From a plasmid, in the sequence record NZ_CP023785.1: a stretch of DNA of 64,000 bases. One strand, 5' to 3'. The notes beneath the pieces were generated by a model, which was not told the DNA's origin, ran no database searches, and saw only the letters and a list, made by a program, of their open reading frames with translations. A program made the translations under genes and the position numbers. Positions 1 to 64,000 of the stretch are shown here, one piece after another; the stretch's first letter is position 1; every line of letters starts with the position of its first letter.

Positions 1-126
1 AATAATCAAAAAGCTTCCGTACCAATGACTGGTAGCAACGGTTTCCAATCTTACGTATTGATCTCTTGCTTGTTGCTTGGGGCAGGCGCAATTTCTGCAG
101 TTGTTTACTTTAAGAAGAAAGCCTAG
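1..126 (+). CDS. 3' end of an LPxTG-type (VPMTG) cell-wall-anchored surface/pilus protein (partial, start outside window)
   Basis: Frame 1 translates to ...NNQKASVPMTGSNGFQSYVLISCLLLGAGAISAVVYFKKKA*. That is a sorting motif, a hydrophobic segment and a basic tail, i.e. a classic C-terminal cell-wall sorting signal, lying directly upstream of a sortase gene. Confidence 0.6.
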   Translation, partial: NNQKASVPMTGSNGFQSYVLISCLLLGAGAISAVVYFKKKA

Positions 127-138
127 AAGGATCAGCTA

Positions 139-891
139 ATGATTATCAGACACCCTAAGAAAAAGCGAATCATGGGTAAATGGATCATTGCTTTCTGGTT
201 ACTTTCAGCTGTTGGTGTCTTACTTTTGATGCCTGCTGAAGCGAGCGTGGCGAAATACCAACAAAATCAGCAGATTGCCGCAATCGATCGAACAGGAACG
301 GCAGCAGAAACGGATTCTTCTTTGGATGTTGCTAAGATTGAGTTAGGCGATCCTGTTGGTATTCTTACAATTCCAAGTATTTCTTTAAAACTACCAATTT
401 ATGACGGAACTTCCGACAAAATTTTAGAGAATGGTGTAGGGATTACGGAAGGAACTGGCGATATTACAGGAGGAAACGGTAAAAATCCTTTAATCGCAGG
501 GCACAGTGGACTTTATAAAGATAATCTTTTCGATGATTTGCCTTCAGTTAAAAAGGGAGAAAAGTTTTATATCAAAGTTGATGGTGAGCAGCACGCTTAT
601 CAAATCGATCGGATTGAGGAAGTGCAAAAAGACGAACTACAAAGAAACTTTGTCACTTACTTAGAACCAAATCCCAATGAAGATCGAGTAACGCTAATGA
701 CATGTACGCCTAAGGGGATCAACACACACCGTTTCCTAGTGTATGGGAAGCGAGTAACCTTTACAAAATCAGAATTAAAAGATGAAGAAAATAAGAAACA
801 AAAATTATCTTGGAAATGGCTTTTAGGAAGTACTGTTTTTCTTTCAGTCATGATCATTGGTTCGCTATTTGTTTATAAAAAGAAAAAATAA
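139..891 (+). CDS. srtC: Class C (pilus-associated) sortase
   Basis: Has an N-terminal signal/TM and the catalytic TLMTC motif (VTLMTCTP). A C-terminal hydrophobic anchor followed by KKKK is typical of class C sortases. It sits between two VPxTG-anchored proteins. Confidence 0.8.
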   Translation: MIIRHPKKKRIMGKWIIAFWLLSAVGVLLLMPAEASVAKYQQNQQIAAIDRTGTAAETDSSLDVAKIELGDPVGILTIPSISLKLPIYDGTSDKILENGVGITEGTGDITGGNGKNPLIAGHSGLYKDNLFDDLPSVKKGEKFYIKVDGEQHAYQIDRIEEVQKDELQRNFVTYLEPNPNEDRVTLMTCTPKGINTHRFLVYGKRVTFTKSELKDEENKKQKLSWKWLLGSTVFLSVMIIGSLFVYKKKK

Positions 892-906
892 AGGAGGGTA
901 ACCAAC

Positions 907-1668
907 ATGAGAAATAGAAAATGGCTATTTGTTTGTGCAGCCGCTCTTTTTTCTTTCACTGCCTACACACAGTTGACGTTTGCAGACAGACAAGAAAGCA
1001 CGGATAGCACAGAACAAACAATCCAAACGTCAGATAGCAGCACGATTCAAAGCAGCGATGAAACCGTCGATTCGTCAACAGTTGATTCTTCAGAAGAACC
1101 TAAAATTGCTGAAGACGATCAAATAGTCAAACAGACCATTCACGTTCAAAAAATTATTTCTTCCGAACAATTAGACAACCAGGGGCAAAAGCTTGAAAAA
1201 CAAGAAGGAGTAAATGGCGCGAAGTTTTCTGTTTATGATGTATCGGACATTTTACAAAAGATGGATGTTAAGGATCTCACTACTGACCAAATTGAATCCC
1301 AATTAAAAGATCGAGTGAAAAAACTATCCAGTGATCAACTGAAGCTAATTTCTAATGGAGAAACAAAGACAATTGATCAACAAACAGGTGTCTTTGAATT
1401 CTCGGTAGAAGTACAGGCAAATCAGAAACAAGCTTATTATATTGTCAATGAATCAAGTCCTGAAAACATTTCTAATAGCGAGGATATTTTGCTATTAACA
1501 CCTGTTTCTGATAAAAATGGTGAATTCTTAAAGGATGTGTGGATTTATCCTAAATCAGAAGCTTCGCAACCTAAAGAAGAAGTAAAAAAAATCGTATCTA
1601 CTGGCGTAAAGAAAAACTTCTTTGAGAATTGTTGGGATTTTGTTACTCACTTGTTTTCTAGAGATTAA
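907..1668 (+). CDS. Secreted pilin-like protein with pilin motif (WIYPK) but no sorting signal; possibly truncated
   Basis: Has a signal peptide and an acidic Ser/Thr-rich N-terminus, with a YPK pilin motif near residue 210. It ends 40 aa later at a single TAA. The next ORF (1681) is in the same frame 12 nt downstream. Confidence 0.4.
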   Translation: MRNRKWLFVCAAALFSFTAYTQLTFADRQESTDSTEQTIQTSDSSTIQSSDETVDSSTVDSSEEPKIAEDDQIVKQTIHVQKIISSEQLDNQGQKLEKQEGVNGAKFSVYDVSDILQKMDVKDLTTDQIESQLKDRVKKLSSDQLKLISNGETKTIDQQTGVFEFSVEVQANQKQAYYIVNESSPENISNSEDILLLTPVSDKNGEFLKDVWIYPKSEASQPKEEVKKIVSTGVKKNFFENCWDFVTHLFSRD

Positions 1669-1680
1669 GGAAGAAATAAA

Positions 1681-1941
1681 ATGAAACTGATCAAATTATT
1701 ATTATTCAATTTTTCTTGTTTAACCGCAGTCTTTTTGTACTGCGGTTTATTATTTTCTAAACTATCTATTTTGCCAAGCTACCAACTATACCTAATGAGG
1801 ATTTTAAACATACCAGCTGCTTCCATGCCGCTAGATATTATGGAAAAGCTCATTAGGAATCCATTATTTACTACGATCAATTTGATCGTTATTGTCGGAA
1901 TTTCACTAGTCATTTATAAAAAAGAGGGGATGAAGGGATGA
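1681..1941 (+). CDS. Small hydrophobic membrane protein (possibly remnant of preceding gene)
   Basis: 86 aa with two hydrophobic segments. In frame with 907..1668 across one stop codon. Overlaps the next gene by ATGA. Confidence 0.3.
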   Translation: MKLIKLLLFNFSCLTAVFLYCGLLFSKLSILPSYQLYLMRILNIPAASMPLDIMEKLIRNPLFTTINLIVIVGISLVIYKKEGMKG

Positions 1942-4028
1942 ATTTTAAACACTCGTGGACAAGACGGTTAAAATATGTTTTTCCCATAATGATGATGTTA
2001 GGTACATTGTTTGGGTTAAAAACAGCCAATGTCTTTGCTGAAAAAGTTATTGTCGATCCGTCAAATCCAATCCAGAACGTAAAGAATAATTTTATTATTC
2101 CAAAAGATGTTCCTAATGCAAAAACAAATATTACTGTAAACGGAGCGTCAAAAGTTTACAAATATCATGTTGATGCCAACAAAGGTGGTTTTACAGACGA
2201 CTACGTAGGATTAGTGGAGGGAAACAAAAATATACGCTATCCTTCTTTCCAAAAAGAATACGGTGAAACAAACCTTGTTTTAGAAGGCGTAACAACCAAC
2301 ACCAAAGTCAATATTGACTATGGAAAAATCGGTACGTATAACGGGAAAAAAGTCAATATCAAGCTAGTTCTATCTAATATTCACTTATACTCGGATACGT
2401 TGCCGTGGAATCTACTAGATAACAACTATACAAAAACTCATTTTCGAGACGATGGCTATAAAAATACGAATGGTGCAATGAGTAAATCTAAAAAAAGAAC
2501 AGTACTTTGGATCTCAGACAATCTTTTCTCAGGAATTGTTTACCATTCAACACAAATGAATGTGCAGCTAGTAGCCACATATGAGGACGGTAGCCCCGTT
2601 CAATTTTCAGGAGATACATTTATCAGTTTTAACTCTTTGAACCCTGCAGGAGGAAAAAGCACGGATCTTAAAGGAGAATATGCCCACTATGACAAAATGA
2701 ATACGACAGATTGGTATGTCAGAAAAGATACGGTTCTTTCAGAATTTAAATCTTTCTACAACAATCTGAACGTGGTAGGTGGCCACCCAGGAGGAAGCTC
2801 TAAGCTGACACAAGCGGATAATGATTTCAATAATTTGCATGATAAATTAGGAGATCCGAAGTTTGGTCAAGGTACTGTGTCCTTTAAAATATCTGAAGCA
2901 AATCCGACGTTTGTGATTGGTTCTTCTAATGTTCAAACCTGGTTTACTTTATCTTCTGCGACAATCTTTAGTGTTGTTCCTGATCAACCTGAAAAAACAG
3001 GGGTTGATAAAAATGGAAATAACGTGAACGATAAAATGTTGCAAGTAGGAGACACGATTCAATATCGAATCAAACAGAAGGTGAATCGATTAGGAGTGGA
3101 TTTACTAGCGGTTTACGATCGATTTGAGTTAATCGATAATTTACCAAAAGAAGTAAATTACGTCGATGCACACGTTGAAAGTGGTACAAATAAAAAATTC
3201 GATGTATCTGGTGAAGTGACCTATGACAAAACAAAACACCAGGTAAAATATGCAGCGAAAGCTGATACATTAAAAAATCGAATGAAGTATAACGGCGAAA
3301 CTTACGAATTAGTGATCAATGTAAAAGTCAATGAATTGGCCAATCAAAATAGTGTAGCCAAAAATCAGGGAACGTCGATCATTAATAAAGTAGAAAAGGA
3401 TACAAATATCATTACCGTTTATTTCCCTAAAATTCCAGTGAAAGAAGTACAACAAAATGGAAAAGATGTAAACGGACGAAATGACGGTAAGAAGGGTACG
3501 CCGACAGCTCCTTTAAACGCAGGATCTGAAGTACAATATCTAGTCACACAAAAATGGCACACAAAAGGCGTAGACGCTGCGTCAGATCACTACAAACAAT
3601 TTAGTATTCAAGATCCAATTGAAGCTCGTTTGACATATAAAGAAGGTTCTGCGCAAGTAATAGATAAGAGTAAAGGAAAAGATATTACTTCTGAAGGCAC
3701 ACTAACCTATGATAGCAATTCAAGAACGCTGAAGTGGGAAGCTTCCGCTGACTTCTTAAATAACAATCTTTTAGATGGACGAGAAATTCAGCTGATATTT
3801 ACAGCTAAAACTCCATTACAATCAGAAAAAAATATTGATAACCAAGCCGTAGTAGCAGTAGATAATGTTTCTAATAAAACAAATGTTGTGACAATTGGGG
3901 TTGATCCTAACTTGCCACAAGTTATTGTTCCTAAAACAGGTTCTACACATTTAGTAACGATTTTAGCGGTCAGCTTACTATTACTTGTGTTAGCAACTTT
4001 TGGCTACGCAGTTCTGAAGTTCAATTAA
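1938..4028 (+). CDS. Large VPKTG-anchored surface protein (pilus subunit/adhesin candidate)
   Basis: 696 aa with an N-terminal signal peptide. The C-terminus carries VPKTG, a hydrophobic stretch and KFN, which is a cell-wall sorting signal. The gene is adjacent to a class C sortase. Confidence 0.65.
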   Translation: MNFKHSWTRRLKYVFPIMMMLGTLFGLKTANVFAEKVIVDPSNPIQNVKNNFIIPKDVPNAKTNITVNGASKVYKYHVDANKGGFTDDYVGLVEGNKNIRYPSFQKEYGETNLVLEGVTTNTKVNIDYGKIGTYNGKKVNIKLVLSNIHLYSDTLPWNLLDNNYTKTHFRDDGYKNTNGAMSKSKKRTVLWISDNLFSGIVYHSTQMNVQLVATYEDGSPVQFSGDTFISFNSLNPAGGKSTDLKGEYAHYDKMNTTDWYVRKDTVLSEFKSFYNNLNVVGGHPGGSSKLTQADNDFNNLHDKLGDPKFGQGTVSFKISEANPTFVIGSSNVQTWFTLSSATIFSVVPDQPEKTGVDKNGNNVNDKMLQVGDTIQYRIKQKVNRLGVDLLAVYDRFELIDNLPKEVNYVDAHVESGTNKKFDVSGEVTYDKTKHQVKYAAKADTLKNRMKYNGETYELVINVKVNELANQNSVAKNQGTSIINKVEKDTNIITVYFPKIPVKEVQQNGKDVNGRNDGKKGTPTAPLNAGSEVQYLVTQKWHTKGVDAASDHYKQFSIQDPIEARLTYKEGSAQVIDKSKGKDITSEGTLTYDSNSRTLKWEASADFLNNNLLDGREIQLIFTAKTPLQSEKNIDNQAVVAVDNVSNKTNVVTIGVDPNLPQVIVPKTGSTHLVTILAVSLLLLVLATFGYAVLKFN

Positions 4029-4037
4029 ACAAAAAAA

Positions 4038-4060
4038 CAAGGCTGAAAATCAGCCTTGTT
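4038..4060. terminator. Bidirectional rho-independent terminator between convergent genes
   Basis: The hairpin AAGGCTGaaaatCAGCCTT is flanked by T-runs on both strands. It lies between the stop at 4028 (+) and the stop at 4064 (-). Confidence 0.6.
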
Positions 4061-4063
4061 TTT

Positions 4064-6121
4064 CTATTTGAAAATGGGATTGGCACTAATAAATACGTTG
4101 TCTGAAGAAAGTGATCCGTCTGCAGAAACTTCATAAGCATGGGATAAACCAACGATACTTTGATTGTTGTAAAGCAAGTTTGCGTTATGAGCAGCGCTAT
4201 CTTTCCACATAACCATAGCATTTACTGCTCCTGTATCTGAAAGGATCTCGTCAACGTAAAGGTAGAAACTATTGATATTTTCTCCTTTAGCACCGTAGCA
4301 GCCTAAGCTTTCTAAGAGATCTTGGAAAGTACCGCCGCCAGGTCGGTAATGACTGAAGCTTACTTGTAATTCTTTTGCACGAATATCTGCAGCTTGTTGA
4401 ACGATATCATTGAATTGCATTGGGGCAACGCCATTTTGTTGACGGTAGCTATTTAACCAAGCAAGTTCTTTTTGACGCACATAGTTGTTTAAATCACTTA
4501 GTGAGATATTTTTGTATTTGAAAGTGATCGTTCGATTTTGGTCAACATTATTGATTACACGTTGTCCATTTTTATCAACGGTAACAGATGAATCGTCATT
4601 TCTACACAAGAAGTAGTTTTGATCGGTCATATTTTTCCAAGAAGTAGAGAAACTATCTCCCTCGTAAACCGTTTGTGTTTCAGTAGATAAAACAGCGTTT
4701 GTGTCAACGTTTATATGGTTCACAGTGACGTTGTATTGATGAGTATAGGCAAAATTGATTCCTTGATTACTTGTAACGTTGTTTAAAGTCACAGTGTTGC
4801 TAGAGCTTTCTCTAGGATCAAGAACAAAATTAGTGAACATAGGTGCTTCAATTGTGATGCTTTGTCCATAAACGACGGGATAACTCTTACTGTAATTATA
4901 GAGTTCTTGGATATTTGGATCAGTATCCGAGACTTTATTTGGACGAGCTTTCACTTCAACTAGAAAGACTTCATCATAGTAAAAAGTAAATGTGGTATTT
5001 GTGTTAATCGTTTGTGTTTGTGTTTCATTCCCATTTACTTGATACTGTGGTGCTTCAAAGTTAGTCAAGTCGGTTCTAGCTTTTGCAGTGTAACTTGTAC
5101 CAGCTTTTACTGAGACATGTTCTTCTTTTAGCAGCGTTCCAGTTTGTCGATTCATATGACGGACAGTTACCGCATATTCTGAAGGTTTAGGTTTGTGTTG
5201 TAACCCTTTAAATGCAGAATCAAGACTATTTTTAGCATTATTTACTTGGGTTTGAGAAGCTTTAGAATCGTCTAGTACTTTTTTAGCATTGGATAAAGCA
5301 GTCTGAAAATTATTCCAAGATCCTTCTGTAAAATCTCCTTTAGCAGTTGATTTTACTTGGTTGTACAAGGCTTGTAATTCCGTTTTGTTCACAGTAGGAG
5401 CTGGTTTTTTCTTTAATCCCTTGTAAGCAGAATCTAATGTGTTTTTGGCACTATCCACTTGTTTTTGAGTCGCTTTTGAGTCATTTAACACTTTTTTAGC
5501 ATTGTTTAAAGCGGTTTGGAATGCGTTCCAGGTATTGTCGGTATAGTCACCTTTTTTAGTTCCCTTAACGCTCGTATAAAGAGCTTCTAAAGCTGATTTA
5601 TTCACTTTGGGTTTAGAGGTGTCAGCACCATACCAACCAATACCTTCGTATTTCCAGCCATAGTCTTTGGTTAACCATTGTACTTCTTTCCAACTTGCAG
5701 TGTAGTGATGCGAACCAGAGGTAACACCTGGAAGGAAAAGGCGGTAGATCGGTTTATTATTTTTTTCGGCAGAACGCCAGGCAGGCCCTTCATAAGTCCA
5801 ACCGTAATTTTTGGTCAACCATTTCACTTCATCCCAACTAGCTGTGTAATGGTGATCACGAAGGCCTTTATTGTATAAACGATAGACAAGGTGGCCACCG
5901 CTAGTCGGTGCTTCCCAAGCGGGGCCTTCATAATTACCCCACTTAATTTTCACTAGGTGATCACGTTCTTTTGTGCTAGAGGTGTAAAAATGTTCATGGT
6001 TATTTGGATTATAAAGGCGATACATGACGTTAGTTGAAGCAGCGTCAGCAGATCCAGCAAGAGCAACTGTGGCAGCAAATGTTCCAATAGCTATAACAGT
6101 TTTTGGGTTTAATAATTTCAT
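4064..6121 (-). CDS. Secreted multidomain protein: tandem ~45-aa YRLYNP...HFYT...GW.YEG.AW repeats, two FIVAR-like repeats, C-terminal CAP/SCP domain
   Basis: Has a signal peptide (MKLLNPKTVIAIGTFAATVALAGSADA). Carries 3-4 tandem repeats of the YRLYNPN-HEHFYT type and two ~90-aa repeats of KGD(Y/F)T..WN.FQTAL.NAKKVL.DSKA.Q.QV. The C-terminus has HYRPGGG...GENI, a CAP-domain signature. An AGGGAG RBS lies 8 nt upstream of the ATG. Confidence 0.6.
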   Translation of the reverse strand: MKLLNPKTVIAIGTFAATVALAGSADAASTNVMYRLYNPNNHEHFYTSSTKERDHLVKIKWGNYEGPAWEAPTSGGHLVYRLYNKGLRDHHYTASWDEVKWLTKNYGWTYEGPAWRSAEKNNKPIYRLFLPGVTSGSHHYTASWKEVQWLTKDYGWKYEGIGWYGADTSKPKVNKSALEALYTSVKGTKKGDYTDNTWNAFQTALNNAKKVLNDSKATQKQVDSAKNTLDSAYKGLKKKPAPTVNKTELQALYNQVKSTAKGDFTEGSWNNFQTALSNAKKVLDDSKASQTQVNNAKNSLDSAFKGLQHKPKPSEYAVTVRHMNRQTGTLLKEEHVSVKAGTSYTAKARTDLTNFEAPQYQVNGNETQTQTINTNTTFTFYYDEVFLVEVKARPNKVSDTDPNIQELYNYSKSYPVVYGQSITIEAPMFTNFVLDPRESSSNTVTLNNVTSNQGINFAYTHQYNVTVNHINVDTNAVLSTETQTVYEGDSFSTSWKNMTDQNYFLCRNDDSSVTVDKNGQRVINNVDQNRTITFKYKNISLSDLNNYVRQKELAWLNSYRQQNGVAPMQFNDIVQQAADIRAKELQVSFSHYRPGGGTFQDLLESLGCYGAKGENINSFYLYVDEILSDTGAVNAMVMWKDSAAHNANLLYNNQSIVGLSHAYEVSADGSLSSDNVFISANPIFK

Positions 6122-6167
6122 GTTTTCAACTCCCTATTAAATGATTAAATATTTTGTTTACATTCAT

Positions 6168-6203
6168 AATATACCACGGTATACCGAGGTAGTCAACGGT
6201 ATA
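6168..6203. promoter_or_regulatory. 13-bp perfect inverted repeat operator overlapping the promoter of the 4064..6121 gene
   Basis: The repeat is CCACGGTATACCG-N10-CGGTATACCGTGG. On the minus strand it overlaps a TTGACT-17bp-TATATT promoter upstream of the AGGGAG RBS. Confidence 0.5.
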
Positions 6204-6265
6204 CCGTGGAAATTTTGAAATAAAAAAGCCGCCCTATGAAGAGTGTAAGGATGGCTGTTTATATG

Positions 6266-6457
6266 CTATGAAGAAATGGATTCGGCGTATTTGGTTAGTT
6301 TGGCAGCATTATCAAATCGCATTTTTTCAATCGCACTTTTTTTCTTTATTAAATCCGCAATTGTTGATTCTGCGACTGAAGAATGTTTGCTAATTTCATA
6401 TGCTGTCTTGCCAGTTTCAAATAGTAACCATTCGATTTTCTCTTTATCAGCGTACAT
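6266..6457 (-). CDS. Small helix-turn-helix DNA-binding protein
   Basis: 63 aa. The segment TGKTAYEISKHSSVAESTIADLIKKK has an HTH-like pattern. It lies upstream of the operator-bearing promoter. Confidence 0.4.
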   Translation of the reverse strand: MYADKEKIEWLLFETGKTAYEISKHSSVAESTIADLIKKKSAIEKMRFDNAAKLTKYAESISS

Positions 6458-6644
6458 TGCAATGCTCCCTCTTGATTTTTTCTTTATTATAGCTCTTTTT
6501 TGTAATAAATCACAATATCAAGAGGAAAAGTTTCTATAGAAAGGTGGGAAATTATGAGTATCCGTTCCCCGTGTATCAAAATGAGGTTTGTTGCTACTTT
6601 CGTTATTTAATATACTAAAATAAAACAACGAAAGAAGGAATAGA

Positions 6645-7100
6645 ATGAAAAAGTTAATAATGGTATTTACTTCGTTGATTGCCATGATTGTTATTTTAGG
6701 TGGATGTGGTAGTGAAAAAAATAAGCAAGATAGTCAAGATAATGGCGTGTTAAAACCAGGAACAGTGTGGAAAGAAGAAGTAGGCGGACTTGTTCATAAT
6801 TTAAAAATTATAGATGATACAACATGGGAATATTCCGAAAGTGTTTGGCATCCTGAACAAGTACAAATAACAGTTGAGAAGCTAAAAGACTATAAAGGAT
6901 TAGAAAGATATAAGGTAATCGATTCAGGTGGAGTAGATTTATTCATAGGTAAAACAGCCTTAATAGTTCCCTATAACAAAGACGGTTTAGAAACGTTTAA
7001 ATTTATTCCAACAAACGAAAAAGAACATCGAGATAAAAGTGAAATATTAAAAGAATACAGTACTAAATCTGGATACAAGTTACAAAAGACTAGCGAGTGA
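6645..7100 (+). CDS. Lipoprotein
   Basis: Signal peptide with lipobox LGGC (MKKLIMVFTSLIAMIVILGGCGS). A GAAGGA RBS is present. Confidence 0.6.
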   Translation: MKKLIMVFTSLIAMIVILGGCGSEKNKQDSQDNGVLKPGTVWKEEVGGLVHNLKIIDDTTWEYSESVWHPEQVQITVEKLKDYKGLERYKVIDSGGVDLFIGKTALIVPYNKDGLETFKFIPTNEKEHRDKSEILKEYSTKSGYKLQKTSE

Positions 7101-7138
7101 TTGCTAGTCTTTTTATTTATCCTGAAGGAGGAATCGCA

Positions 7139-7339
7139 GTGGCAAAAGCTAAAACGCCATTTGAAAAAGCCGCGTCTAAAATCTTAGAACGTCGCGGTGT
7201 ATCTGAAACACAGTGGAAACAAGAAGTCCTTGAAAAAGCACAATTTGACCTATTACGGGGAAAAGACAAGGACTTAGAAGGATATATCTATCAACGTGAA
7301 CGTGAAAAGCTTGTTTTCGATGAAATTATTAAACACTAA
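7139..7339 (+). CDS. Hypothetical small protein
   Basis: A GTG start has a GGAGGAA RBS 7 nt upstream. The listed ORF start at 7097 lacks an RBS. Confidence 0.35.
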   Translation: MAKAKTPFEKAASKILERRGVSETQWKQEVLEKAQFDLLRGKDKDLEGYIYQREREKLVFDEIIKH

Positions 7340-7356
7340 AAGGAGCGAACAATTTT

Positions 7357-7659
7357 ATGTTTGAATCAATTACAATGAATTTTTTAACACAACCGAAAGT
7401 AGTAGCTGCGGTTGATATTTTTAGAGCATTACAAGGTGCAGCAACTAGTTTAAAAAACAATCTGATGATTTTTGCGGCTGTAGCTGCCGTTGCCTCCATT
7501 GTTCTTGGGGGGATTTTCTTCTTCTTTGGCCGAAGAGGAGCTGAAAACGGGAAGATGCACGTAGGTTATGTATTGATGGGGGTAGGAGTTATATTAGCTG
7601 CCGCCTCTATTGTGGTTTCGTTATTTGGAATGTTTGGACAAACCCCACAGGGACTATAA
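7357..7659 (+). CDS. Small two-TM membrane protein, VirB2-like pilin/T4SS component candidate
   Basis: 100 aa with two hydrophobic helices, roughly VirB2 size. Placement in a T4SS cluster and an AAGGAG RBS support it. Confidence 0.35.
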   Translation: MFESITMNFLTQPKVVAAVDIFRALQGAATSLKNNLMIFAAVAAVASIVLGGIFFFFGRRGAENGKMHVGYVLMGVGVILAAASIVVSLFGMFGQTPQGL

Positions 7660-7671
7660 AAAATAAATAGA

Positions 7672-7710
7672 AGGAGTAAAAAGTACGTGGCTACTTTTTA
7701 CTCCTTTTTT
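7672..7710 (+). terminator. Rho-independent terminator
   Basis: GGAGTAAAAAGT-loop-ACTTTTTACTCC is followed by TTTTTT. Confidence 0.6.
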
Positions 7711-7727
7711 ATGAAAGGAGAATACTC

Positions 7728-9782
7728 ATGTACTTTACGATTTCAGGCAATACCAAAAAAGATAAAGAGTTAATAAAAAAAGCAACGAAGAAAGTGGGAA
7801 AGCGTACTGCCTTTTTACCGAAAACAATTAAATATTCTGTCATTGAAACGGAAGAACAGCTACATGTGTTAGGACAAGTGTTAGAACAAGAGAATCAATC
7901 TTCTGTTAAATTGACTCTCACGTTACATGATAAAGAAGGAAAAATAGAAAAGGCTGGCACAGAATACGTTTTTGGCCCACTGGATTATCAAATTTCAGAA
8001 GGTTTTTATCCTACATTGATGGATTTGATCCGCCTTGATGTGTTTAAGGAAACGGATGAAACCATGAGTGTGGAAGAGTCTTATCGAAACGAAAAACTGC
8101 TACAAGTTTTAGAAGAAGAGTTAGAGAGCGACCAAAGAAAAGTGAGTCAAGTGAGTGAAGTCGAAGTAAATGATGAAGTACCATGGGAACGACCAATCTT
8201 TCCAAAGAAGGAGTCAAAAGAAAAAGAGACAGTCTATGTTGACGAACAAGCTGATATTCCGACTCAGAAATCGATATTTGAGGAAGAGAACGATGTAATG
8301 GGTCAATTGGAGGTAGATCCCTTTGAAGAAACAATGGAGGATGAAGAGACGGCCGAAGTAGAAGTTGATCTAGTTGAAGCTAATGAAGAGCCAACATGGA
8401 CTGAAGGGGATTCTCAGGAATATATTGAACCACTTATCAGTGAAGAAGTAGAGAAAAACGAAACAGAGATACAAAAGGCAACTGTATTTGATTATATTTT
8501 GGATCAATATCCGCCAGAGCATGAATGGATGAAAGAAAAAAATAAATTATTTTTAAATGAGCTTTATTCGAAATATCAATTACCCCAAACCTATCAAGCA
8601 TTTTTAGAGAGTAAAGAAGAATTAATCTCACAGGGTAAAGGCACACTTTTAGAACAGTTAGAGTCTGTTCAATCAACAAATTGGCATGAGCTTGCACAAG
8701 AAGATTTATTAGCCACTTTTGAAGAACGTCAACAAGAAACAGATCAAGAAATAAATGAGTATGCGACGGAACAGTCATCTAATTGGGAGAGAACAAAAGA
8801 GGAACTAAATAAAGAAGAACAACGAGTGATTGAAGAAGAAGTACAAAAAATTAAAGAGCGATACGAAAAGAAACGCGACAATGCGTATTCCTTGTGTATA
8901 GAGAAAATTAATAACTTTACTAAAACTAATCAAGAAGCTTTATCGAAAGAAAAAGAAAACTTGTTAAAAGAACGTATAAAAGAACGAAAAGAAGAGTTCT
9001 ACCGAGGTTTACGTACAGATAAGCTAAAGATTAGCAAAGAATTAAATGAACAACTGAATAAACTTTATCAAACAACGACTGAAGTTCTTATGGAAAGACA
9101 CGGGCAGATCCAGCAAGAATTACAAGCACAAATTCCAAAATGGAAAAAAGAGTATGAAATTCAACAACAAGAATTGAAAGAACAAGAAGAAAAACAACGA
9201 CAAGAAGAAAAAGAGCGCGAACAATTAGAACTAAAAAAACGTGAGCAGCATCTTGCAGAACAAAAAGTGGCGATAGAAAAACAACGGTTAGAGCAAGAAA
9301 AGGAAAAAGAAGCAGCTGCTCGTAAGGAACGTCAAGAACAAATGGATACATTGCGACAAGCACAGTTGAATTATCTAGCACAACCTCAACCAGTAGCTGC
9401 TGTTCAAACGCCAGTGAACAACCAAGCAAATTTAACTCCTTCACCACAGCGTTCCTTTAACGGATGGATGGTGGGATGTATTGCAAGTTTAAGCTTGCTT
9501 CTAGGTGGAGGAACAGTATTTGCTTTTAATCATATCAATCAATCTTCACAGGCAGATTCTGTAGCCACAACGGCGTCAATCAAGGAAGAAGCCCAGGAAC
9601 AAGCAAGAAAAGAGTATGAACAACAATTGGAAGAATTATTGAATCGTACCAATCAGTCAACAGCAGAGTCAAGTATGGAAAATAGCAAAGAGAGTGATCC
9701 TAGTAAGGCTAAAGAAGGATCAAGCGATTCAACTGTACACTCAAACACTTCCGAAAGTTCAGAATCAAATGAGGTGAAATAA
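7728..9782 (+). CDS. Large acidic coiled-coil protein with C-terminal TM segment and Ser-rich tail (conjugation-associated, unknown function)
   Basis: 684 aa. Has long E/K/Q-rich heptad-like regions and a TM near aa 560 (WMVGCIASLSLLLGGGTVFAF). The C-terminus is Ser-rich. It is the first gene of the T4SS operon. Confidence 0.45.
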   Translation: MYFTISGNTKKDKELIKKATKKVGKRTAFLPKTIKYSVIETEEQLHVLGQVLEQENQSSVKLTLTLHDKEGKIEKAGTEYVFGPLDYQISEGFYPTLMDLIRLDVFKETDETMSVEESYRNEKLLQVLEEELESDQRKVSQVSEVEVNDEVPWERPIFPKKESKEKETVYVDEQADIPTQKSIFEEENDVMGQLEVDPFEETMEDEETAEVEVDLVEANEEPTWTEGDSQEYIEPLISEEVEKNETEIQKATVFDYILDQYPPEHEWMKEKNKLFLNELYSKYQLPQTYQAFLESKEELISQGKGTLLEQLESVQSTNWHELAQEDLLATFEERQQETDQEINEYATEQSSNWERTKEELNKEEQRVIEEEVQKIKERYEKKRDNAYSLCIEKINNFTKTNQEALSKEKENLLKERIKERKEEFYRGLRTDKLKISKELNEQLNKLYQTTTEVLMERHGQIQQELQAQIPKWKKEYEIQQQELKEQEEKQRQEEKEREQLELKKREQHLAEQKVAIEKQRLEQEKEKEAAARKERQEQMDTLRQAQLNYLAQPQPVAAVQTPVNNQANLTPSPQRSFNGWMVGCIASLSLLLGGGTVFAFNHINQSSQADSVATTASIKEEAQEQARKEYEQQLEELLNRTNQSTAESSMENSKESDPSKAKEGSSDSTVHSNTSESSESNEVK

Positions 9783-12394
9783 TGCGTATTAGAGAAACAA
9801 CGAGACGAAAAGACAAACGATTCAATTTAGAAAAGAATAGGTATCTTTCTCATTTCTATCGCTATACTCCTTCAGGAGAAGAGCTACCAGAAAAACATGA
9901 CAAACGTATTTCTCAAAAGATTTTTTATAGTGGCTTAGCTTATCTTCCTTTAAACTATGTTGTTACAAGAATACCAGAAGCATTTCATCGATTTGAGATT
10001 ATTCCAGGAAGTTTACAAGGAGTGAATATTTTTCAGTTACAAGAAATGCCGCAGTTATTCCATTTTGATTCAACTGGTTTTTGGAATCCTTTGACCCCAA
10101 CAACAAGTTTAGGCACACGTTTAGTTGTTTCTACGATTTGTGTTGTTCCAGCTGTACTTATGGGATTGAAAATGGACATGTGGTTTCGTCCGCTAGCAGA
10201 TGGGCAAAAAGGAGATAACCGATTAAAAACGTTAAAGGAAATCCAACAAATTTATCCGCAAATACCAGAATCAAAGGGAAGTTTTCCTGGTTATGGCGGA
10301 ATACCAATTACTCATTATAAAAAATACTGGTATATTCAGACGGATACAGTAAATACTTGTATTGTTGGTACTTCCCGCTCAGGGAAAGGCCAGATAGAAG
10401 TTTTAGCAACCATTGACAATTTGTCGCGTGCAGAAAGACAAAGTTCAATGGTTGTTAATGATCCAAAAACAGAATTATATGTTGCTAGTAAAGATGAACT
10501 AGAAGCTAGAGGGTATGATGTGTATGCCTTTAATATCACCGATCCACTGCAATCAATGAGTGATAATCCATTGGCACTCATTGTGAAATACTGGAAGCGA
10601 GGAGACATAGACACCGCAACACAGTTAACCAATACTTTTACGAATACGATTTATTATGATGCAAATGCTTCAGACAATAAATACTTTAACGAAAATGCGC
10701 AGAAAGCTGTCAATGCGCTTATTTTTGCGTTATTGGAACAAGCGGATCAAACAGGGGATTACTCCAAATTAACACCAAATAATCTCGTTGAACTACTTTC
10801 AGAAATTGGCGGTTTTAATTATTATCCAGATCCTGAGAATGAATTCAAGCAGCTCAATGCCTTAGATGAGTTCATGAATCAGTTACCCCCTGGAAATATA
10901 GCAAAAAAACAATATGGGGCAACAAAAATTGGATCTGATAAAGCGAAAGGGAATATCTTGTCTACGGCAATTACAGGATTGAATCCATTTACCCTAACGA
11001 AAATTGCGAAGATGACTTCTCAATCGACCATTGATTACAAGTCCATTGGTTTTCCGAAGTATTTGGATCTCAAATTACATGAAAGCCTATTAAATCAACG
11101 CATTGTCGTGGAATTTTATCATAAGGGAAAGAAATTTCACGAGGAACGAGTCAAAGTTGGCTATCGTGGTTTTTGTGAAATCAACTTTGATTGTCATTTA
11201 GAGCAGGGAGATCATGTTTGCTTAAAATACAATCATCAAGGAAAACAATATGTTGCTTGGTATGAGTTTTCTCAAAAAGTATTGAAAGACGAAGAGGGAA
11301 AAATCGTTTATCGAAAAAAACGAGGAGAAACTCATTTGCCAGAACTAGAAAAAGAAGCCGTTCTAACATTAGATGAGAAGAAAAGTAACCTATTAGTAGA
11401 GTCTATTCGGATGCACTATACCGATAAACCAATGGCTATTTTTATGTTAACGCCTGATTATGATCCATCTAACCATATCATTGTTAGCATCTTTCTTAGT
11501 CAGTTGTATAAAGAATTATCTACGCAATGTGTTAAGACTAAAGGAGATAAATGTCACCGTAGGATTCATTTTATTTTAGATGAATTTGGAAATATGCCAC
11601 CGATGGACAACATGGAAGGAATCATGACGGTTACGGCAGGTCGTAATATGTTATGGGATCTGTTTATTCAATCTTATCAGCAACTTTATGCGAAGTATGG
11701 AGAACAAAACGCAGCGATTATCAAAGAAAATTGTCAGACACATATTTATATTATGTCGACAGATGATAATACCATCGAAGAATTTTCTAAAAAAGTGGGG
11801 AATAAGACGGTTGAACAAGAGAACAGTACCATCAATTCATTAGGTATGAATACTCATATCAATCGCAATGTTGATTCAGATCGTATCTTAACTCCTGAAA
11901 GAATTTCTACTTTTTTAGAAGGTGAAACGATTGTACTCGCTCCTTTAAAACGACAAGATTTGAAAGGTCATAAAATACGGCCGTATCCTATTTTTAATCA
12001 TGGGGAAACGAATCTTCCTTATGCTTATCAATATATTGAAGATTTCAATCCATCGTGGGATATCAATGATATAGACATACATTGTACACATGCGGACTTG
12101 GATCTTAAGGCTTTACAAATTGATTATGATTATTTCCTACCAGATGAATATGCTAGAAATCTCTATCATGGACTGCATGATCAATTAGAAGAAAAAAACG
12201 AAGAAAATATGTTTTATAAAATCGTTCAATCTTTTGAGAATGAGACGGCTAAAAAATTGTTAATTCAATTTTACGAAGAACAAGCAACGGATCGTCTTCA
12301 AGAATATGTTGAAAAGTTGATCAAAAATGAAGAAATTTCTGAAATGATTAGGAAACGGCTGTTATTGGAAGCTGAAAAGGCGGTGAAAGAATGA
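9782..12394 (+). CDS. Type IV coupling protein (VirD4/TraG family ATPase)
   Basis: 870 aa. The P-loop VGTSRSGKGQ matches the VirD4/TraG PTRSGKG signature. Has an N-terminal TM and a Walker B-like FILDEFGNM. Confidence 0.7.
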   Translation: MRIRETTRRKDKRFNLEKNRYLSHFYRYTPSGEELPEKHDKRISQKIFYSGLAYLPLNYVVTRIPEAFHRFEIIPGSLQGVNIFQLQEMPQLFHFDSTGFWNPLTPTTSLGTRLVVSTICVVPAVLMGLKMDMWFRPLADGQKGDNRLKTLKEIQQIYPQIPESKGSFPGYGGIPITHYKKYWYIQTDTVNTCIVGTSRSGKGQIEVLATIDNLSRAERQSSMVVNDPKTELYVASKDELEARGYDVYAFNITDPLQSMSDNPLALIVKYWKRGDIDTATQLTNTFTNTIYYDANASDNKYFNENAQKAVNALIFALLEQADQTGDYSKLTPNNLVELLSEIGGFNYYPDPENEFKQLNALDEFMNQLPPGNIAKKQYGATKIGSDKAKGNILSTAITGLNPFTLTKIAKMTSQSTIDYKSIGFPKYLDLKLHESLLNQRIVVEFYHKGKKFHEERVKVGYRGFCEINFDCHLEQGDHVCLKYNHQGKQYVAWYEFSQKVLKDEEGKIVYRKKRGETHLPELEKEAVLTLDEKKSNLLVESIRMHYTDKPMAIFMLTPDYDPSNHIIVSIFLSQLYKELSTQCVKTKGDKCHRRIHFILDEFGNMPPMDNMEGIMTVTAGRNMLWDLFIQSYQQLYAKYGEQNAAIIKENCQTHIYIMSTDDNTIEEFSKKVGNKTVEQENSTINSLGMNTHINRNVDSDRILTPERISTFLEGETIVLAPLKRQDLKGHKIRPYPIFNHGETNLPYAYQYIEDFNPSWDINDIDIHCTHADLDLKALQIDYDYFLPDEYARNLYHGLHDQLEEKNEENMFYKIVQSFENETAKKLLIQFYEEQATDRLQEYVEKLIKNEEISEMIRKRLLLEAEKAVKE

Positions 12395-14769
12395 TCATTG
12401 GAGGAATTTTCTCTGGCATAGCCGACTGGTGGTCAGGTTTATTCGGAGAAGGGGATGCAGATCCCAAAACCGTAACGAAAGTCTTACAAGATTATGGTAA
12501 TTATCTGCAGTATCAAGATGTATTCAGTTGGATTTGTAATACTTTTTTATGGGGATTGATCAAAGGGTTATATAATCTCAATACTTTATTAGAAAAAACA
12601 ATTTATCAAAGCTTTGATTTAAAAGACTTATTGAACGCCGCTGGTGTTAATGAACTATTTCAAAGTTTGATTAGTAAGGTATTGGCTCTTTTTTGTGTCG
12701 TCACATTAATTTATTTAGGCTTGAAATTTTTTATGAGTAAACACCCACCGAAAGTCAAAAATATCTTGGTTAATTTATTTATGGCCATGATCTTGATTTT
12801 TGGTGGTAGTTCTTTAATCGATGAAGGGTTAAATATCAGTAAAAACTTTTATGGAGACGTCACTGCAGCAAATAAAGCAGATAAAACGGGTTCACCTGCT
12901 TTTCAAATTATTCAAAATAATGTGATTGATGTCAGTACATTACTAGCGACTGACCCGAATAAAGTAGAATCCTTACCAACAGATAAAAGAAATGCTTTAA
13001 CAGCGAAAAATTTCAAAACAGCGAATATCAATGGGATTATTACACCTGATCAAGCTAAGAAAATGTCTGAATCAAGTGATATTAGTACAGTACAAAAAGA
13101 TCGGTTAAAGGCATTACAGTATCGACTAGAGTTAGACGATAATGGGAAAGAAATCCCTGTTCAAATTAGTGATGAAGGTTTAGCAAAATATGTGTATACG
13201 TCAGGCTATCGTCGATACATTAGTAGTCCAGGGATTATTTTGGCTGGGGAATCTTCTTTGTCGGTAGCCTATTTATTTATTTTGTTTACAATCGTTACTT
13301 GCATTATTGAGCTAGTATTTAAAAAATTCTATTTAGTAATTGCCGCGTCAACGGACTTTGAGACAGGACAACGGATGAAAAGTGCGATAGAAGATATTTC
13401 TCAATCCTTCTTGTTATTGGCGTTTACGATTTTAGAATTACGAATCTATACATTAATGCTTTCAGGTATCGGTGATTTGCATGCGGTAGGAAAGATCAAT
13501 GGATTCTTGTATGTTGTTGCTTTAATTGTGCTAACTATTGCGCTATTCAAAGGCTCTCAATCGGTTACGAAGATTTTCGGTGTTGATACGAGTCTGAAAA
13601 ACGGCAGCAATTCTCTTCTTAGCATGTTTGCCTTAGGAAATATTGCGAAAAATGTGGGTAGCGGAGCTAAAAACCTTGCAAGTGCTGGTAAGAGTGGTTT
13701 AAGCCATTTAAATGATATTCGTAAGAATGGATTTGGCCATCGAAAAGATATTACCCATGATAACGGGGAAGAACAATCAGACGATAAAGCTACAACTGTA
13801 CCTAATAGTAAGAAGACAGTTTCCGAAATGTTCGGGAAAGCGAAAAATGGTGTTTCTAAAGCCGCAGAAGGTCTTGGTTACGTCAATGAACGTGGGTTAA
13901 AAGGAACAGTTGAAGATCTTACAGAAAAAGCCAAAGACACCTTAGAAGAGAAATTAGACGGCACGAGAGCTAAAGAATTTGCTGAAGCTGTGAAGAATCC
14001 ATCCGAAGCACTAGAAAAACAAAAAGAAAAAGCTTCAGCAGTCAAAGAAGGACTAAAAGATGCGTATGGTGAAGGACAAGTCAATGCAGCAGTGAAGGCA
14101 AATACAACAAGTGAAAAAGAAAATCAAGAAGGTGCAGCGATTCCTTCAGCCAAAGATCACCAAGATGAGTTACATTCTAACGAAAATTCGATCGGAGAAA
14201 AAGATTCAGAAGAAGGACAACATGGTCAGTTACCAAAAACCGATCCAGAACAATATCGTTATAAATCTAACATTAATTCTGAAAACGAAAAACGCATTTC
14301 AGATTTACCAAAACGAAATCAAGAAGTACAAACGGATGAGGATTCCATCGATCTGCCAAATGATAATGGCATCGAAGTTGGAACTGAAAAATCAACGAAA
14401 ATTGGTTTGCCTAAGACACAAAATTTACCAATGAAAGATAGTCGTTTGAATCAATTCAAAGAGAATGATCAAAGCTTTGTTCATCAATCACCTGCAGGTA
14501 CTGTTCAAATGAAATCAAGTCGTTTGCCTGAAAATGGAAATCTGACAACTGTTTCTTACAATTTAGCTGAAAGTGGTGAAACAGAGAATGCGTCCGTTCA
14601 AAATATTGTGACAAAAGAAGCTGCACCTAAGCCAATCAATAAAGTTCATAATGGATACAGACCAGCAAACGTAGCATTTACTGCACCGACAAAAATAAAT
14701 GTGACAAGAGAAACTAAAAACAGGAACAATGAATTGAAAGAACAACTATTGAAGGATATCAAACCATAA
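12391..14769 (+). CDS. Polytopic membrane protein, VirB6-like T4SS channel component with long hydrophilic C-terminal extension
   Basis: 792 aa. The N-terminal half has multiple TM segments. The C-terminal ~350 aa is hydrophilic and rich in K, E and S. Translationally coupled to the T4CP gene through an ATGA overlap. Confidence 0.5.
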   Translation: MIIGGIFSGIADWWSGLFGEGDADPKTVTKVLQDYGNYLQYQDVFSWICNTFLWGLIKGLYNLNTLLEKTIYQSFDLKDLLNAAGVNELFQSLISKVLALFCVVTLIYLGLKFFMSKHPPKVKNILVNLFMAMILIFGGSSLIDEGLNISKNFYGDVTAANKADKTGSPAFQIIQNNVIDVSTLLATDPNKVESLPTDKRNALTAKNFKTANINGIITPDQAKKMSESSDISTVQKDRLKALQYRLELDDNGKEIPVQISDEGLAKYVYTSGYRRYISSPGIILAGESSLSVAYLFILFTIVTCIIELVFKKFYLVIAASTDFETGQRMKSAIEDISQSFLLLAFTILELRIYTLMLSGIGDLHAVGKINGFLYVVALIVLTIALFKGSQSVTKIFGVDTSLKNGSNSLLSMFALGNIAKNVGSGAKNLASAGKSGLSHLNDIRKNGFGHRKDITHDNGEEQSDDKATTVPNSKKTVSEMFGKAKNGVSKAAEGLGYVNERGLKGTVEDLTEKAKDTLEEKLDGTRAKEFAEAVKNPSEALEKQKEKASAVKEGLKDAYGEGQVNAAVKANTTSEKENQEGAAIPSAKDHQDELHSNENSIGEKDSEEGQHGQLPKTDPEQYRYKSNINSENEKRISDLPKRNQEVQTDEDSIDLPNDNGIEVGTEKSTKIGLPKTQNLPMKDSRLNQFKENDQSFVHQSPAGTVQMKSSRLPENGNLTTVSYNLAESGETENASVQNIVTKEAAPKPINKVHNGYRPANVAFTAPTKINVTRETKNRNNELKEQLLKDIKP

Positions 14770-14770
14770 A

Positions 14771-14796
14771 AGGCCTATTTAAGGGCCTTTTTCTTT
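14771..14796 (+). terminator. Rho-independent terminator
   Basis: AAAGGCC-tatttaa-GGGCCTTTTTC. Confidence 0.5.
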
Positions 14797-14829
14797 ATAA
14801 AACAAGTTTAAAATGGAAAGGAGAAAATT

Positions 14830-15372
14830 GTGGAGGATATTTTAATAGCTACGTTTATAACTGCACTGGGAGCATTTTTAACGATATTTGTGGTGACTAT
14901 TAAAGGATTTAAAGATACGGATAGTTTACAAAAAGATCATCAGTCTATTTTAGATGGTCAAAAAACACATACCGAAAGCATTATTGTACACCTTTCAGAA
15001 GGATTCACTTATTTGAAAGATGCTATGCCCACATTCACAGTAAAATTAACGGAAATATTTCATTCTGTTGAGCAAATATCGTCAGAATTGAAAGAGCAAA
15101 GACAACAAAAAGATCGTCAACTTGGCTCACTTAATTTTAGGCAAGAAACGATACAAGAATCATTGGAGAATGTAAATCGATTAAACGATGAAATGCAACG
15201 AGTTCATTTGGAAAATGAAGAATTACGCGCACAAAATTATGATTTAATTCAAAAGAAAAGAAATCTGGAACAAAAAATTGTTGAATTAAAAGAAGAAAAT
15301 CGTCAATTGAATTATCAATTACGACGAGGAAAAAATCGTTCTCGTGATTTAGGAAATGAATTAGAGTTGTAA
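14830..15372 (+). CDS. Bitopic membrane protein with coiled-coil domain (T4SS accessory)
   Basis: GTG start with an AAGGAG RBS. Has an N-terminal TM followed by a heptad-rich region. Confidence 0.4.
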   Translation: MEDILIATFITALGAFLTIFVVTIKGFKDTDSLQKDHQSILDGQKTHTESIIVHLSEGFTYLKDAMPTFTVKLTEIFHSVEQISSELKEQRQQKDRQLGSLNFRQETIQESLENVNRLNDEMQRVHLENEELRAQNYDLIQKKRNLEQKIVELKEENRQLNYQLRRGKNRSRDLGNELEL

Positions 15373-15376
15373 TATT

Positions 15377-15400
15377 TAGAAAAACGCTGTGAGAAATCAC
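15377..15400 (+). terminator. Rho-independent terminator
   Basis: CTGTGAgaaatCACAG is followed by TGTTTTTTATTT. Confidence 0.5.
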
Positions 15401-15446
15401 AGTGTTTTTTATTTCTAAAAATACAAAATATAAGGGGTATGGTTAT

Positions 15447-15782
15447 ATTATGGATAAATACATTCATATGAAAAATCCTCCAAGATTTAGTGGGGAATGG
15501 AAGTTTTTCGCCTTTTTCTTTTTAGATCTATTAACGCTTGGTGGCTGCTTTTTTTGGGCGAAAATAGTCAATAATCTTGTCCACTTACCACTCTTTTTTG
15601 CACTCTTGAATTATGGATTATGGCTTGCGATAGCGTTAGTGATTGTTTGGCGACCCTATAATAACCCTGGTCAACGCCAAATTTTTGCGATTATCGAATC
15701 TATTTTCTTTACGGATAAGAACCACTATCATGCGTTAGATCCTAACCGAAATTATCATGGTACGTATAAGGAGGATGAATAA
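15447..15782 (+). CDS. Small membrane protein (VirB3-like position)
   Basis: Two TM segments. The start was chosen downstream of the terminator T-run; the listed ORF start at 15402 lies inside the terminator. Confidence 0.35.
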   Translation: MMDKYIHMKNPPRFSGEWKFFAFFFLDLLTLGGCFFWAKIVNNLVHLPLFFALLNYGLWLAIALVIVWRPYNNPGQRQIFAIIESIFFTDKNHYHALDPNRNYHGTYKEDE

Positions 15783-16376
15783 ATGCGAGTCAAAGGACAA
15801 AATTCAGTTGATAAGAAATCCATTTTGCAGTTTGGAAAACCAGAAGAGCGCTCTATCTTGGACTTATTTCCATATAAATCCTGTACAGAAGAGGGAGTCT
15901 TAATTACTAGAGAAGATCATTTTCAGCGTTATTATCGTGTCGTTTCCACTGACGTGGAGGGATTAAATGAACAAGAGAAACTAGAACGAATGAATCAGTT
16001 GACCACCGTCATGCGTACGTATGTGCCAACAATTAAGTTAGTTAGTTTGACCACAGAGACGGATCTAACGGAACAAATCGTGCAAAAGCGGCAGTTATTA
16101 GATAAAAATCGTATGGAACAGTCACTAGGAAGAAATCTACAGCGATTAAGAAAATATGAAAAGAAATTAGTAGAGGAGATCCAGGAATTAAAACGGGCAG
16201 AACAAGAACGTCCTGACTTAAGCTTCTTTTTCGTTATTGAAGGAAAGACAATCAAGGATTTACAAACTAGAAATCGTCAGTTAATGCGATCTAGTGGCAT
16301 TTTAGGGTTAAAACCACTCTACAAAAAAGAATTGATTAAGATTCTTTATCGAATGAACAACATGAATGACGAATAA
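15783..16376 (+). CDS. Hypothetical protein immediately upstream of VirB4
   Basis: 197 aa. Overlaps the previous gene by ATGA. Confidence 0.4.
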   Translation: MRVKGQNSVDKKSILQFGKPEERSILDLFPYKSCTEEGVLITREDHFQRYYRVVSTDVEGLNEQEKLERMNQLTTVMRTYVPTIKLVSLTTETDLTEQIVQKRQLLDKNRMEQSLGRNLQRLRKYEKKLVEEIQELKRAEQERPDLSFFFVIEGKTIKDLQTRNRQLMRSSGILGLKPLYKKELIKILYRMNNMNDE

Positions 16377-16397
16377 AAAAGATGGAGGAAATGATTC

Positions 16398-18422
16398 ATG
16401 CTAGATGTGATAAAAACAGCTTTTTCAACGCAAAGTAATCAAAAGGTGATTGATCCATTAAAACAACTTGGTAATCGTGAAATAGAGATTTTAAAATCAA
16501 AAGGTTATGATTTAGATTTCTTAAAACAAGTGATGCCACAAGGTGGGTTGAATTTTGATGAAGAATATGTGACCTATGGAAATGGTTATTCACGATGTGT
16601 GACAGTTTATCATTACACAAAAAATCCTACTCTTTTTTGGTTGGCCAATCTCATGAACAATCCTCATACAGTGGCCACACTAGATGTTAGCACAGATGAA
16701 AAGCAAAAAGTGATTGATCAAATCAACCGCGCATTAGATGAATTAAATGATCGATCAGATAATGAACGAAAAGCGACTGACCGAAATAAAAGTGCGGAAG
16801 AATACCTGGAACTAGCGGAATATGCCCGAAAATTGACTTCTAATGGGGAAATTTCTAAACAAGTCAAAGTGAGAGTACATGTTTACGGAAATACGATCCA
16901 AGAAGTGGATGAACGGGCGCAGGAACTGATCGAAAATCTAAAAGGGATGGATTATCGTGCGGTGACTTATCTGCATAAAACCAAACGAGATTGGCAATCG
17001 ATGTTTACCATGTTCGATGAACAAGCTGAATGGTTTGGAAATATCAAAGGGCAATCACTTCCATCGTTAAACATTGGCGGAGGATTCCCGTTCCACCACC
17101 AAACGCTAAAAGATCCAGGAGGCACACAATATGGGGAAACCATGACAGGCGGCCCATTTGTCTGGAATGCCACGTATAAAAATAGTGTACGTTTATCTAC
17201 CAATACCTTGCTTCTAGGAATGATGGGAGCTGGTAAATCGACCGTTCTTAAAATGATCGCGGAAGCCCATTTAGCTGCAGGAGACTTTATTTGGGGCTTT
17301 GAAAAGGGAAAAGACTTTATTCCTTTCTTAAAGGAATATAACGGTATTATGGTGCGTTTAGACGGATCTGACGGGATGATCAATCCTTTAGAGATCTTTG
17401 CCACACGGACGTATGATGAAGCATCCAGTTTATATGACGATGGTTCAGTCAAAGATTTGAAGATCAATGAAGCAGCGTCCTATCAAACGCACTTAGACAA
17501 AGTAGTCTATCAGGTACAGTTAGTGAGTCCTCAGCTAAAAGGAACGATGAAAGCAGAATTCAAGACCTACTTGAATCGTTTTTATGAAGAGTATGGAACA
17601 GTACCACGCGGTTTTACTTCCTCAAATTCGCGTTCAAATACTGATACGCAAGTCACAGGGAAAGATCCAGAAGCTTATCCGACGTTCAAAGAATTTTTAG
17701 CCTTTTTAGGACAACTGGAACTACCAGGGGCTTCCCAAGAGAAAAAGAATCGGAAAGAAGAAATGGAGTCTATCGTGGAATCCTTATGTGAGACTTATGG
17801 CATGATTTTTGATGGTCATAGTACGATTCGACACCTTGACCAACAACAGTTGGTCTTTTTTGACATTGACTCTATTACAGGCCTAGATCGAGGGGTACAA
17901 CAATGTCAGATGTACATGGCCATGACGTTGATTTGGAATCAGGCATTGATTCAAGGACGAAGACAACGACGCTTAATTAAAGAAAAACAAATGGAAGAAC
18001 AAGACTTCAAACGCTTCTTGGCGATGATTGATGAGTGCCATAATGCGATTAATCCAGATTTCATTGAAACGGTAAATTATGTCACAAACTTCCAACGAGA
18101 AATGCGTAAAGTAGAAGCAATGACTGTTTTAGCTACACAATCCCCACAAGAAATGGTGCCAGAAAATATGTCTTCTGATAACTTCTCGAAACTGAAGAAA
18201 GTCTTTGAATTTTCTTCTACGAAGATCTTTATGCGTATGGATGAATCTATTTTACGTCATATAGAAGGATTAGTTGGTAAATCAATGACGAACTCAGAAT
18301 TAGAATCCATTCCTCAACAAAATCAAGGAGACGCTGTGATCAATTTTGGCTCAAAAGAAACCATTCGTGTTCATTTTAGTCCGAACAAACGTCAATTAAA
18401 ATTGTTTGATGGAGGAAAATAA
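16398..18422 (+). CDS. VirB4-family T4SS ATPase
   Basis: 674 aa with Walker A LLLGMMGAGKST and Walker B/DExx IDECH. A GGAGG RBS is present. Confidence 0.75.
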   Translation: MLDVIKTAFSTQSNQKVIDPLKQLGNREIEILKSKGYDLDFLKQVMPQGGLNFDEEYVTYGNGYSRCVTVYHYTKNPTLFWLANLMNNPHTVATLDVSTDEKQKVIDQINRALDELNDRSDNERKATDRNKSAEEYLELAEYARKLTSNGEISKQVKVRVHVYGNTIQEVDERAQELIENLKGMDYRAVTYLHKTKRDWQSMFTMFDEQAEWFGNIKGQSLPSLNIGGGFPFHHQTLKDPGGTQYGETMTGGPFVWNATYKNSVRLSTNTLLLGMMGAGKSTVLKMIAEAHLAAGDFIWGFEKGKDFIPFLKEYNGIMVRLDGSDGMINPLEIFATRTYDEASSLYDDGSVKDLKINEAASYQTHLDKVVYQVQLVSPQLKGTMKAEFKTYLNRFYEEYGTVPRGFTSSNSRSNTDTQVTGKDPEAYPTFKEFLAFLGQLELPGASQEKKNRKEEMESIVESLCETYGMIFDGHSTIRHLDQQQLVFFDIDSITGLDRGVQQCQMYMAMTLIWNQALIQGRRQRRLIKEKQMEEQDFKRFLAMIDECHNAINPDFIETVNYVTNFQREMRKVEAMTVLATQSPQEMVPENMSSDNFSKLKKVFEFSSTKIFMRMDESILRHIEGLVGKSMTNSELESIPQQNQGDAVINFGSKETIRVHFSPNKRQLKLFDGGK

Positions 18423-19621
18423 TGGAAAACCAAAATGAAAGTTTAATCAAACAGTATGTTAAGCGTCGTGCAAAGCGGCGCTTATTTTTGTGGGTGTTTG
18501 GTACTTCTGCAGGTTTGATTACTATATTGATCACTGTGTTTGTGACCCTTTTTCTAATACTTGCGGCAGGTTCTATTGATAATTCTGATTCAAGTAGTGG
18601 TGGCGAAGCTTTTACAGGAGAATATTCGGAAGGCTTACCCATTTATAAAGAAATCAAAGGAAGAGGCCCTTTTTCTGATGAGATTGCGCAATATGCTGTA
18701 GGTGCAGCAGTGAAGTATAAATTATTACCAAGTGTGATCCTTTCGCAATACGGTTATGAATCAGCGTTTGGTACGTCGGCGTCCGCAAGAAATGATCTCA
18801 ATTATTTTGGGATTACGTGGTTTGATGGGTGTCTGTTTCCTAAAGGAACTGCGCGTGGAATTGGTGGCATTGAAGGTGGCTGGTACATGAAGTTTCCCAA
18901 CTCAAAAGCTGCCTTCTCCTATTACGGCTTTATGGTAGCCACACAATCAAATTTTAATGCTTGTGTCGGAAATAAAAGCCCTGGCGCAAGCTTATTGATC
19001 TTAGGACGAGGAGGGTATGCCGCCGCAGGAATTACTGAAGACAGTGCCTATTATAAAAATTGTATGTCTATTATTAATACAAATAAATTGATGGAGTACG
19101 ATGAGTTTGCGATTAAACACTGGAGAGAAGGCGGCGGAACTGGTGGTACGATTACAGGAAGCTGGGGCAATCCATTCCCAGGAAGTAGCTTAGATAAAAA
19201 TTCGTTCAGTGGAGGACAACTTTTTGGGAAAAATCCAGGAGGAGAATTCCGACCTAACGGGTTCCATGATGGACTAGACTTTGGTTCAGTCGATCATCCA
19301 GGAAGTGAGATTCATGCGGTTCATGGCGGAAAAGTCGTGTACGTTGGCAATCCTGGTATTTCAGGTTTGGGTGCGTGTGTGATCGTGATTAATTACGATG
19401 GCTTGAATATGGTGTATCAAGAATTTGCAAATAGTACAGGAAATTCTCGAGTGAAAGTAGGCGATCAAGTGAAAGTTGGTCAAGTAATTGGGATACGAGA
19501 TACAGCACACTTGCATTTAGGATTTACTCGAATGGATTGGCGTCAAGCACAAGGACATGCATTCATTGATGATGGTACATGGATCGATCCGTTACCATTT
19601 TTGAATAGCAGCAAAAAATAG
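18422..19621 (+). CDS. Bifunctional cell-wall hydrolase (glucosaminidase/lysozyme-like + M23 peptidase), VirB1-like
   Basis: Has an N-terminal TM. The glucosaminidase-like segment is ILSQYGYESAFGTSASARNDLNYFGI. M23 motifs are present (HDGLDFG ... HLHLGF). Confidence 0.7.
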   Translation: MENQNESLIKQYVKRRAKRRLFLWVFGTSAGLITILITVFVTLFLILAAGSIDNSDSSSGGEAFTGEYSEGLPIYKEIKGRGPFSDEIAQYAVGAAVKYKLLPSVILSQYGYESAFGTSASARNDLNYFGITWFDGCLFPKGTARGIGGIEGGWYMKFPNSKAAFSYYGFMVATQSNFNACVGNKSPGASLLILGRGGYAAAGITEDSAYYKNCMSIINTNKLMEYDEFAIKHWREGGGTGGTITGSWGNPFPGSSLDKNSFSGGQLFGKNPGGEFRPNGFHDGLDFGSVDHPGSEIHAVHGGKVVYVGNPGISGLGACVIVINYDGLNMVYQEFANSTGNSRVKVGDQVKVGQVIGIRDTAHLHLGFTRMDWRQAQGHAFIDDGTWIDPLPFLNSSKK

Positions 19622-19636
19622 ATCAGGAGAAAAAAT

Positions 19637-20281
19637 ATGGAAAATAAAACCTTAAAAATCGTCTTAACAGCTGCAATTAGCGTTAGTTTAATCGGCAATA
19701 TTGCGTTGTTTTGGCAGCTTAAAGAAGAACAAGAGACAAATACCTATAAAATTGAAGAAGTGGCTAAAAACGCGTCTGATAAGCTCAAAAAAAATTCTTC
19801 TGAAGCACAGGCGAAGATTGACAAGTTAAATCAAACCATCAATGAGAAAAACCAAGAAATCGATCAGCTGAAGCAACAAGATGGCACAAAAGCAAAAGAG
19901 GAAGTAACTGAAGCACAAAGAAAGACGGCAGAAGAGTTCGGTCAATTGGCCATTGATAAATCATTAAGCAGAAATGAATTAACGGAAAAACTAAAAGATG
20001 TCGCAACCCAAGAAGTGATCGACAAATTAAGTCCTGTAGACGATGATCACCAACATGATGATTACGGAAGTTACTCTTTTACATTAGGTGACGTGCAAAC
20101 TTACGCTCAAACAAGCAGTGTAAAAGAGGAACAAAATTTTGTCGTATTTGTTGATTATACAATCGGCAATCCTCAATTCAAAGATGTCAAACCACAAAAA
20201 ATAAAAGGTGGATTAACTGTCACTGAAAAACAAGTAGATGGTCAATGGAAAGTCACAGACTTTAGTTATTTCACTCGTTAG
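19637..20281 (+). CDS. Bitopic membrane protein, VirB8/TcpC-like candidate
   Basis: Signal-anchor and coiled region followed by a C-terminal globular domain. Position in the T4SS cluster supports it. Confidence 0.35.
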   Translation: MENKTLKIVLTAAISVSLIGNIALFWQLKEEQETNTYKIEEVAKNASDKLKKNSSEAQAKIDKLNQTINEKNQEIDQLKQQDGTKAKEEVTEAQRKTAEEFGQLAIDKSLSRNELTEKLKDVATQEVIDKLSPVDDDHQHDDYGSYSFTLGDVQTYAQTSSVKEEQNFVVFVDYTIGNPQFKDVKPQKIKGGLTVTEKQVDGQWKVTDFSYFTR

Positions 20282-20291
20282 GAGGAAGAAA

Positions 20292-21098
20292 ATGAGTAAG
20301 AAAAAAGGAGCAAGACAACGTTTTAAAAAACGAAAAAGTTATCTTAGATGGCTGGGGATCTTTATGATTCTCGGCTTTTTGATTCTTGCTAGTCCGATTT
20401 ACACACATAAAAAGGTAGACATACCAGATGAAGTAAGCACGAACGCATTTTTAAACACGAAGGAACTGACGATGGTTTCAAAAGAAAAAGGAGCGAACCA
20501 GCAATTAGTTTTTGAATTTGCGATCGACGATGAAGATCAGAGCTTATTAAAAGAACTAGCTAATCTTAATTATCGTGTAGAAGTAAAGACAGCTAAAGGG
20601 GATTATCAAGCAATAAAAGCCAAAGTGATCAAGGTGTCTGATGATTATTTTGTAGTGAAGTTAGCACATGTACCAGAAGAATATATTGCTATGCGATTAA
20701 CTATTATTCCTGAAAAAATTGATCCAAAGGTGGATATGCAAGAACCGCAAGATCTGATTTTTTATATTCACGAAGATAAGGTCAAAGATCACGTGAAAGA
20801 CGAAGATTATGAACAACATGCGATCAATTACAAAGTGAAAGGATACAAGAAAGAACAAAAAGCAGCACAAAAACAAATTGAATCCTTCCAAGCAACCATT
20901 GATTTGAATGAAGAATTAGTGAAGAAACTAAAAGATCAATTGCCTTATCAAGTCGCAGAAGATCAGGAAAATACTGAAAATAAGATTAATAGTTACCAGC
21001 AAGAAATTGAAACATCGAAAACGCAAATGAAAGATCAAGAAGAGAGCATTCAAAAACTTCAAGAAAAAATTGATCGTATGACAAAAGAAAATATTTAG
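20292..21098 (+). CDS. Membrane-anchored coiled-coil protein
   Basis: ATG with a GGAGG RBS. Has a basic N-terminus, a TM and a heptad-rich C-terminus. Confidence 0.4.
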   Translation: MSKKKGARQRFKKRKSYLRWLGIFMILGFLILASPIYTHKKVDIPDEVSTNAFLNTKELTMVSKEKGANQQLVFEFAIDDEDQSLLKELANLNYRVEVKTAKGDYQAIKAKVIKVSDDYFVVKLAHVPEEYIAMRLTIIPEKIDPKVDMQEPQDLIFYIHEDKVKDHVKDEDYEQHAINYKVKGYKKEQKAAQKQIESFQATIDLNEELVKKLKDQLPYQVAEDQENTENKINSYQQEIETSKTQMKDQEESIQKLQEKIDRMTKENI

Positions 21099-21120
21099 AA
21101 GAATAGGTGGAGTAAAAGAA

Positions 21121-21255
21121 ATGAAGCGAGCGAACTTGGTCGGCAAAGATACTTTCGCTGAGCAGAAAGTATTGATTAAAGCCTATCTCAAAGTTGTAAA
21201 AGCTAAAGAAATATGTCAAGAAGTGAATTATCTAACACAACAATATCTGAGTTGA
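21121..21255 (+). CDS. Small ORF (44 aa), hypothetical
   Basis: A GGTGGAG RBS lies upstream of the ATG. Not in the ORF track because it is under 60 aa. Confidence 0.2.
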   Translation: MKRANLVGKDTFAEQKVLIKAYLKVVKAKEICQEVNYLTQQYLS

Positions 21256-21370
21256 AGAATGGTAGAAAGAGTTTAGATACCTTAAAATTCAGATCATTTG
21301 AAGCTCTATATATAGCTGCTAAAAAATATTTTACAGCTGATAATAAATAAAAAATTAAGGTGGGTTCTAT

Positions 21371-22444
21371 GTGAAAAAAACGTATCAAAAGTTTTTATGG
21401 ATTAGCTATATCGTCCTATTTATCGTTGGGTTTCTCGTCAGTGTGTCCGTGATCGTCGGAACGCTTTTTCTTTTGTTCTCTGACGAAGATCTGGTACTTA
21501 AGGGGTTAATGAGTACGTTATCGTGTGTCATGTTACTTTATTTATGTATACAGATCAACGAAATTATGCCCCCTCATTGGCAAGAAAAGAAGAAAGAATT
21601 TAAGGAAGAAATCGAAATAAAATCCAATGACTGGATTGAATACACATGGCTTCCTCTGAAAAGAAATAGCAAACGAAAGGAATTTTGGGCATTGCAATTA
21701 TGGCCAATAGGAAAACTTTTTATTTATATGGCTTCACTTATGGTTACTTTAATCGGTTATTTGGTGGTGGTCTATGGGGTGGCCTATTACTTGTTAAGTG
21801 AGCCAAAACAGATCGCGGCGTCAAATATTTTCACGGCAGTAATGACATTAATGTGTGTCATGTGCTTTTCTATTTTTAGTTACTTACTCGTCCAATTTAT
21901 CAGGCAAAATTTAACAATGAGTAAACTTTTCAAAAGTTTATTGGACTTACTTATCTTAGGCAGTATGTTAACGACTCTAACAGATCGGTTCGAACAATCT
22001 GAAAAAACGGTAGAGGGGATAAAGAACTTCTTAACGACGATTGATCAATTTATAAATGGATATATGTATTTGTTTGAAGTAGGCTTTATTCTCACTTTGT
22101 TTGGTTGTGTATTTATAAAACTCATTAAAAGATCAATCGAAAAAGAAATGGTTATTGATCTAATTCCGACGCTGAGCGGCTATGAGTATTACGTTGATTT
22201 TGGAAAGTATGAGGAGTTGATCCATACGGATATCGTTCACACGAGTATCCATGAAGTAACCGTTAAGGGCATCAGATCTACTTTAAAAGATGGACAGGAG
22301 ACGAAAACAATCGACCGAAGAAAAGAGGTCTACAATTTTTATAAAGTTGAAGCAAGTCTACGATATGGCATTGGGAAATTGAGGTTAGATGGGAGTAATA
22401 TTCAACAAAACAAACCATATGTTTTAGGAAAAGTGGTGATTTAG
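21371..22444 (+). CDS. Polytopic membrane protein with C-terminal soluble domain
   Basis: GTG start with an AAGGTGGG RBS. At least 6 TM segments. Confidence 0.45.
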   Translation: MKKTYQKFLWISYIVLFIVGFLVSVSVIVGTLFLLFSDEDLVLKGLMSTLSCVMLLYLCIQINEIMPPHWQEKKKEFKEEIEIKSNDWIEYTWLPLKRNSKRKEFWALQLWPIGKLFIYMASLMVTLIGYLVVVYGVAYYLLSEPKQIAASNIFTAVMTLMCVMCFSIFSYLLVQFIRQNLTMSKLFKSLLDLLILGSMLTTLTDRFEQSEKTVEGIKNFLTTIDQFINGYMYLFEVGFILTLFGCVFIKLIKRSIEKEMVIDLIPTLSGYEYYVDFGKYEELIHTDIVHTSIHEVTVKGIRSTLKDGQETKTIDRRKEVYNFYKVEASLRYGIGKLRLDGSNIQQNKPYVLGKVVI

Positions 22445-22481
22445 AACTTCCTATGAAAGATGAATAAATAAGGAGAATCTT

Positions 22482-22757
22482 TTGAAAATGATTCTTCTTT
22501 ACAGAATTGTGCTTATAGTTGGCACGGAGTTAAAAATCTTAAAGAAGGAGCAGTTATTCAAAGTGAAAGAACATCATAATCAGTTACTATGTATTAAAAC
22601 GGGTACGATGAACATTCAATACCGAACAGAATATTTAGAATTAACGAATCAAACTGATTTTTTGTCGATTCGAGAGCAACATAAGCAAGAAAAATTAATG
22701 GCTACTTATAGCCAATTGATTGATGAGTGGGAACAATTCAAGGAATCTAAAACATAA
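22482..22757 (+). CDS. Hypothetical protein
   Basis: 91 aa with an AAGGAG RBS. Confidence 0.35.
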   Translation: MKMILLYRIVLIVGTELKILKKEQLFKVKEHHNQLLCIKTGTMNIQYRTEYLELTNQTDFLSIREQHKQEKLMATYSQLIDEWEQFKESKT

Positions 22758-22796
22758 AATTCCATTTAAACACCTTATTTTTTAAAGAGCATAAGG

Positions 22797-23010
22797 AAAC
22801 GTGTACCCACTTTCAAAATAAAGTGGGTAGATAGGCTGTGCCTATCACGTTTCTGAAAAAAATAAATGACCCCAAAATTTTCAATTTATGTGTAGGTTTA
22901 TGGGTAGCAAAAATATGAATGTGGGCAGCAAAAAGTTCATTTGTGGGTAGTAAAATTCAAATGTGTGTAGCAATGTGTGTAGCTACACACATTGCTACAC
23001 ACGCTATAAC
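22797..23010. promoter_or_regulatory. Candidate origin of transfer (oriT): nested hairpins, ~22-bp direct repeats and a 38-bp perfect palindrome
   Basis: Nested inverted repeats sit at 22797-22853 (GAAACGTG...CACGTTTC and the inner TACCCACTTT/AAAGTGGGTA). Iteron-like repeats of the GGGTAGCAAAAAT type recur at ~22-bp spacing. A perfect palindrome TGTGTAGCAATGTGTGTAG|CTACACACATTGCTACACA lies at 22957-22994. All of this is immediately upstream of the RHH gene and the relaxase. Confidence 0.45.
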
Positions 23011-23032
23011 ATATAGTGAAAAGGAGATATTT

Positions 23033-23308
23033 ATGGAAGTAAAAATAAGAGATATTGATGAAAAAACGATTCAAAGAATTGACCGAAGATGTATTGAATT
23101 AAGTGAACGCACCGGGACTAAATGGAGCCGAAATCGATACCTAAAAGTTTTGATTGAAAATGATTTTGACCATGAACTTATGGATCATAGAAAAGATCAA
23201 TTTGATCGGTTGTTAGAAAAATTTGTGGATATTCAAACTTATAATACGAAAATTTTAGAAGAATATATTGCAACAAATAATCAATTAATCGCCTTGTTAA
23301 TTGAATAA
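23033..23308 (+). CDS. Ribbon-helix-helix relaxosome accessory protein candidate
   Basis: MEVKIRDIDEKTIQRIDRRCIELSE has the beta-strand then helix pattern of RHH proteins. An AAGGAG RBS is present. Sits between the putative oriT and the relaxase. Confidence 0.4.
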   Translation: MEVKIRDIDEKTIQRIDRRCIELSERTGTKWSRNRYLKVLIENDFDHELMDHRKDQFDRLLEKFVDIQTYNTKILEEYIATNNQLIALLIE

Positions 23309-23349
23309 TAAAAATAGTATTGTGAATTTATAAAAGGAGGAAATCAATT

Positions 23350-23772
23350 TTGGCAAAAGCAACAAGAAAACATGTATATCTTTACGATATGCATATCGAA
23401 GTACTTGATGAAATAATTTCTACTCATGAAGATATATCTAATTATAGTGAAGCAGTCAGACATTTGTGTATGATGTATGATCCAAAAATCGAAGAAAAAA
23501 TAAATCCAATTCAAATTAAATTGAATGCAATGGGAAAAGAAATTTCTATATTAACCGAAATGGTTTCAGAGTTTGCGGATCTTCATTTGAAAGATACAGG
23601 AATACTAATTGGTACAAATTCAACTGTCTATCAAGAAGCAAAAGAGCGTGTGGAAGGGAAAATAAAAGCGAATCAAACGAAAAAGTATTCTCCTAAGATC
23701 AAGAAACCAATAAATGAATCTGTTCATGCCAGAGTAGACCCGTTTGATCCAACAAAGTTTTTAAAAAGATAA
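23350..23772 (+). CDS. Hypothetical protein (relaxase operon)
   Basis: TTG start with a GGAGG RBS. 140 aa. Confidence 0.35.
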   Translation: MAKATRKHVYLYDMHIEVLDEIISTHEDISNYSEAVRHLCMMYDPKIEEKINPIQIKLNAMGKEISILTEMVSEFADLHLKDTGILIGTNSTVYQEAKERVEGKIKANQTKKYSPKIKKPINESVHARVDPFDPTKFLKR

Positions 23773-23788
23773 AAAGTAGAAGGGGAAC

Positions 23789-25384
23789 ATGATGAATAAA
23801 TCGCCTGCAGTCATTCTCACTTGTCAATTTACCTTGCCCAATAAAAAATCTTTTTCAACATACATTGATTATATGACAAGAGAAAAAGCGCTGGAAGAAA
23901 AGGAACGACGCACGCCGGACGAAGAACAGGAACTGCAACGAATCAAGAATGCTTTAGAGGATTTTTATATTCCTGAAGGAGAAACTTTTTCGGAGAGTAA
24001 GACAGATAAAGAATTCAGTGAAACGTCGAATGAAGCTCAATCGTTGATGGAACATGGAATCAATTTTGACAAGTTAGAGGAACAAGATTTTACCAAATAT
24101 CTTTCTTATATGACCCGTCACTATGCGTTAGAACAAAAGAAAGAACTGACGCAAAGGGAACAAAAAGAATACCAACGGTTGAACCAAGCAATGAAAAAAT
24201 ATCAAACAGAGCCACATAAAAAAGCTTCAGGAAATCTTCCTGGAGTTTTTTCTATGGCTTCAGACGAAGTGAAAGGAAGTGATCTGAAGGAGATCAAACA
24301 AATCTTCCAAAGAGGGCAACAAAAAGGCTCAATCATTTATCAAGATGTTGTCTCTCACGACAATTCGTATCTTGAAAAAATGGGCTTGTACGATCCCAAA
24401 ACAGATACCTTAGATGAAGAAGGATTAAAAGCAGCTGGAAGAAAAATGATGGAGACATTATTCGAGAAAGAACAATTGAATGAAACAGGTTACTGGATGG
24501 CAACGATTCACCGTAACACTAAGCATATCCATATTCATTTTGCAGTTGTTGAAAAAGAAAATACGCGTAAACCTTACACGGAGGTTGAAAATGGTGTGAG
24601 TTATATCGTACCGAAAGGTAAGAGAAGACAAGCAACATTAGACGCAATGAAGACCAATTATGTACATGAGTTAGAACGTTTTTCTTATGAAAAGGATCGA
24701 ATGATTGGTATGGAGAAACGAAATTTATTGACGCGGAAAAGTGATTTGCGTAACACCTTAACAAAAGTGGTAAAAGAGCCAGCGCGTTACGATCGACACG
24801 CAATGAACTTATTAAATGAAGTATATAAAACCCTACCTGACAAACGTTCGGAATGGCATTATGGGGATGAAAAACGAACCAAACTTTCACCATACACAAG
24901 AGAGAAACTCGATGAGTTAACCAAATATGTGTTAACAAAAGAACCTGAATATCAAGAATATATACAGATTTCAAAATCATTGAAAGAAGAAGCAAAAAGT
25001 CTTTATGGGGAAAGCAAGAGAGAATCAAAGGATGCAGAAAAAAATGCTCTCTTTGATTTGAAGAAGCGCACAGGAAATGCCATTCTAACAGAACTGAAGA
25101 AACAGGATAGTCAAATAAAACCTTTAATAGAAAGTATGGATCAGATGCAATCTATTTACAATGAACGATCCTTTCGAACGCTTAAACAGTTACCAACGAA
25201 TGAATACAAATATAGTTACGAAGAATTCATGAAGCGCAGGAAACAATTCCAACAAAGAGTTGTCACGCAACGGAGTTTGCGTCAATTAAATCGAACGATT
25301 AATGCCCATGAAGAAAAATACCACGCAAGTAAAGCCTACGAAGAGCAACAACGAAGAATTCAAATGGAACAAGAAAGACAGTAA
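23789..25384 (+). CDS. Conjugative relaxase (MOB nuclease domain with His-triad motif)
   Basis: 531 aa. HRNTKHIHIHFAVVEKEN is an HxHxH relaxase motif III. The N-terminus has a conserved Tyr region. The C-terminus is coiled and acidic. Confidence 0.6.
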   Translation: MMNKSPAVILTCQFTLPNKKSFSTYIDYMTREKALEEKERRTPDEEQELQRIKNALEDFYIPEGETFSESKTDKEFSETSNEAQSLMEHGINFDKLEEQDFTKYLSYMTRHYALEQKKELTQREQKEYQRLNQAMKKYQTEPHKKASGNLPGVFSMASDEVKGSDLKEIKQIFQRGQQKGSIIYQDVVSHDNSYLEKMGLYDPKTDTLDEEGLKAAGRKMMETLFEKEQLNETGYWMATIHRNTKHIHIHFAVVEKENTRKPYTEVENGVSYIVPKGKRRQATLDAMKTNYVHELERFSYEKDRMIGMEKRNLLTRKSDLRNTLTKVVKEPARYDRHAMNLLNEVYKTLPDKRSEWHYGDEKRTKLSPYTREKLDELTKYVLTKEPEYQEYIQISKSLKEEAKSLYGESKRESKDAEKNALFDLKKRTGNAILTELKKQDSQIKPLIESMDQMQSIYNERSFRTLKQLPTNEYKYSYEEFMKRRKQFQQRVVTQRSLRQLNRTINAHEEKYHASKAYEEQQRRIQMEQERQ

Positions 25385-25404
25385 AGACAGTAGGAGGAAT
25401 AGCA

Positions 25405-25740
25405 ATGAAACAATATTTAGATCAATGGAAAGTTATAGAAGGATCATTAAGAGAAGAACGAATCGAACAACTTCCCGATTGTTTAGAAAAAGAGCATTTG
25501 TTTCAGATAAGAGAAATGTTGAGAAACGAACAGTTTGATCCAAATCAATTTTTAGTCGTTGAGTACTCAGCTACTGGTGTGTACTGTTGTAATCATGTGA
25601 AGGGTGAAAAATATTTTATCATTCAAGAATATGAGGGCAAGTTAGCGCCTTATTATACTACTTGGGAAATGAATGAAGAGGGGATCAATAACTTCCCGTG
25701 TAAAAGCATTGAAGAGTCTATTTCACTCACAGAATGTTAG
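25405..25740 (+). CDS. Hypothetical protein
   Basis: 111 aa with a GGAGG RBS. Confidence 0.4.
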   Translation: MKQYLDQWKVIEGSLREERIEQLPDCLEKEHLFQIREMLRNEQFDPNQFLVVEYSATGVYCCNHVKGEKYFIIQEYEGKLAPYYTTWEMNEEGINNFPCKSIEESISLTEC

Positions 25741-25765
25741 TTGTTAAGTGAATAAAAGAAGTAAA

Positions 25766-25800
25766 AGAGTCCTGAACGTAATTGTCCAGGACTCTTTTTT
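25766..25800 (+). terminator. Rho-independent terminator
   Basis: AGAGTCCTG-loop-CAGGACTCTTTTTTT. Confidence 0.65.
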
Positions 25801-25885
25801 TCAATGAATTGTTTTCCGCCAATTCAATGAGTGGTGCGATTTGCGACTACATTATATCAAAAGAAAGAGAAGGGAGGAAGAAGAA

Positions 25886-26080
25886 ATGGCTTATTCAACG
25901 ATTGGAGTTGTTGTTGAAAAAAGCAGAGACAATCTCGTTTTTGTGACAGAAATTCAAACGGGCAGAGCTTTTGTCGTCACAGACAAAGCGGCAAAAGCGT
26001 ATCAAAGTGGCGATATTTTAACGTTAAATCTGACTACGAAGACGTTCGTCGATGCGGCAGAAGATTATCCATTTGTTTAG
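25886..26080 (+). CDS. Small hypothetical protein
   Basis: Internal ATG with a GGGAGG RBS. 64 aa. Confidence 0.4.
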   Translation: MAYSTIGVVVEKSRDNLVFVTEIQTGRAFVVTDKAAKAYQSGDILTLNLTTKTFVDAAEDYPFV

Positions 26081-26119
26081 TCTAATGGTGATAAGTCAAG
26101 ATGAAATTTAAGATTTTCT

Positions 26120-27800
26120 TTATTGAGTAATATGTTTTGAAGCGCACGAAACTAGACCCGATCAAAATCAAATTTTTTTCGGGTTGATTCAAGGATTTGC
26201 GTCAATAACGGATTGTTATTTCTCTATCACACTCCTTGGTGGCGTATAGAGTTGGTGTTTACGTAGTAGCGTATCCACCAGACGCGTAAATTTTCTTGCG
26301 GTTAGGACGAGTGCACGTTTGTGTTGATGCTTTGGAACCTCCTTATATTTACTTTGATAAAAAGCTTTGTATTCAGGAAGATAATTTTTTACAGAGTTGG
26401 CAGCTTCAACTAAGTAGTATCTAAAATATCGATTTCCTTGTTTTGTCAGAGGTGTATTTTGCGACTGATAGTTTCCAGATTGGTTCACTTTCCAACTTAA
26501 TCCAGCGTATTTTGCCAATTTTGTCTGATCTTCAAATCTTTCGATTTGACCAATTTCAGCGATTAAACCGGCAGCATAGACTTTACCAACGCCTGGAATA
26601 CTGGTTAAGCATTGATATTCTGGAATGACAACAATTACTTGTTCGATGGCTTTATCTAATTCTTTGATATTTTTTTCAAGTGCTCGTATTTCTCGTACGA
26701 GAACACTTAAAACAACATTAATTGATTCTTGTGCAAGAGCACCTAGGCGGTAACTCATGGTAATTGCACGTTGAATTGCTTTAGCGATTTTTTCTGGTTG
26801 CTTGAAACGGCCTTTTCCTTTTTCTTGAAGTAAATCACAGAAAGCTTCTAAAGGAAGCTCAGCAAGTTCATCCAATGTGAAATCTTCCGTCATGAGTGAA
26901 ATGAGGGTTGCACTAAAAAGACTCGTCGATTCGTCTCGCATTTCTCGAGCAAGCGTATTACATTTGTACGTTAGATTTTCAAGAAAATGTTGCTTTGTAC
27001 GAATCAATTGCTTAATAAGTTGATAGCGAGTACGTGTTAAACGCTGTAAGGCCATGTATTTCTCTTCTTTGATAGGGGAAGTTGTGAATCGTTGAATACG
27101 CAAGAAATCAGCGATTCTTAATGCATCGTTTCGATCAGTTTTATTCTCATCAAACATGCGACTAAATTGTTTCACCCGAAAAGGATTTTCAATCGTTACA
27201 AGTGTGTTGAGCTTCTTTAGTTTCTCATCTTCATGAAAAAACATGGAAGGATGGAAGCTGTACATGGACGTTGACTCCATGCCAATCACAATTTGATCAA
27301 AGTGGTAGCTGTCATTGAATTCAAGAATTGTTTCTCGTATGAATGAAGCACCTTCGATGTCATTGGCAACAGAGATTTCAGATAAGATAGACAATTGATT
27401 GTCGTCTGTTAAAAAACAAACATCTAGTTTTTCAGAGCTAACGTCAATACCGACAAATAATTTCATGGAAGAAGGACCTCCTTTCGATATAAATTTTGGA
27501 AAATGCTTCGATACTGTGGGATTTCCCAGAAACTCACTGTATAGCCACAACCTCGCCTAATAGAATACGGTGATAAAAGAGCTAGAAGCTGCCTTCCAAA
27601 CTACTATTTGAAAGTCTAGTCCATTATCGAAACAGCTAATGAGTTGGTAGTGATAACAGTGGTTCGGGTAACAGACTAAACAGGGTAGACAAACGCTACA
27701 GGAGGAAATAGCAAATTCCCGTTGGATCCTTTCCATACATCCATTGTACTCTGAGAAATCACACAATATCGAAACAAATTCCGTTAGGAATGTGTTATTC
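26120..27800 (-). mobile_element. IS110-family insertion sequence (boundaries not determinable; family lacks terminal IRs)
   Basis: Contains a DEDD-type transposase gene. No terminal inverted repeats were found, which is expected for IS110. Confidence 0.35.
26216..27466 (-). CDS. IS110-family transposase
   Basis: The N-terminus MKLFVGIDVSSEKLDVCF carries the DEDD-family first Asp. The C-terminus has LTSIPGVG. A GGAGG RBS lies 7 nt upstream of this ATG. The longer listed ORF start has no RBS. Confidence 0.75.
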   Translation of the reverse strand: MKLFVGIDVSSEKLDVCFLTDDNQLSILSEISVANDIEGASFIRETILEFNDSYHFDQIVIGMESTSMYSFHPSMFFHEDEKLKKLNTLVTIENPFRVKQFSRMFDENKTDRNDALRIADFLRIQRFTTSPIKEEKYMALQRLTRTRYQLIKQLIRTKQHFLENLTYKCNTLAREMRDESTSLFSATLISLMTEDFTLDELAELPLEAFCDLLQEKGKGRFKQPEKIAKAIQRAITMSYRLGALAQESINVVLSVLVREIRALEKNIKELDKAIEQVIVVIPEYQCLTSIPGVGKVYAAGLIAEIGQIERFEDQTKLAKYAGLSWKVNQSGNYQSQNTPLTKQGNRYFRYYLVEAANSVKNYLPEYKAFYQSKYKEVPKHQHKRALVLTARKFTRLVDTLLRKHQLYTPPRSVIEK

Positions 27801-27875
27801 AATAAATTTTATAATCTAGAAACATTTTGAATAAAAACTATTAGACAAATGATATTTTACGAGGAGGAAACGGAC

Positions 27876-30248
27876 ATGGCAGAAGAAAAAGAACCACTAG
27901 ACAATAGTCGCTTGGGAAAATCCAAAAGAAAATTAGTACGATTGCAAAATGAATTAAACGAACAAATTGAGAAGATGTTTGAACACCAGAGAAAGACCAA
28001 CGGTCAGCCAATGAACGATAAGAGAAATGGGCATTCTTGGTTTAGGCAACAAGAACGTTTAGAAAACAAAGTGCATAGTCTGAGAGAAGAGATCAAGCAA
28101 CAAGAAAAACAGGTAGAAAAACTTGAAAGACAAGAAGAGCTAAAGGAAATGGGCTATAACAAGTACGGCGGCCTGGATATGACAATCGAAAATATTCCAA
28201 GAATCAAAGAAGAAATCGAACGCTTTGAAAAAGGTGAATCGACTTTTTCAGCCGCTACGATCCGAAAATACCAACGGAAATTGGAAACATTAGAACAGCT
28301 GAAAGAAAGATCAGAAAAAGGAAAAGAAAATCTTCTTCCTGAAGTACAAGCAATTATTGACAGCGGACGAGTGACGCAATGGAAAAAAAATCCAACCATT
28401 TATTTTTTGAAAGACTATCGAAAAGTTGCTTTAGAACTGAATGAAAACGGGGGATTTGAGGAATCAAAAAAATACCAAGCCACGTCGGAAGAGGAAAAAG
28501 CAGCTGTTCGTGAATTACTTGAAGAGGCTGCGCCAACTGATTCTTTGAAGGAGAAAGAAAACGATCATTTCTATCGAGTAGAATTCAACGAAAATGATCC
28601 AGAAAAAGGATTGAAAAGTTATGGTGGGGAGATCGTAACATTAGAATTGATCGATCAACTCAAAACGTTGGATAACCAATACGCCGCAGAAGCAGGTTAT
28701 TATAAATTCTATTTTGAAGAAGTGAAGAACGGAGAAGTAGTCGATCAGATCCGAATGGATCTAGGGGATGGCGTCAACAGTAATCAACCCATCTATTTAG
28801 AGTTAGCAAAATTGTGCGAACAAGTACCTGAAAAGGAACAAAAACAAACGGTCAAAAATGAACCTGTTTCGAAAGAACAAATGCAGTCGAAAGAAACAAA
28901 AACAAAACAAAAGGGCTATCAAAAACGAACGGCAGAAGAGATTAAGCAAGAAGTCAAATCCCTTTCGCAACAGGCACTGGATGCGGTGAAAAAGCATACC
29001 CATTCTCCTGAAGACGTGAAAGAACTTTTGAATTTTATGTCTCGTTTTCCAGAACGATCCTTTAGAAATCAATTATTGATTGAGGAACAATTTCCAGGTG
29101 CAACGGCTTGTTTAGGTCGTGCTGCGTTGAAAAAAGAAGGAATCTATATCAAAAAAGGGGAACAAGGGAACAAGATCTTTGTCAGAAAAACGGTCAAAGG
29201 ATTTTATGAGAAAGGACGTGGCTTTGTTCGAGAAACAGAAGCTACACCAGAAGATAAAAAACGAATCGAAAGTGGTCAAATCGAAGTGATCAAAAAACCT
29301 TACTACACGATTGAAAAAGTGTTTGATATCACACAAACACAGTTAAAACCTGAAGACTATCCGAAAATCTTTCCGAACCGTGTCTTTGATTTTCAATTGG
29401 ATAAAAAAGGACAGTCAGAACTTCAAGCTGGGATTCAAGCGGTAGCCAACAATATTGGAATACAAATTCGAGATATGACAGAAAGTGAAGTCTATCAAAG
29501 AGAATTAGGACAAGCACGGGGGGCGTATGTTCGTAACGAATTTACTGGCGAAGAAGAAATCGTCATGAATACTCGAAATACTCCTACGCAGCATTTAGCT
29601 ACAAGTATTCATGAATTAGCCCATGCAAGAATGCACAAATTTTCAGAATTAGATACCGCAACTAAAGAATTGCAGGCAGAAATGACTTCTTATATTGTGT
29701 GCAAACATTTTGGAATGGACACTTCGGAGAAAGCTATTCCTTATATTGCAGCATGGACGAAGAATGGTCAGACGTTGGATGATAAGGAAGCGGCGGAACG
29801 TGGGAAAATCATGAATGATGTCAGCCGTGTCGCAAATGAATTCATTCAAACCATTTCTAATGAAATCAATCAATACAGAGAAAGAGAACCAGAGATCCAA
29901 CCAGCAGAAGTGAAGCAGGAGCATAAAAATACTGTAGAAACGGCAGAGAATAAGAATATTGTGCCCGTTGGTTCACTTTGGATCGACAAGAAAGACGGGA
30001 AAGTAATGGAAGAAGATACGGGTCGAACGTTACATTTGAAGGATGCGGCGTTTATTGAAGATCCGCAGCATAATCAAGTGATTTTAAAAGGAAAAAGTTA
30101 TGGAAAAGAGATTCAAACGGCGTTACCTTCAGAAGAATTTGCGCTAGGAAATCCATTCCGATTTTCACTTGAAACAGTGTCAGAAGTGGCCAAACGAAAA
30201 AATGAAATCTATTATGAACAACAATTGTCACAAAAAGAACGCGTATAA
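27876..30248 (+). CDS. Large ArdC-like protein: coiled-coil N-terminus, central ssDNA-binding-like region, C-terminal zincin HExxH metalloprotease-like motif
   Basis: GAGGAGG RBS. The HELAHARMH motif follows TQHLATSIHE. This architecture is typical of anti-restriction ArdC-like proteins found in leading regions. Confidence 0.35.
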   Translation: MAEEKEPLDNSRLGKSKRKLVRLQNELNEQIEKMFEHQRKTNGQPMNDKRNGHSWFRQQERLENKVHSLREEIKQQEKQVEKLERQEELKEMGYNKYGGLDMTIENIPRIKEEIERFEKGESTFSAATIRKYQRKLETLEQLKERSEKGKENLLPEVQAIIDSGRVTQWKKNPTIYFLKDYRKVALELNENGGFEESKKYQATSEEEKAAVRELLEEAAPTDSLKEKENDHFYRVEFNENDPEKGLKSYGGEIVTLELIDQLKTLDNQYAAEAGYYKFYFEEVKNGEVVDQIRMDLGDGVNSNQPIYLELAKLCEQVPEKEQKQTVKNEPVSKEQMQSKETKTKQKGYQKRTAEEIKQEVKSLSQQALDAVKKHTHSPEDVKELLNFMSRFPERSFRNQLLIEEQFPGATACLGRAALKKEGIYIKKGEQGNKIFVRKTVKGFYEKGRGFVRETEATPEDKKRIESGQIEVIKKPYYTIEKVFDITQTQLKPEDYPKIFPNRVFDFQLDKKGQSELQAGIQAVANNIGIQIRDMTESEVYQRELGQARGAYVRNEFTGEEEIVMNTRNTPTQHLATSIHELAHARMHKFSELDTATKELQAEMTSYIVCKHFGMDTSEKAIPYIAAWTKNGQTLDDKEAAERGKIMNDVSRVANEFIQTISNEINQYREREPEIQPAEVKQEHKNTVETAENKNIVPVGSLWIDKKDGKVMEEDTGRTLHLKDAAFIEDPQHNQVILKGKSYGKEIQTALPSEEFALGNPFRFSLETVSEVAKRKNEIYYEQQLSQKERV

Positions 30249-30255
30249 AACAAGT

Positions 30256-30289
30256 AAAAAAGACTATCTGAAAAACGGATAGTCTTTTT
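30256..30289 (+). terminator. Rho-independent terminator
   Basis: AAAAAGACTATC-loop-GATAGTCTTTTTT. Confidence 0.65.
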
Positions 30290-30308
30290 TCTTTTGGGAG
30301 GTTTGAAA

Positions 30309-31778
30309 ATGACCGAAAAAAAAATGAGTCTTATTGATCGATGTAAACAGATCGATATAGTGGATTTTGCTCGAAACAATGGAATGGCTGTAGTCAATAA
30401 AGGACGAGACTATCGCTTAGAAGACCATGATTCATTTGTTTTTGATCGAAGAAAACAACGTTTTTATTGGAACAGTCAAAATATTAGTGGCGACATTATT
30501 GAATTAGCTAAACTTTTTTTCATAGACAAAGAGATCCAAGACTCTAAGCAACAATTTAAAGCAGCCACAGATTTTATTCTAAAGAATGAAGACAAAACAG
30601 AACGAGTAGAAAATCTTCATTTTGAGACAGAAAAGTACAAAGATCACCCCGTTGATTATCAACCACTCACAGAAAAAGGAAGGAATTATCTGAAGGAAGA
30701 ACGAAAACTACCAGAGTGGCTGATTGATTATGCAGAAAAAGAAGGGTTGATTGCTGAACTAAAGCCGAAACATGAACGGCAAAATTTTTTAGTTGGAGAC
30801 GACCGTTTAGATCATGCGGTTGCTTTTTTATGGAAAGATCCACAGACAGGAGAGACAGTAGGGGCAAGTTATCAAGGAACGATCGTCGATTTTAATCGTT
30901 TCGGTAAACGGGGAACGTATAAACACATTGACAAGAATCCTACGCCAAATCACGGATTTAATTTAAAAATAGGCGATCCGAAGCATTTAAAATTCTTTGA
31001 AAGTAGTATTGATCTGTTAAGTTACGCTGCATTGAATCGGGAGAAACTACAAGATGCCTGGTTAGTTTCGATGGACGGGTTAAAACATCATGTAATCAGT
31101 CATTACGTTGAAGAGTCGATTTCTGAATTAAGACGAAAACAAACATTTCCTCAATCGATTGAAATATGTGTGGACAATGATCGTGCAGGACATATTTTTT
31201 ATGAAAAAGAACAGATGAAGGGAATCGTTGATCCTTTTACCAATAAGAAAATCCGTTGTGAGCGAGGAATTCCAAATGATTGGCAAGTACCTAAAGAATA
31301 CAAAGCTACTTATGAAGCAGTCGCAAAAGAAATGAGTGTTGAACCTGAAGCAATTATGGCCATACACAAAACTGAAACTAATTTACAGCTGACAAATCAA
31401 TTGGTGTCTGCTCATGATGTTCAATCTACGTTTGGAAAGATGTTGGCGAAGGGCGAACCAGTAGAAACAATTGATTTGAAAGAAGCATGTACCACGGTCG
31501 CGAAGGAACTGAAAGTATGTGAACGCGCAGATGGAACATACAACTTTGATCGTTTTTATAGTAGAAAAGCCAACATAAAAGACGTTAATGCAGGAATCCT
31601 TCTTTCCTATAAAGCAGAACAATACTACAAAGGCTATAAAAAGCATGAACATGAATTTGTACCTGAAGTGAAAAAGGATTGGAATGATCAATTGAAGCAT
31701 GAGATCCAGCAACAAGAAATCAGAAAGCAAAAACGTGCGATGTTGTTTCAACAAGGCAGACAACAAGAAAGGGAGTGA
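30309..31778 (+). CDS. Toprim-domain protein (DUF3991/primase-like), conjugative plasmid type
   Basis: Has the ICVDNDRAGHIFYEKE Toprim DxD motif. A GGGAGG RBS is present. Confidence 0.5.
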   Translation: MTEKKMSLIDRCKQIDIVDFARNNGMAVVNKGRDYRLEDHDSFVFDRRKQRFYWNSQNISGDIIELAKLFFIDKEIQDSKQQFKAATDFILKNEDKTERVENLHFETEKYKDHPVDYQPLTEKGRNYLKEERKLPEWLIDYAEKEGLIAELKPKHERQNFLVGDDRLDHAVAFLWKDPQTGETVGASYQGTIVDFNRFGKRGTYKHIDKNPTPNHGFNLKIGDPKHLKFFESSIDLLSYAALNREKLQDAWLVSMDGLKHHVISHYVEESISELRRKQTFPQSIEICVDNDRAGHIFYEKEQMKGIVDPFTNKKIRCERGIPNDWQVPKEYKATYEAVAKEMSVEPEAIMAIHKTETNLQLTNQLVSAHDVQSTFGKMLAKGEPVETIDLKEACTTVAKELKVCERADGTYNFDRFYSRKANIKDVNAGILLSYKAEQYYKGYKKHEHEFVPEVKKDWNDQLKHEIQQQEIRKQKRAMLFQQGRQQERE

Positions 31779-31788
31779 AGTCGTCACT

Positions 31789-33798
31789 ATGAAAACCGTC
31801 ATTTTAGCAGAAAAACCGTCACAAGCGAAGGCTTATGCCGATAGCTTTTCTAAAGCTACCCGAAAAGATGGGTATTTTGAGATCCAAGATCGATTGTTTA
31901 CAGGAGAAACTGTGATCACGTATGGTTTTGGTCATTTAGTCGAGTTAGATTCGCCCGATATGTACGATGAAAAATGGAAACAATGGGCATTAGAACATTT
32001 GCCTATTTTCCCCAATCAATACCACTATCATGTTCCTAAAGATAAGAAAAAGCAGTTTAGTGTCGTCAAACGACAGCTGCAGTCAGCTGATACGATTGTG
32101 ATCGCGACTGATAGCGATCGTGAAGGGGAGCTGATTGCCTGGTCAATCATTCAACAAGCAGGCGCCAATCAAGGAAAAACCTTTAAAAGACTTTGGATCA
32201 ACTCCTTAGAAAAAGAAGCCATTTATCAGGGATTCCAACAGTTACGAGACGCAGAAGAGACCTATCCAAAATTTGAAGAAGTACAAGCACGTCAGATCGC
32301 CGATTGGTTAATTGGGATGAACGGTAGCCCACTGTATAGTTTACTCTTGCAGCAAAAAGGCATACCAGGAAGTTTTTCTTTAGGTAGAGTCCAAACCCCA
32401 ACACTCTATATGATTTATCAATTGCAGGAAAAGATTAGAAACTTCCAAAAAGAACCATATTTTGAAGGAAAAGCCCAAGTAATCGCTCAAAATGGCGCAT
32501 TTGATGCGAAGCTTGATCCAAATGAAACCCAAGCGACACAAGAAGCATTTGAAGCCTATTTAAAAGAAAAAGGTGTTCAATTAGGAAAACAGCCAGGTAC
32601 GATCCTTCAAGTCGAAACAGAGAAAAAAAGTGCGGCTAGCCCACGTCTTTTTTCTTTATCGAGCCTTCAGTCTAAAATGAATCAACTCATGAAAGCTAGT
32701 GCCAAAGATACTTTGGAAGCCATGCAAGGGTTGTATGAAGGAAAATATCTAAGCTATCCGCGAACGGATACCCCTTATATTACGGAAGGGGAATATGCGT
32801 ATCTGTTGGATCACTTAGACGAATACAAGCATTTTTTAAAAGCCGAAGCGATTCCGACTCCTATTCATACACCGAATAGTCGGTATGTGAATAATAAGAA
32901 AGTCCAGGAACATTACGCGATCATTCCTACAAAAACGGTTATGACAGCAGCGGCTTTTGAACAACTAAGTCCACTGCAGCAGGCTATTTATGAACAAGTG
33001 TTAAAAACAACGGTGGCCATGTTTGCGGAAAAGTATACCTATGAAGAAACAACGATCTTGACGCAAGTTCAGCAGCTTCAGTTAAAGGCAATCGAAAAGG
33101 TGCCGCTAGATCTAGGTTGGAAGAAGTTATTTGGAAAAGAGAGCGACGGAAAAGAGAAGGAAGAAGAGCCGCTACTTCCTAAAGTGACAAAAGGAGAAAT
33201 GGTGACGGTGGATCTACAAGTTCTTGAAAAAGAAACCAAGCCACCACAACCTTATACCGAAGGTACGTTGATCACTGCAATGAAAACAGCTGGGAAAACC
33301 GTGGATAGTGAAGAAGCGCAATCCATATTGAAAGAAGTGGAAGGAATCGGTACAGAAGCGACACGGGCGAATATTATTGAAACCTTGAAACAAAAGGAAT
33401 ATATCAAGGTAGAGAAAAATAAGCTCGTGGTGACGAATAAAGGGATTTTGCTTTGCCAAGCCGTGGAAAAAGAGCCGCTGCTTACGAGCGCCGAAATGAC
33501 CGCCAAATGGGAAAGCTACTTGTTAAAGATCGGTGAACGAAAAGGAACACAAACCACTTTTCTAGCCAATATCCAAAAATTTGTCTCTCACTTATTGGAA
33601 GTCGTACCAGGGCAAATCCAATCCACTGATTTTGGATCGACGTTACAAGAAGTGAAAGCAGCCAGTGAAAAGCAAGAAGCCGCGCGTCATTTAGGAATTT
33701 GTCCAAAATGCCAGGAACAAGAAGTCTTACTCTATCAAAAGGTGGCAGCTTGTACGTCTGAAGCCTGTGATTTTAAAAGGTCAGAAGGGTTCATTTGA
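31789..33798 (+). CDS. topB: Type IA DNA topoisomerase (topoisomerase III)
   Basis: N-terminal Toprim MKTVILAEKPSQAKAYA...TYGFGHLVEL...DSDREGE. The C-terminus has a C4 zinc ribbon (CPKC...C..C). The start was chosen at the internal ATG, not the longer overlapping listed ORF. Confidence 0.75.
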   Translation: MKTVILAEKPSQAKAYADSFSKATRKDGYFEIQDRLFTGETVITYGFGHLVELDSPDMYDEKWKQWALEHLPIFPNQYHYHVPKDKKKQFSVVKRQLQSADTIVIATDSDREGELIAWSIIQQAGANQGKTFKRLWINSLEKEAIYQGFQQLRDAEETYPKFEEVQARQIADWLIGMNGSPLYSLLLQQKGIPGSFSLGRVQTPTLYMIYQLQEKIRNFQKEPYFEGKAQVIAQNGAFDAKLDPNETQATQEAFEAYLKEKGVQLGKQPGTILQVETEKKSAASPRLFSLSSLQSKMNQLMKASAKDTLEAMQGLYEGKYLSYPRTDTPYITEGEYAYLLDHLDEYKHFLKAEAIPTPIHTPNSRYVNNKKVQEHYAIIPTKTVMTAAAFEQLSPLQQAIYEQVLKTTVAMFAEKYTYEETTILTQVQQLQLKAIEKVPLDLGWKKLFGKESDGKEKEEEPLLPKVTKGEMVTVDLQVLEKETKPPQPYTEGTLITAMKTAGKTVDSEEAQSILKEVEGIGTEATRANIIETLKQKEYIKVEKNKLVVTNKGILLCQAVEKEPLLTSAEMTAKWESYLLKIGERKGTQTTFLANIQKFVSHLLEVVPGQIQSTDFGSTLQEVKAASEKQEAARHLGICPKCQEQEVLLYQKVAACTSEACDFKRSEGFI

Positions 33799-33913
33799 AG
33801 CAACGATTGTTTTAAAAGAAGACTTCACTACAGGCTTTGAATTTTCTGAAAAGAAAAAAACGAACTTCAAGAAAAGAACACGCCGCACTGCAAAATAATG
33901 GAGGGTTAATCTT

Positions 33914-34063
33914 ATGCGTAATACCACACACAAACAACAAGAAATCGAAAATCAAAAAGCCAAAATTCGTTCAGAACAGGAAAAAATGCGTGCCAGCAAA
34001 CGAAGACTGCAGCAATTGAAGAACCAGCAGAGGATTCAAAAAGAAATCGAATTAGATCGATAA
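33914..34063 (+). CDS. Small basic coiled-coil protein (49 aa)
   Basis: A GGAGGG RBS lies 8 nt upstream. Below the ORF-track size cut-off. Confidence 0.3.
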   Translation: MRNTTHKQQEIENQKAKIRSEQEKMRASKRRLQQLKNQQRIQKEIELDR

Positions 34064-34079
34064 AATCTTCCTAACTATT

Positions 34080-34131
34080 GTATACGTATAAACTTATGTT
34101 ATACTGTTTTTATAAGTTTATACGTATACAA
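34080..34131. promoter_or_regulatory. Perfect 19-bp inverted repeat operator upstream of abiEi
   Basis: TGTATACGTATAAACTTAT-N14-ATAAGTTTATACGTATACA ends 12 nt before the GGAGGG RBS. Confidence 0.55.
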
Positions 34132-34143
34132 AGGAGGGAGAAA

Positions 34144-34740
34144 ATGACAAAAGCAATGGTATACAAGCTGCTAGAAGAATTTAATGGAACTTTGGCTTTG
34201 AAGGATGCCAAAAAAGCGGGCATTTCTCCTGTAACGATCAAACGTATGGTAGATCGAGGGGAGCTGGATCGAGAGTATCCAGGTTTTTTCACCTTACCTG
34301 GTCAATTTCCTGATGAATTGTTTATGGCGCAAAAAAAATATGAACGCGGCATTATTTCACATATTACCGCGTTAGATTTGTATGATTTAACAGATATGAT
34401 CCCTAGACAGATCGATCTGACTGTACCTTACGGTTATCACGTTTCTGAAAAAGGATTGAAGGAATTCGCAGTTGAGCTACACTATACAAAAGCGGAATGG
34501 TATGAATTAGGTAAGATTGAAATAAAAAGTCGCTATGGGAATCCTATTATAGCTTATGATCCAGAAAAAACCTTGTGTGACATTTGGAATCCCTGGTATA
34601 ACGTTGAGGATGAAATCAAAGTAAAAGCAATCAAAAACTACATGGAGTCGGACAGAAAAAATCTTAGAAAATTGAATGAGTATCGACGAATTTTGCCTAC
34701 AGATAAAACGATGCGCTCTTATATTATGGCTTTAAATTAA
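34144..34740 (+). CDS. abiEi: AbiEi-family antitoxin/transcriptional regulator (type IV TA)
   Basis: The N-terminus has a wHTH-like pattern (LKDAKKAGISPVTIKRMVDRGELDREYPGFF). It is paired with a downstream DUF1814-like gene. A GGAGGG RBS is present. Confidence 0.55.
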   Translation: MTKAMVYKLLEEFNGTLALKDAKKAGISPVTIKRMVDRGELDREYPGFFTLPGQFPDELFMAQKKYERGIISHITALDLYDLTDMIPRQIDLTVPYGYHVSEKGLKEFAVELHYTKAEWYELGKIEIKSRYGNPIIAYDPEKTLCDIWNPWYNVEDEIKVKAIKNYMESDRKNLRKLNEYRRILPTDKTMRSYIMALN

Positions 34741-34752
34741 AGGAGAATACAC

Positions 34753-35652
34753 ATGACACCTACGCAATTAAAAGCAAAAGTGAAGAATATTTCTAGAGAA
34801 AAAGAAGTTGATCCGCAGCTTGTTTTAAGACATTTTATGATGGAAAAATTCTTGGAAAAAATCTCAGAGTCTCCTTATCGTGAAAATTTTGTGTTAAAAG
34901 GCGGCTTCTTAATTGGCTCAAAGTATGGCATTGAAAATCGAACAACTAAAGACATTGATACGACTTTACGGGAAATGAAAGTAACCAAAGAAACATTGAC
35001 AACGGTTCTAAACGATATTTTTTCAACGCCGACGAAAGAAGGCATTCAATTTGAGATTCAAGGAATGAAAGAAACGAGGGAAGCTGATTATTATCCAGGG
35101 TTTAGCTTACGTGTACTGGCACATTTGGAAAACATGCGGCCAGATTTTAAGGTAGATGTTACTACAGGTGACTCGATCTATCCTGCGACGATCACTCACA
35201 GTCATAAATTGATGTTTGAGGATCGAACGATTCCTTTGGAATCCTATCCTACAGAACAAATTATTGCTGAAAAATTAAGTGCAACCTTTGATTTTTTAAC
35301 AGATAATTCGAGAGGAAAAGATTTTTATGATCTCTATACTATTCCTAAAATGGAGAAGATCGATGAGAAGACCTTGAAAGATAGTGTGAGAAATACATTT
35401 ACACGTCGAGGAAAAACTGATCCGTTAAAGATATACTATGAAAAGGATATGGATGTACTGAAAAATAGTCACGAGCTAAAAGATACCTGGAAGAAATATC
35501 AAAAAAGCAATCCTTATGCTGCGTCGATCACGTACGATGAGACAATGGATTCGATTAGTAATTTGATGGAAAAAGTGATTCACGTCGAAGAAAAAGAGCG
35601 AAAACTAGCTTATCAAAGACACCAACAGATGAATAGAGAAATGGAGAGATAA
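34753..35652 (+). CDS. abiEii: AbiEii/AbiGii-family nucleotidyltransferase toxin (DUF1814)
   Basis: The N-terminal motif is [26 protein letters not shown] (a KGG...R.T.DID nucleotidyltransferase signature). 299 aa. Confidence 0.6.
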
Positions 35653-35654
35653 AG

Positions 35655-36140
35655 ATGATTAATAATGTGACATTAGTAGGACGCTTAACCAAAGATCCTG
35701 ATTTACGTTATACCGCAAGTGGTACTGCAGTAGCGACTTTTACCCTAGCCGTCAACCGAAATTTCACGAATCAAAACGGCAATTGAGAAGCCGATTTTAT
35801 TAACTGCGTGATTTGGCGCAAACCAGCAGAAACAATGGCGACATTAGCTAAAAAAGGTAGCTTGATTGGTGTAGTTGGGCGGATTCAAACGCGGACTTAC
35901 GACAACCAGCAAGGACAACGTGTATATGTGACTGAAGTTGTAGCAGATAACTTTCAACTATTAGAAAGTAAAGCAGCGACAGAGAGCCGTGCGCACGCTG
36001 ATCAATCGTCCACCAGTCCAAGCACCGCCACCTTTGAACAACGGAATACAGCGACGCCTAACAACAATGGATTGAACGCTTCACAGAATCCATTTGGTGG
36101 ACAATCAATCGATATTAGCGATGATGATCTACCGTTTTAG
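35655..36140 (+). pseudogene. ssb: Single-stranded DNA-binding protein gene interrupted by an in-frame TGA at codon 41
   Basis: The N-terminus reads [43 protein letters not shown], then TGA. The same frame continues [59 protein letters not shown]...DDDLPF, which is an SSB OB-fold and acidic tail. Confidence 0.7.
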
Positions 36141-36184
36141 TTTGAGAAAGAAGGAGTAAGCATGGCAAAAAAATTAGTCTGACG

Positions 36185-36418
36185 ATGGATCTATTGATAC
36201 CCGTAATTGCATTTATAGACGGGATTTCTTTGGGCGTCACTGAAAATCCTTTGGTAAATAGAATTGCGAAAGGATCACTATTTCTTGTATTCGTGTATCT
36301 TGTCTGTTCTTATCTTTTAAAAAGAGCAGGAAAGGATAATTCCTTTTGGCGATTGACTAAAGTCACAGTAGCAGCGACAGCTGTTATACTTACGGCTATT
36401 CTACCGCTTTATATGTAG
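36185..36418 (+). CDS. Small membrane protein; alternative RBS-supported start at 36162 requires +1 shift in an A7 tract
   Basis: 77 aa with two TM segments. The ATG at 36162 has an AAGGAG RBS but terminates after 6 codons unless the A7 run (36167-36173) were A8. Confidence 0.35.
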   Translation: MDLLIPVIAFIDGISLGVTENPLVNRIAKGSLFLVFVYLVCSYLLKRAGKDNSFWRLTKVTVAATAVILTAILPLYM

Positions 36419-36433
36419 AGTTAACGGGAAATC

Positions 36434-36468
36434 GTTGAACTTCTTGCGAAATATTGCTATAATGAACA
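36434..36468 (+). promoter_or_regulatory. Consensus-like sigma-A promoter driving a short convergent RNA
   Basis: TTGAAC-17bp-TATAAT. Confidence 0.5.
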
Positions 36469-36477
36469 TGAAAAAGA

Positions 36478-36590
36478 GGAGTTGCGCTAACAACCCCTCA
36501 TTAACAGCACCGATTAAAGAACGGTGGCAGAATATTAGTTATTTGGAAATAACCGCTGACCTGCTAAAGTAGACGGTTATTTCTTTTTGT
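36478..36590 (+). ncRNA. Predicted ~110-nt antisense sRNA (type I antitoxin candidate) ending at terminator overlapping toxin 3' end
   Basis: The promoter at 36434-36468 is followed by a hairpin terminator GAAATAACCG-N18-CGGTTATTTC and a TTTTTG run at 36547-36590. No plausible ORF. Overlaps the stop codon and 3' end of the minus-strand toxin gene. Confidence 0.4.
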
Positions 36591-36681
36591 CATTTTTAAG
36601 CATATTTACAATCAAACTAATCAAAGCAATGGTAAACATACCAAAACCAAGAATGGTTTGAATTGTCTCATATGCGGACAA
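36577..36681 (-). CDS. Holin-like type I toxin peptide (34 aa, single TM, KNDKKK tail)
   Basis: The TTG start has an AAGGAG RBS 8 nt upstream and gives MSAYETIQTILGFGMFTIALISLIVNMLKNDKKK. An in-frame ATG at 36699 would give 40 aa but has no RBS. An extended -10 (TGCTATAAT) lies upstream on the minus strand at ~36769-36777. Confidence 0.5.
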   Translation of the reverse strand: MSAYETIQTILGFGMFTIALISLIVNMLKNDKKK

Positions 36682-36888
36682 AAGGCTTACTCCTTTCATA
36701 GATTTTAGCACTTACATTCATAAGCACCACCACCTTTCCAGAAGTCGCCACCGTCTTCAAACTTTACTGTCTTGACTATTATAGCATATCTAAAATCGAA
36801 TAAAAATTCTCAATTTTAGCTGTTTTTGCTATAATTTTAGCGAGGTGATCGTGATGGAACAATATATTGGTTTACTCGATAAATTAGG

Positions 36889-37113
36889 GTGATCAAGACA
36901 CAGCCATTGCTTGTGCGATTTACATTACGCACGAGTCATGAACCAATCAATTGTGTAGTGGCCAATATAGAAATAGCGGATAAATTGCTGATTTTGGAAG
37001 AAGGCAAGTATACTATTTCAGTGACAGGTCACTTCAATAAACGAAAGCAACTAGTCATTGAATCAATGCAAATTAGAAACCCTGATCATTTTACGCGATC
37101 GATGAGCATATAA
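36889..37113 (+). CDS. Hypothetical protein
   Basis: 74 aa. An upstream extended -10 TGCTATAAT is followed by a 12-codon mini-ORF with a GAGGTG RBS. Confidence 0.3.
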   Translation: MIKTQPLLVRFTLRTSHEPINCVVANIEIADKLLILEEGKYTISVTGHFNKRKQLVIESMQIRNPDHFTRSMSI

Positions 37114-37119
37114 AAGAAG

Positions 37120-37154
37120 AGCTGCAGTCCTAAATGAGGATTGTAGCTCTTTTT
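37120..37154 (+). terminator. Rho-independent terminator
   Basis: AGAGCTGCAG-loop-AGCTCTTTTTG. Confidence 0.55.
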
Positions 37155-44877: not shown

Positions 44878-46743
44878 TTGGCAGTGTCGACCAAGACCAT
44901 TTATCAAGATATTGAATTGTTGGAAGATTATGTAGTTAATTACCAAGTAACAATTGAGCGATTACCTTCTTTGGGTATCAAACTCATAGGTGATAGGAAA
45001 AACGTTGAACATTTGATTTCATCGGTAGAAAATTATCTTGAAAAAGATATTTATTCTCCAGAAAAAAGACGTGTCGAGATCATTAAAGAAGTTTTGTTTG
45101 GTGATAAGCCTGTTTCTTTAACTCATTTGTCTCAAAGTTTTATGGTTAGTAAAACATCGTTATACAATGACCTGAGAATTATCAATAAAATTATTGGCAG
45201 TGGAGAAGTTAAGTTGCAGTCATCTGCAGAAGGAATTAGTTTTACTGGTAATGAACAAGCAATTCAACGAGCAATCAAGCAACTTGTATTCTATTATGCG
45301 AATGACATGGAATCAAAAACATTTTTTCAAGTTTTAAATATGTTGTTTGATTCAAAAGTTATTAGTGTCATTCATGATTTGCTATTCAATGATTACAGTG
45401 AACTGACTGAAAAGGTTTCTGATTACTATGTTCGGTCATTGATTTCTACTTTAGTTATCCAATGTAACCGTTTACTGAAAGGTCATCATTTAACTGTTGA
45501 AGAAGAATTCCTCTTCAATAGCATTCGCTATATGGAAACGTACATTGTGGCAAATGGTTTAATTGAAGAATTGAAGGCAAAATTGAATCTTCCATTTTAT
45601 GACGCAGATAAAGAATATCTATGTCGTCAACTATTTGCACATCGTGTGACAAATAATTTAAAAACCAGCAATGAAGAGTACGCTATGAGCGTTCATAAAT
45701 TGATTGAAAGAATGAGTGAGATTGAAAAAATTGATTTGACTCAAAATGATCGATTATATCAATCCTTATTGTATCATGTGCCAGCAATGGTCCTTCGTTT
45801 AAAAAAAGGTATTAAAATTCAAAATCCGTTATTAGAAAATATCAAATCTCAATATTCAGAACTCTTTAGCATAGTATGGTACGCCATGTCCATCCTTGAA
45901 GAAGAATTTGATGTGACTTTAACGGACGATGAAGTTTCCTTAATTTTGATTCATTTTCAGATTGCTATTGAAGATCAGTCCAAAGCAAATAATATCATCA
46001 TTATTTGCCAATACGGTATTTCTTCTGCGCAATTAATTTACAATAAAGTTCGACGGTTTTTACCAGCAAAAGATAATGTAGAAATATCAACTTTAGATAA
46101 GTTTCATTTAGCTGAAATTGGGGAAGTTGATTTGATTATTTCCTCTCTTTCCTTTGATGCAGGTGGTATACCCTTAGTAAGGGTATCTCCATTGGTAAGT
46201 AAAACAGATTATATGAATATTATGGAAGCTTATACTAAATATTTAATAGAAGAACCTTCGCGATTTATTCAAAATGAACTGATTCCTAAAGCGGTTAAAG
46301 TTCCCACCATATCTAAATTTGTTCAATCATCTTTAGTAAAAACAGGAGTACAGGTGGAAAGCAAAGAAGAATGTTTGGATTTGATGATTTCCGAACTAGA
46401 AGCCAATTCATTAGTTACTGAAGAGTTTCGTGCTTCTATCTTCTCTAGAGAGAAAATGGGGAATACTAATTTAGAAAGTGGTGTTGCTTTACCGCATGCG
46501 AATCCATCAATGGTCATTGAATCCAACATTTTTATTGTAGCATTAAAAAATGCGATTAATTGGGGCGATCGAAAAGTCAAATTAGTCATTATGGTTAGTT
46601 TAGCTGAAGAAGATGTATCTGAGATTAGAGGAGTATATGAAGAACTTTACCAATTTATTGGGCAAAAAGAAATGGTCGATCGCTTGTTACAAGTTCATGA
46701 TAGCGAAAAATTACTAAGAATTTTTCAACAAAAAGGAGAATAA
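44878..46743 (+). CDS. PRD-containing PTS regulatory protein (MtlR/LicR-like activator/antiterminator), 5'-truncated by IS982
   Basis: The N-terminal HTH remnant LAVSTKTIYQDIELLED is followed by PRDs, then EIIB(Gat)-like and EIIA(Mtl)-like domains. The open frame continues upstream to the IS982 right IR without a start codon, and the listed start is TTG. Confidence 0.55.
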   Translation: MAVSTKTIYQDIELLEDYVVNYQVTIERLPSLGIKLIGDRKNVEHLISSVENYLEKDIYSPEKRRVEIIKEVLFGDKPVSLTHLSQSFMVSKTSLYNDLRIINKIIGSGEVKLQSSAEGISFTGNEQAIQRAIKQLVFYYANDMESKTFFQVLNMLFDSKVISVIHDLLFNDYSELTEKVSDYYVRSLISTLVIQCNRLLKGHHLTVEEEFLFNSIRYMETYIVANGLIEELKAKLNLPFYDADKEYLCRQLFAHRVTNNLKTSNEEYAMSVHKLIERMSEIEKIDLTQNDRLYQSLLYHVPAMVLRLKKGIKIQNPLLENIKSQYSELFSIVWYAMSILEEEFDVTLTDDEVSLILIHFQIAIEDQSKANNIIIICQYGISSAQLIYNKVRRFLPAKDNVEISTLDKFHLAEIGEVDLIISSLSFDAGGIPLVRVSPLVSKTDYMNIMEAYTKYLIEEPSRFIQNELIPKAVKVPTISKFVQSSLVKTGVQVESKEECLDLMISELEANSLVTEEFRASIFSREKMGNTNLESGVALPHANPSMVIESNIFIVALKNAINWGDRKVKLVIMVSLAEEDVSEIRGVYEELYQFIGQKEMVDRLLQVHDSEKLLRIFQQKGE

Positions 46744-46745
46744 AA

Positions 46746-47201
46746 ATGTATCTAGATAAAGAATTATGTTTATTTCAATTAGAAGTGAAAGATCAAAAAG
46801 AATTGTTTCAAGTAATGTCTGAACAATTAAAAAACGCTGGTTGCGTGAAAGATAGTTTCTTAGAAGGTATCACCAACCGTGAACAAGAATTTCCAACTGG
46901 ATTAGAAGTAAATCAAATTGGGTTTGCTATCCCACATACAGATTCCGCACATGTAAATAGCTCTCAAATCTGTTTTGCCTCATTAAAGGAACCACTGGTA
47001 TTTTCAGATATGACAGATAAATCTCATGAAATACCTGTACGTTTAGTCTTTATGTTGGCAATGTCACAACCTCATGAACAAATTGATACACTACAAAACT
47101 TAGTTAGCCTATTTCAAAATGAAGAAAAAGTAAATGAATTACTTGCATGTACCACGAAAGAAGCATTTATTGAGTTAGTACATTCTGCAGGAGTTTATTA
47201 G
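46746..47201 (+). CDS. PTS EIIA component (type-2, fructose/mannitol/ascorbate family)
   Basis: The active-site His context is GFAIPHTD. 151 aa. Confidence 0.6.
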   Translation: MYLDKELCLFQLEVKDQKELFQVMSEQLKNAGCVKDSFLEGITNREQEFPTGLEVNQIGFAIPHTDSAHVNSSQICFASLKEPLVFSDMTDKSHEIPVRLVFMLAMSQPHEQIDTLQNLVSLFQNEEKVNELLACTTKEAFIELVHSAGVY

Positions 47202-47214
47202 GAGGAATAGAGAG

Positions 47215-48543
47215 ATGGATATTGTATTAAATGCCTTTGAATGGTTTATTGGATTAGGGTCAAACGTCTTTTTACCACTGATTATTTTTGTAATCGGGAT
47301 ATTATTTGGATTAAAACCTGGTAAAGCATTTGTTTCCGGCGTTACTGTTGGTATCGGTTCTATTGGTTTAGGATTAGTTTTAAGTTTATTATCAGATGGT
47401 TTAGGAACAGCAATTCAACAAATGGGGGAACAATACGGTGGTGGCCTGAATATCCTAGATATTGGCGTAGGTGTTGGTGGACCTTTGGCTTACTCTACAT
47501 CATTGGGAATTTTAATGATTCCAATTTCATTAATTCTTAACTTCATATTTGTGGTTTTGGGTTGGACAAAAACATTGAATGTTGATATTTGGAACTTTTG
47601 GTTCGCAATTTTCCTAGGTATGATTACTCAATCTGTTACGGGAAACTTTTGGTTTGGCTTAATTGGCGCGATTGTCGCAGTAATTTTACAATGGTTCTTA
47701 GCAGATCGTACACAAAAAACTGTTAGCGAATTTTTCGGCTATCCAGGAATCTCTATCACACATATGATGGGATTATCAGGAGTACTATTTGCCAAACCAG
47801 TAAATTGGGTTTTTGATCGTATTCCTGGATTTAATAAAATAGATGCAGATGCAGAAACATTAACAAAACGTTTCGGTGTTTTAGGTGACACAGTTGTTAT
47901 TGGCCTAATTATCGGTATTGTAGTGGGTATTATGGCAGGCTATGACGTAGCAGGAATTGGAAACTTAGGAATTATGACTGCGGCAGTGATGAAGATTATG
48001 CCTAAAATGGTAGCAATGTTTATGGAAGGTTTAATGCCAATTGCAGAAGCGGCGAAAGAATTTACGAATAAAAAGTTAAATGGTCGCCAAGTAAACATTG
48101 GAATGGATGCAGCGTTAACTGTGGGTCATCCAACTATTATGTCAACTTCTCTATTGCTTGTACCAATCTCATTATTGCTAGCACTAATTCTTCCAGGAAA
48201 TAAAGTATTACCTTTTGGAGATTTAGCATTCTTTGCTTTCGCCATCTGTTTAATGATTCCTTATTTTAAAGGAAATATTGTGAGATCATTAGTAGGATGT
48301 TCGTTGTATGTTGTTACAACATTATATATGGCAACATGGTTGGCACCAATTATCACTGATGTGTTTACATTAGCAAGTTTCGATGTGGGGACAGCAGGAT
48401 TAGTAACTATGTTGTTATGTGGATTATGGCCAGTAGGGTTGTTTGTTTTATTAGCATCTTACTTTGGTGTAATTGGAATAGGTGGATTAGGAGTTGTTTT
48501 AGTAGGTGCTTCTATCTACATGAACAAAGTGAAGAAAGCTTAA
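47215..48543 (+). CDS. PTS EIIC permease (galactitol/ascorbate-type)
   Basis: 442 aa polytopic protein with a GGAGG RBS. Confidence 0.6.
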   Translation: MDIVLNAFEWFIGLGSNVFLPLIIFVIGILFGLKPGKAFVSGVTVGIGSIGLGLVLSLLSDGLGTAIQQMGEQYGGGLNILDIGVGVGGPLAYSTSLGILMIPISLILNFIFVVLGWTKTLNVDIWNFWFAIFLGMITQSVTGNFWFGLIGAIVAVILQWFLADRTQKTVSEFFGYPGISITHMMGLSGVLFAKPVNWVFDRIPGFNKIDADAETLTKRFGVLGDTVVIGLIIGIVVGIMAGYDVAGIGNLGIMTAAVMKIMPKMVAMFMEGLMPIAEAAKEFTNKKLNGRQVNIGMDAALTVGHPTIMSTSLLLVPISLLLALILPGNKVLPFGDLAFFAFAICLMIPYFKGNIVRSLVGCSLYVVTTLYMATWLAPIITDVFTLASFDVGTAGLVTMLLCGLWPVGLFVLLASYFGVIGIGGLGVVLVGASIYMNKVKKA

Positions 48544-48576
48544 TCATAAAATTAAAATAAGAAAGAAGAGATCAAT

Positions 48577-48861
48577 ATGAAAAAATTATTAGTTATTTGT
48601 GGAGCAGGTCATGCTACTTCTACAATTGCAGTAGCAAAATTATCAAAATGGTTGGAAGAAGAAGGATTAACAGATCAAGTGAAAATTTATCAATCTAAAA
48701 TTGCTGATGAGCTAAATAAAATTGATGAATATGATGCTGTAGTAAGTACAACAATTGTCCCTGATGTAATTAAAGCTAAAGTAACGAATGGCTTGGGCTT
48801 ATTAACAGGTATTGGTACAGATGCCATTTATGCAGATGTAAAAGAAAGATTAGGTGTTTAA
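48577..48861 (+). CDS. PTS EIIB component (GatB-like)
   Basis: 94 aa. The N-terminal LVICGAGHATST carries the phosphorylatable Cys. Confidence 0.6.
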   Translation: MKKLLVICGAGHATSTIAVAKLSKWLEEEGLTDQVKIYQSKIADELNKIDEYDAVVSTTIVPDVIKAKVTNGLGLLTGIGTDAIYADVKERLGV

Positions 48862-48862
48862 T

Positions 48863-49378
48863 ATGCGTTTTCATCATGACACTTTGACTATTGAAACAGT
48901 TTCAGGGCGTCCTTCGTATCATGATATTCGAAAAGAACTTTTAGATACAGTTGATACAGCAGGTATTGAGAATGGAATGTTAGTAATTTCGAGCCCGCAT
49001 ACAACTTGCTCACTCTTTTTTGAAGAAACGATGCATGACACAAACTTTTTTGGTGATGATTATTTACATGTAGACATCAACAATGTAATGGAAACGATTA
49101 TTCCAAAAATGACGAGTGAAAATCAATACAACAGTCCGGGGCCAAAACACATTGATTTTGGAACAAGATTATCTGATCCCAATTACCCTGCAGAAAAATG
49201 GGTCATGCTAAATACCGATGCACATTTACGTTCATCTATTTATGGAACCAACTCAATGACTTTAATTGTTCAAGAAGGTAAACTTTTATTAGGAGAAATG
49301 GGCCGTGTCTATTTTGTCGATTGGGATCAACTAAGAGAGCGAACTAGAACAATCAATCTCATGATTATGGGAGAATAA
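48863..49378 (+). CDS. YjbQ/UPF0047-family protein
   Basis: Has the conserved motifs SSPHTTCSLFFEE and NTDAHLRSSIYG...LLGEMG. Confidence 0.45.
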   Translation: MRFHHDTLTIETVSGRPSYHDIRKELLDTVDTAGIENGMLVISSPHTTCSLFFEETMHDTNFFGDDYLHVDINNVMETIIPKMTSENQYNSPGPKHIDFGTRLSDPNYPAEKWVMLNTDAHLRSSIYGTNSMTLIVQEGKLLLGEMGRVYFVDWDQLRERTRTINLMIMGE

Positions 49379-49393
49379 ACGGGGGAATAGAGA

Positions 49394-50056
49394 ATGACAA
49401 TTGCTCCATCATTGTTAAATGCACCTATCGCAGAAGTTAAAGAGTTATTTGAAATCTTAAAAGAAAAGAATGTTGATTATTTGCATATTGATGTAATGGA
49501 TGGCTGTTTTGTACCAGATATGGCTTTTGGACCAAGTGTTATTAAAGATATTCGTCCACTAACAGACGTTGTGTTTGATGTTCATTTGATGATTGATACA
49601 CCAGAAAAAATTGTCACAAGATTTGTAGAAGCAGGAGCAGATATTGTTACCTTCCACATTGAAGCTACCAAACACGCAATGAAGGTCATTCAGTTAGTCA
49701 AGGAAGCAGGAGCAAAAGTAGGGATTACTTTTAATCCTGCAACACCAGTCAGTTTTATTGAACCAGTATTATCTTTAGTCGATCAAGTATTAGTAATGAC
49801 AATCAATCCAGGAACAGAGAATAAGCATTTTATTCAAGAGACAGTAGTTAAAATCGAACAGTTAGATGTAATACGCAAACAAAATGATTATACGTATGAT
49901 ATTGAAGTAGATGGCAAGATTGATAATCAAACGATTAAAGTTTGTTCTAAAGCAGGGGCGGATATTTTTGTATCAGGCGGTTTCATCTTCAATGGGAAAA
50001 ATACCCCGCAAGAACAAATTGATAAACTAAATCAATCATTAGAGGAAGTGAAGTAA
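49394..50056 (+). CDS. Ribulose-phosphate 3-epimerase family protein (hexulose/pentulose-phosphate 3-epimerase)
   Basis: Has HIDVMDGCFVPDMAFGP, DVHLMI and MTINPG motifs. Confidence 0.65.
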   Translation: MTIAPSLLNAPIAEVKELFEILKEKNVDYLHIDVMDGCFVPDMAFGPSVIKDIRPLTDVVFDVHLMIDTPEKIVTRFVEAGADIVTFHIEATKHAMKVIQLVKEAGAKVGITFNPATPVSFIEPVLSLVDQVLVMTINPGTENKHFIQETVVKIEQLDVIRKQNDYTYDIEVDGKIDNQTIKVCSKAGADIFVSGGFIFNGKNTPQEQIDKLNQSLEEVK

Positions 50057-50062
50057 AAGATC

Positions 50063-50635
50063 ATGACCAATAAAGACCAAAATAAAAACTATTTAGAAGC
50101 GATTATCTTAGAATTACAAAATAACTCAAAACGTATTAATTCTGTAGAGTTAGAACAATTTAGTGAGAAAATTGTTCAAGCTAAACACATCTTTCTAGCT
50201 GGTGCAGGACGCTCTGGAATTGCCATGCAAGCATTTACGAATCGCTTAATGCATTTAGGTTTTTCAGTCAGCCTTGTCGGTGAAATTAGTTCACCACATT
50301 CGCAACCTGGAGATTTATTAATTATCTGTTCTGGCTCAGGTGAAACAGGTAGTTTAAAAAATTTAGCGGCCAAAGCAAATCAAAGTGGTGTAAGCATTGC
50401 TTTAGTTACCATGAAAAAAGACTCGTCGATTGGTCAATTAGCAGATTCTGTTCTTGTATTACCAGGTATTACCAAAGATGAAAATCAACGAGAAGAAGAT
50501 ACTTTTTCACAACCTATGGGTTCAAGTTTTGAACAATTAGCATTTCTCACCTTTGATAGTTTAGTGTTATCTTTAATGGATAAAACAGGTGAAAGCTCAG
50601 AAACGATGTTTGCTCGACATGCAGATTTTGAGTAG
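50063..50635 (+). CDS. SIS-domain sugar-phosphate isomerase (6-phospho-3-hexuloisomerase-like)
   Basis: Has the IFLAGAGRSG motif typical of PHI/HxlB. Confidence 0.6.
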   Translation: MTNKDQNKNYLEAIILELQNNSKRINSVELEQFSEKIVQAKHIFLAGAGRSGIAMQAFTNRLMHLGFSVSLVGEISSPHSQPGDLLIICSGSGETGSLKNLAAKANQSGVSIALVTMKKDSSIGQLADSVLVLPGITKDENQREEDTFSQPMGSSFEQLAFLTFDSLVLSLMDKTGESSETMFARHADFE

Positions 50636-50652
50636 TAGATTTTAAAGATAAA

Positions 50653-50702
50653 AAACCATTCTCTAAATGCTAATTATTCAGCAAATATGAGAATGGTTTT
50701 TT
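50653..50702 (+). terminator. Rho-independent terminator
   Basis: AAAAACCATTCTC-loop-GAGAATGGTTTTTTT. Confidence 0.55.
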
Positions 50703-50806
50703 TATTTGATTAGACATAACTTAATAATTCGTAAGCGCCCCATAGAACAGTACCTGTACGTCAAATAACCCGACCTATAGAATAGAATCGGGAATGTTTG
50801 GCGTTT

Positions 50807-52354
50807 TTAGTTACGAGAAAAATGTTGTTGTACATCCTTGTTCCAAGGCAACAGTTGATCTAAAGTTTCTGCTGAAAGTACGGGAAGATTTGGTATCTTA
50901 TCAAATAGAAACTCTAGATACTTTACAGGATTCAATCCGTTAAGTTCTGCTGTTTTATATACACTCAGAATGATTCCTGAAGTTCGTGCTCCTTCAAGAC
51001 TTGTGGAATGCAACCAATTTTTCCGTCCTATCACCAGCTCTTTGATATTTCGCTCCGCACGATTATTTGTGAGTTCTAAACGACCATCTTCAAAAATAGG
51101 TTCAAAACCACTTCGTAGTTTACACGCATATTGAACGGCTGCATCCAACTTGGATTTTGCAACAGGATCTATCGTTGCCATCCACTCATAAAAAGCAATA
51201 AATAATGGACGCAGTTCTTGTTGCCGACAGCTTAATCGCTTCTCAGGAGAAAAGTCTTTCCATTTCTTTTCTAGGACAAACCATTTATCCAATTGTTTGA
51301 CTGCTTGAGCTGCGGGAATATCCGTGTTTTTCTTTCCTTTTGGAATTGCTTCGAAAAATTTCCGCCGAACATGCGCGAAACAATAGACAAGTCGTACACT
51401 TTCCACGGCATTATACCCGCTATAGCCGTCACAGTGTAAATACCCTGTAAACTCCTTGAGAAAAGTTTTCGGAACATCTCCAGCACGACTTTCGTCGTGG
51501 TGATAATAAACGATGGGATGCTGACTGTCTTTTCCTGTACAAAACTGCCAGTAATAGGTATCTGTTTTGGCACTTTCAATCACACGATAACTTGTTTCAT
51601 CCCCGTGTAGAATCTCTTCTTGATTAAGATAGACTCTTAATCGTTCTCCTAAAGGGTCTAACGCGTTTTGCACTGCTTTAATATGCCAATTGGTGATATT
51701 ATCTCTCGAAATATCCAACCCATGTGTTTGTTTCCAATAGTTCTCTTGCCGATAGGCAGGAACTTTCTGACCAAATTTCATCCGGATCGTTTCCGCCACT
51801 AAACTATTGGAACCTAAGCTATTAGAAATCAAAGGTTTAGGAACGATCGCTTTTTTAAAAGAAGAAAGTCCTTCTTTTTCGCAGCTTTTACAACAATAGG
51901 TATGTTGATAATGGGTGAGACAATCCAACATAGCCTGATGGAAACGAATTTCTTCTCGTACTTTTGTCCGTCCGATATCTTTCATCTGTGAACCGCAATG
52001 TTCACAAAATTGTTCTTCCAAAGGAAGGAGATGTTCTTTCTCTGTTATAGGTAAGTGTTTGATTTTGTCTGCTTTCGTTCCTACAACTCGTTGATGTCCT
52101 TTTACTGGAATAATGGTGGCAGCTGCTTCTGGAACACTTACAGAAATTTCTTCATCACTAAAAAGATTCAATTGCCCATTCGTTTCCTCAAAGAGAGTCT
52201 CTTTAGAGCGTCCAAATAATTTGTTGGTTAAATAATTGACCTTTTCATTCAATAGTTGGATTTCAGTTGTAAGATTCTGAATGGTTTGTTGTTGTGTTTG
52301 ATTGGTTTTATGGGCTTCTTGAAGCAACTGAAGCAACGTATCTGTAGTTTCCAA
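50807..52354 (-). CDS. IS66-family transposase TnpC
   Basis: 515 aa with an N-terminal leucine zipper, CxxC zinc-binding motifs and a DDE domain. Confidence 0.75.
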   Translation of the reverse strand: METTDTLLQLLQEAHKTNQTQQQTIQNLTTEIQLLNEKVNYLTNKLFGRSKETLFEETNGQLNLFSDEEISVSVPEAAATIIPVKGHQRVVGTKADKIKHLPITEKEHLLPLEEQFCEHCGSQMKDIGRTKVREEIRFHQAMLDCLTHYQHTYCCKSCEKEGLSSFKKAIVPKPLISNSLGSNSLVAETIRMKFGQKVPAYRQENYWKQTHGLDISRDNITNWHIKAVQNALDPLGERLRVYLNQEEILHGDETSYRVIESAKTDTYYWQFCTGKDSQHPIVYYHHDESRAGDVPKTFLKEFTGYLHCDGYSGYNAVESVRLVYCFAHVRRKFFEAIPKGKKNTDIPAAQAVKQLDKWFVLEKKWKDFSPEKRLSCRQQELRPLFIAFYEWMATIDPVAKSKLDAAVQYACKLRSGFEPIFEDGRLELTNNRAERNIKELVIGRKNWLHSTSLEGARTSGIILSVYKTAELNGLNPVKYLEFLFDKIPNLPVLSAETLDQLLPWNKDVQQHFSRN

Positions 52355-52455
52355 AATTTTTCACCACCTTGAATCGAACTGATTTTGTTACAGAATACCA
52401 CAAGAAACGCACAAGAAATAGGGGTTCAACACATTTTTTGTGTTAACCCCCCAGC

Positions 52456-52809
52456 TTAAAAAACTCCTTTTTTTCCTGGCAAAATAGCTCGAGGTTGATC
52501 GATACTTAATCCTTCTAACAACCATCGAACCTGTTGGTTCGTTAAGGTTCGAACTTCGTCTTTCGTCCGAGGCCATTTTAACTTGCCGTTTTCTATCCGC
52601 TTATAACAGAGAAGAAAACCATCACCGTCCCAATAGAGAAGTTTGAAACGGTCTTGACGGTTCCCGCAAAATAAAAAAACGGCATCTTCGTAAAGCTCGA
52701 GTTGATACTCTTGTTGAATAAGACTGGCAAGACCATCAATTCCTTTTCGCAAATCTGTTTTTCCGCACACAATATAAATATGTTTGGTTTGAAGTAAATC
52801 ATAAAGCAT
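52456..52809 (-). CDS. IS66-family Orf2 (TnpB)
   Basis: 117 aa with IYIVCGKTDLRKGIDGLA...LFLFCGNRQDRFKLLYWDGDGF. Confidence 0.75.
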   Translation of the reverse strand: MLYDLLQTKHIYIVCGKTDLRKGIDGLASLIQQEYQLELYEDAVFLFCGNRQDRFKLLYWDGDGFLLCYKRIENGKLKWPRTKDEVRTLTNQQVRWLLEGLSIDQPRAILPGKKGVF

Positions 52810-52993
52810 TGGACAACAGTTCTTTCAAAATAGCTTGAAGAATATAATTGTTAATACCGTTATAGATCAAAACTTCAGAACCATTCTCTCTTTTGATGCG
52901 CATCGCTAACTTGGCAGCCGCGGGTTTACCTTTTTCTGGTGCACTCTTTTCGTTTCCTAATTGGACAGGAACAATCTCATTTAATTTATACAT
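52799..52993 (-). CDS. IS66-family Orf1 (TnpA)
   Basis: Starts at MYKLNEIVPVQL with a GGAGG RBS. Confidence 0.6.
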   Translation of the reverse strand: MYKLNEIVPVQLGNEKSAPEKGKPAAAKLAMRIKRENGSEVLIYNGINNYILQAILKELLSNAL

Positions 52994-53174
52994 AGAAAAC
53001 CTCCAGACTTCTTGATAGCTCAAGTATATCTTGAGGTGCATTTGTTAGTAAGGTACTGTTCTATGGGGCGCTTACAATAATTCAGTAGTTTTGAGCGTAA
53101 GCGTGTCATAGAATGGTACCTAAACACAAATAGCCCGATTTGATACACTCAAATCAGGTTATTTGTGGCTTATA

Positions 53175-54695
53175 TTATTTACAGATTTCTTGTATCTGCT
53201 GATTCCATGGCAAATAAGCGCGTAGCGCTTCAGGTGTCATCGAAGACAGATTGGGAATCTCTGTAAAAAGATGATTTAAATATTTGCGGATGTTTAACCC
53301 ATTCGCAACAGCTGTCTGGATAATACTCAATATAATTCCATTTGATCTAGCGCCTTTTAAGCTTTTAGAAAATAGCCAGTTTTTTCGACCGATCACTAAC
53401 TCTTTGATGGCACGCTCTGCTCGGTTATTTGAAAGTTCCAAGCGTCCATCAAGCAACACAATCTGAAGTCCGTCTTTATGATTGACTGCGTATTGAACCG
53501 CCTTTCCAAGCTGCGATTTTGGCAAATAAGCAAAACTCTCACACCAATGAAAAAATTCAGTCATCACAGGCTGCAACGTTTCCTTCCTCGCTACAAACCT
53601 TTCTTCTGCGCTAAGCTTATTAAAGGTCCGTTCGATTCGAAACATCTTGTCACAGAAGTCTAATCCTATTTTGGCATGACTTTTTGGGGACGGTTGTTTA
53701 CCCAATGCTTCAAAAAACTTTCTGCGAACATGCGCCCAACAATAAACATTGTTTACCGGCAGCTTTCCATAGGCCGCGTAACCATCAGTATGCAAGAAAC
53801 CGCTAAATGATTCTAAAAAACTTTTTGGCTCATCAACGGAACGCGAATTTGCGTGCTCGTAGAGCACAACTTGTTTTTCTTCGCTTTTACCTGAAGCATA
53901 TAACCAGTAAAAGGTCTTTTCTTTATGAGTATTCAATACCCGATAGCTTGTCTCATCCGCGTGTAAGACCTCCTGATTGCTTAATTCTTGATGAAGGCAA
54001 TTGTAGATTGGCTCTAAAACCATTTCACTTACCTTGATATGCCAATTAGTGATTTTTTTACGATCAAGAGGGAAACCAAGTGCATGCCATTCTTTTTCTT
54101 GTCGATATGCCGGCACCTTTTTAACAAATTTTTCCCAAATACTCTGTGTCACAATTGAAGAGGAACCTAGACTATTATTGATCAACGGTTTAGGAACAGG
54201 CGCTTTTTTGATTTTTGTTTCTCCTAATGCTTCACATTCTCTGCAATGATAGGCATGTTGGTAGATGACTTGTTTTTCTATATGGGCAGGAACATACAAT
54301 GGCTCTTCTCTAAGCCTTGTCGCACCGATATCATGTAAAGTATGACCACAGTCTTCACACAAACAATCGGCACCTTTTAATTCATAATGAATAGGAACTT
54401 CAGGCAGACCTTCTAATGAAAGTGCTTTGAGTCCCTTGCGTTTTCTGCGTTTAAAAGAAGATACCGTAATGGGTTCCTGGCTTTCTTGTCCAGTGTGCTC
54501 TGGTTCATTAAAAGTTGAGTCGTCTAATAAATCGATTTGCCCATCTACGGGTGGTGTTTCTTTTTTTCGTCCAAACAAGCGTCGATTCATTTCAGCAATT
54601 TGTTCTCTAAGAAGAGTATTTTCCTGTTGCTGGATTTCAAGCAACTGTGTTAATTGCTTGATTTGTACAAGAAGTTCAGATTCCATTTTTGTCAT
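53175..54695 (-). CDS. IS66-family transposase TnpC (second copy, divergent)
   Basis: 506 aa with the same architecture as 50807..52354 and roughly 50-60% similarity. Confidence 0.7.
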   Translation of the reverse strand: MTKMESELLVQIKQLTQLLEIQQQENTLLREQIAEMNRRLFGRKKETPPVDGQIDLLDDSTFNEPEHTGQESQEPITVSSFKRRKRKGLKALSLEGLPEVPIHYELKGADCLCEDCGHTLHDIGATRLREEPLYVPAHIEKQVIYQHAYHCRECEALGETKIKKAPVPKPLINNSLGSSSIVTQSIWEKFVKKVPAYRQEKEWHALGFPLDRKKITNWHIKVSEMVLEPIYNCLHQELSNQEVLHADETSYRVLNTHKEKTFYWLYASGKSEEKQVVLYEHANSRSVDEPKSFLESFSGFLHTDGYAAYGKLPVNNVYCWAHVRRKFFEALGKQPSPKSHAKIGLDFCDKMFRIERTFNKLSAEERFVARKETLQPVMTEFFHWCESFAYLPKSQLGKAVQYAVNHKDGLQIVLLDGRLELSNNRAERAIKELVIGRKNWLFSKSLKGARSNGIILSIIQTAVANGLNIRKYLNHLFTEIPNLSSMTPEALRAYLPWNQQIQEICK

Positions 54696-54789
54696 TTTTA
54701 CACCACCATTCTAGCGATTTTCTTACATCTATTATACCATTTTATGACAACGAAAAACAGACAAAATCCTTGATTTAACAAGGTTTTCG

Positions 54790-55123
54790 TCTAATATATC
54801 GCACCTTTTTTCGTTTCTTTTAGCGTACATTTTTCTTCGATTGAAAGGCCAGTCAGTAAGACTTCTTTTCTGGAACGCGGCCATTGAAGGTACCCACTTT
54901 CAAATCTTTTGTACATTAATACAAATCCATTTTGATCCTAGTAAAGAGCCTTGAAGCGATCTTTCTTCGTACCGCAAAATAAGAAAAGCGCTTGATCGTA
55001 AACATCAAGGTCATATTCTTCTATAACGAAAGCTGCTAGTCCATCAATTCCTTTTCGAAGATCTGTTTTTCCACAAACGATAAAAATATGTTTCAATGCA
55101 GTTGCATCAATGAGCATTGGCAT
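54790..55123 (-). pseudogene. IS66-family Orf2 (TnpB) with premature stop (TGG to TAG at the conserved YWDGDG position)
   Basis: Translation reads ...KDRFKALY*DQNGFVLMYKRF... The intact copy has ...RFKLLYWDGDGFLLCYKRI. Confidence 0.6.
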
Positions 55124-55289
55124 TCAACTCTTTTAACAAGGTATACAAAAGATATTTATCCATTCCATTATAAATAAATATTTCCTTATCTTCCGATTTG
55201 ATTCTGCAAGCTAGTTTTGGCTTGGTGTCAATTTGCGATTTTTGAGCCGCACTTGAAAATTGAACTGGTACAATATCTTTTTTATTCAT
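55107..55289 (-). CDS. IS66-family Orf1 (TnpA), second copy
   Basis: 60 aa with KKDIVPVQF...IYNGMDKYLLYTLLKEL, paralogous to 52799..52993. Confidence 0.55.
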   Translation of the reverse strand: MNKKDIVPVQFSSAAQKSQIDTKPKLACRIKSEDKEIFIYNGMDKYLLYTLLKELNANAH

Positions 55290-55457
55290 TCGTTTTTCTC
55301 CTTCTATATTTGATAGTTTAATTATAGAAGAAAGATAATCGGCGTACGAGATACTATCCTATGACACGCTTACATTTAATTTAATATTTTGCCTCAAATT
55401 AGCCACACTTTTTATAGAACTAAGAGGAAAAATGAAGTTTTCTTCCTATTAATATAG

Positions 55458-55812
55458 TTGTTTGAAATCTTAAATATAGCGTTTTACGATGTAATGGGAA
55501 GTATGGTGAATAAATCAACTATGTTCGTACGAAGCATTTACTCAACTAATTTAATCGAATCTTTCAATAAACAAATCAAGAAATACAGCCACCGCAAGGA
55601 ACAGTTCCAAAATGAAGAGTCGATGGAACGTTTCTTAGTCTCGTCTTTTGATACTTACAACCAAAAATTCCTAGGTCGCAGTCATAAAGGTTTCCAACAG
55701 GCCGAAGGCGAGCTCGAACAAATGCTGAGTCAACCGATGGAGAATTAGAAACAATCTACAGTAGGGAAGAACCATTGACACAAAATTATTGACGCTCCCA
55801 ACTAAAAGTGTC
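55458..55812 (+). pseudogene. 3' remnant of an IS256-family element (transposase C-terminal 90 aa plus right IR)
   Basis: The protein fragment matches the C-terminus of 42183..43361. The downstream sequence GACACAAAATTATTGACGCTCCCAA matches the right end of that IS. Confidence 0.7.
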
Positions 55813-56242
55813 AAAATAATGATGAAATCATTTAGTTCTTATAAATTAGAAAAGAGAAAATAAATATTCCATATCTACTTTATTGGATCCGTAACATGAC
55901 TAAATTCTGAATACTTTTTAAAGCTTATCATTTGGTAAAACTGAATATAAGTTAATTATATAGACTGAAAATTTTGAATTTTCAGAATAGAATAACTTAA
56001 AAGTACTGACAAAATTTTTTAAAGGGGCAATATTAATGTTCTGAGATAATCAAATCCTACCGAAAATATCAAAAATCCAATGTGACACAATCAGATTGTG
56101 TCTCATTCGAGGGAATCACACAATCCCACGTGGCTCTAGGCAGAATTGAATTTTTGCTTGGGGCTTTTTCCTTATATTGATTTTGAATGAGACTTATTAT
56201 ATGTTATAATGCAATTAAGTATCATTGGAGAGGGCGAAGAAA

Positions 56243-56842
56243 ATGAAGACGGTAGAACCTATTCGAGACAAAAAAAAGATCGATGCGATGAAGGCAATCT
56301 TGGCTTCGGGAAAATATGGCCAACGAAATTTGGTTCTTTTTTCGATTGGGATCAACACCGCCTATCGCATTTCTGATTTGCGTCAATTGAAGCTGGCCGA
56401 CGTGCTGGAAATTTCACGCGGTCGCGTGGTGGTCAAAGATCGATTAGCGATGAAGGAACAAAAAACAGCTAAACATAATTCGGTCTATATTTCCAACAAA
56501 TTGCGAAAAACGATTTTGGAGTACGTTCAACAGGAATTTCCTGATCAACTCCTTCAGCAAGATTTTGACGGTTATTTGTTCCCTAGTCGAAAAGGGACGA
56601 ATGAACCGCTCAACCGCCAAAGTCTGTGGCGAATCATTCATGATGCTGGCACGGCAATCGGATTGAAAGACATTGGCCCACATTCCATGCGAAAAACGTT
56701 CGGTTACTTTCTCTATAAACAGGGGACCAAAACAGAAATCATTCAGTCCTTGTTGAACCATTCTTCTCAGCGCGAAACATTGCGGTATATTGGTATTACA
56801 CAAGAAGACAAAGATACAGCTGTAAAAAGCTTAGATTTATAA
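56243..56842 (+). CDS. Small tyrosine site-specific recombinase (phage integrase family catalytic domain only)
   Basis: 199 aa. Carries the R...HSMRKTF...LLNHSS...TLRYI pattern (R, H-x-x-R, H and the catalytic Y). Start chosen at the ATG with a GGAGAGGG RBS. Confidence 0.6.
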   Translation: MKTVEPIRDKKKIDAMKAILASGKYGQRNLVLFSIGINTAYRISDLRQLKLADVLEISRGRVVVKDRLAMKEQKTAKHNSVYISNKLRKTILEYVQQEFPDQLLQQDFDGYLFPSRKGTNEPLNRQSLWRIIHDAGTAIGLKDIGPHSMRKTFGYFLYKQGTKTEIIQSLLNHSSQRETLRYIGITQEDKDTAVKSLDL

Positions 56843-56905
56843 TATAAAAGTTAAGTTTAAACATGGATAGTTTTAAATTAGTAGATTGAGTGTTGGGAGG
56901 AAAGA

Positions 56906-57505
56906 ATGAGTACATTATATATTATAGGAAACGGTTTTGATTTAAGTCATGGTTTAAAAACTAGATACACTGATTTTTCAAAATGGGTTGAAAAAAGTCA
57001 TAGTGAAATATTCGATAAAATAGACACAATGATAAATGAAAATAATGAGGTGAGAAGTACAGCTGATGATAAGATAGGTTGGTTTAATTTTGAAAGTAGT
57101 TTGCATGAGTTAATTCAAAGTCCAGTCTTTGAAGATTATGTAGAAGAGTCTAAGGATTATCTCATAGGTTATGGACATGAAGATTGGTCAGATTCTGCCC
57201 ATCATGATTTTCAAAATATGGTTTATGATTATGTTGTTTCTCTAGAAGAATTACAACAACTTTTCAAGGAATGGATACGCAAAGAAATACAGCCGACAAT
57301 AGAACATAAAATTCCAAAATACCAATTTTCGTCCGATGTACTATTCTTTACATTCAATTATACAGATGTTTTGGAAATTCTATACAAGCAACCGAAAGAA
57401 AACATATATCATATTCATGGCAGTTATGACGATATAATAATCGGCCACTCCGAGAATTTTGACAACTTTATAGGAGATCCGGTTCTGTTGCAAAGTTTTA
57501 AATAA
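56906..57505 (+). pseudogene. AbiH-family abortive-infection gene truncated at its 3' end by IS1216-like insertion
   Basis: The N-terminus MSTLYIIGNGFDLSHGLKTRYTDF matches the AbiH signature. The last 9 codons (DPVLLQSFK*) are encoded by the IS6-family terminal IR GGTTCTGTTGCAAAGTTTTAAATAA. Confidence 0.55.
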
Positions 57506-58250
57506 AGAATAAAATCCCTTACGGTATCTATGATTTAAGCTGGGATTCCCAATAATACCTTGATTTCAGTACAGACCGAAAACCCGAAGAGAGTGCCTTC
57601 TTTTCGGGTTTTCTTATATAATCCTCGAATGGCTTCCATGCCTTTAATCGTGGTAGAGGCAGTGCGTAAACTTCGATAGAATTTATTGCGTCTCTTTACT
57701 GGACGATGGTCTTGTTCAATCAAATTATTCAGGTATTTAATGGTACGATGTTCTGTCCCTTGATAAAAGCCGCCGTATTCTTTTAGTTTCTTAAAGGCAC
57801 TTGTAATAGAGGGGGCTTTATCTGTGACTACAACCTTCGGTTCATCAAACTGCTTCACTAACCGCTTAAGAAAAGCATACGCTGCTTGTGTCTCCCGTTT
57901 TTTACGTAACCAAATATCCAAGGTTAAACCATCTGCATCGATGGCTCGATACAAATAATGCCATTTTCCATGAATAAAAGGATTTTTTATTTTTCTTTTT
58001 CCAAATTTGATAGAGTAGTTTGCCATATTCTTGCACCCAACGATAAATCGTCGTATGAGAAACGTTAATGCCACGATCATATAAGATTTCTTGAACTTCA
58101 CGATAGCTAAGGTTATAACGAAGATAGTAGCCCACGGCTACAATAATCACATCCTGCTGAAATTGCTTTCCTTTAAAATGATTCATCGTCATTCCTCCTG
58201 CTATCTTTTTCTATTATTCTACCTTATTTGATAGTAGATTTAAAACTTTG
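57481..58250 (-). mobile_element. IS6-family (IS1216-like) element with internal deletion/frameshift in transposase
   Basis: Terminal IRs GGTTCTGTTGCAAAGTTTTAA at 57481 and TTAAAACTTTGCAACAGAACC ending at 58250. The transposase is split into two overlapping ORFs. The element is ~770 bp, shorter than the ~800 bp typical of this family. Confidence 0.7.
57535..58192 (-). pseudogene. IS6-family transposase, frameshifted (two ORFs 57902..58192 and 57535..58101)
   Basis: The N-terminal half MTMNHFKGKQFQQDVIIVAVGYY...SWKM and the C-terminal half ...KWHYLYRAIDADGLTLDIW... lie in different frames. About 30-40 nt appear missing at the junction. Confidence 0.65.
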
Positions 58251-58418
58251 CAACAGAACCGGAAGAAGCAAAGATATATTTGTTAAAAAGGTCCAAAAAA
58301 ATATCCGCACCCCCTTTTTTTTGTAAAAAACTATTGCACAATACAAGTGGCCTACGGCTATCGAAATTTCCATAACTTTCGAGCAAGAATTTATCTCATT
58401 CAAGGCTTGATCTTCCAA

Positions 58419-58460
58419 GTAAAACAAAAACCAGTTAAGCACTCTGCCTAACTGGTTATG
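58419..58460 (-). terminator. Rho-independent terminator downstream of scrK
   Basis: On the minus strand: AACCAGTTAGGCAGAGTGCTTAACTGGTT followed by TTTGTTTTAC. Confidence 0.55.
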
Positions 58461-58520
58461 ACTAAATTTTCAGTTGTATCTTTCTCTACCAACACTAAAT
58501 GTCGAAGAGCCTTTTTTCGT

Positions 58521-59399
58521 TTATGAATGTAAGACCGCTTCTCGAGCCAATGCCAAACAACCGAGCGTTCCAGCGTTGTCTTCTAATGCTGGGGTCACGA
58601 TATATTTGCTTAACTCAGGTGTTTCGACATACCCATTGACCAATTTTGCAAATGCGTCGTGGACGTTTTGCAGCATATGGCGTTGTTTCATCACACCACC
58701 GCCAAAAATGATCACATCTGGAGAAAACATCAAGGTTGTATTGTAGGCACATTGAGCAATATAGGAGGCTTCGATTTCCCAATAAGGATCATCTTCTGCA
58801 ACCTCTTGTCCTTTTTTCCCTAAGCGGTTTTCGATGGCGGGTCCAGCGGCCATCCCTTCTAAACAGTTGCCATGAAATGGACAGCTGCCAGCAAAGTCAT
58901 CTTTTGGATGAGGGACGACGAGCATATGCCCCATTTCTGGATGACTAAACCCTTCGATAAAGCGCCCTTCTTGTAAGGCACCGCCGCCAACACCCGTACC
59001 GATCGTATAGTAAACGACACTGCTCAATCCTTTGCCACTGCCGAAGACATACTCACCATAGGCAGCCGCATTGACATCTGTTGTCCAAGAAATCGGGATC
59101 GGAAATTCTTTTTTCATGGTACCGATGAAATCAAAATTTTGCCATGCCAATTTCGGGGTCGAGGTAATGTACCCATAAGTGGCGGAATCGCGATGGATAT
59201 CGATAGGCCCAAATGAGCCAATCCCAATCCCTGCTAAATCTGCTTGGTATTGTTTGAAGAAGTCAATGACTAAAGGCATTGTTTCCTCAGGTGTCGTTGT
59301 CGGAAAGCTCACTCTTTCCTTGATCGTCATTTCTTCATCGCCAATGGCACACACAAATTTTGTGCCGCCTGCTTCAATTGCACCGTATAGCATAGACAT
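58521..59399 (-). CDS. scrK: ROK-family fructokinase
   Basis: 292 aa. The N-terminus AIEAGGTKFVCAIGD is a ROK-family signature. Adjacent to sucrose PTS and hydrolase genes. Confidence 0.7.
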   Translation of the reverse strand: MSMLYGAIEAGGTKFVCAIGDEEMTIKERVSFPTTTPEETMPLVIDFFKQYQADLAGIGIGSFGPIDIHRDSATYGYITSTPKLAWQNFDFIGTMKKEFPIPISWTTDVNAAAYGEYVFGSGKGLSSVVYYTIGTGVGGGALQEGRFIEGFSHPEMGHMLVVPHPKDDFAGSCPFHGNCLEGMAAGPAIENRLGKKGQEVAEDDPYWEIEASYIAQCAYNTTLMFSPDVIIFGGGVMKQRHMLQNVHDAFAKLVNGYVETPELSKYIVTPALEDNAGTLGCLALAREAVLHS

Positions 59400-59656
59400 T
59401 TCTCCCTTTATTTTAGAATGAAATCACTAAATAAATGACTATATATCATATTTAAATTATTTTTTTATTTAGTAACATGACAAGTAAATAACTACTATTT
59501 TTTCTTTTTGAATTTTTATCATTTTTTAAAATTCTAATAATTTTTCATACAATTGATATATGAAAAGATTAAATAAAATGTTATTCTCAAATATTTGATT
59601 AATCTATATTATTTGATTTTGGAAAGAAAATTCCATCTTTACTCAGGGAAATATAT

Positions 59657-61603
59657 TTATTTGATTTCAAGTAAATCAGTACCCTCAGTGACTGTATTTT
59701 CAGCTACTATATTTACTTCTGAATAATCCGAAGTATTGGTCACAATAATCATTGTTGTATCATCAAGACCTTCTTTCTCAATCATTGAACGGTCAAATGC
59801 TCCAAGAATATCGCCTTTTCTAACTTTTTGATTAGTAGTAACTTTTTGTGTAAATCCTTTTCCTCCCATTGATACAGTATCAATACCAATATGAATTAGA
59901 ACTTCAGCACCATTATTTGATTTAATACCATAAGCATGTCCAGTTTCAAACGTGAGTTGAATAGTACCATCTACTGGAGAATGGACCGTGTTTCCATTTG
60001 GTTTAATGGCAATCCCTTTTCCCATAGCTTCTGATGAAAAGACTGGATCATTTACTGAAGAAAGACTAATCACTTTACCAGAAATGGGACTAACAATTGT
60101 TTCTGATGAAACTTTTGTTTGTGTTGATTCAACATCAGTAGATATTGGATCTGTTGTTGCTACTTTTGAAGAATTAACTGGTGTTTGTTCAGCAATTTCT
60201 TCTGCTTTAAAGATACCAGCAGCTTTTGTTTTACCGTAGAAGTAAGTAATTGCAAAAGCAACTACAAAGCTAATCAATTCACACAATACGTAAAATGGAA
60301 TAGATGTTGCATTAATTGAAAGAAATCCCAAGAAACCTGCTGAACCAAGTGAAACAGCAACTACTTTAAGTAATCCTGCTACTGCTGTAGCAATTCCTGA
60401 ACCAATTAAAGCACAAAAGAATGGAAAGCGGTATTTTAAGTTAACTCCGAACAAGGCAGGCTCTGTAATTCCAAGAAGTGCTGAGACACCCGCAGAGGAA
60501 GCAAGACTTTTTGTCTTAGAATTTTTAGTTAAGAACCAAATGGCAAATGTTGCAGCACCTTGAGCAACGTTTGCCATAGATGCAACTACAAAGATAAAGT
60601 CTCCATGTCCGATACCATTTGTCCACGCTGAAAGTAATTGAGTTTCAATAGCTGGAAATGATTGATGTAAACCAGTCATGACTATAAGTGAATATGTTCC
60701 TCCAAAAATACCCATTCCAATAAATCCAGTAGTGTTATATAGCCAAACAATAATGTCTGTAATTCCATTAGACAACAATAACATTACAGGGCCAATAACT
60801 GTGAAAGTCAAAAATCCAGTAATCATTACTGATAATAATGGCGTGAATGTAAAGTCAATAGATGATGGCAATTTTTTATGAAAGAATTTTTCTAATATAG
60901 ATAATATCCAAACAGCTGCTAAAACTGGAATAACTTGATAAGCATAGTTTGTTTGTGAAACATGATAACCAAAAATATTCCAATATTCAGTTGAGCCACC
61001 AAGATCTGGTGTTGTCATGATCATACCAATTGCAGCACCAAGAAATTGGTTTGCTCCAAAACGTTTAGCAGCTGAAATACCTACTAAAATTGGTAAGAAC
61101 ATGAATGGTGCAGCGGACATCAGTTGGATCATTGAGGAAATACCTTCAATCGCAGGATACATTTCTTCAATTGATTTTGGTCCAAAAAGTCCAGCAGCTG
61201 TTAAAAAGTTTTGTAATGCCATTAATAAACCACCTGCAACAAGGGCAGGTATAATTGGAACAAAAATATCTGATAATAATTTAATTAATGCCATAATGGG
61301 GTTGAATTTTTTATCTTTACTAGCAATTTGTTTTAAATCATCTGTTGAAATTTCCGAAAGTCCAGTTTTTTTGATAAGTTCGTCATAAACGAAATTAACA
61401 TCACCTGCACCGATAATCACTTGATATTGTCCATTAATTTTAAATGTGCTTTTCACATCTGGATTTTCGTCTAAAGCTTTTTGATTCACTTTCGTGTCAT
61501 CTTTTAGTACGAGACGAAGACGTGTAGCGCAGTGTGCAGCTGCAATAAGGTTATCTTTTCCGACCGCTTGTATTACGTCGGAAGCTACTTTACTGTAATT
61601 CAT
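59657..61603 (-). CDS. scrA: PTS sucrose-specific EIIBCA
   Basis: EIIB motif [10 protein letters not shown], a polytopic EIIC region, and a C-terminal EIIA-Glc-type domain (HIGIDTV). Start chosen at MNYSKVA with a GGAG RBS; the longer listed ORF lacks an RBS. Confidence 0.75.
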
Positions 61604-61680
61604 TCGAATCACTCCTTTTTTATTTTTACGTGAAAACGGTTCACTGAAATGCAAATTTATTTTAGCATATCTTAAAAATA

Positions 61681-61696
61681 TGTCAAACGTTTGTCA
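61681..61696. promoter_or_regulatory. Near-palindromic operator TGTCAAACGTTTGTCA in scrA/scrB divergent promoter region (LacI-family ScrR and/or cre-like site)
   Basis: Fits a TGnnAnCG|CGnTnnCA-type pattern. Lies between the divergently transcribed scrA and scrB. Confidence 0.4.
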
Positions 61697-61787
61697 TATA
61701 GTTTATTTTTTTAAATGAAATGATTGATTTTTCAACGGAAAACGTTTACCATACTAGTTGTAAAAAGATAAATTGAAGGAGTAAAAT

Positions 61788-63227
61788 ATGAACTTACCTC
61801 GAGAAATACGATATCGTGCTTATTCTGATTGGACTAAAGATGAGATGGATAAAATTAAGGATAATGTAAAACGATCACCTTGGCGTGCTAGCTATCATAT
61901 CGAACCTAAAACAGGATTGTTAAACGATCCTAATGGTTTTTCTTTTTTTAACGGAAAATATACGCTTTTTTATCAAAATTGGCCATTTGGAGCTGCTCAT
62001 GGGTTGAAAGAATGGGTACACAATGAATCAGATGATTTAGTTCATTTTCATGTAACAGGAGCAGAACTTCTTCCAGACACAAAACGAGATAGCCACGGCG
62101 CTTATTCCGGTTCTGCATATGAAATAGAGGGGAATCTATTCTTACTCTATACAGGAAACGTTCGAAATGAAAATTGGGAACGTGATACACTTCAAATCGG
62201 AGCATGGATGGATAAAGACTACAACATTACGAAAGGTGAGAATGTTCTTATTCATAAACCTGCTGATGTAACTGATCATTTTCGTGATCCACAAATGTTT
62301 AATTATGAAGGACAATTGTATGCGATTGTTGGAGCACAAAATTTAGAAAAATCAGGCTTTATCAAACTTTACAAAGCGGATGACAATAACGTGGAAACAT
62401 GGGAGGAAGTTGGCAACCTTGATTTTGGCGGCACTGGTTCAGAATACATGATTGAGTGTCCAAATCTAGTATTTGTAGACAAAAAACCTGTTCTCATTTA
62501 TTGTCCTCAAGGGTTGGATAAATCTGAGCTAAATTATGGGAATATCTATCCGAATACTTTTAAGATCTGTCAATCGCTTGACATAGAAAAAGTAAAACTT
62601 GTGGGCGCTTCAGAAATTCAAAATCTTGATTATGGATTTGAAGCGTATGCGACTCAAGGATTCAATACTCCTGATGGTCGTGCTCTGATTGTCAGTTGGA
62701 TTGGACTACCTGATATCGATTATCCAACTGATAAGTATGATTATCAGGGAGCAATGAGTCTTGTAAAAGAACTTTCAATAAAAGATGGTAAACTTTACCA
62801 ATATCCAGTAGAAGCTATTACATCATTACGTGCTAGTTCTGAACAATTTACAGCAAAAGCAGAAACAAATAATACTTATGAGCTTGAACTAACTTTTCCT
62901 CCAAATCAGAAATCGGAGTTACTTCTTTTCTCTGATAGTAAAGGAAATGGACTTAGCTTGATTGTAGATACCAAAGAAGGAAAAATTATTTTAGATCGCA
63001 GCAAAGCAGGCATTCAATATGCCACTGACTTTGGTACGATTCGTGAATGCTCAATTGATACTAAAGAAACAACTGCTAACATTTTTGTAGATAACTCAAT
63101 CATTGAGATTTTTATTAATAAAGGAGAAAAAGTGTTTACTAGTCGTGTATTCCCTGAAAATCACCAAAATGGTATTCAAATCAAATCAGGCGAACCTACT
63201 GGAAAATACTTTGAATTAAAATATTAA
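61788..63227 (+). CDS. scrB: Sucrose-6-phosphate hydrolase (GH32)
   Basis: Has the GH32 motifs LLNDPNG, FRDP and MIECPN. 479 aa. Confidence 0.8.
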   Translation: MNLPREIRYRAYSDWTKDEMDKIKDNVKRSPWRASYHIEPKTGLLNDPNGFSFFNGKYTLFYQNWPFGAAHGLKEWVHNESDDLVHFHVTGAELLPDTKRDSHGAYSGSAYEIEGNLFLLYTGNVRNENWERDTLQIGAWMDKDYNITKGENVLIHKPADVTDHFRDPQMFNYEGQLYAIVGAQNLEKSGFIKLYKADDNNVETWEEVGNLDFGGTGSEYMIECPNLVFVDKKPVLIYCPQGLDKSELNYGNIYPNTFKICQSLDIEKVKLVGASEIQNLDYGFEAYATQGFNTPDGRALIVSWIGLPDIDYPTDKYDYQGAMSLVKELSIKDGKLYQYPVEAITSLRASSEQFTAKAETNNTYELELTFPPNQKSELLLFSDSKGNGLSLIVDTKEGKIILDRSKAGIQYATDFGTIRECSIDTKETTANIFVDNSIIEIFINKGEKVFTSRVFPENHQNGIQIKSGEPTGKYFELKY

Positions 63228-63230
63228 AAT

Positions 63231-64000
63231 GGTAGCAAAATTAACTGATGTCGCTGAATTAGCTGGAGTTAGCCCAACAACCGTTTCACGCGTCATTAAT
63301 AATAAGGGATATTTATCAGAAAAAACAAAACAAAAAGTTCATGAAGCTATGAAAACTCTTGGTTATAAACCAAATAATTTAGCACGTGGACTTCAAGGAA
63401 AGTCACCTCAGCTTATTGGTCTTATTTTTCCTAATATTAGTAATATCTTTTACTCTGAACTCATTGAGTATCTCGAAATAGAGTTATTTAAACATGGATA
63501 TAAAACGATTATTTGCAATAGTCAAAATGATCCTGCTAAAGAGAGAGAATACATTGAAATGCTTGAAGCCAACCAAGTTGATGGCATAATCTCATCAAGC
63601 CATAATCTTGGAATTGCTGATTATGAGCGTGTGAGAGCACCTATTGTTGCTTTTGATAGAAATTTAGCTCCTAATGTTTCCATTGTTTCTTCAGATAACT
63701 TTGAAGGGGGAAAACTTGCAGCTAAGACTTTACAAAAAAATGGTTGTCAAAATACCATTATGATTACAGGAAATGATAACACGGATTCTCCCACAGAATT
63801 ACGTGCACTAGGTTTTTCTTTTCAAAATCCAAATGGAAAAATTTTCAAAATTCCTAATAATCTGTCTACTATCCGTCGTGAAATGGAAATAAAGTCAACT
63901 ATTATAAATCACAAACCAGATGGTATTTTTGTTTCTGATGATTTAACAGCCATTCTCACTATGAAAATTGCTCATCAACTTAAACTTAATATCCCAGAAG
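63231..64000 (+). CDS. scrR: LacI-family sucrose operon repressor (3' end outside window)
   Basis: The N-terminal HTH is AKLTDVAELAGVSPTTVSRVINNKGYLSEKTKQKV, followed by a periplasmic-binding-like domain. Confidence 0.7.

Follow-up and report, generated by a model that had tools for sequence, protein, structure and literature searches.

The window analysed here, a stretch of 64,000 nucleotides (64 kb) from sequence record NZ_CP023785.1, belongs to a pLG1-type megaplasmid of Enterococcus faecium. It contains a pair of convergent genes, one on the minus strand for a 34-aa peptide and one on the plus strand for a small RNA (Table 1). The toxin gene is already labelled in public records (RefSeq, "putative holin-like toxin"), both RNAs are recognized by Rfam and the kind is known, which removes the novelty implied by the original prediction. 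The gain for annotation is that the RefSeq toxin gene can be linked to a previously unannotated RatA-type antitoxin RNA. The neighbours of the module are ssb, AbiE and hypothetical genes, with genes for a relaxase, an ArdC-like protein, a primase-like protein and ssb located upstream. A position in the leading region next to ssb, as originally suggested, is plausible from this gene order, although the adjoining ssb is interrupted by a premature in-frame TGA. The surroundings also contain scattered IS elements and a group II intron.

Table 1. Features of the toxin-antitoxin module and their positions in the window.
Feature	Position	Strand	Details
Extended -10 box of toxin promoter, TGcTATAAT	36778-36786	Minus	Read from sequence; -35 weak
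Predicted toxin mRNA, ~300 nt	36469-36771	Minus	~90-nt 5' UTR, 34-codon ORF, ~105-nt 3' UTR
5' strand of long-distance interaction, GACAGUAAAGUUUGAAGACGGUGGC	36747-36771	Minus	mRNA nt 1-25; pairs with 36503-36528
RBS-like GGUGGUGGUGC, then AUG and 17-codon uORF MNVSAKIYERSKPFVRI	36668-36721	Minus	uORF out of frame, overlaps toxin start
Shine-Dalgarno GAAAGGAG	36690-36697	Minus	8 nt upstream of TTG; read from sequence
Toxin ORF, 34 aa, MSAYETIQTILGFGMFTIALISLIVNMLKNDKKK	36577-36681	Minus	TTG start 36681-36679, TAA stop 36579-36577
3' strand of long-distance interaction, GCCACCGUUCUUUAAUCGGUGCUGUU	36503-36528	Minus	In toxin 3' UTR; stretch also bound by sRNA linker and SL2
Intrinsic terminator of toxin mRNA	36470-36499	Minus	10-bp stem 36499-36476, then UUUUU; terminator scan
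sRNA promoter, TTGAAC, 17-nt spacer, TGcTATAAT	36435-36463	Plus	-10 at 36458-36463, TG at 36455-36456
Predicted RatA-family antitoxin sRNA, ~120 nt	36470-36590	Plus	Predicted ends
sRNA structure		Plus	SL1 36476-36499; SL2 36508-36526; terminator hairpin 36545-36584, then U-run
sRNA terminator	36545-36590	Plus	Hairpin 36545-36584; stem contains stop codon and final Lys codon of toxin

Genome contigs were scanned with a DNA pattern, which gave 120 matches; about half of these were chance matches in GC-rich genomes and were removed with nhmmer. Because the scan pattern fixed CGGUGGC and GGUGGUGCnUAUG, both motifs are conserved in the genome set by construction, and their conservation is informative only at the 13 loci obtained with BLAST. 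The ~300-nt unit was recovered full-length with nhmmer in about 45 Lactobacillales genomes or loci, and the start codon, the Shine-Dalgarno sequence, both -10 boxes and both hairpins hold their positions in 50-54 of the 54 homologous loci. Promoter-like sites by themselves were not enriched (3 found versus 3.7 expected). Three curated models, Pfam Hol_Tox, Rfam rli28 and Rfam RatA, are matched above threshold at the locus, and together with the element positions kept across the homologous loci these matches take the interpretation beyond chance.

The peptide aligns over its full length (1-34 of 34) with Pfam PF16935 Hol_Tox (55.4 bits, cut-off 23.3, E 5e-15), a family whose model is also passed by approximate sequences of Bacillus subtilis TxpA and Staphylococcus aureus PepG1. 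The curated cut-off of 70 bits of the NCBIfam equivalog model PepG1 (NF041589) was narrowly missed by both the 34-aa form (65.6 bits) and a 44-aa form starting from GTG (69.5 bits), which accounts for the RefSeq name "putative holin-like toxin"; relatives whose 47-aa form is in frame are called pepG1 in RefSeq. The term "holin-like" is only a family label here, and a role as phage holin was rejected, as no endolysin is adjacent and there is no lysis cassette.

All elements of the original prediction were located, to within a few bases. The minus-strand peptide was found as originally read, with an RBS-supported TTG start preceded by GAAAGGAG. This Shine-Dalgarno sequence is nearly invariant in the alignment; of the 54 loci, 52 start with TTG or GTG and 37 encode a peptide of 34 aa. 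The start assigned in RefSeq, ATG 36699, is not conserved, and the annotation can be corrected to TTG 36681, the conserved start. The upstream starts ATG 36699 and GTG 36711, like the long form, were not accepted as the main product in the window. The RBS-like GGUGGUGGUGC upstream of the AUG is strong and conserved. The distance from this AUG to the TTG is 40 nt in the window as compared to 39 nt at loci with an in-frame AUG; a 47-aa "PepG1"-type long form is thereby encoded at about 19 of the 54 loci, with the AUG out of frame or followed by a stop in the others. Since the long form is out of frame in the window, only the short form is expected from it.

The 5' part of the toxin mRNA matches Rfam RF01492 rli28 (105.7 bits, gathering score 45, model positions 1-186, E 1.6e-12 for the 64-kb window) at 36611-36793 on the minus strand; the "sRNA" rli28 of Rfam is the 5' UTR plus the N-terminal coding part of a Hol_Tox mRNA. 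The extended -10 box noted upstream of the toxin in the original prediction is located at 36786-36778, within the 5' end of the rli28 match, and is conserved as TATGnTATAAT in the 13-locus alignment. If the Rfam classification of RF01492 as an sRNA gene is taken literally, the minus-strand RNA could be a non-coding regulator in which the small ORF is fortuitous, and the UTRs are indeed conserved to a similar degree as the ORF (64% and 57% versus 60%). We find this scarcely credible, as the Hol_Tox match is full-length, a homolog in Enterococcus faecalis is toxic when expressed (PMC2887945), and the ORF length, start codon and Shine-Dalgarno sequence stay conserved while the peptides diverge to about 25% identity. 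Moreover, differences between close pairs of loci amount to 4.6, 2.1 and 9.3 at the first, second and third codon positions, with an excess at the third and with more synonymous than non-synonymous changes in the toxin ORF, a pattern typical of a translated ORF.

On the plus strand, the promoter originally placed at 36434-36468 was confirmed at 36435-36463, with 10 of 12 matches in a consensus scan and a TG extension in addition, and about 50 of the 54 homologous loci have a TGnTATAAT-type box at this position. The non-coding transcript that was proposed to start here is predicted as well, with a length of ~120 nt instead of roughly 110 nt. It matches the full model (1-91) of Rfam RF01776 RatA at 36460-36548 on the plus strand (E 2e-4 for the 64-kb window) with 51.5 bits, a margin of just 2.5 bits over the gathering score of 49, which is also passed at the same relative position by 10 of 12 related plasmid loci, with scores of up to 75.6 bits. 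The convergent pair of rli28 and RatA is present at 10 of the 12 diverged plasmid loci. The sRNA has a predicted folding energy of -32.3 kcal/mol (z -3.1) and lies antisense, over its full length, to the end of the toxin ORF (last 14 nt) and the complete 3' UTR, with perfect complementarity over ~120 bp. A 35-codon ATG ORF inside the sRNA was considered and rejected; it is not conserved, and most homologs read ATGTAA.

A terminator shared by both transcripts, as in pAD1 par, and a toxin mRNA of ~250 nt had been proposed. The hairpin and T-run over the toxin stop codon, previously given as 36547-36590, were recovered as a hairpin at 36545-36584 with a U-run to about 36590 that is the complement of the toxin Lys-tail codons. 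Read on the mRNA strand, this stretch is a post-stop hairpin that lacks a proper U-tract. About 75 nt beyond this hairpin, the toxin mRNA has a terminator of its own, with a stem at 36499-36476, and a length of ~300 nt is therefore predicted. In the toxin terminator, 97.4% of the cells are paired across the 54 loci, with covariation at 8 of 10 pairs, as compared to 87.6% of the cells and 9 of 11 pairs in the sRNA terminator hairpin. The toxin terminator pairs in 97.4% of cells when read on the mRNA strand versus 77.9% on the opposite strand (G-U-only cells, 111 versus 6), and the sRNA terminator in 90.7% of cells on the sRNA strand versus 87.6% (strand-specific wobble cells, 26 versus 8). This G-U asymmetry indicates that each terminator has been selected on its own strand.

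The minimum-energy fold of the toxin mRNA is -107.9 kcal/mol (z -9.3). In nascent, truncated and full-length folds alike, the Shine-Dalgarno sequence is predicted to pair with an anti-Shine-Dalgarno motif, GACUUC (36741-36746), in the 5' UTR, a pairing of moderate conservation (63-80% of cells). In addition, the first 25 nt of the mRNA pair with a stretch of the 3' UTR in a long-distance interaction for which 86.9% of the cells are paired across 54 sequences. Compensatory changes were observed at 12 of its 23 pairs, for example AU 25/GC 21, CG 24/UA 23 and AU 25/UG 23, and the observed values were not attained in any of 500 shuffles, while slid controls were paired in about 45% of cells. The duplex energy is -31.6 kcal/mol versus -14.0 +/- 3.3 kcal/mol for shuffled sequences, and G-U-only cells favour the mRNA strand (108 versus 37).

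These data also bear on the mode of action of pAD1 par, in which one bidirectional terminator is shared, RNA pairing starts at this terminator and the sRNA then blocks translation at the toxin 5' region. The module resembles pAD1 par (Fst, RNA I/RNA II) in being a type I system of an enterococcal plasmid with convergent transcription and a single-helix toxin of similar size (~33 aa in Fst), and the hairpin at 36545-36584 has a stable stem on either strand. In four relatives (L002, L005, L008 and L010) a T-run comes after it on the toxin strand as well, and a short toxin transcript of ~230 nt may therefore exist in these. In the window, however, the toxin-strand hairpin runs into UUUCCAAAU without a U-tract, the separate strong terminator at 36499-36476 is 97% paired across the 54 loci and selected on the toxin strand, and the 5'-3' covariation needs a long transcript. 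The sRNA also lacks specific or dispersed complementarity to the toxin 5' region, the energy of its duplex with the 5' UTR being within the shuffled distribution. The original comparison of the toxin to both the Hol_Tox and Fst families was upheld only for Hol_Tox (55.4 bits), which was the sole match in the Pfam scan at E<=10, with no match to Fst. We therefore regard an action in the manner of pAD1 par as highly improbable.

The txpA/RatA system from the skin element of B. subtilis is the closer parallel. There, the two RNAs overlap by 120 nt at their 3' ends and the duplex is cut by RNase III (PMC3531473). Judging from the predicted promoters and terminators, the module in the window is likewise convergent, the 3' ends of its RNAs overlap by about 120 nt, with the end of the ORF included, and each RNA has its own terminator. 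The antitoxin matches the Rfam family RatA, and the N-terminal region of TxpA, in an approximate sequence, also belongs to Hol_Tox. As in B. subtilis, each terminator faces a stem-loop of the other RNA: that of the sRNA faces the post-stop stem-loop of the mRNA, and that of the mRNA faces the 5'-proximal stem-loop of the sRNA (PMC3531473). Owing to its own terminator, the ~300-nt mRNA covers the ~120-nt sRNA fully, in agreement with this arrangement. TxpA is longer (59 aa versus 34 aa), and so is RatA (222 nt versus an sRNA of about 120 nt that is fully embedded); furthermore, the B. subtilis system is located in a chromosomal prophage-like element rather than on a conjugative plasmid, and its dependence on RNase III is proven, whereas that of the plasmid module would follow by homology.

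The closest named protein model is NCBIfam PepG1 (65.6-69.5 bits), which represents sprG1/SprF1 of S. aureus. Similarities to this system include the peptide size, an FG-containing helix, a C-terminal xKK tail and a cis antitoxin that overlaps at the 3' end, and many enterococcal relatives have two in-frame starts, for a long and a short form, and the KSxERR tract of SprG1-44 (PMC8309996). In contrast, the peptide in the window falls below the PepG1 cut-off of 70 bits and its long form is out of frame. SprF1 has an extra ribosome-binding function.

Within the genus, the E. faecalis peptide EF3263 is toxic on over-expression and a ~110-nt antisense RNA was seen by Northern blot (Fozo et al., PMC2887945), dRNA-seq has revealed RatA sRNAs in E. 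faecalis (PMC7724050 and supplement), and the chromosome of E. faecalis V583 contains 8 rli28 and 7 RatA matches, several of which are adjacent and convergent (PMC7724050 supplement). These E. faecalis txpA-ratA loci match the same two Rfam families as the plasmid module but are chromosomal and differ in their peptide sequences. One of the V583 rli28 matches may be EF3263, as it sits where this gene would be expected. Convergent plasmid-borne pairs of rli28 and RatA, with a small toxin ORF within "rli28", are also found in another host genus on pLM80 and related plasmids of Listeria monocytogenes, where their expression ranks among the highest of the plasmid genes; the authors only speculate on a toxin-antitoxin function and liken the peptide to BsrH (PMC9484302). 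An experimental study of the copy on the E. faecium megaplasmid was not found in the searchable literature.

We examined the distribution of the module among plasmids. The same 431 bp are shared by 429 plasmid records, and the module as such was found in 429 to 650 plasmid records, mostly from Enterococcus and many of them conjugative. In three further backbones, the module also adjoins ssb. A hok-type module is situated beside ssb in the leading region of the F plasmid. The copy in this plasmid lineage might be a decaying, non-functional remnant that is carried along with the backbone, as could be suspected from the out-of-frame AUG of the long 47-aa form, the in-frame TGA in the neighbouring ssb, and the IS elements and group II intron nearby. 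This seems very unlikely to us, since the 34-aa ORF is intact, as are its Shine-Dalgarno sequence, the promoters and terminators of both RNAs and the long-distance pairing. In addition, 230 plasmid records contain the 431-bp segment with at least 99% identity, and the short form is universally conserved, whereas the in-frame long form is absent from many relatives too.

The module is thus a real but ordinary copy of the TxpA/RatA, SprG/SprF toxin-antitoxin family. The core of the original prediction, a txpA/RatA-like type I module with a single-helix toxin of the Hol_Tox family and a convergent antisense sRNA, is supported by the Hol_Tox, RatA and rli28 matches and by conservation across the 54 loci. 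We consider it very probable that this TxpA/RatA-SprG/SprF-family (Hol_Tox) type I module on a conjugative E. faecium megaplasmid serves in plasmid maintenance, by post-segregational killing, from within the establishment region. Toxicity on over-expression and neutralization by the sRNA have been demonstrated for homologs (PMC2887945, PMC3531473, PMC8309996), and by extension from these the plasmid copy would be expected to be transcribed, to be toxic, to depend on RNase III and to stabilize the plasmid.

In another scenario, the peptide is real and under antisense control but acts other than in addiction, for example as a sub-lethal membrane effector, in phage defence or in persistence, as a released cytolytic or antibacterial peptide like PepG1 of S. 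aureus, or as a modulator of the host in the manner of ComI, a plasmid-encoded inhibitor of competence. SprG1 peptides are lytic to erythrocytes and to bacterial competitors (PMC8309996), roles besides killing are favoured by Fozo et al. (PMC2887945), and many homologs are chromosomal (contig scan; PMC7724050 supplement), for which a role in addiction is doubtful. There is also a weak match to the NCBIfam model ComI (E 0.004), but its 17 bits are far below the cut-off of 55. Given that the module is strongly tied to plasmids and to the ssb/establishment region, as expected of maintenance modules, and that its regulatory architecture is that of systems in which loss of the antitoxin is lethal (PMC3531473), a role outside addiction appears unlikely, albeit less so than the other alternatives considered above.

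For a maintenance module, the following mechanism can be envisaged. The minus-strand mRNA (about 36771 to 36470) would encode a single-helix membrane peptide with a Lys-rich tail, while a strong, constitutive-looking promoter would drive the ~120-nt plus-strand RNA (about 36470 to 36590). By analogy with txpA/RatA in B. subtilis, the two RNAs would form an extended duplex, with the first contact probably between complementary hairpin loops, and cleavage of this duplex by RNase III would remove the toxin mRNA. As a second layer of control, the toxin mRNA would be tightly folded, with its Shine-Dalgarno sequence paired to the upstream CUUC motif and its 5' end paired to the 3' UTR just before the terminator, and the full-length mRNA should therefore be stable and poorly translated.

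The 3' strand of the long-distance interaction is the stretch that is bound by the antitoxin, and the 5' end of the mRNA (GACAGUAAAG..GACGGUGGC) thereby mimics the sRNA (ACAGCACCG..AACGGUGGC). Self-closure and antitoxin binding would then be mutually exclusive, and the 5' element, once freed, might pair instead with the start-codon region (GCC..UUGUC); this alternative pairing is compatible with 88-93% of the cells, a figure that is uninformative because both of its sides are invariant. It is conceivable, although at present speculative, that competition between the 5'-3' pairing and the antitoxin for one stretch of the 3' UTR switches translation on and off. As a tentative model, which we hold to be possible rather than probable, toxin mRNAs of the rli28/Hol_Tox branch are closed by the conserved 5'-3' interaction on the antitoxin-bound stretch and operate as a three-state switch. 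A description of such a long-distance interaction was not found in the searchable literature, neither for this branch of the TxpA/RatA family nor for txpA itself.

Closure of the full-length toxin mRNA by a 5'-3' long-distance interaction is known from hok/sok and aapA/IsoA (PMC6733600). The resemblance to these systems, which include hok/sok of R1 and flm of F, is one of mechanism and not of membership, as no match of the toxin to the Hok or AapA families was obtained in the Pfam and NCBIfam scans. Whereas in hok and aapA the antisense RNA acts on the 5' part of the mRNA and the anti-Shine-Dalgarno sequence is located in the 3' partner, the antisense RNA described here targets the 3' partner itself and the anti-Shine-Dalgarno sequence is local. 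If true, the three-state switch would tie translation control at the 5' end to binding of the antisense RNA at the 3' end, and would represent a Gram-positive, differently wired counterpart of the fold-back control in hok and aapA. The covariation-supported pairing thus provides a testable hypothesis on how toxin mRNAs of a widespread Gram-positive family are kept silent and stable. Since pLG1-type megaplasmids disseminate resistance to vancomycin, along with fitness traits, in hospital E. faecium, and the module would be one of their maintenance or establishment functions, an understanding of how such plasmids are retained is relevant to plasmid-curing strategies.

In the whole 64-kb window, rli28 and RatA are the only two Rfam matches, both above the gathering score. 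Sub-threshold matches around 36783-37271 (greA leader, sau-5971 and sRNA_1300) were taken as chance.

Both strands of 36400-36900 were inspected, and the toxin gene of the original prediction was recovered as proposed: an ORF on the minus strand that starts at a TTG codon backed by a ribosome-binding site, with an extended -10 element upstream. The suggested HMM search places the 34-aa peptide in the Hol_Tox family (Pfam PF16935), with an end-to-end alignment and 55.4 bits (gathering score 23.3); the NCBIfam PepG1 equivalog was narrowly missed (65.6-69.5 bits; cut-off 70). TxpA and PepG1 sequences also score above the Hol_Tox threshold. The PepG1 sequence used is consistent with the features given for this peptide (PMC8309996). 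RefSeq lists the ORF as a 40-aa "putative holin-like toxin" (WP_002295624.1) with a start at ATG 36699, which shows no conservation among the aligned loci; "type I toxin-antitoxin system toxin PepG1" is the name given to relatives whose in-frame form is longer.

Features of the predicted toxin-antitoxin module and its neighbors in the window
Feature	Coordinates	Strand	Basis
AbiEi/AbiEii genes	34143-34739, 34752-35651	plus	
ssb	35655-36140	plus	
In-frame TGA in ssb	35787-35789	plus	
85-aa hypothetical ORF	36161-36418	plus	
sRNA promoter, TTGAAC-17-TATAAT with TG extension	36435-36463	plus	consensus scan
RatA match (RF01776)	36460-36548	plus	Rfam, 51.5 bits
Predicted sRNA, ~120 nt	near 36470 to near 36590	plus	
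Long hairpin, then U-run	36545-36584 (hairpin)	plus	fold of 36470-36592
Toxin mRNA terminator, GAGGGGUUGUUAGCGCAACUCCUC then UUUUU	36499-36476	minus	scan, strong
Toxin ORF, MSAYETIQTILGFGMFTIALISLIVNMLKNDKKK	TTG 36681-36679, TAA 36579-36577	minus	direct reading
rli28 match (RF01492)	36611-36793	minus	Rfam, 105.7 bits
RBS-like GGUGGUGGUGC and AUG near mRNA 5' end	36668-36735	minus	conserved in A3
Shine-Dalgarno, GAAAGGAG	36697-36690 (8 nt 5' of TTG)	minus	direct reading
TGcTATAAT, upstream of Shine-Dalgarno	36786-36778	minus	direct reading
Predicted toxin mRNA, roughly 300 nt	~36771 to ~36470	minus	
Second promoter, TTCTCA-17-TATAAT with TG	36807-36835	plus	
12-codon ORF	36855-36893	plus	
74-aa GTG ORF	36889-37113	plus	
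Strong 18-bp terminator	37114-37154		

The window derives from an Enterococcus faecium megaplasmid. The 431-bp segment is present in 429 plasmid records, with an identity of 99% or more in 230, and a more sensitive search gave related copies in 650 records, of which 581 are from Enterococcus. Our comparative set comprised 12 diverged plasmid loci and about 45 full-length modules of ~300 nt, the latter from a pattern scan of species-representative genomes with nhmmer filtering, combined into an alignment of 54 sequences (A3). Among the genomes, hosts include Enterococcus, Tetragenococcus, Vagococcus, Streptococcus, Lactobacillaceae and others. Several genomes (Streptococcus acidominimus L073, and L101, L106 and L045) contain two to three copies in tandem, spaced by a few hundred bases and in part truncated.

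The TTG/GTG start and the GAAAGGAG motif are retained in 52 of the 54 loci and the peptide is 34 aa long in 37; its length, FG motif and lysine tail persist in homologs although peptide identity drops to ~25%. Close pairs differ at codon positions 1, 2 and 3 by 4.6, 2.1 and 9.3, with more synonymous (7.6) than non-synonymous (5.1) codon changes, and this excess of third-position and synonymous changes indicates that the ORF is under protein-level selection.

An upstream GGUGGUGCnUAUG is strongly conserved in A3 and gives an in-frame form of 47 aa in about 19 of the 54 loci, which recalls the two peptides of SprG1 (PMC8309996). In the remaining loci the upstream AUG is either out of frame or runs into a stop, and in the window its 40-nt spacing from the TTG leaves only a 17-codon uORF. 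The copies with an in-frame GGUGGUGGUGC and AUG are those that RefSeq calls pepG1, with a KSxERR tract that resembles SprG1-44. Since the motif is conserved whatever the frame, it may act at the RNA level or in mRNA-stabilizing ribosome loading.

On the plus strand, the proposed sRNA promoter was found within a few bases of its predicted position, with the predicted start of the sRNA ~7 nt past the -10 box. By themselves, promoter-like hexamers are no more frequent than chance predicts for this AT-rich stretch (3 found, 3.7 expected), so that homology and conservation have to carry the argument. The only two Rfam matches above gathering in the entire 64-kb window are rli28 and RatA, the former running from the toxin promoter across the 5' UTR into the first codons; RatA was likewise found above gathering and convergent to rli28 in 10 of the 12 diverged plasmid loci, and the TGnTATAAT box of the sRNA promoter keeps its position in about 50 of the 54 aligned loci. 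The predicted sRNA folds into two small hairpins and a long one that holds the toxin stop codon in its 3' arm, which agrees with the terminator proposed at this site. An ATG ORF within the sRNA was rejected, as it is not conserved among the A3 loci. The Rfam model "Listeria sRNA rli28" itself corresponds to the beginning of a Hol_Tox toxin gene, from the -10 box through the 5' UTR to about codon 20, and its consensus includes a Shine-Dalgarno sequence and a UUG-start ORF opening with MSVYE; annotated rli28 matches thus mark type I toxin genes.

It had also been proposed that both RNAs share one terminator, as in pAD1 par. On the minus strand, the stop-codon hairpin is trailed by UUUCCAAAU with no U-tract and a strong terminator lies further downstream, for which reason we predict a toxin mRNA that covers the whole sRNA, with an overlap that takes in the final 14 nt of the ORF plus the entire 3' UTR. 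This geometry differs from the shared bidirectional terminator of par, and the Fst analogy was abandoned. The txpA/RatA analogy holds: in B. subtilis, experiments showed a ~120-nt overlap in which the RatA terminator faces the post-stop stem-loop of the txpA mRNA and the txpA terminator faces a RatA stem-loop (PMC3531473), as predicted here for convergent RNAs with separate terminators. The original prediction is supported in all but its comparison with par/Fst and its shared terminator.

The predicted mRNA fold has an energy of -107.9 kcal/mol (z -9.3) and includes a long-distance helix between the mRNA 5' end and its own 3' UTR.

Pairing of the helices in A3, by strand
Helix	Paired cells, mRNA strand	Paired cells, opposite strand	Compensatory change	Wobble-only (mRNA : opposite)
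Toxin terminator	97.4%	77.9%	8/10 pairs	111 : 6
5' end (nt 1-25) with 3' UTR just 5' of terminator	86.9%	80.3%	12/23	108 : 37
Post-stop hairpin (sRNA terminator on other strand)	87.6%	90.7%	9/11 pairs	8 : 26

Paired changes in the 5'-3' helix include AU 25/GC 21, CG 24/UA 23, AU 25/UG 23 and AU 33/GC 12, and its duplex energy is -31.6 kcal/mol, as compared to -14.0 +/- 3.3 for shuffles. When the structure was scored as a whole, the observed values were reached in none of 500 shuffles, and sliding the partners by 1-3 columns lowered pairing from 76.9% to 42-49%, controls that are supportive rather than proof because the structure came from the window sequence and the aligned sequences are kin. 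Independent RNAalifold runs on 13 and 54 sequences both recovered the long-distance helix. The G-U asymmetry, which indicates the strand that each helix serves, shows that the toxin terminator and the 5'-3' helix are favored on the mRNA strand and the post-stop hairpin slightly on the sRNA strand.

This 5'-3' closure is similar to the long-distance interactions in the mRNAs of hok and aapA (PMC6733600), except that its 3' strand here doubles as the target of the antitoxin, and the mRNA 5' end and the sRNA would therefore compete for this site. Comparison of duplex energies with shuffles gave no specific complementarity between the sRNA and the 5' region of the toxin mRNA. Folds of the nascent, truncated and full-length RNAs all predict that a nearby GACUUC pairs with the Shine-Dalgarno, a pairing of only moderate conservation. 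The freed 5' element may alternatively pair with the start-codon region (88-93% of cells compatible, uninformative since both sides are invariant), and the closure may either silence or license translation.

By analogy with homologs, the best-supported mechanism is that a constitutively made RatA-type RNA would base-pair with the toxin mRNA over ~120 nt of its 3' part, and that RNase III would destroy the duplex, as in B. subtilis (PMC3531473). Upon plasmid loss, the short-lived sRNA would disappear and the compact, stable mRNA would be translated into a membrane peptide that causes cell death or arrest. For EF3263 of E. faecalis, both toxicity and an antisense RNA of ~110 nt have been shown (PMC2887945), RatA sRNAs were detected in this species by dRNA-seq (PMC7724050), and the same RNA pair, rli28 and RatA, is highly expressed from Listeria plasmids (PMC9484302). 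Systems of this kind, the families to which the individual parts belong and even their occurrence in enterococci and on plasmids are already documented, and the toxin is named in RefSeq; a literature search of incomplete coverage found no paper on this megaplasmid copy or on a 5'-3' long-distance interaction in the TxpA/RatA (Hol_Tox) family.

In a matching record, the genes upstream of the module encode T4SS components, a MobP2 relaxase, an ArdC-like protein, a toprim protein, AbiEi/AbiEii, Ssb and an 85-aa hypothetical membrane protein. An ssb gene lies directly upstream of the module in three other plasmid backbones, which makes an establishment or leading-region location plausible. In the F plasmid, the hok-type flm module adjoins ssb. 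The window ssb has an in-frame TGA where an intact plasmid homolog has Arg (NGN*EADF vs NGNREADF), and both halves match Pfam SSB; NZ_CP023424 has the identical lesion and lists no ssb CDS, and the ssb of this plasmid lineage is probably a pseudogene. Immediately 5' of ssb is the type IV (abortive-infection) AbiE pair, so that two unrelated toxin-antitoxin modules flank ssb. The 85-aa ORF between ssb and the module has no Pfam match; an ORF of equal length is in the equivalent position (132-389) in L002, a locus on an unrelated replicon type (rep_cluster_889). Because no terminator turned up in a scan of the interval from its stop codon to the sRNA promoter, one idea is that read-through from ssb and this ORF could supply extra antisense RNA across the 3' region of the toxin soon after transfer.

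A second near-consensus promoter is divergent from that of the toxin and is followed by a 12-codon ORF, a 74-aa GTG ORF without a Pfam match and a strong terminator; L002 and another homologous locus (L005) have hypothetical genes of ~86 aa at the equivalent position. The NZ_CP023424 segment that matches the window flanks (24636-65066; L134) also contains a group II intron (ltrA), IS110, IS30, ISEf1 and IS66 elements, genes for an uberolysin/carnocyclin-type circular bacteriocin and AbiH, and PTS sugar-uptake operons.
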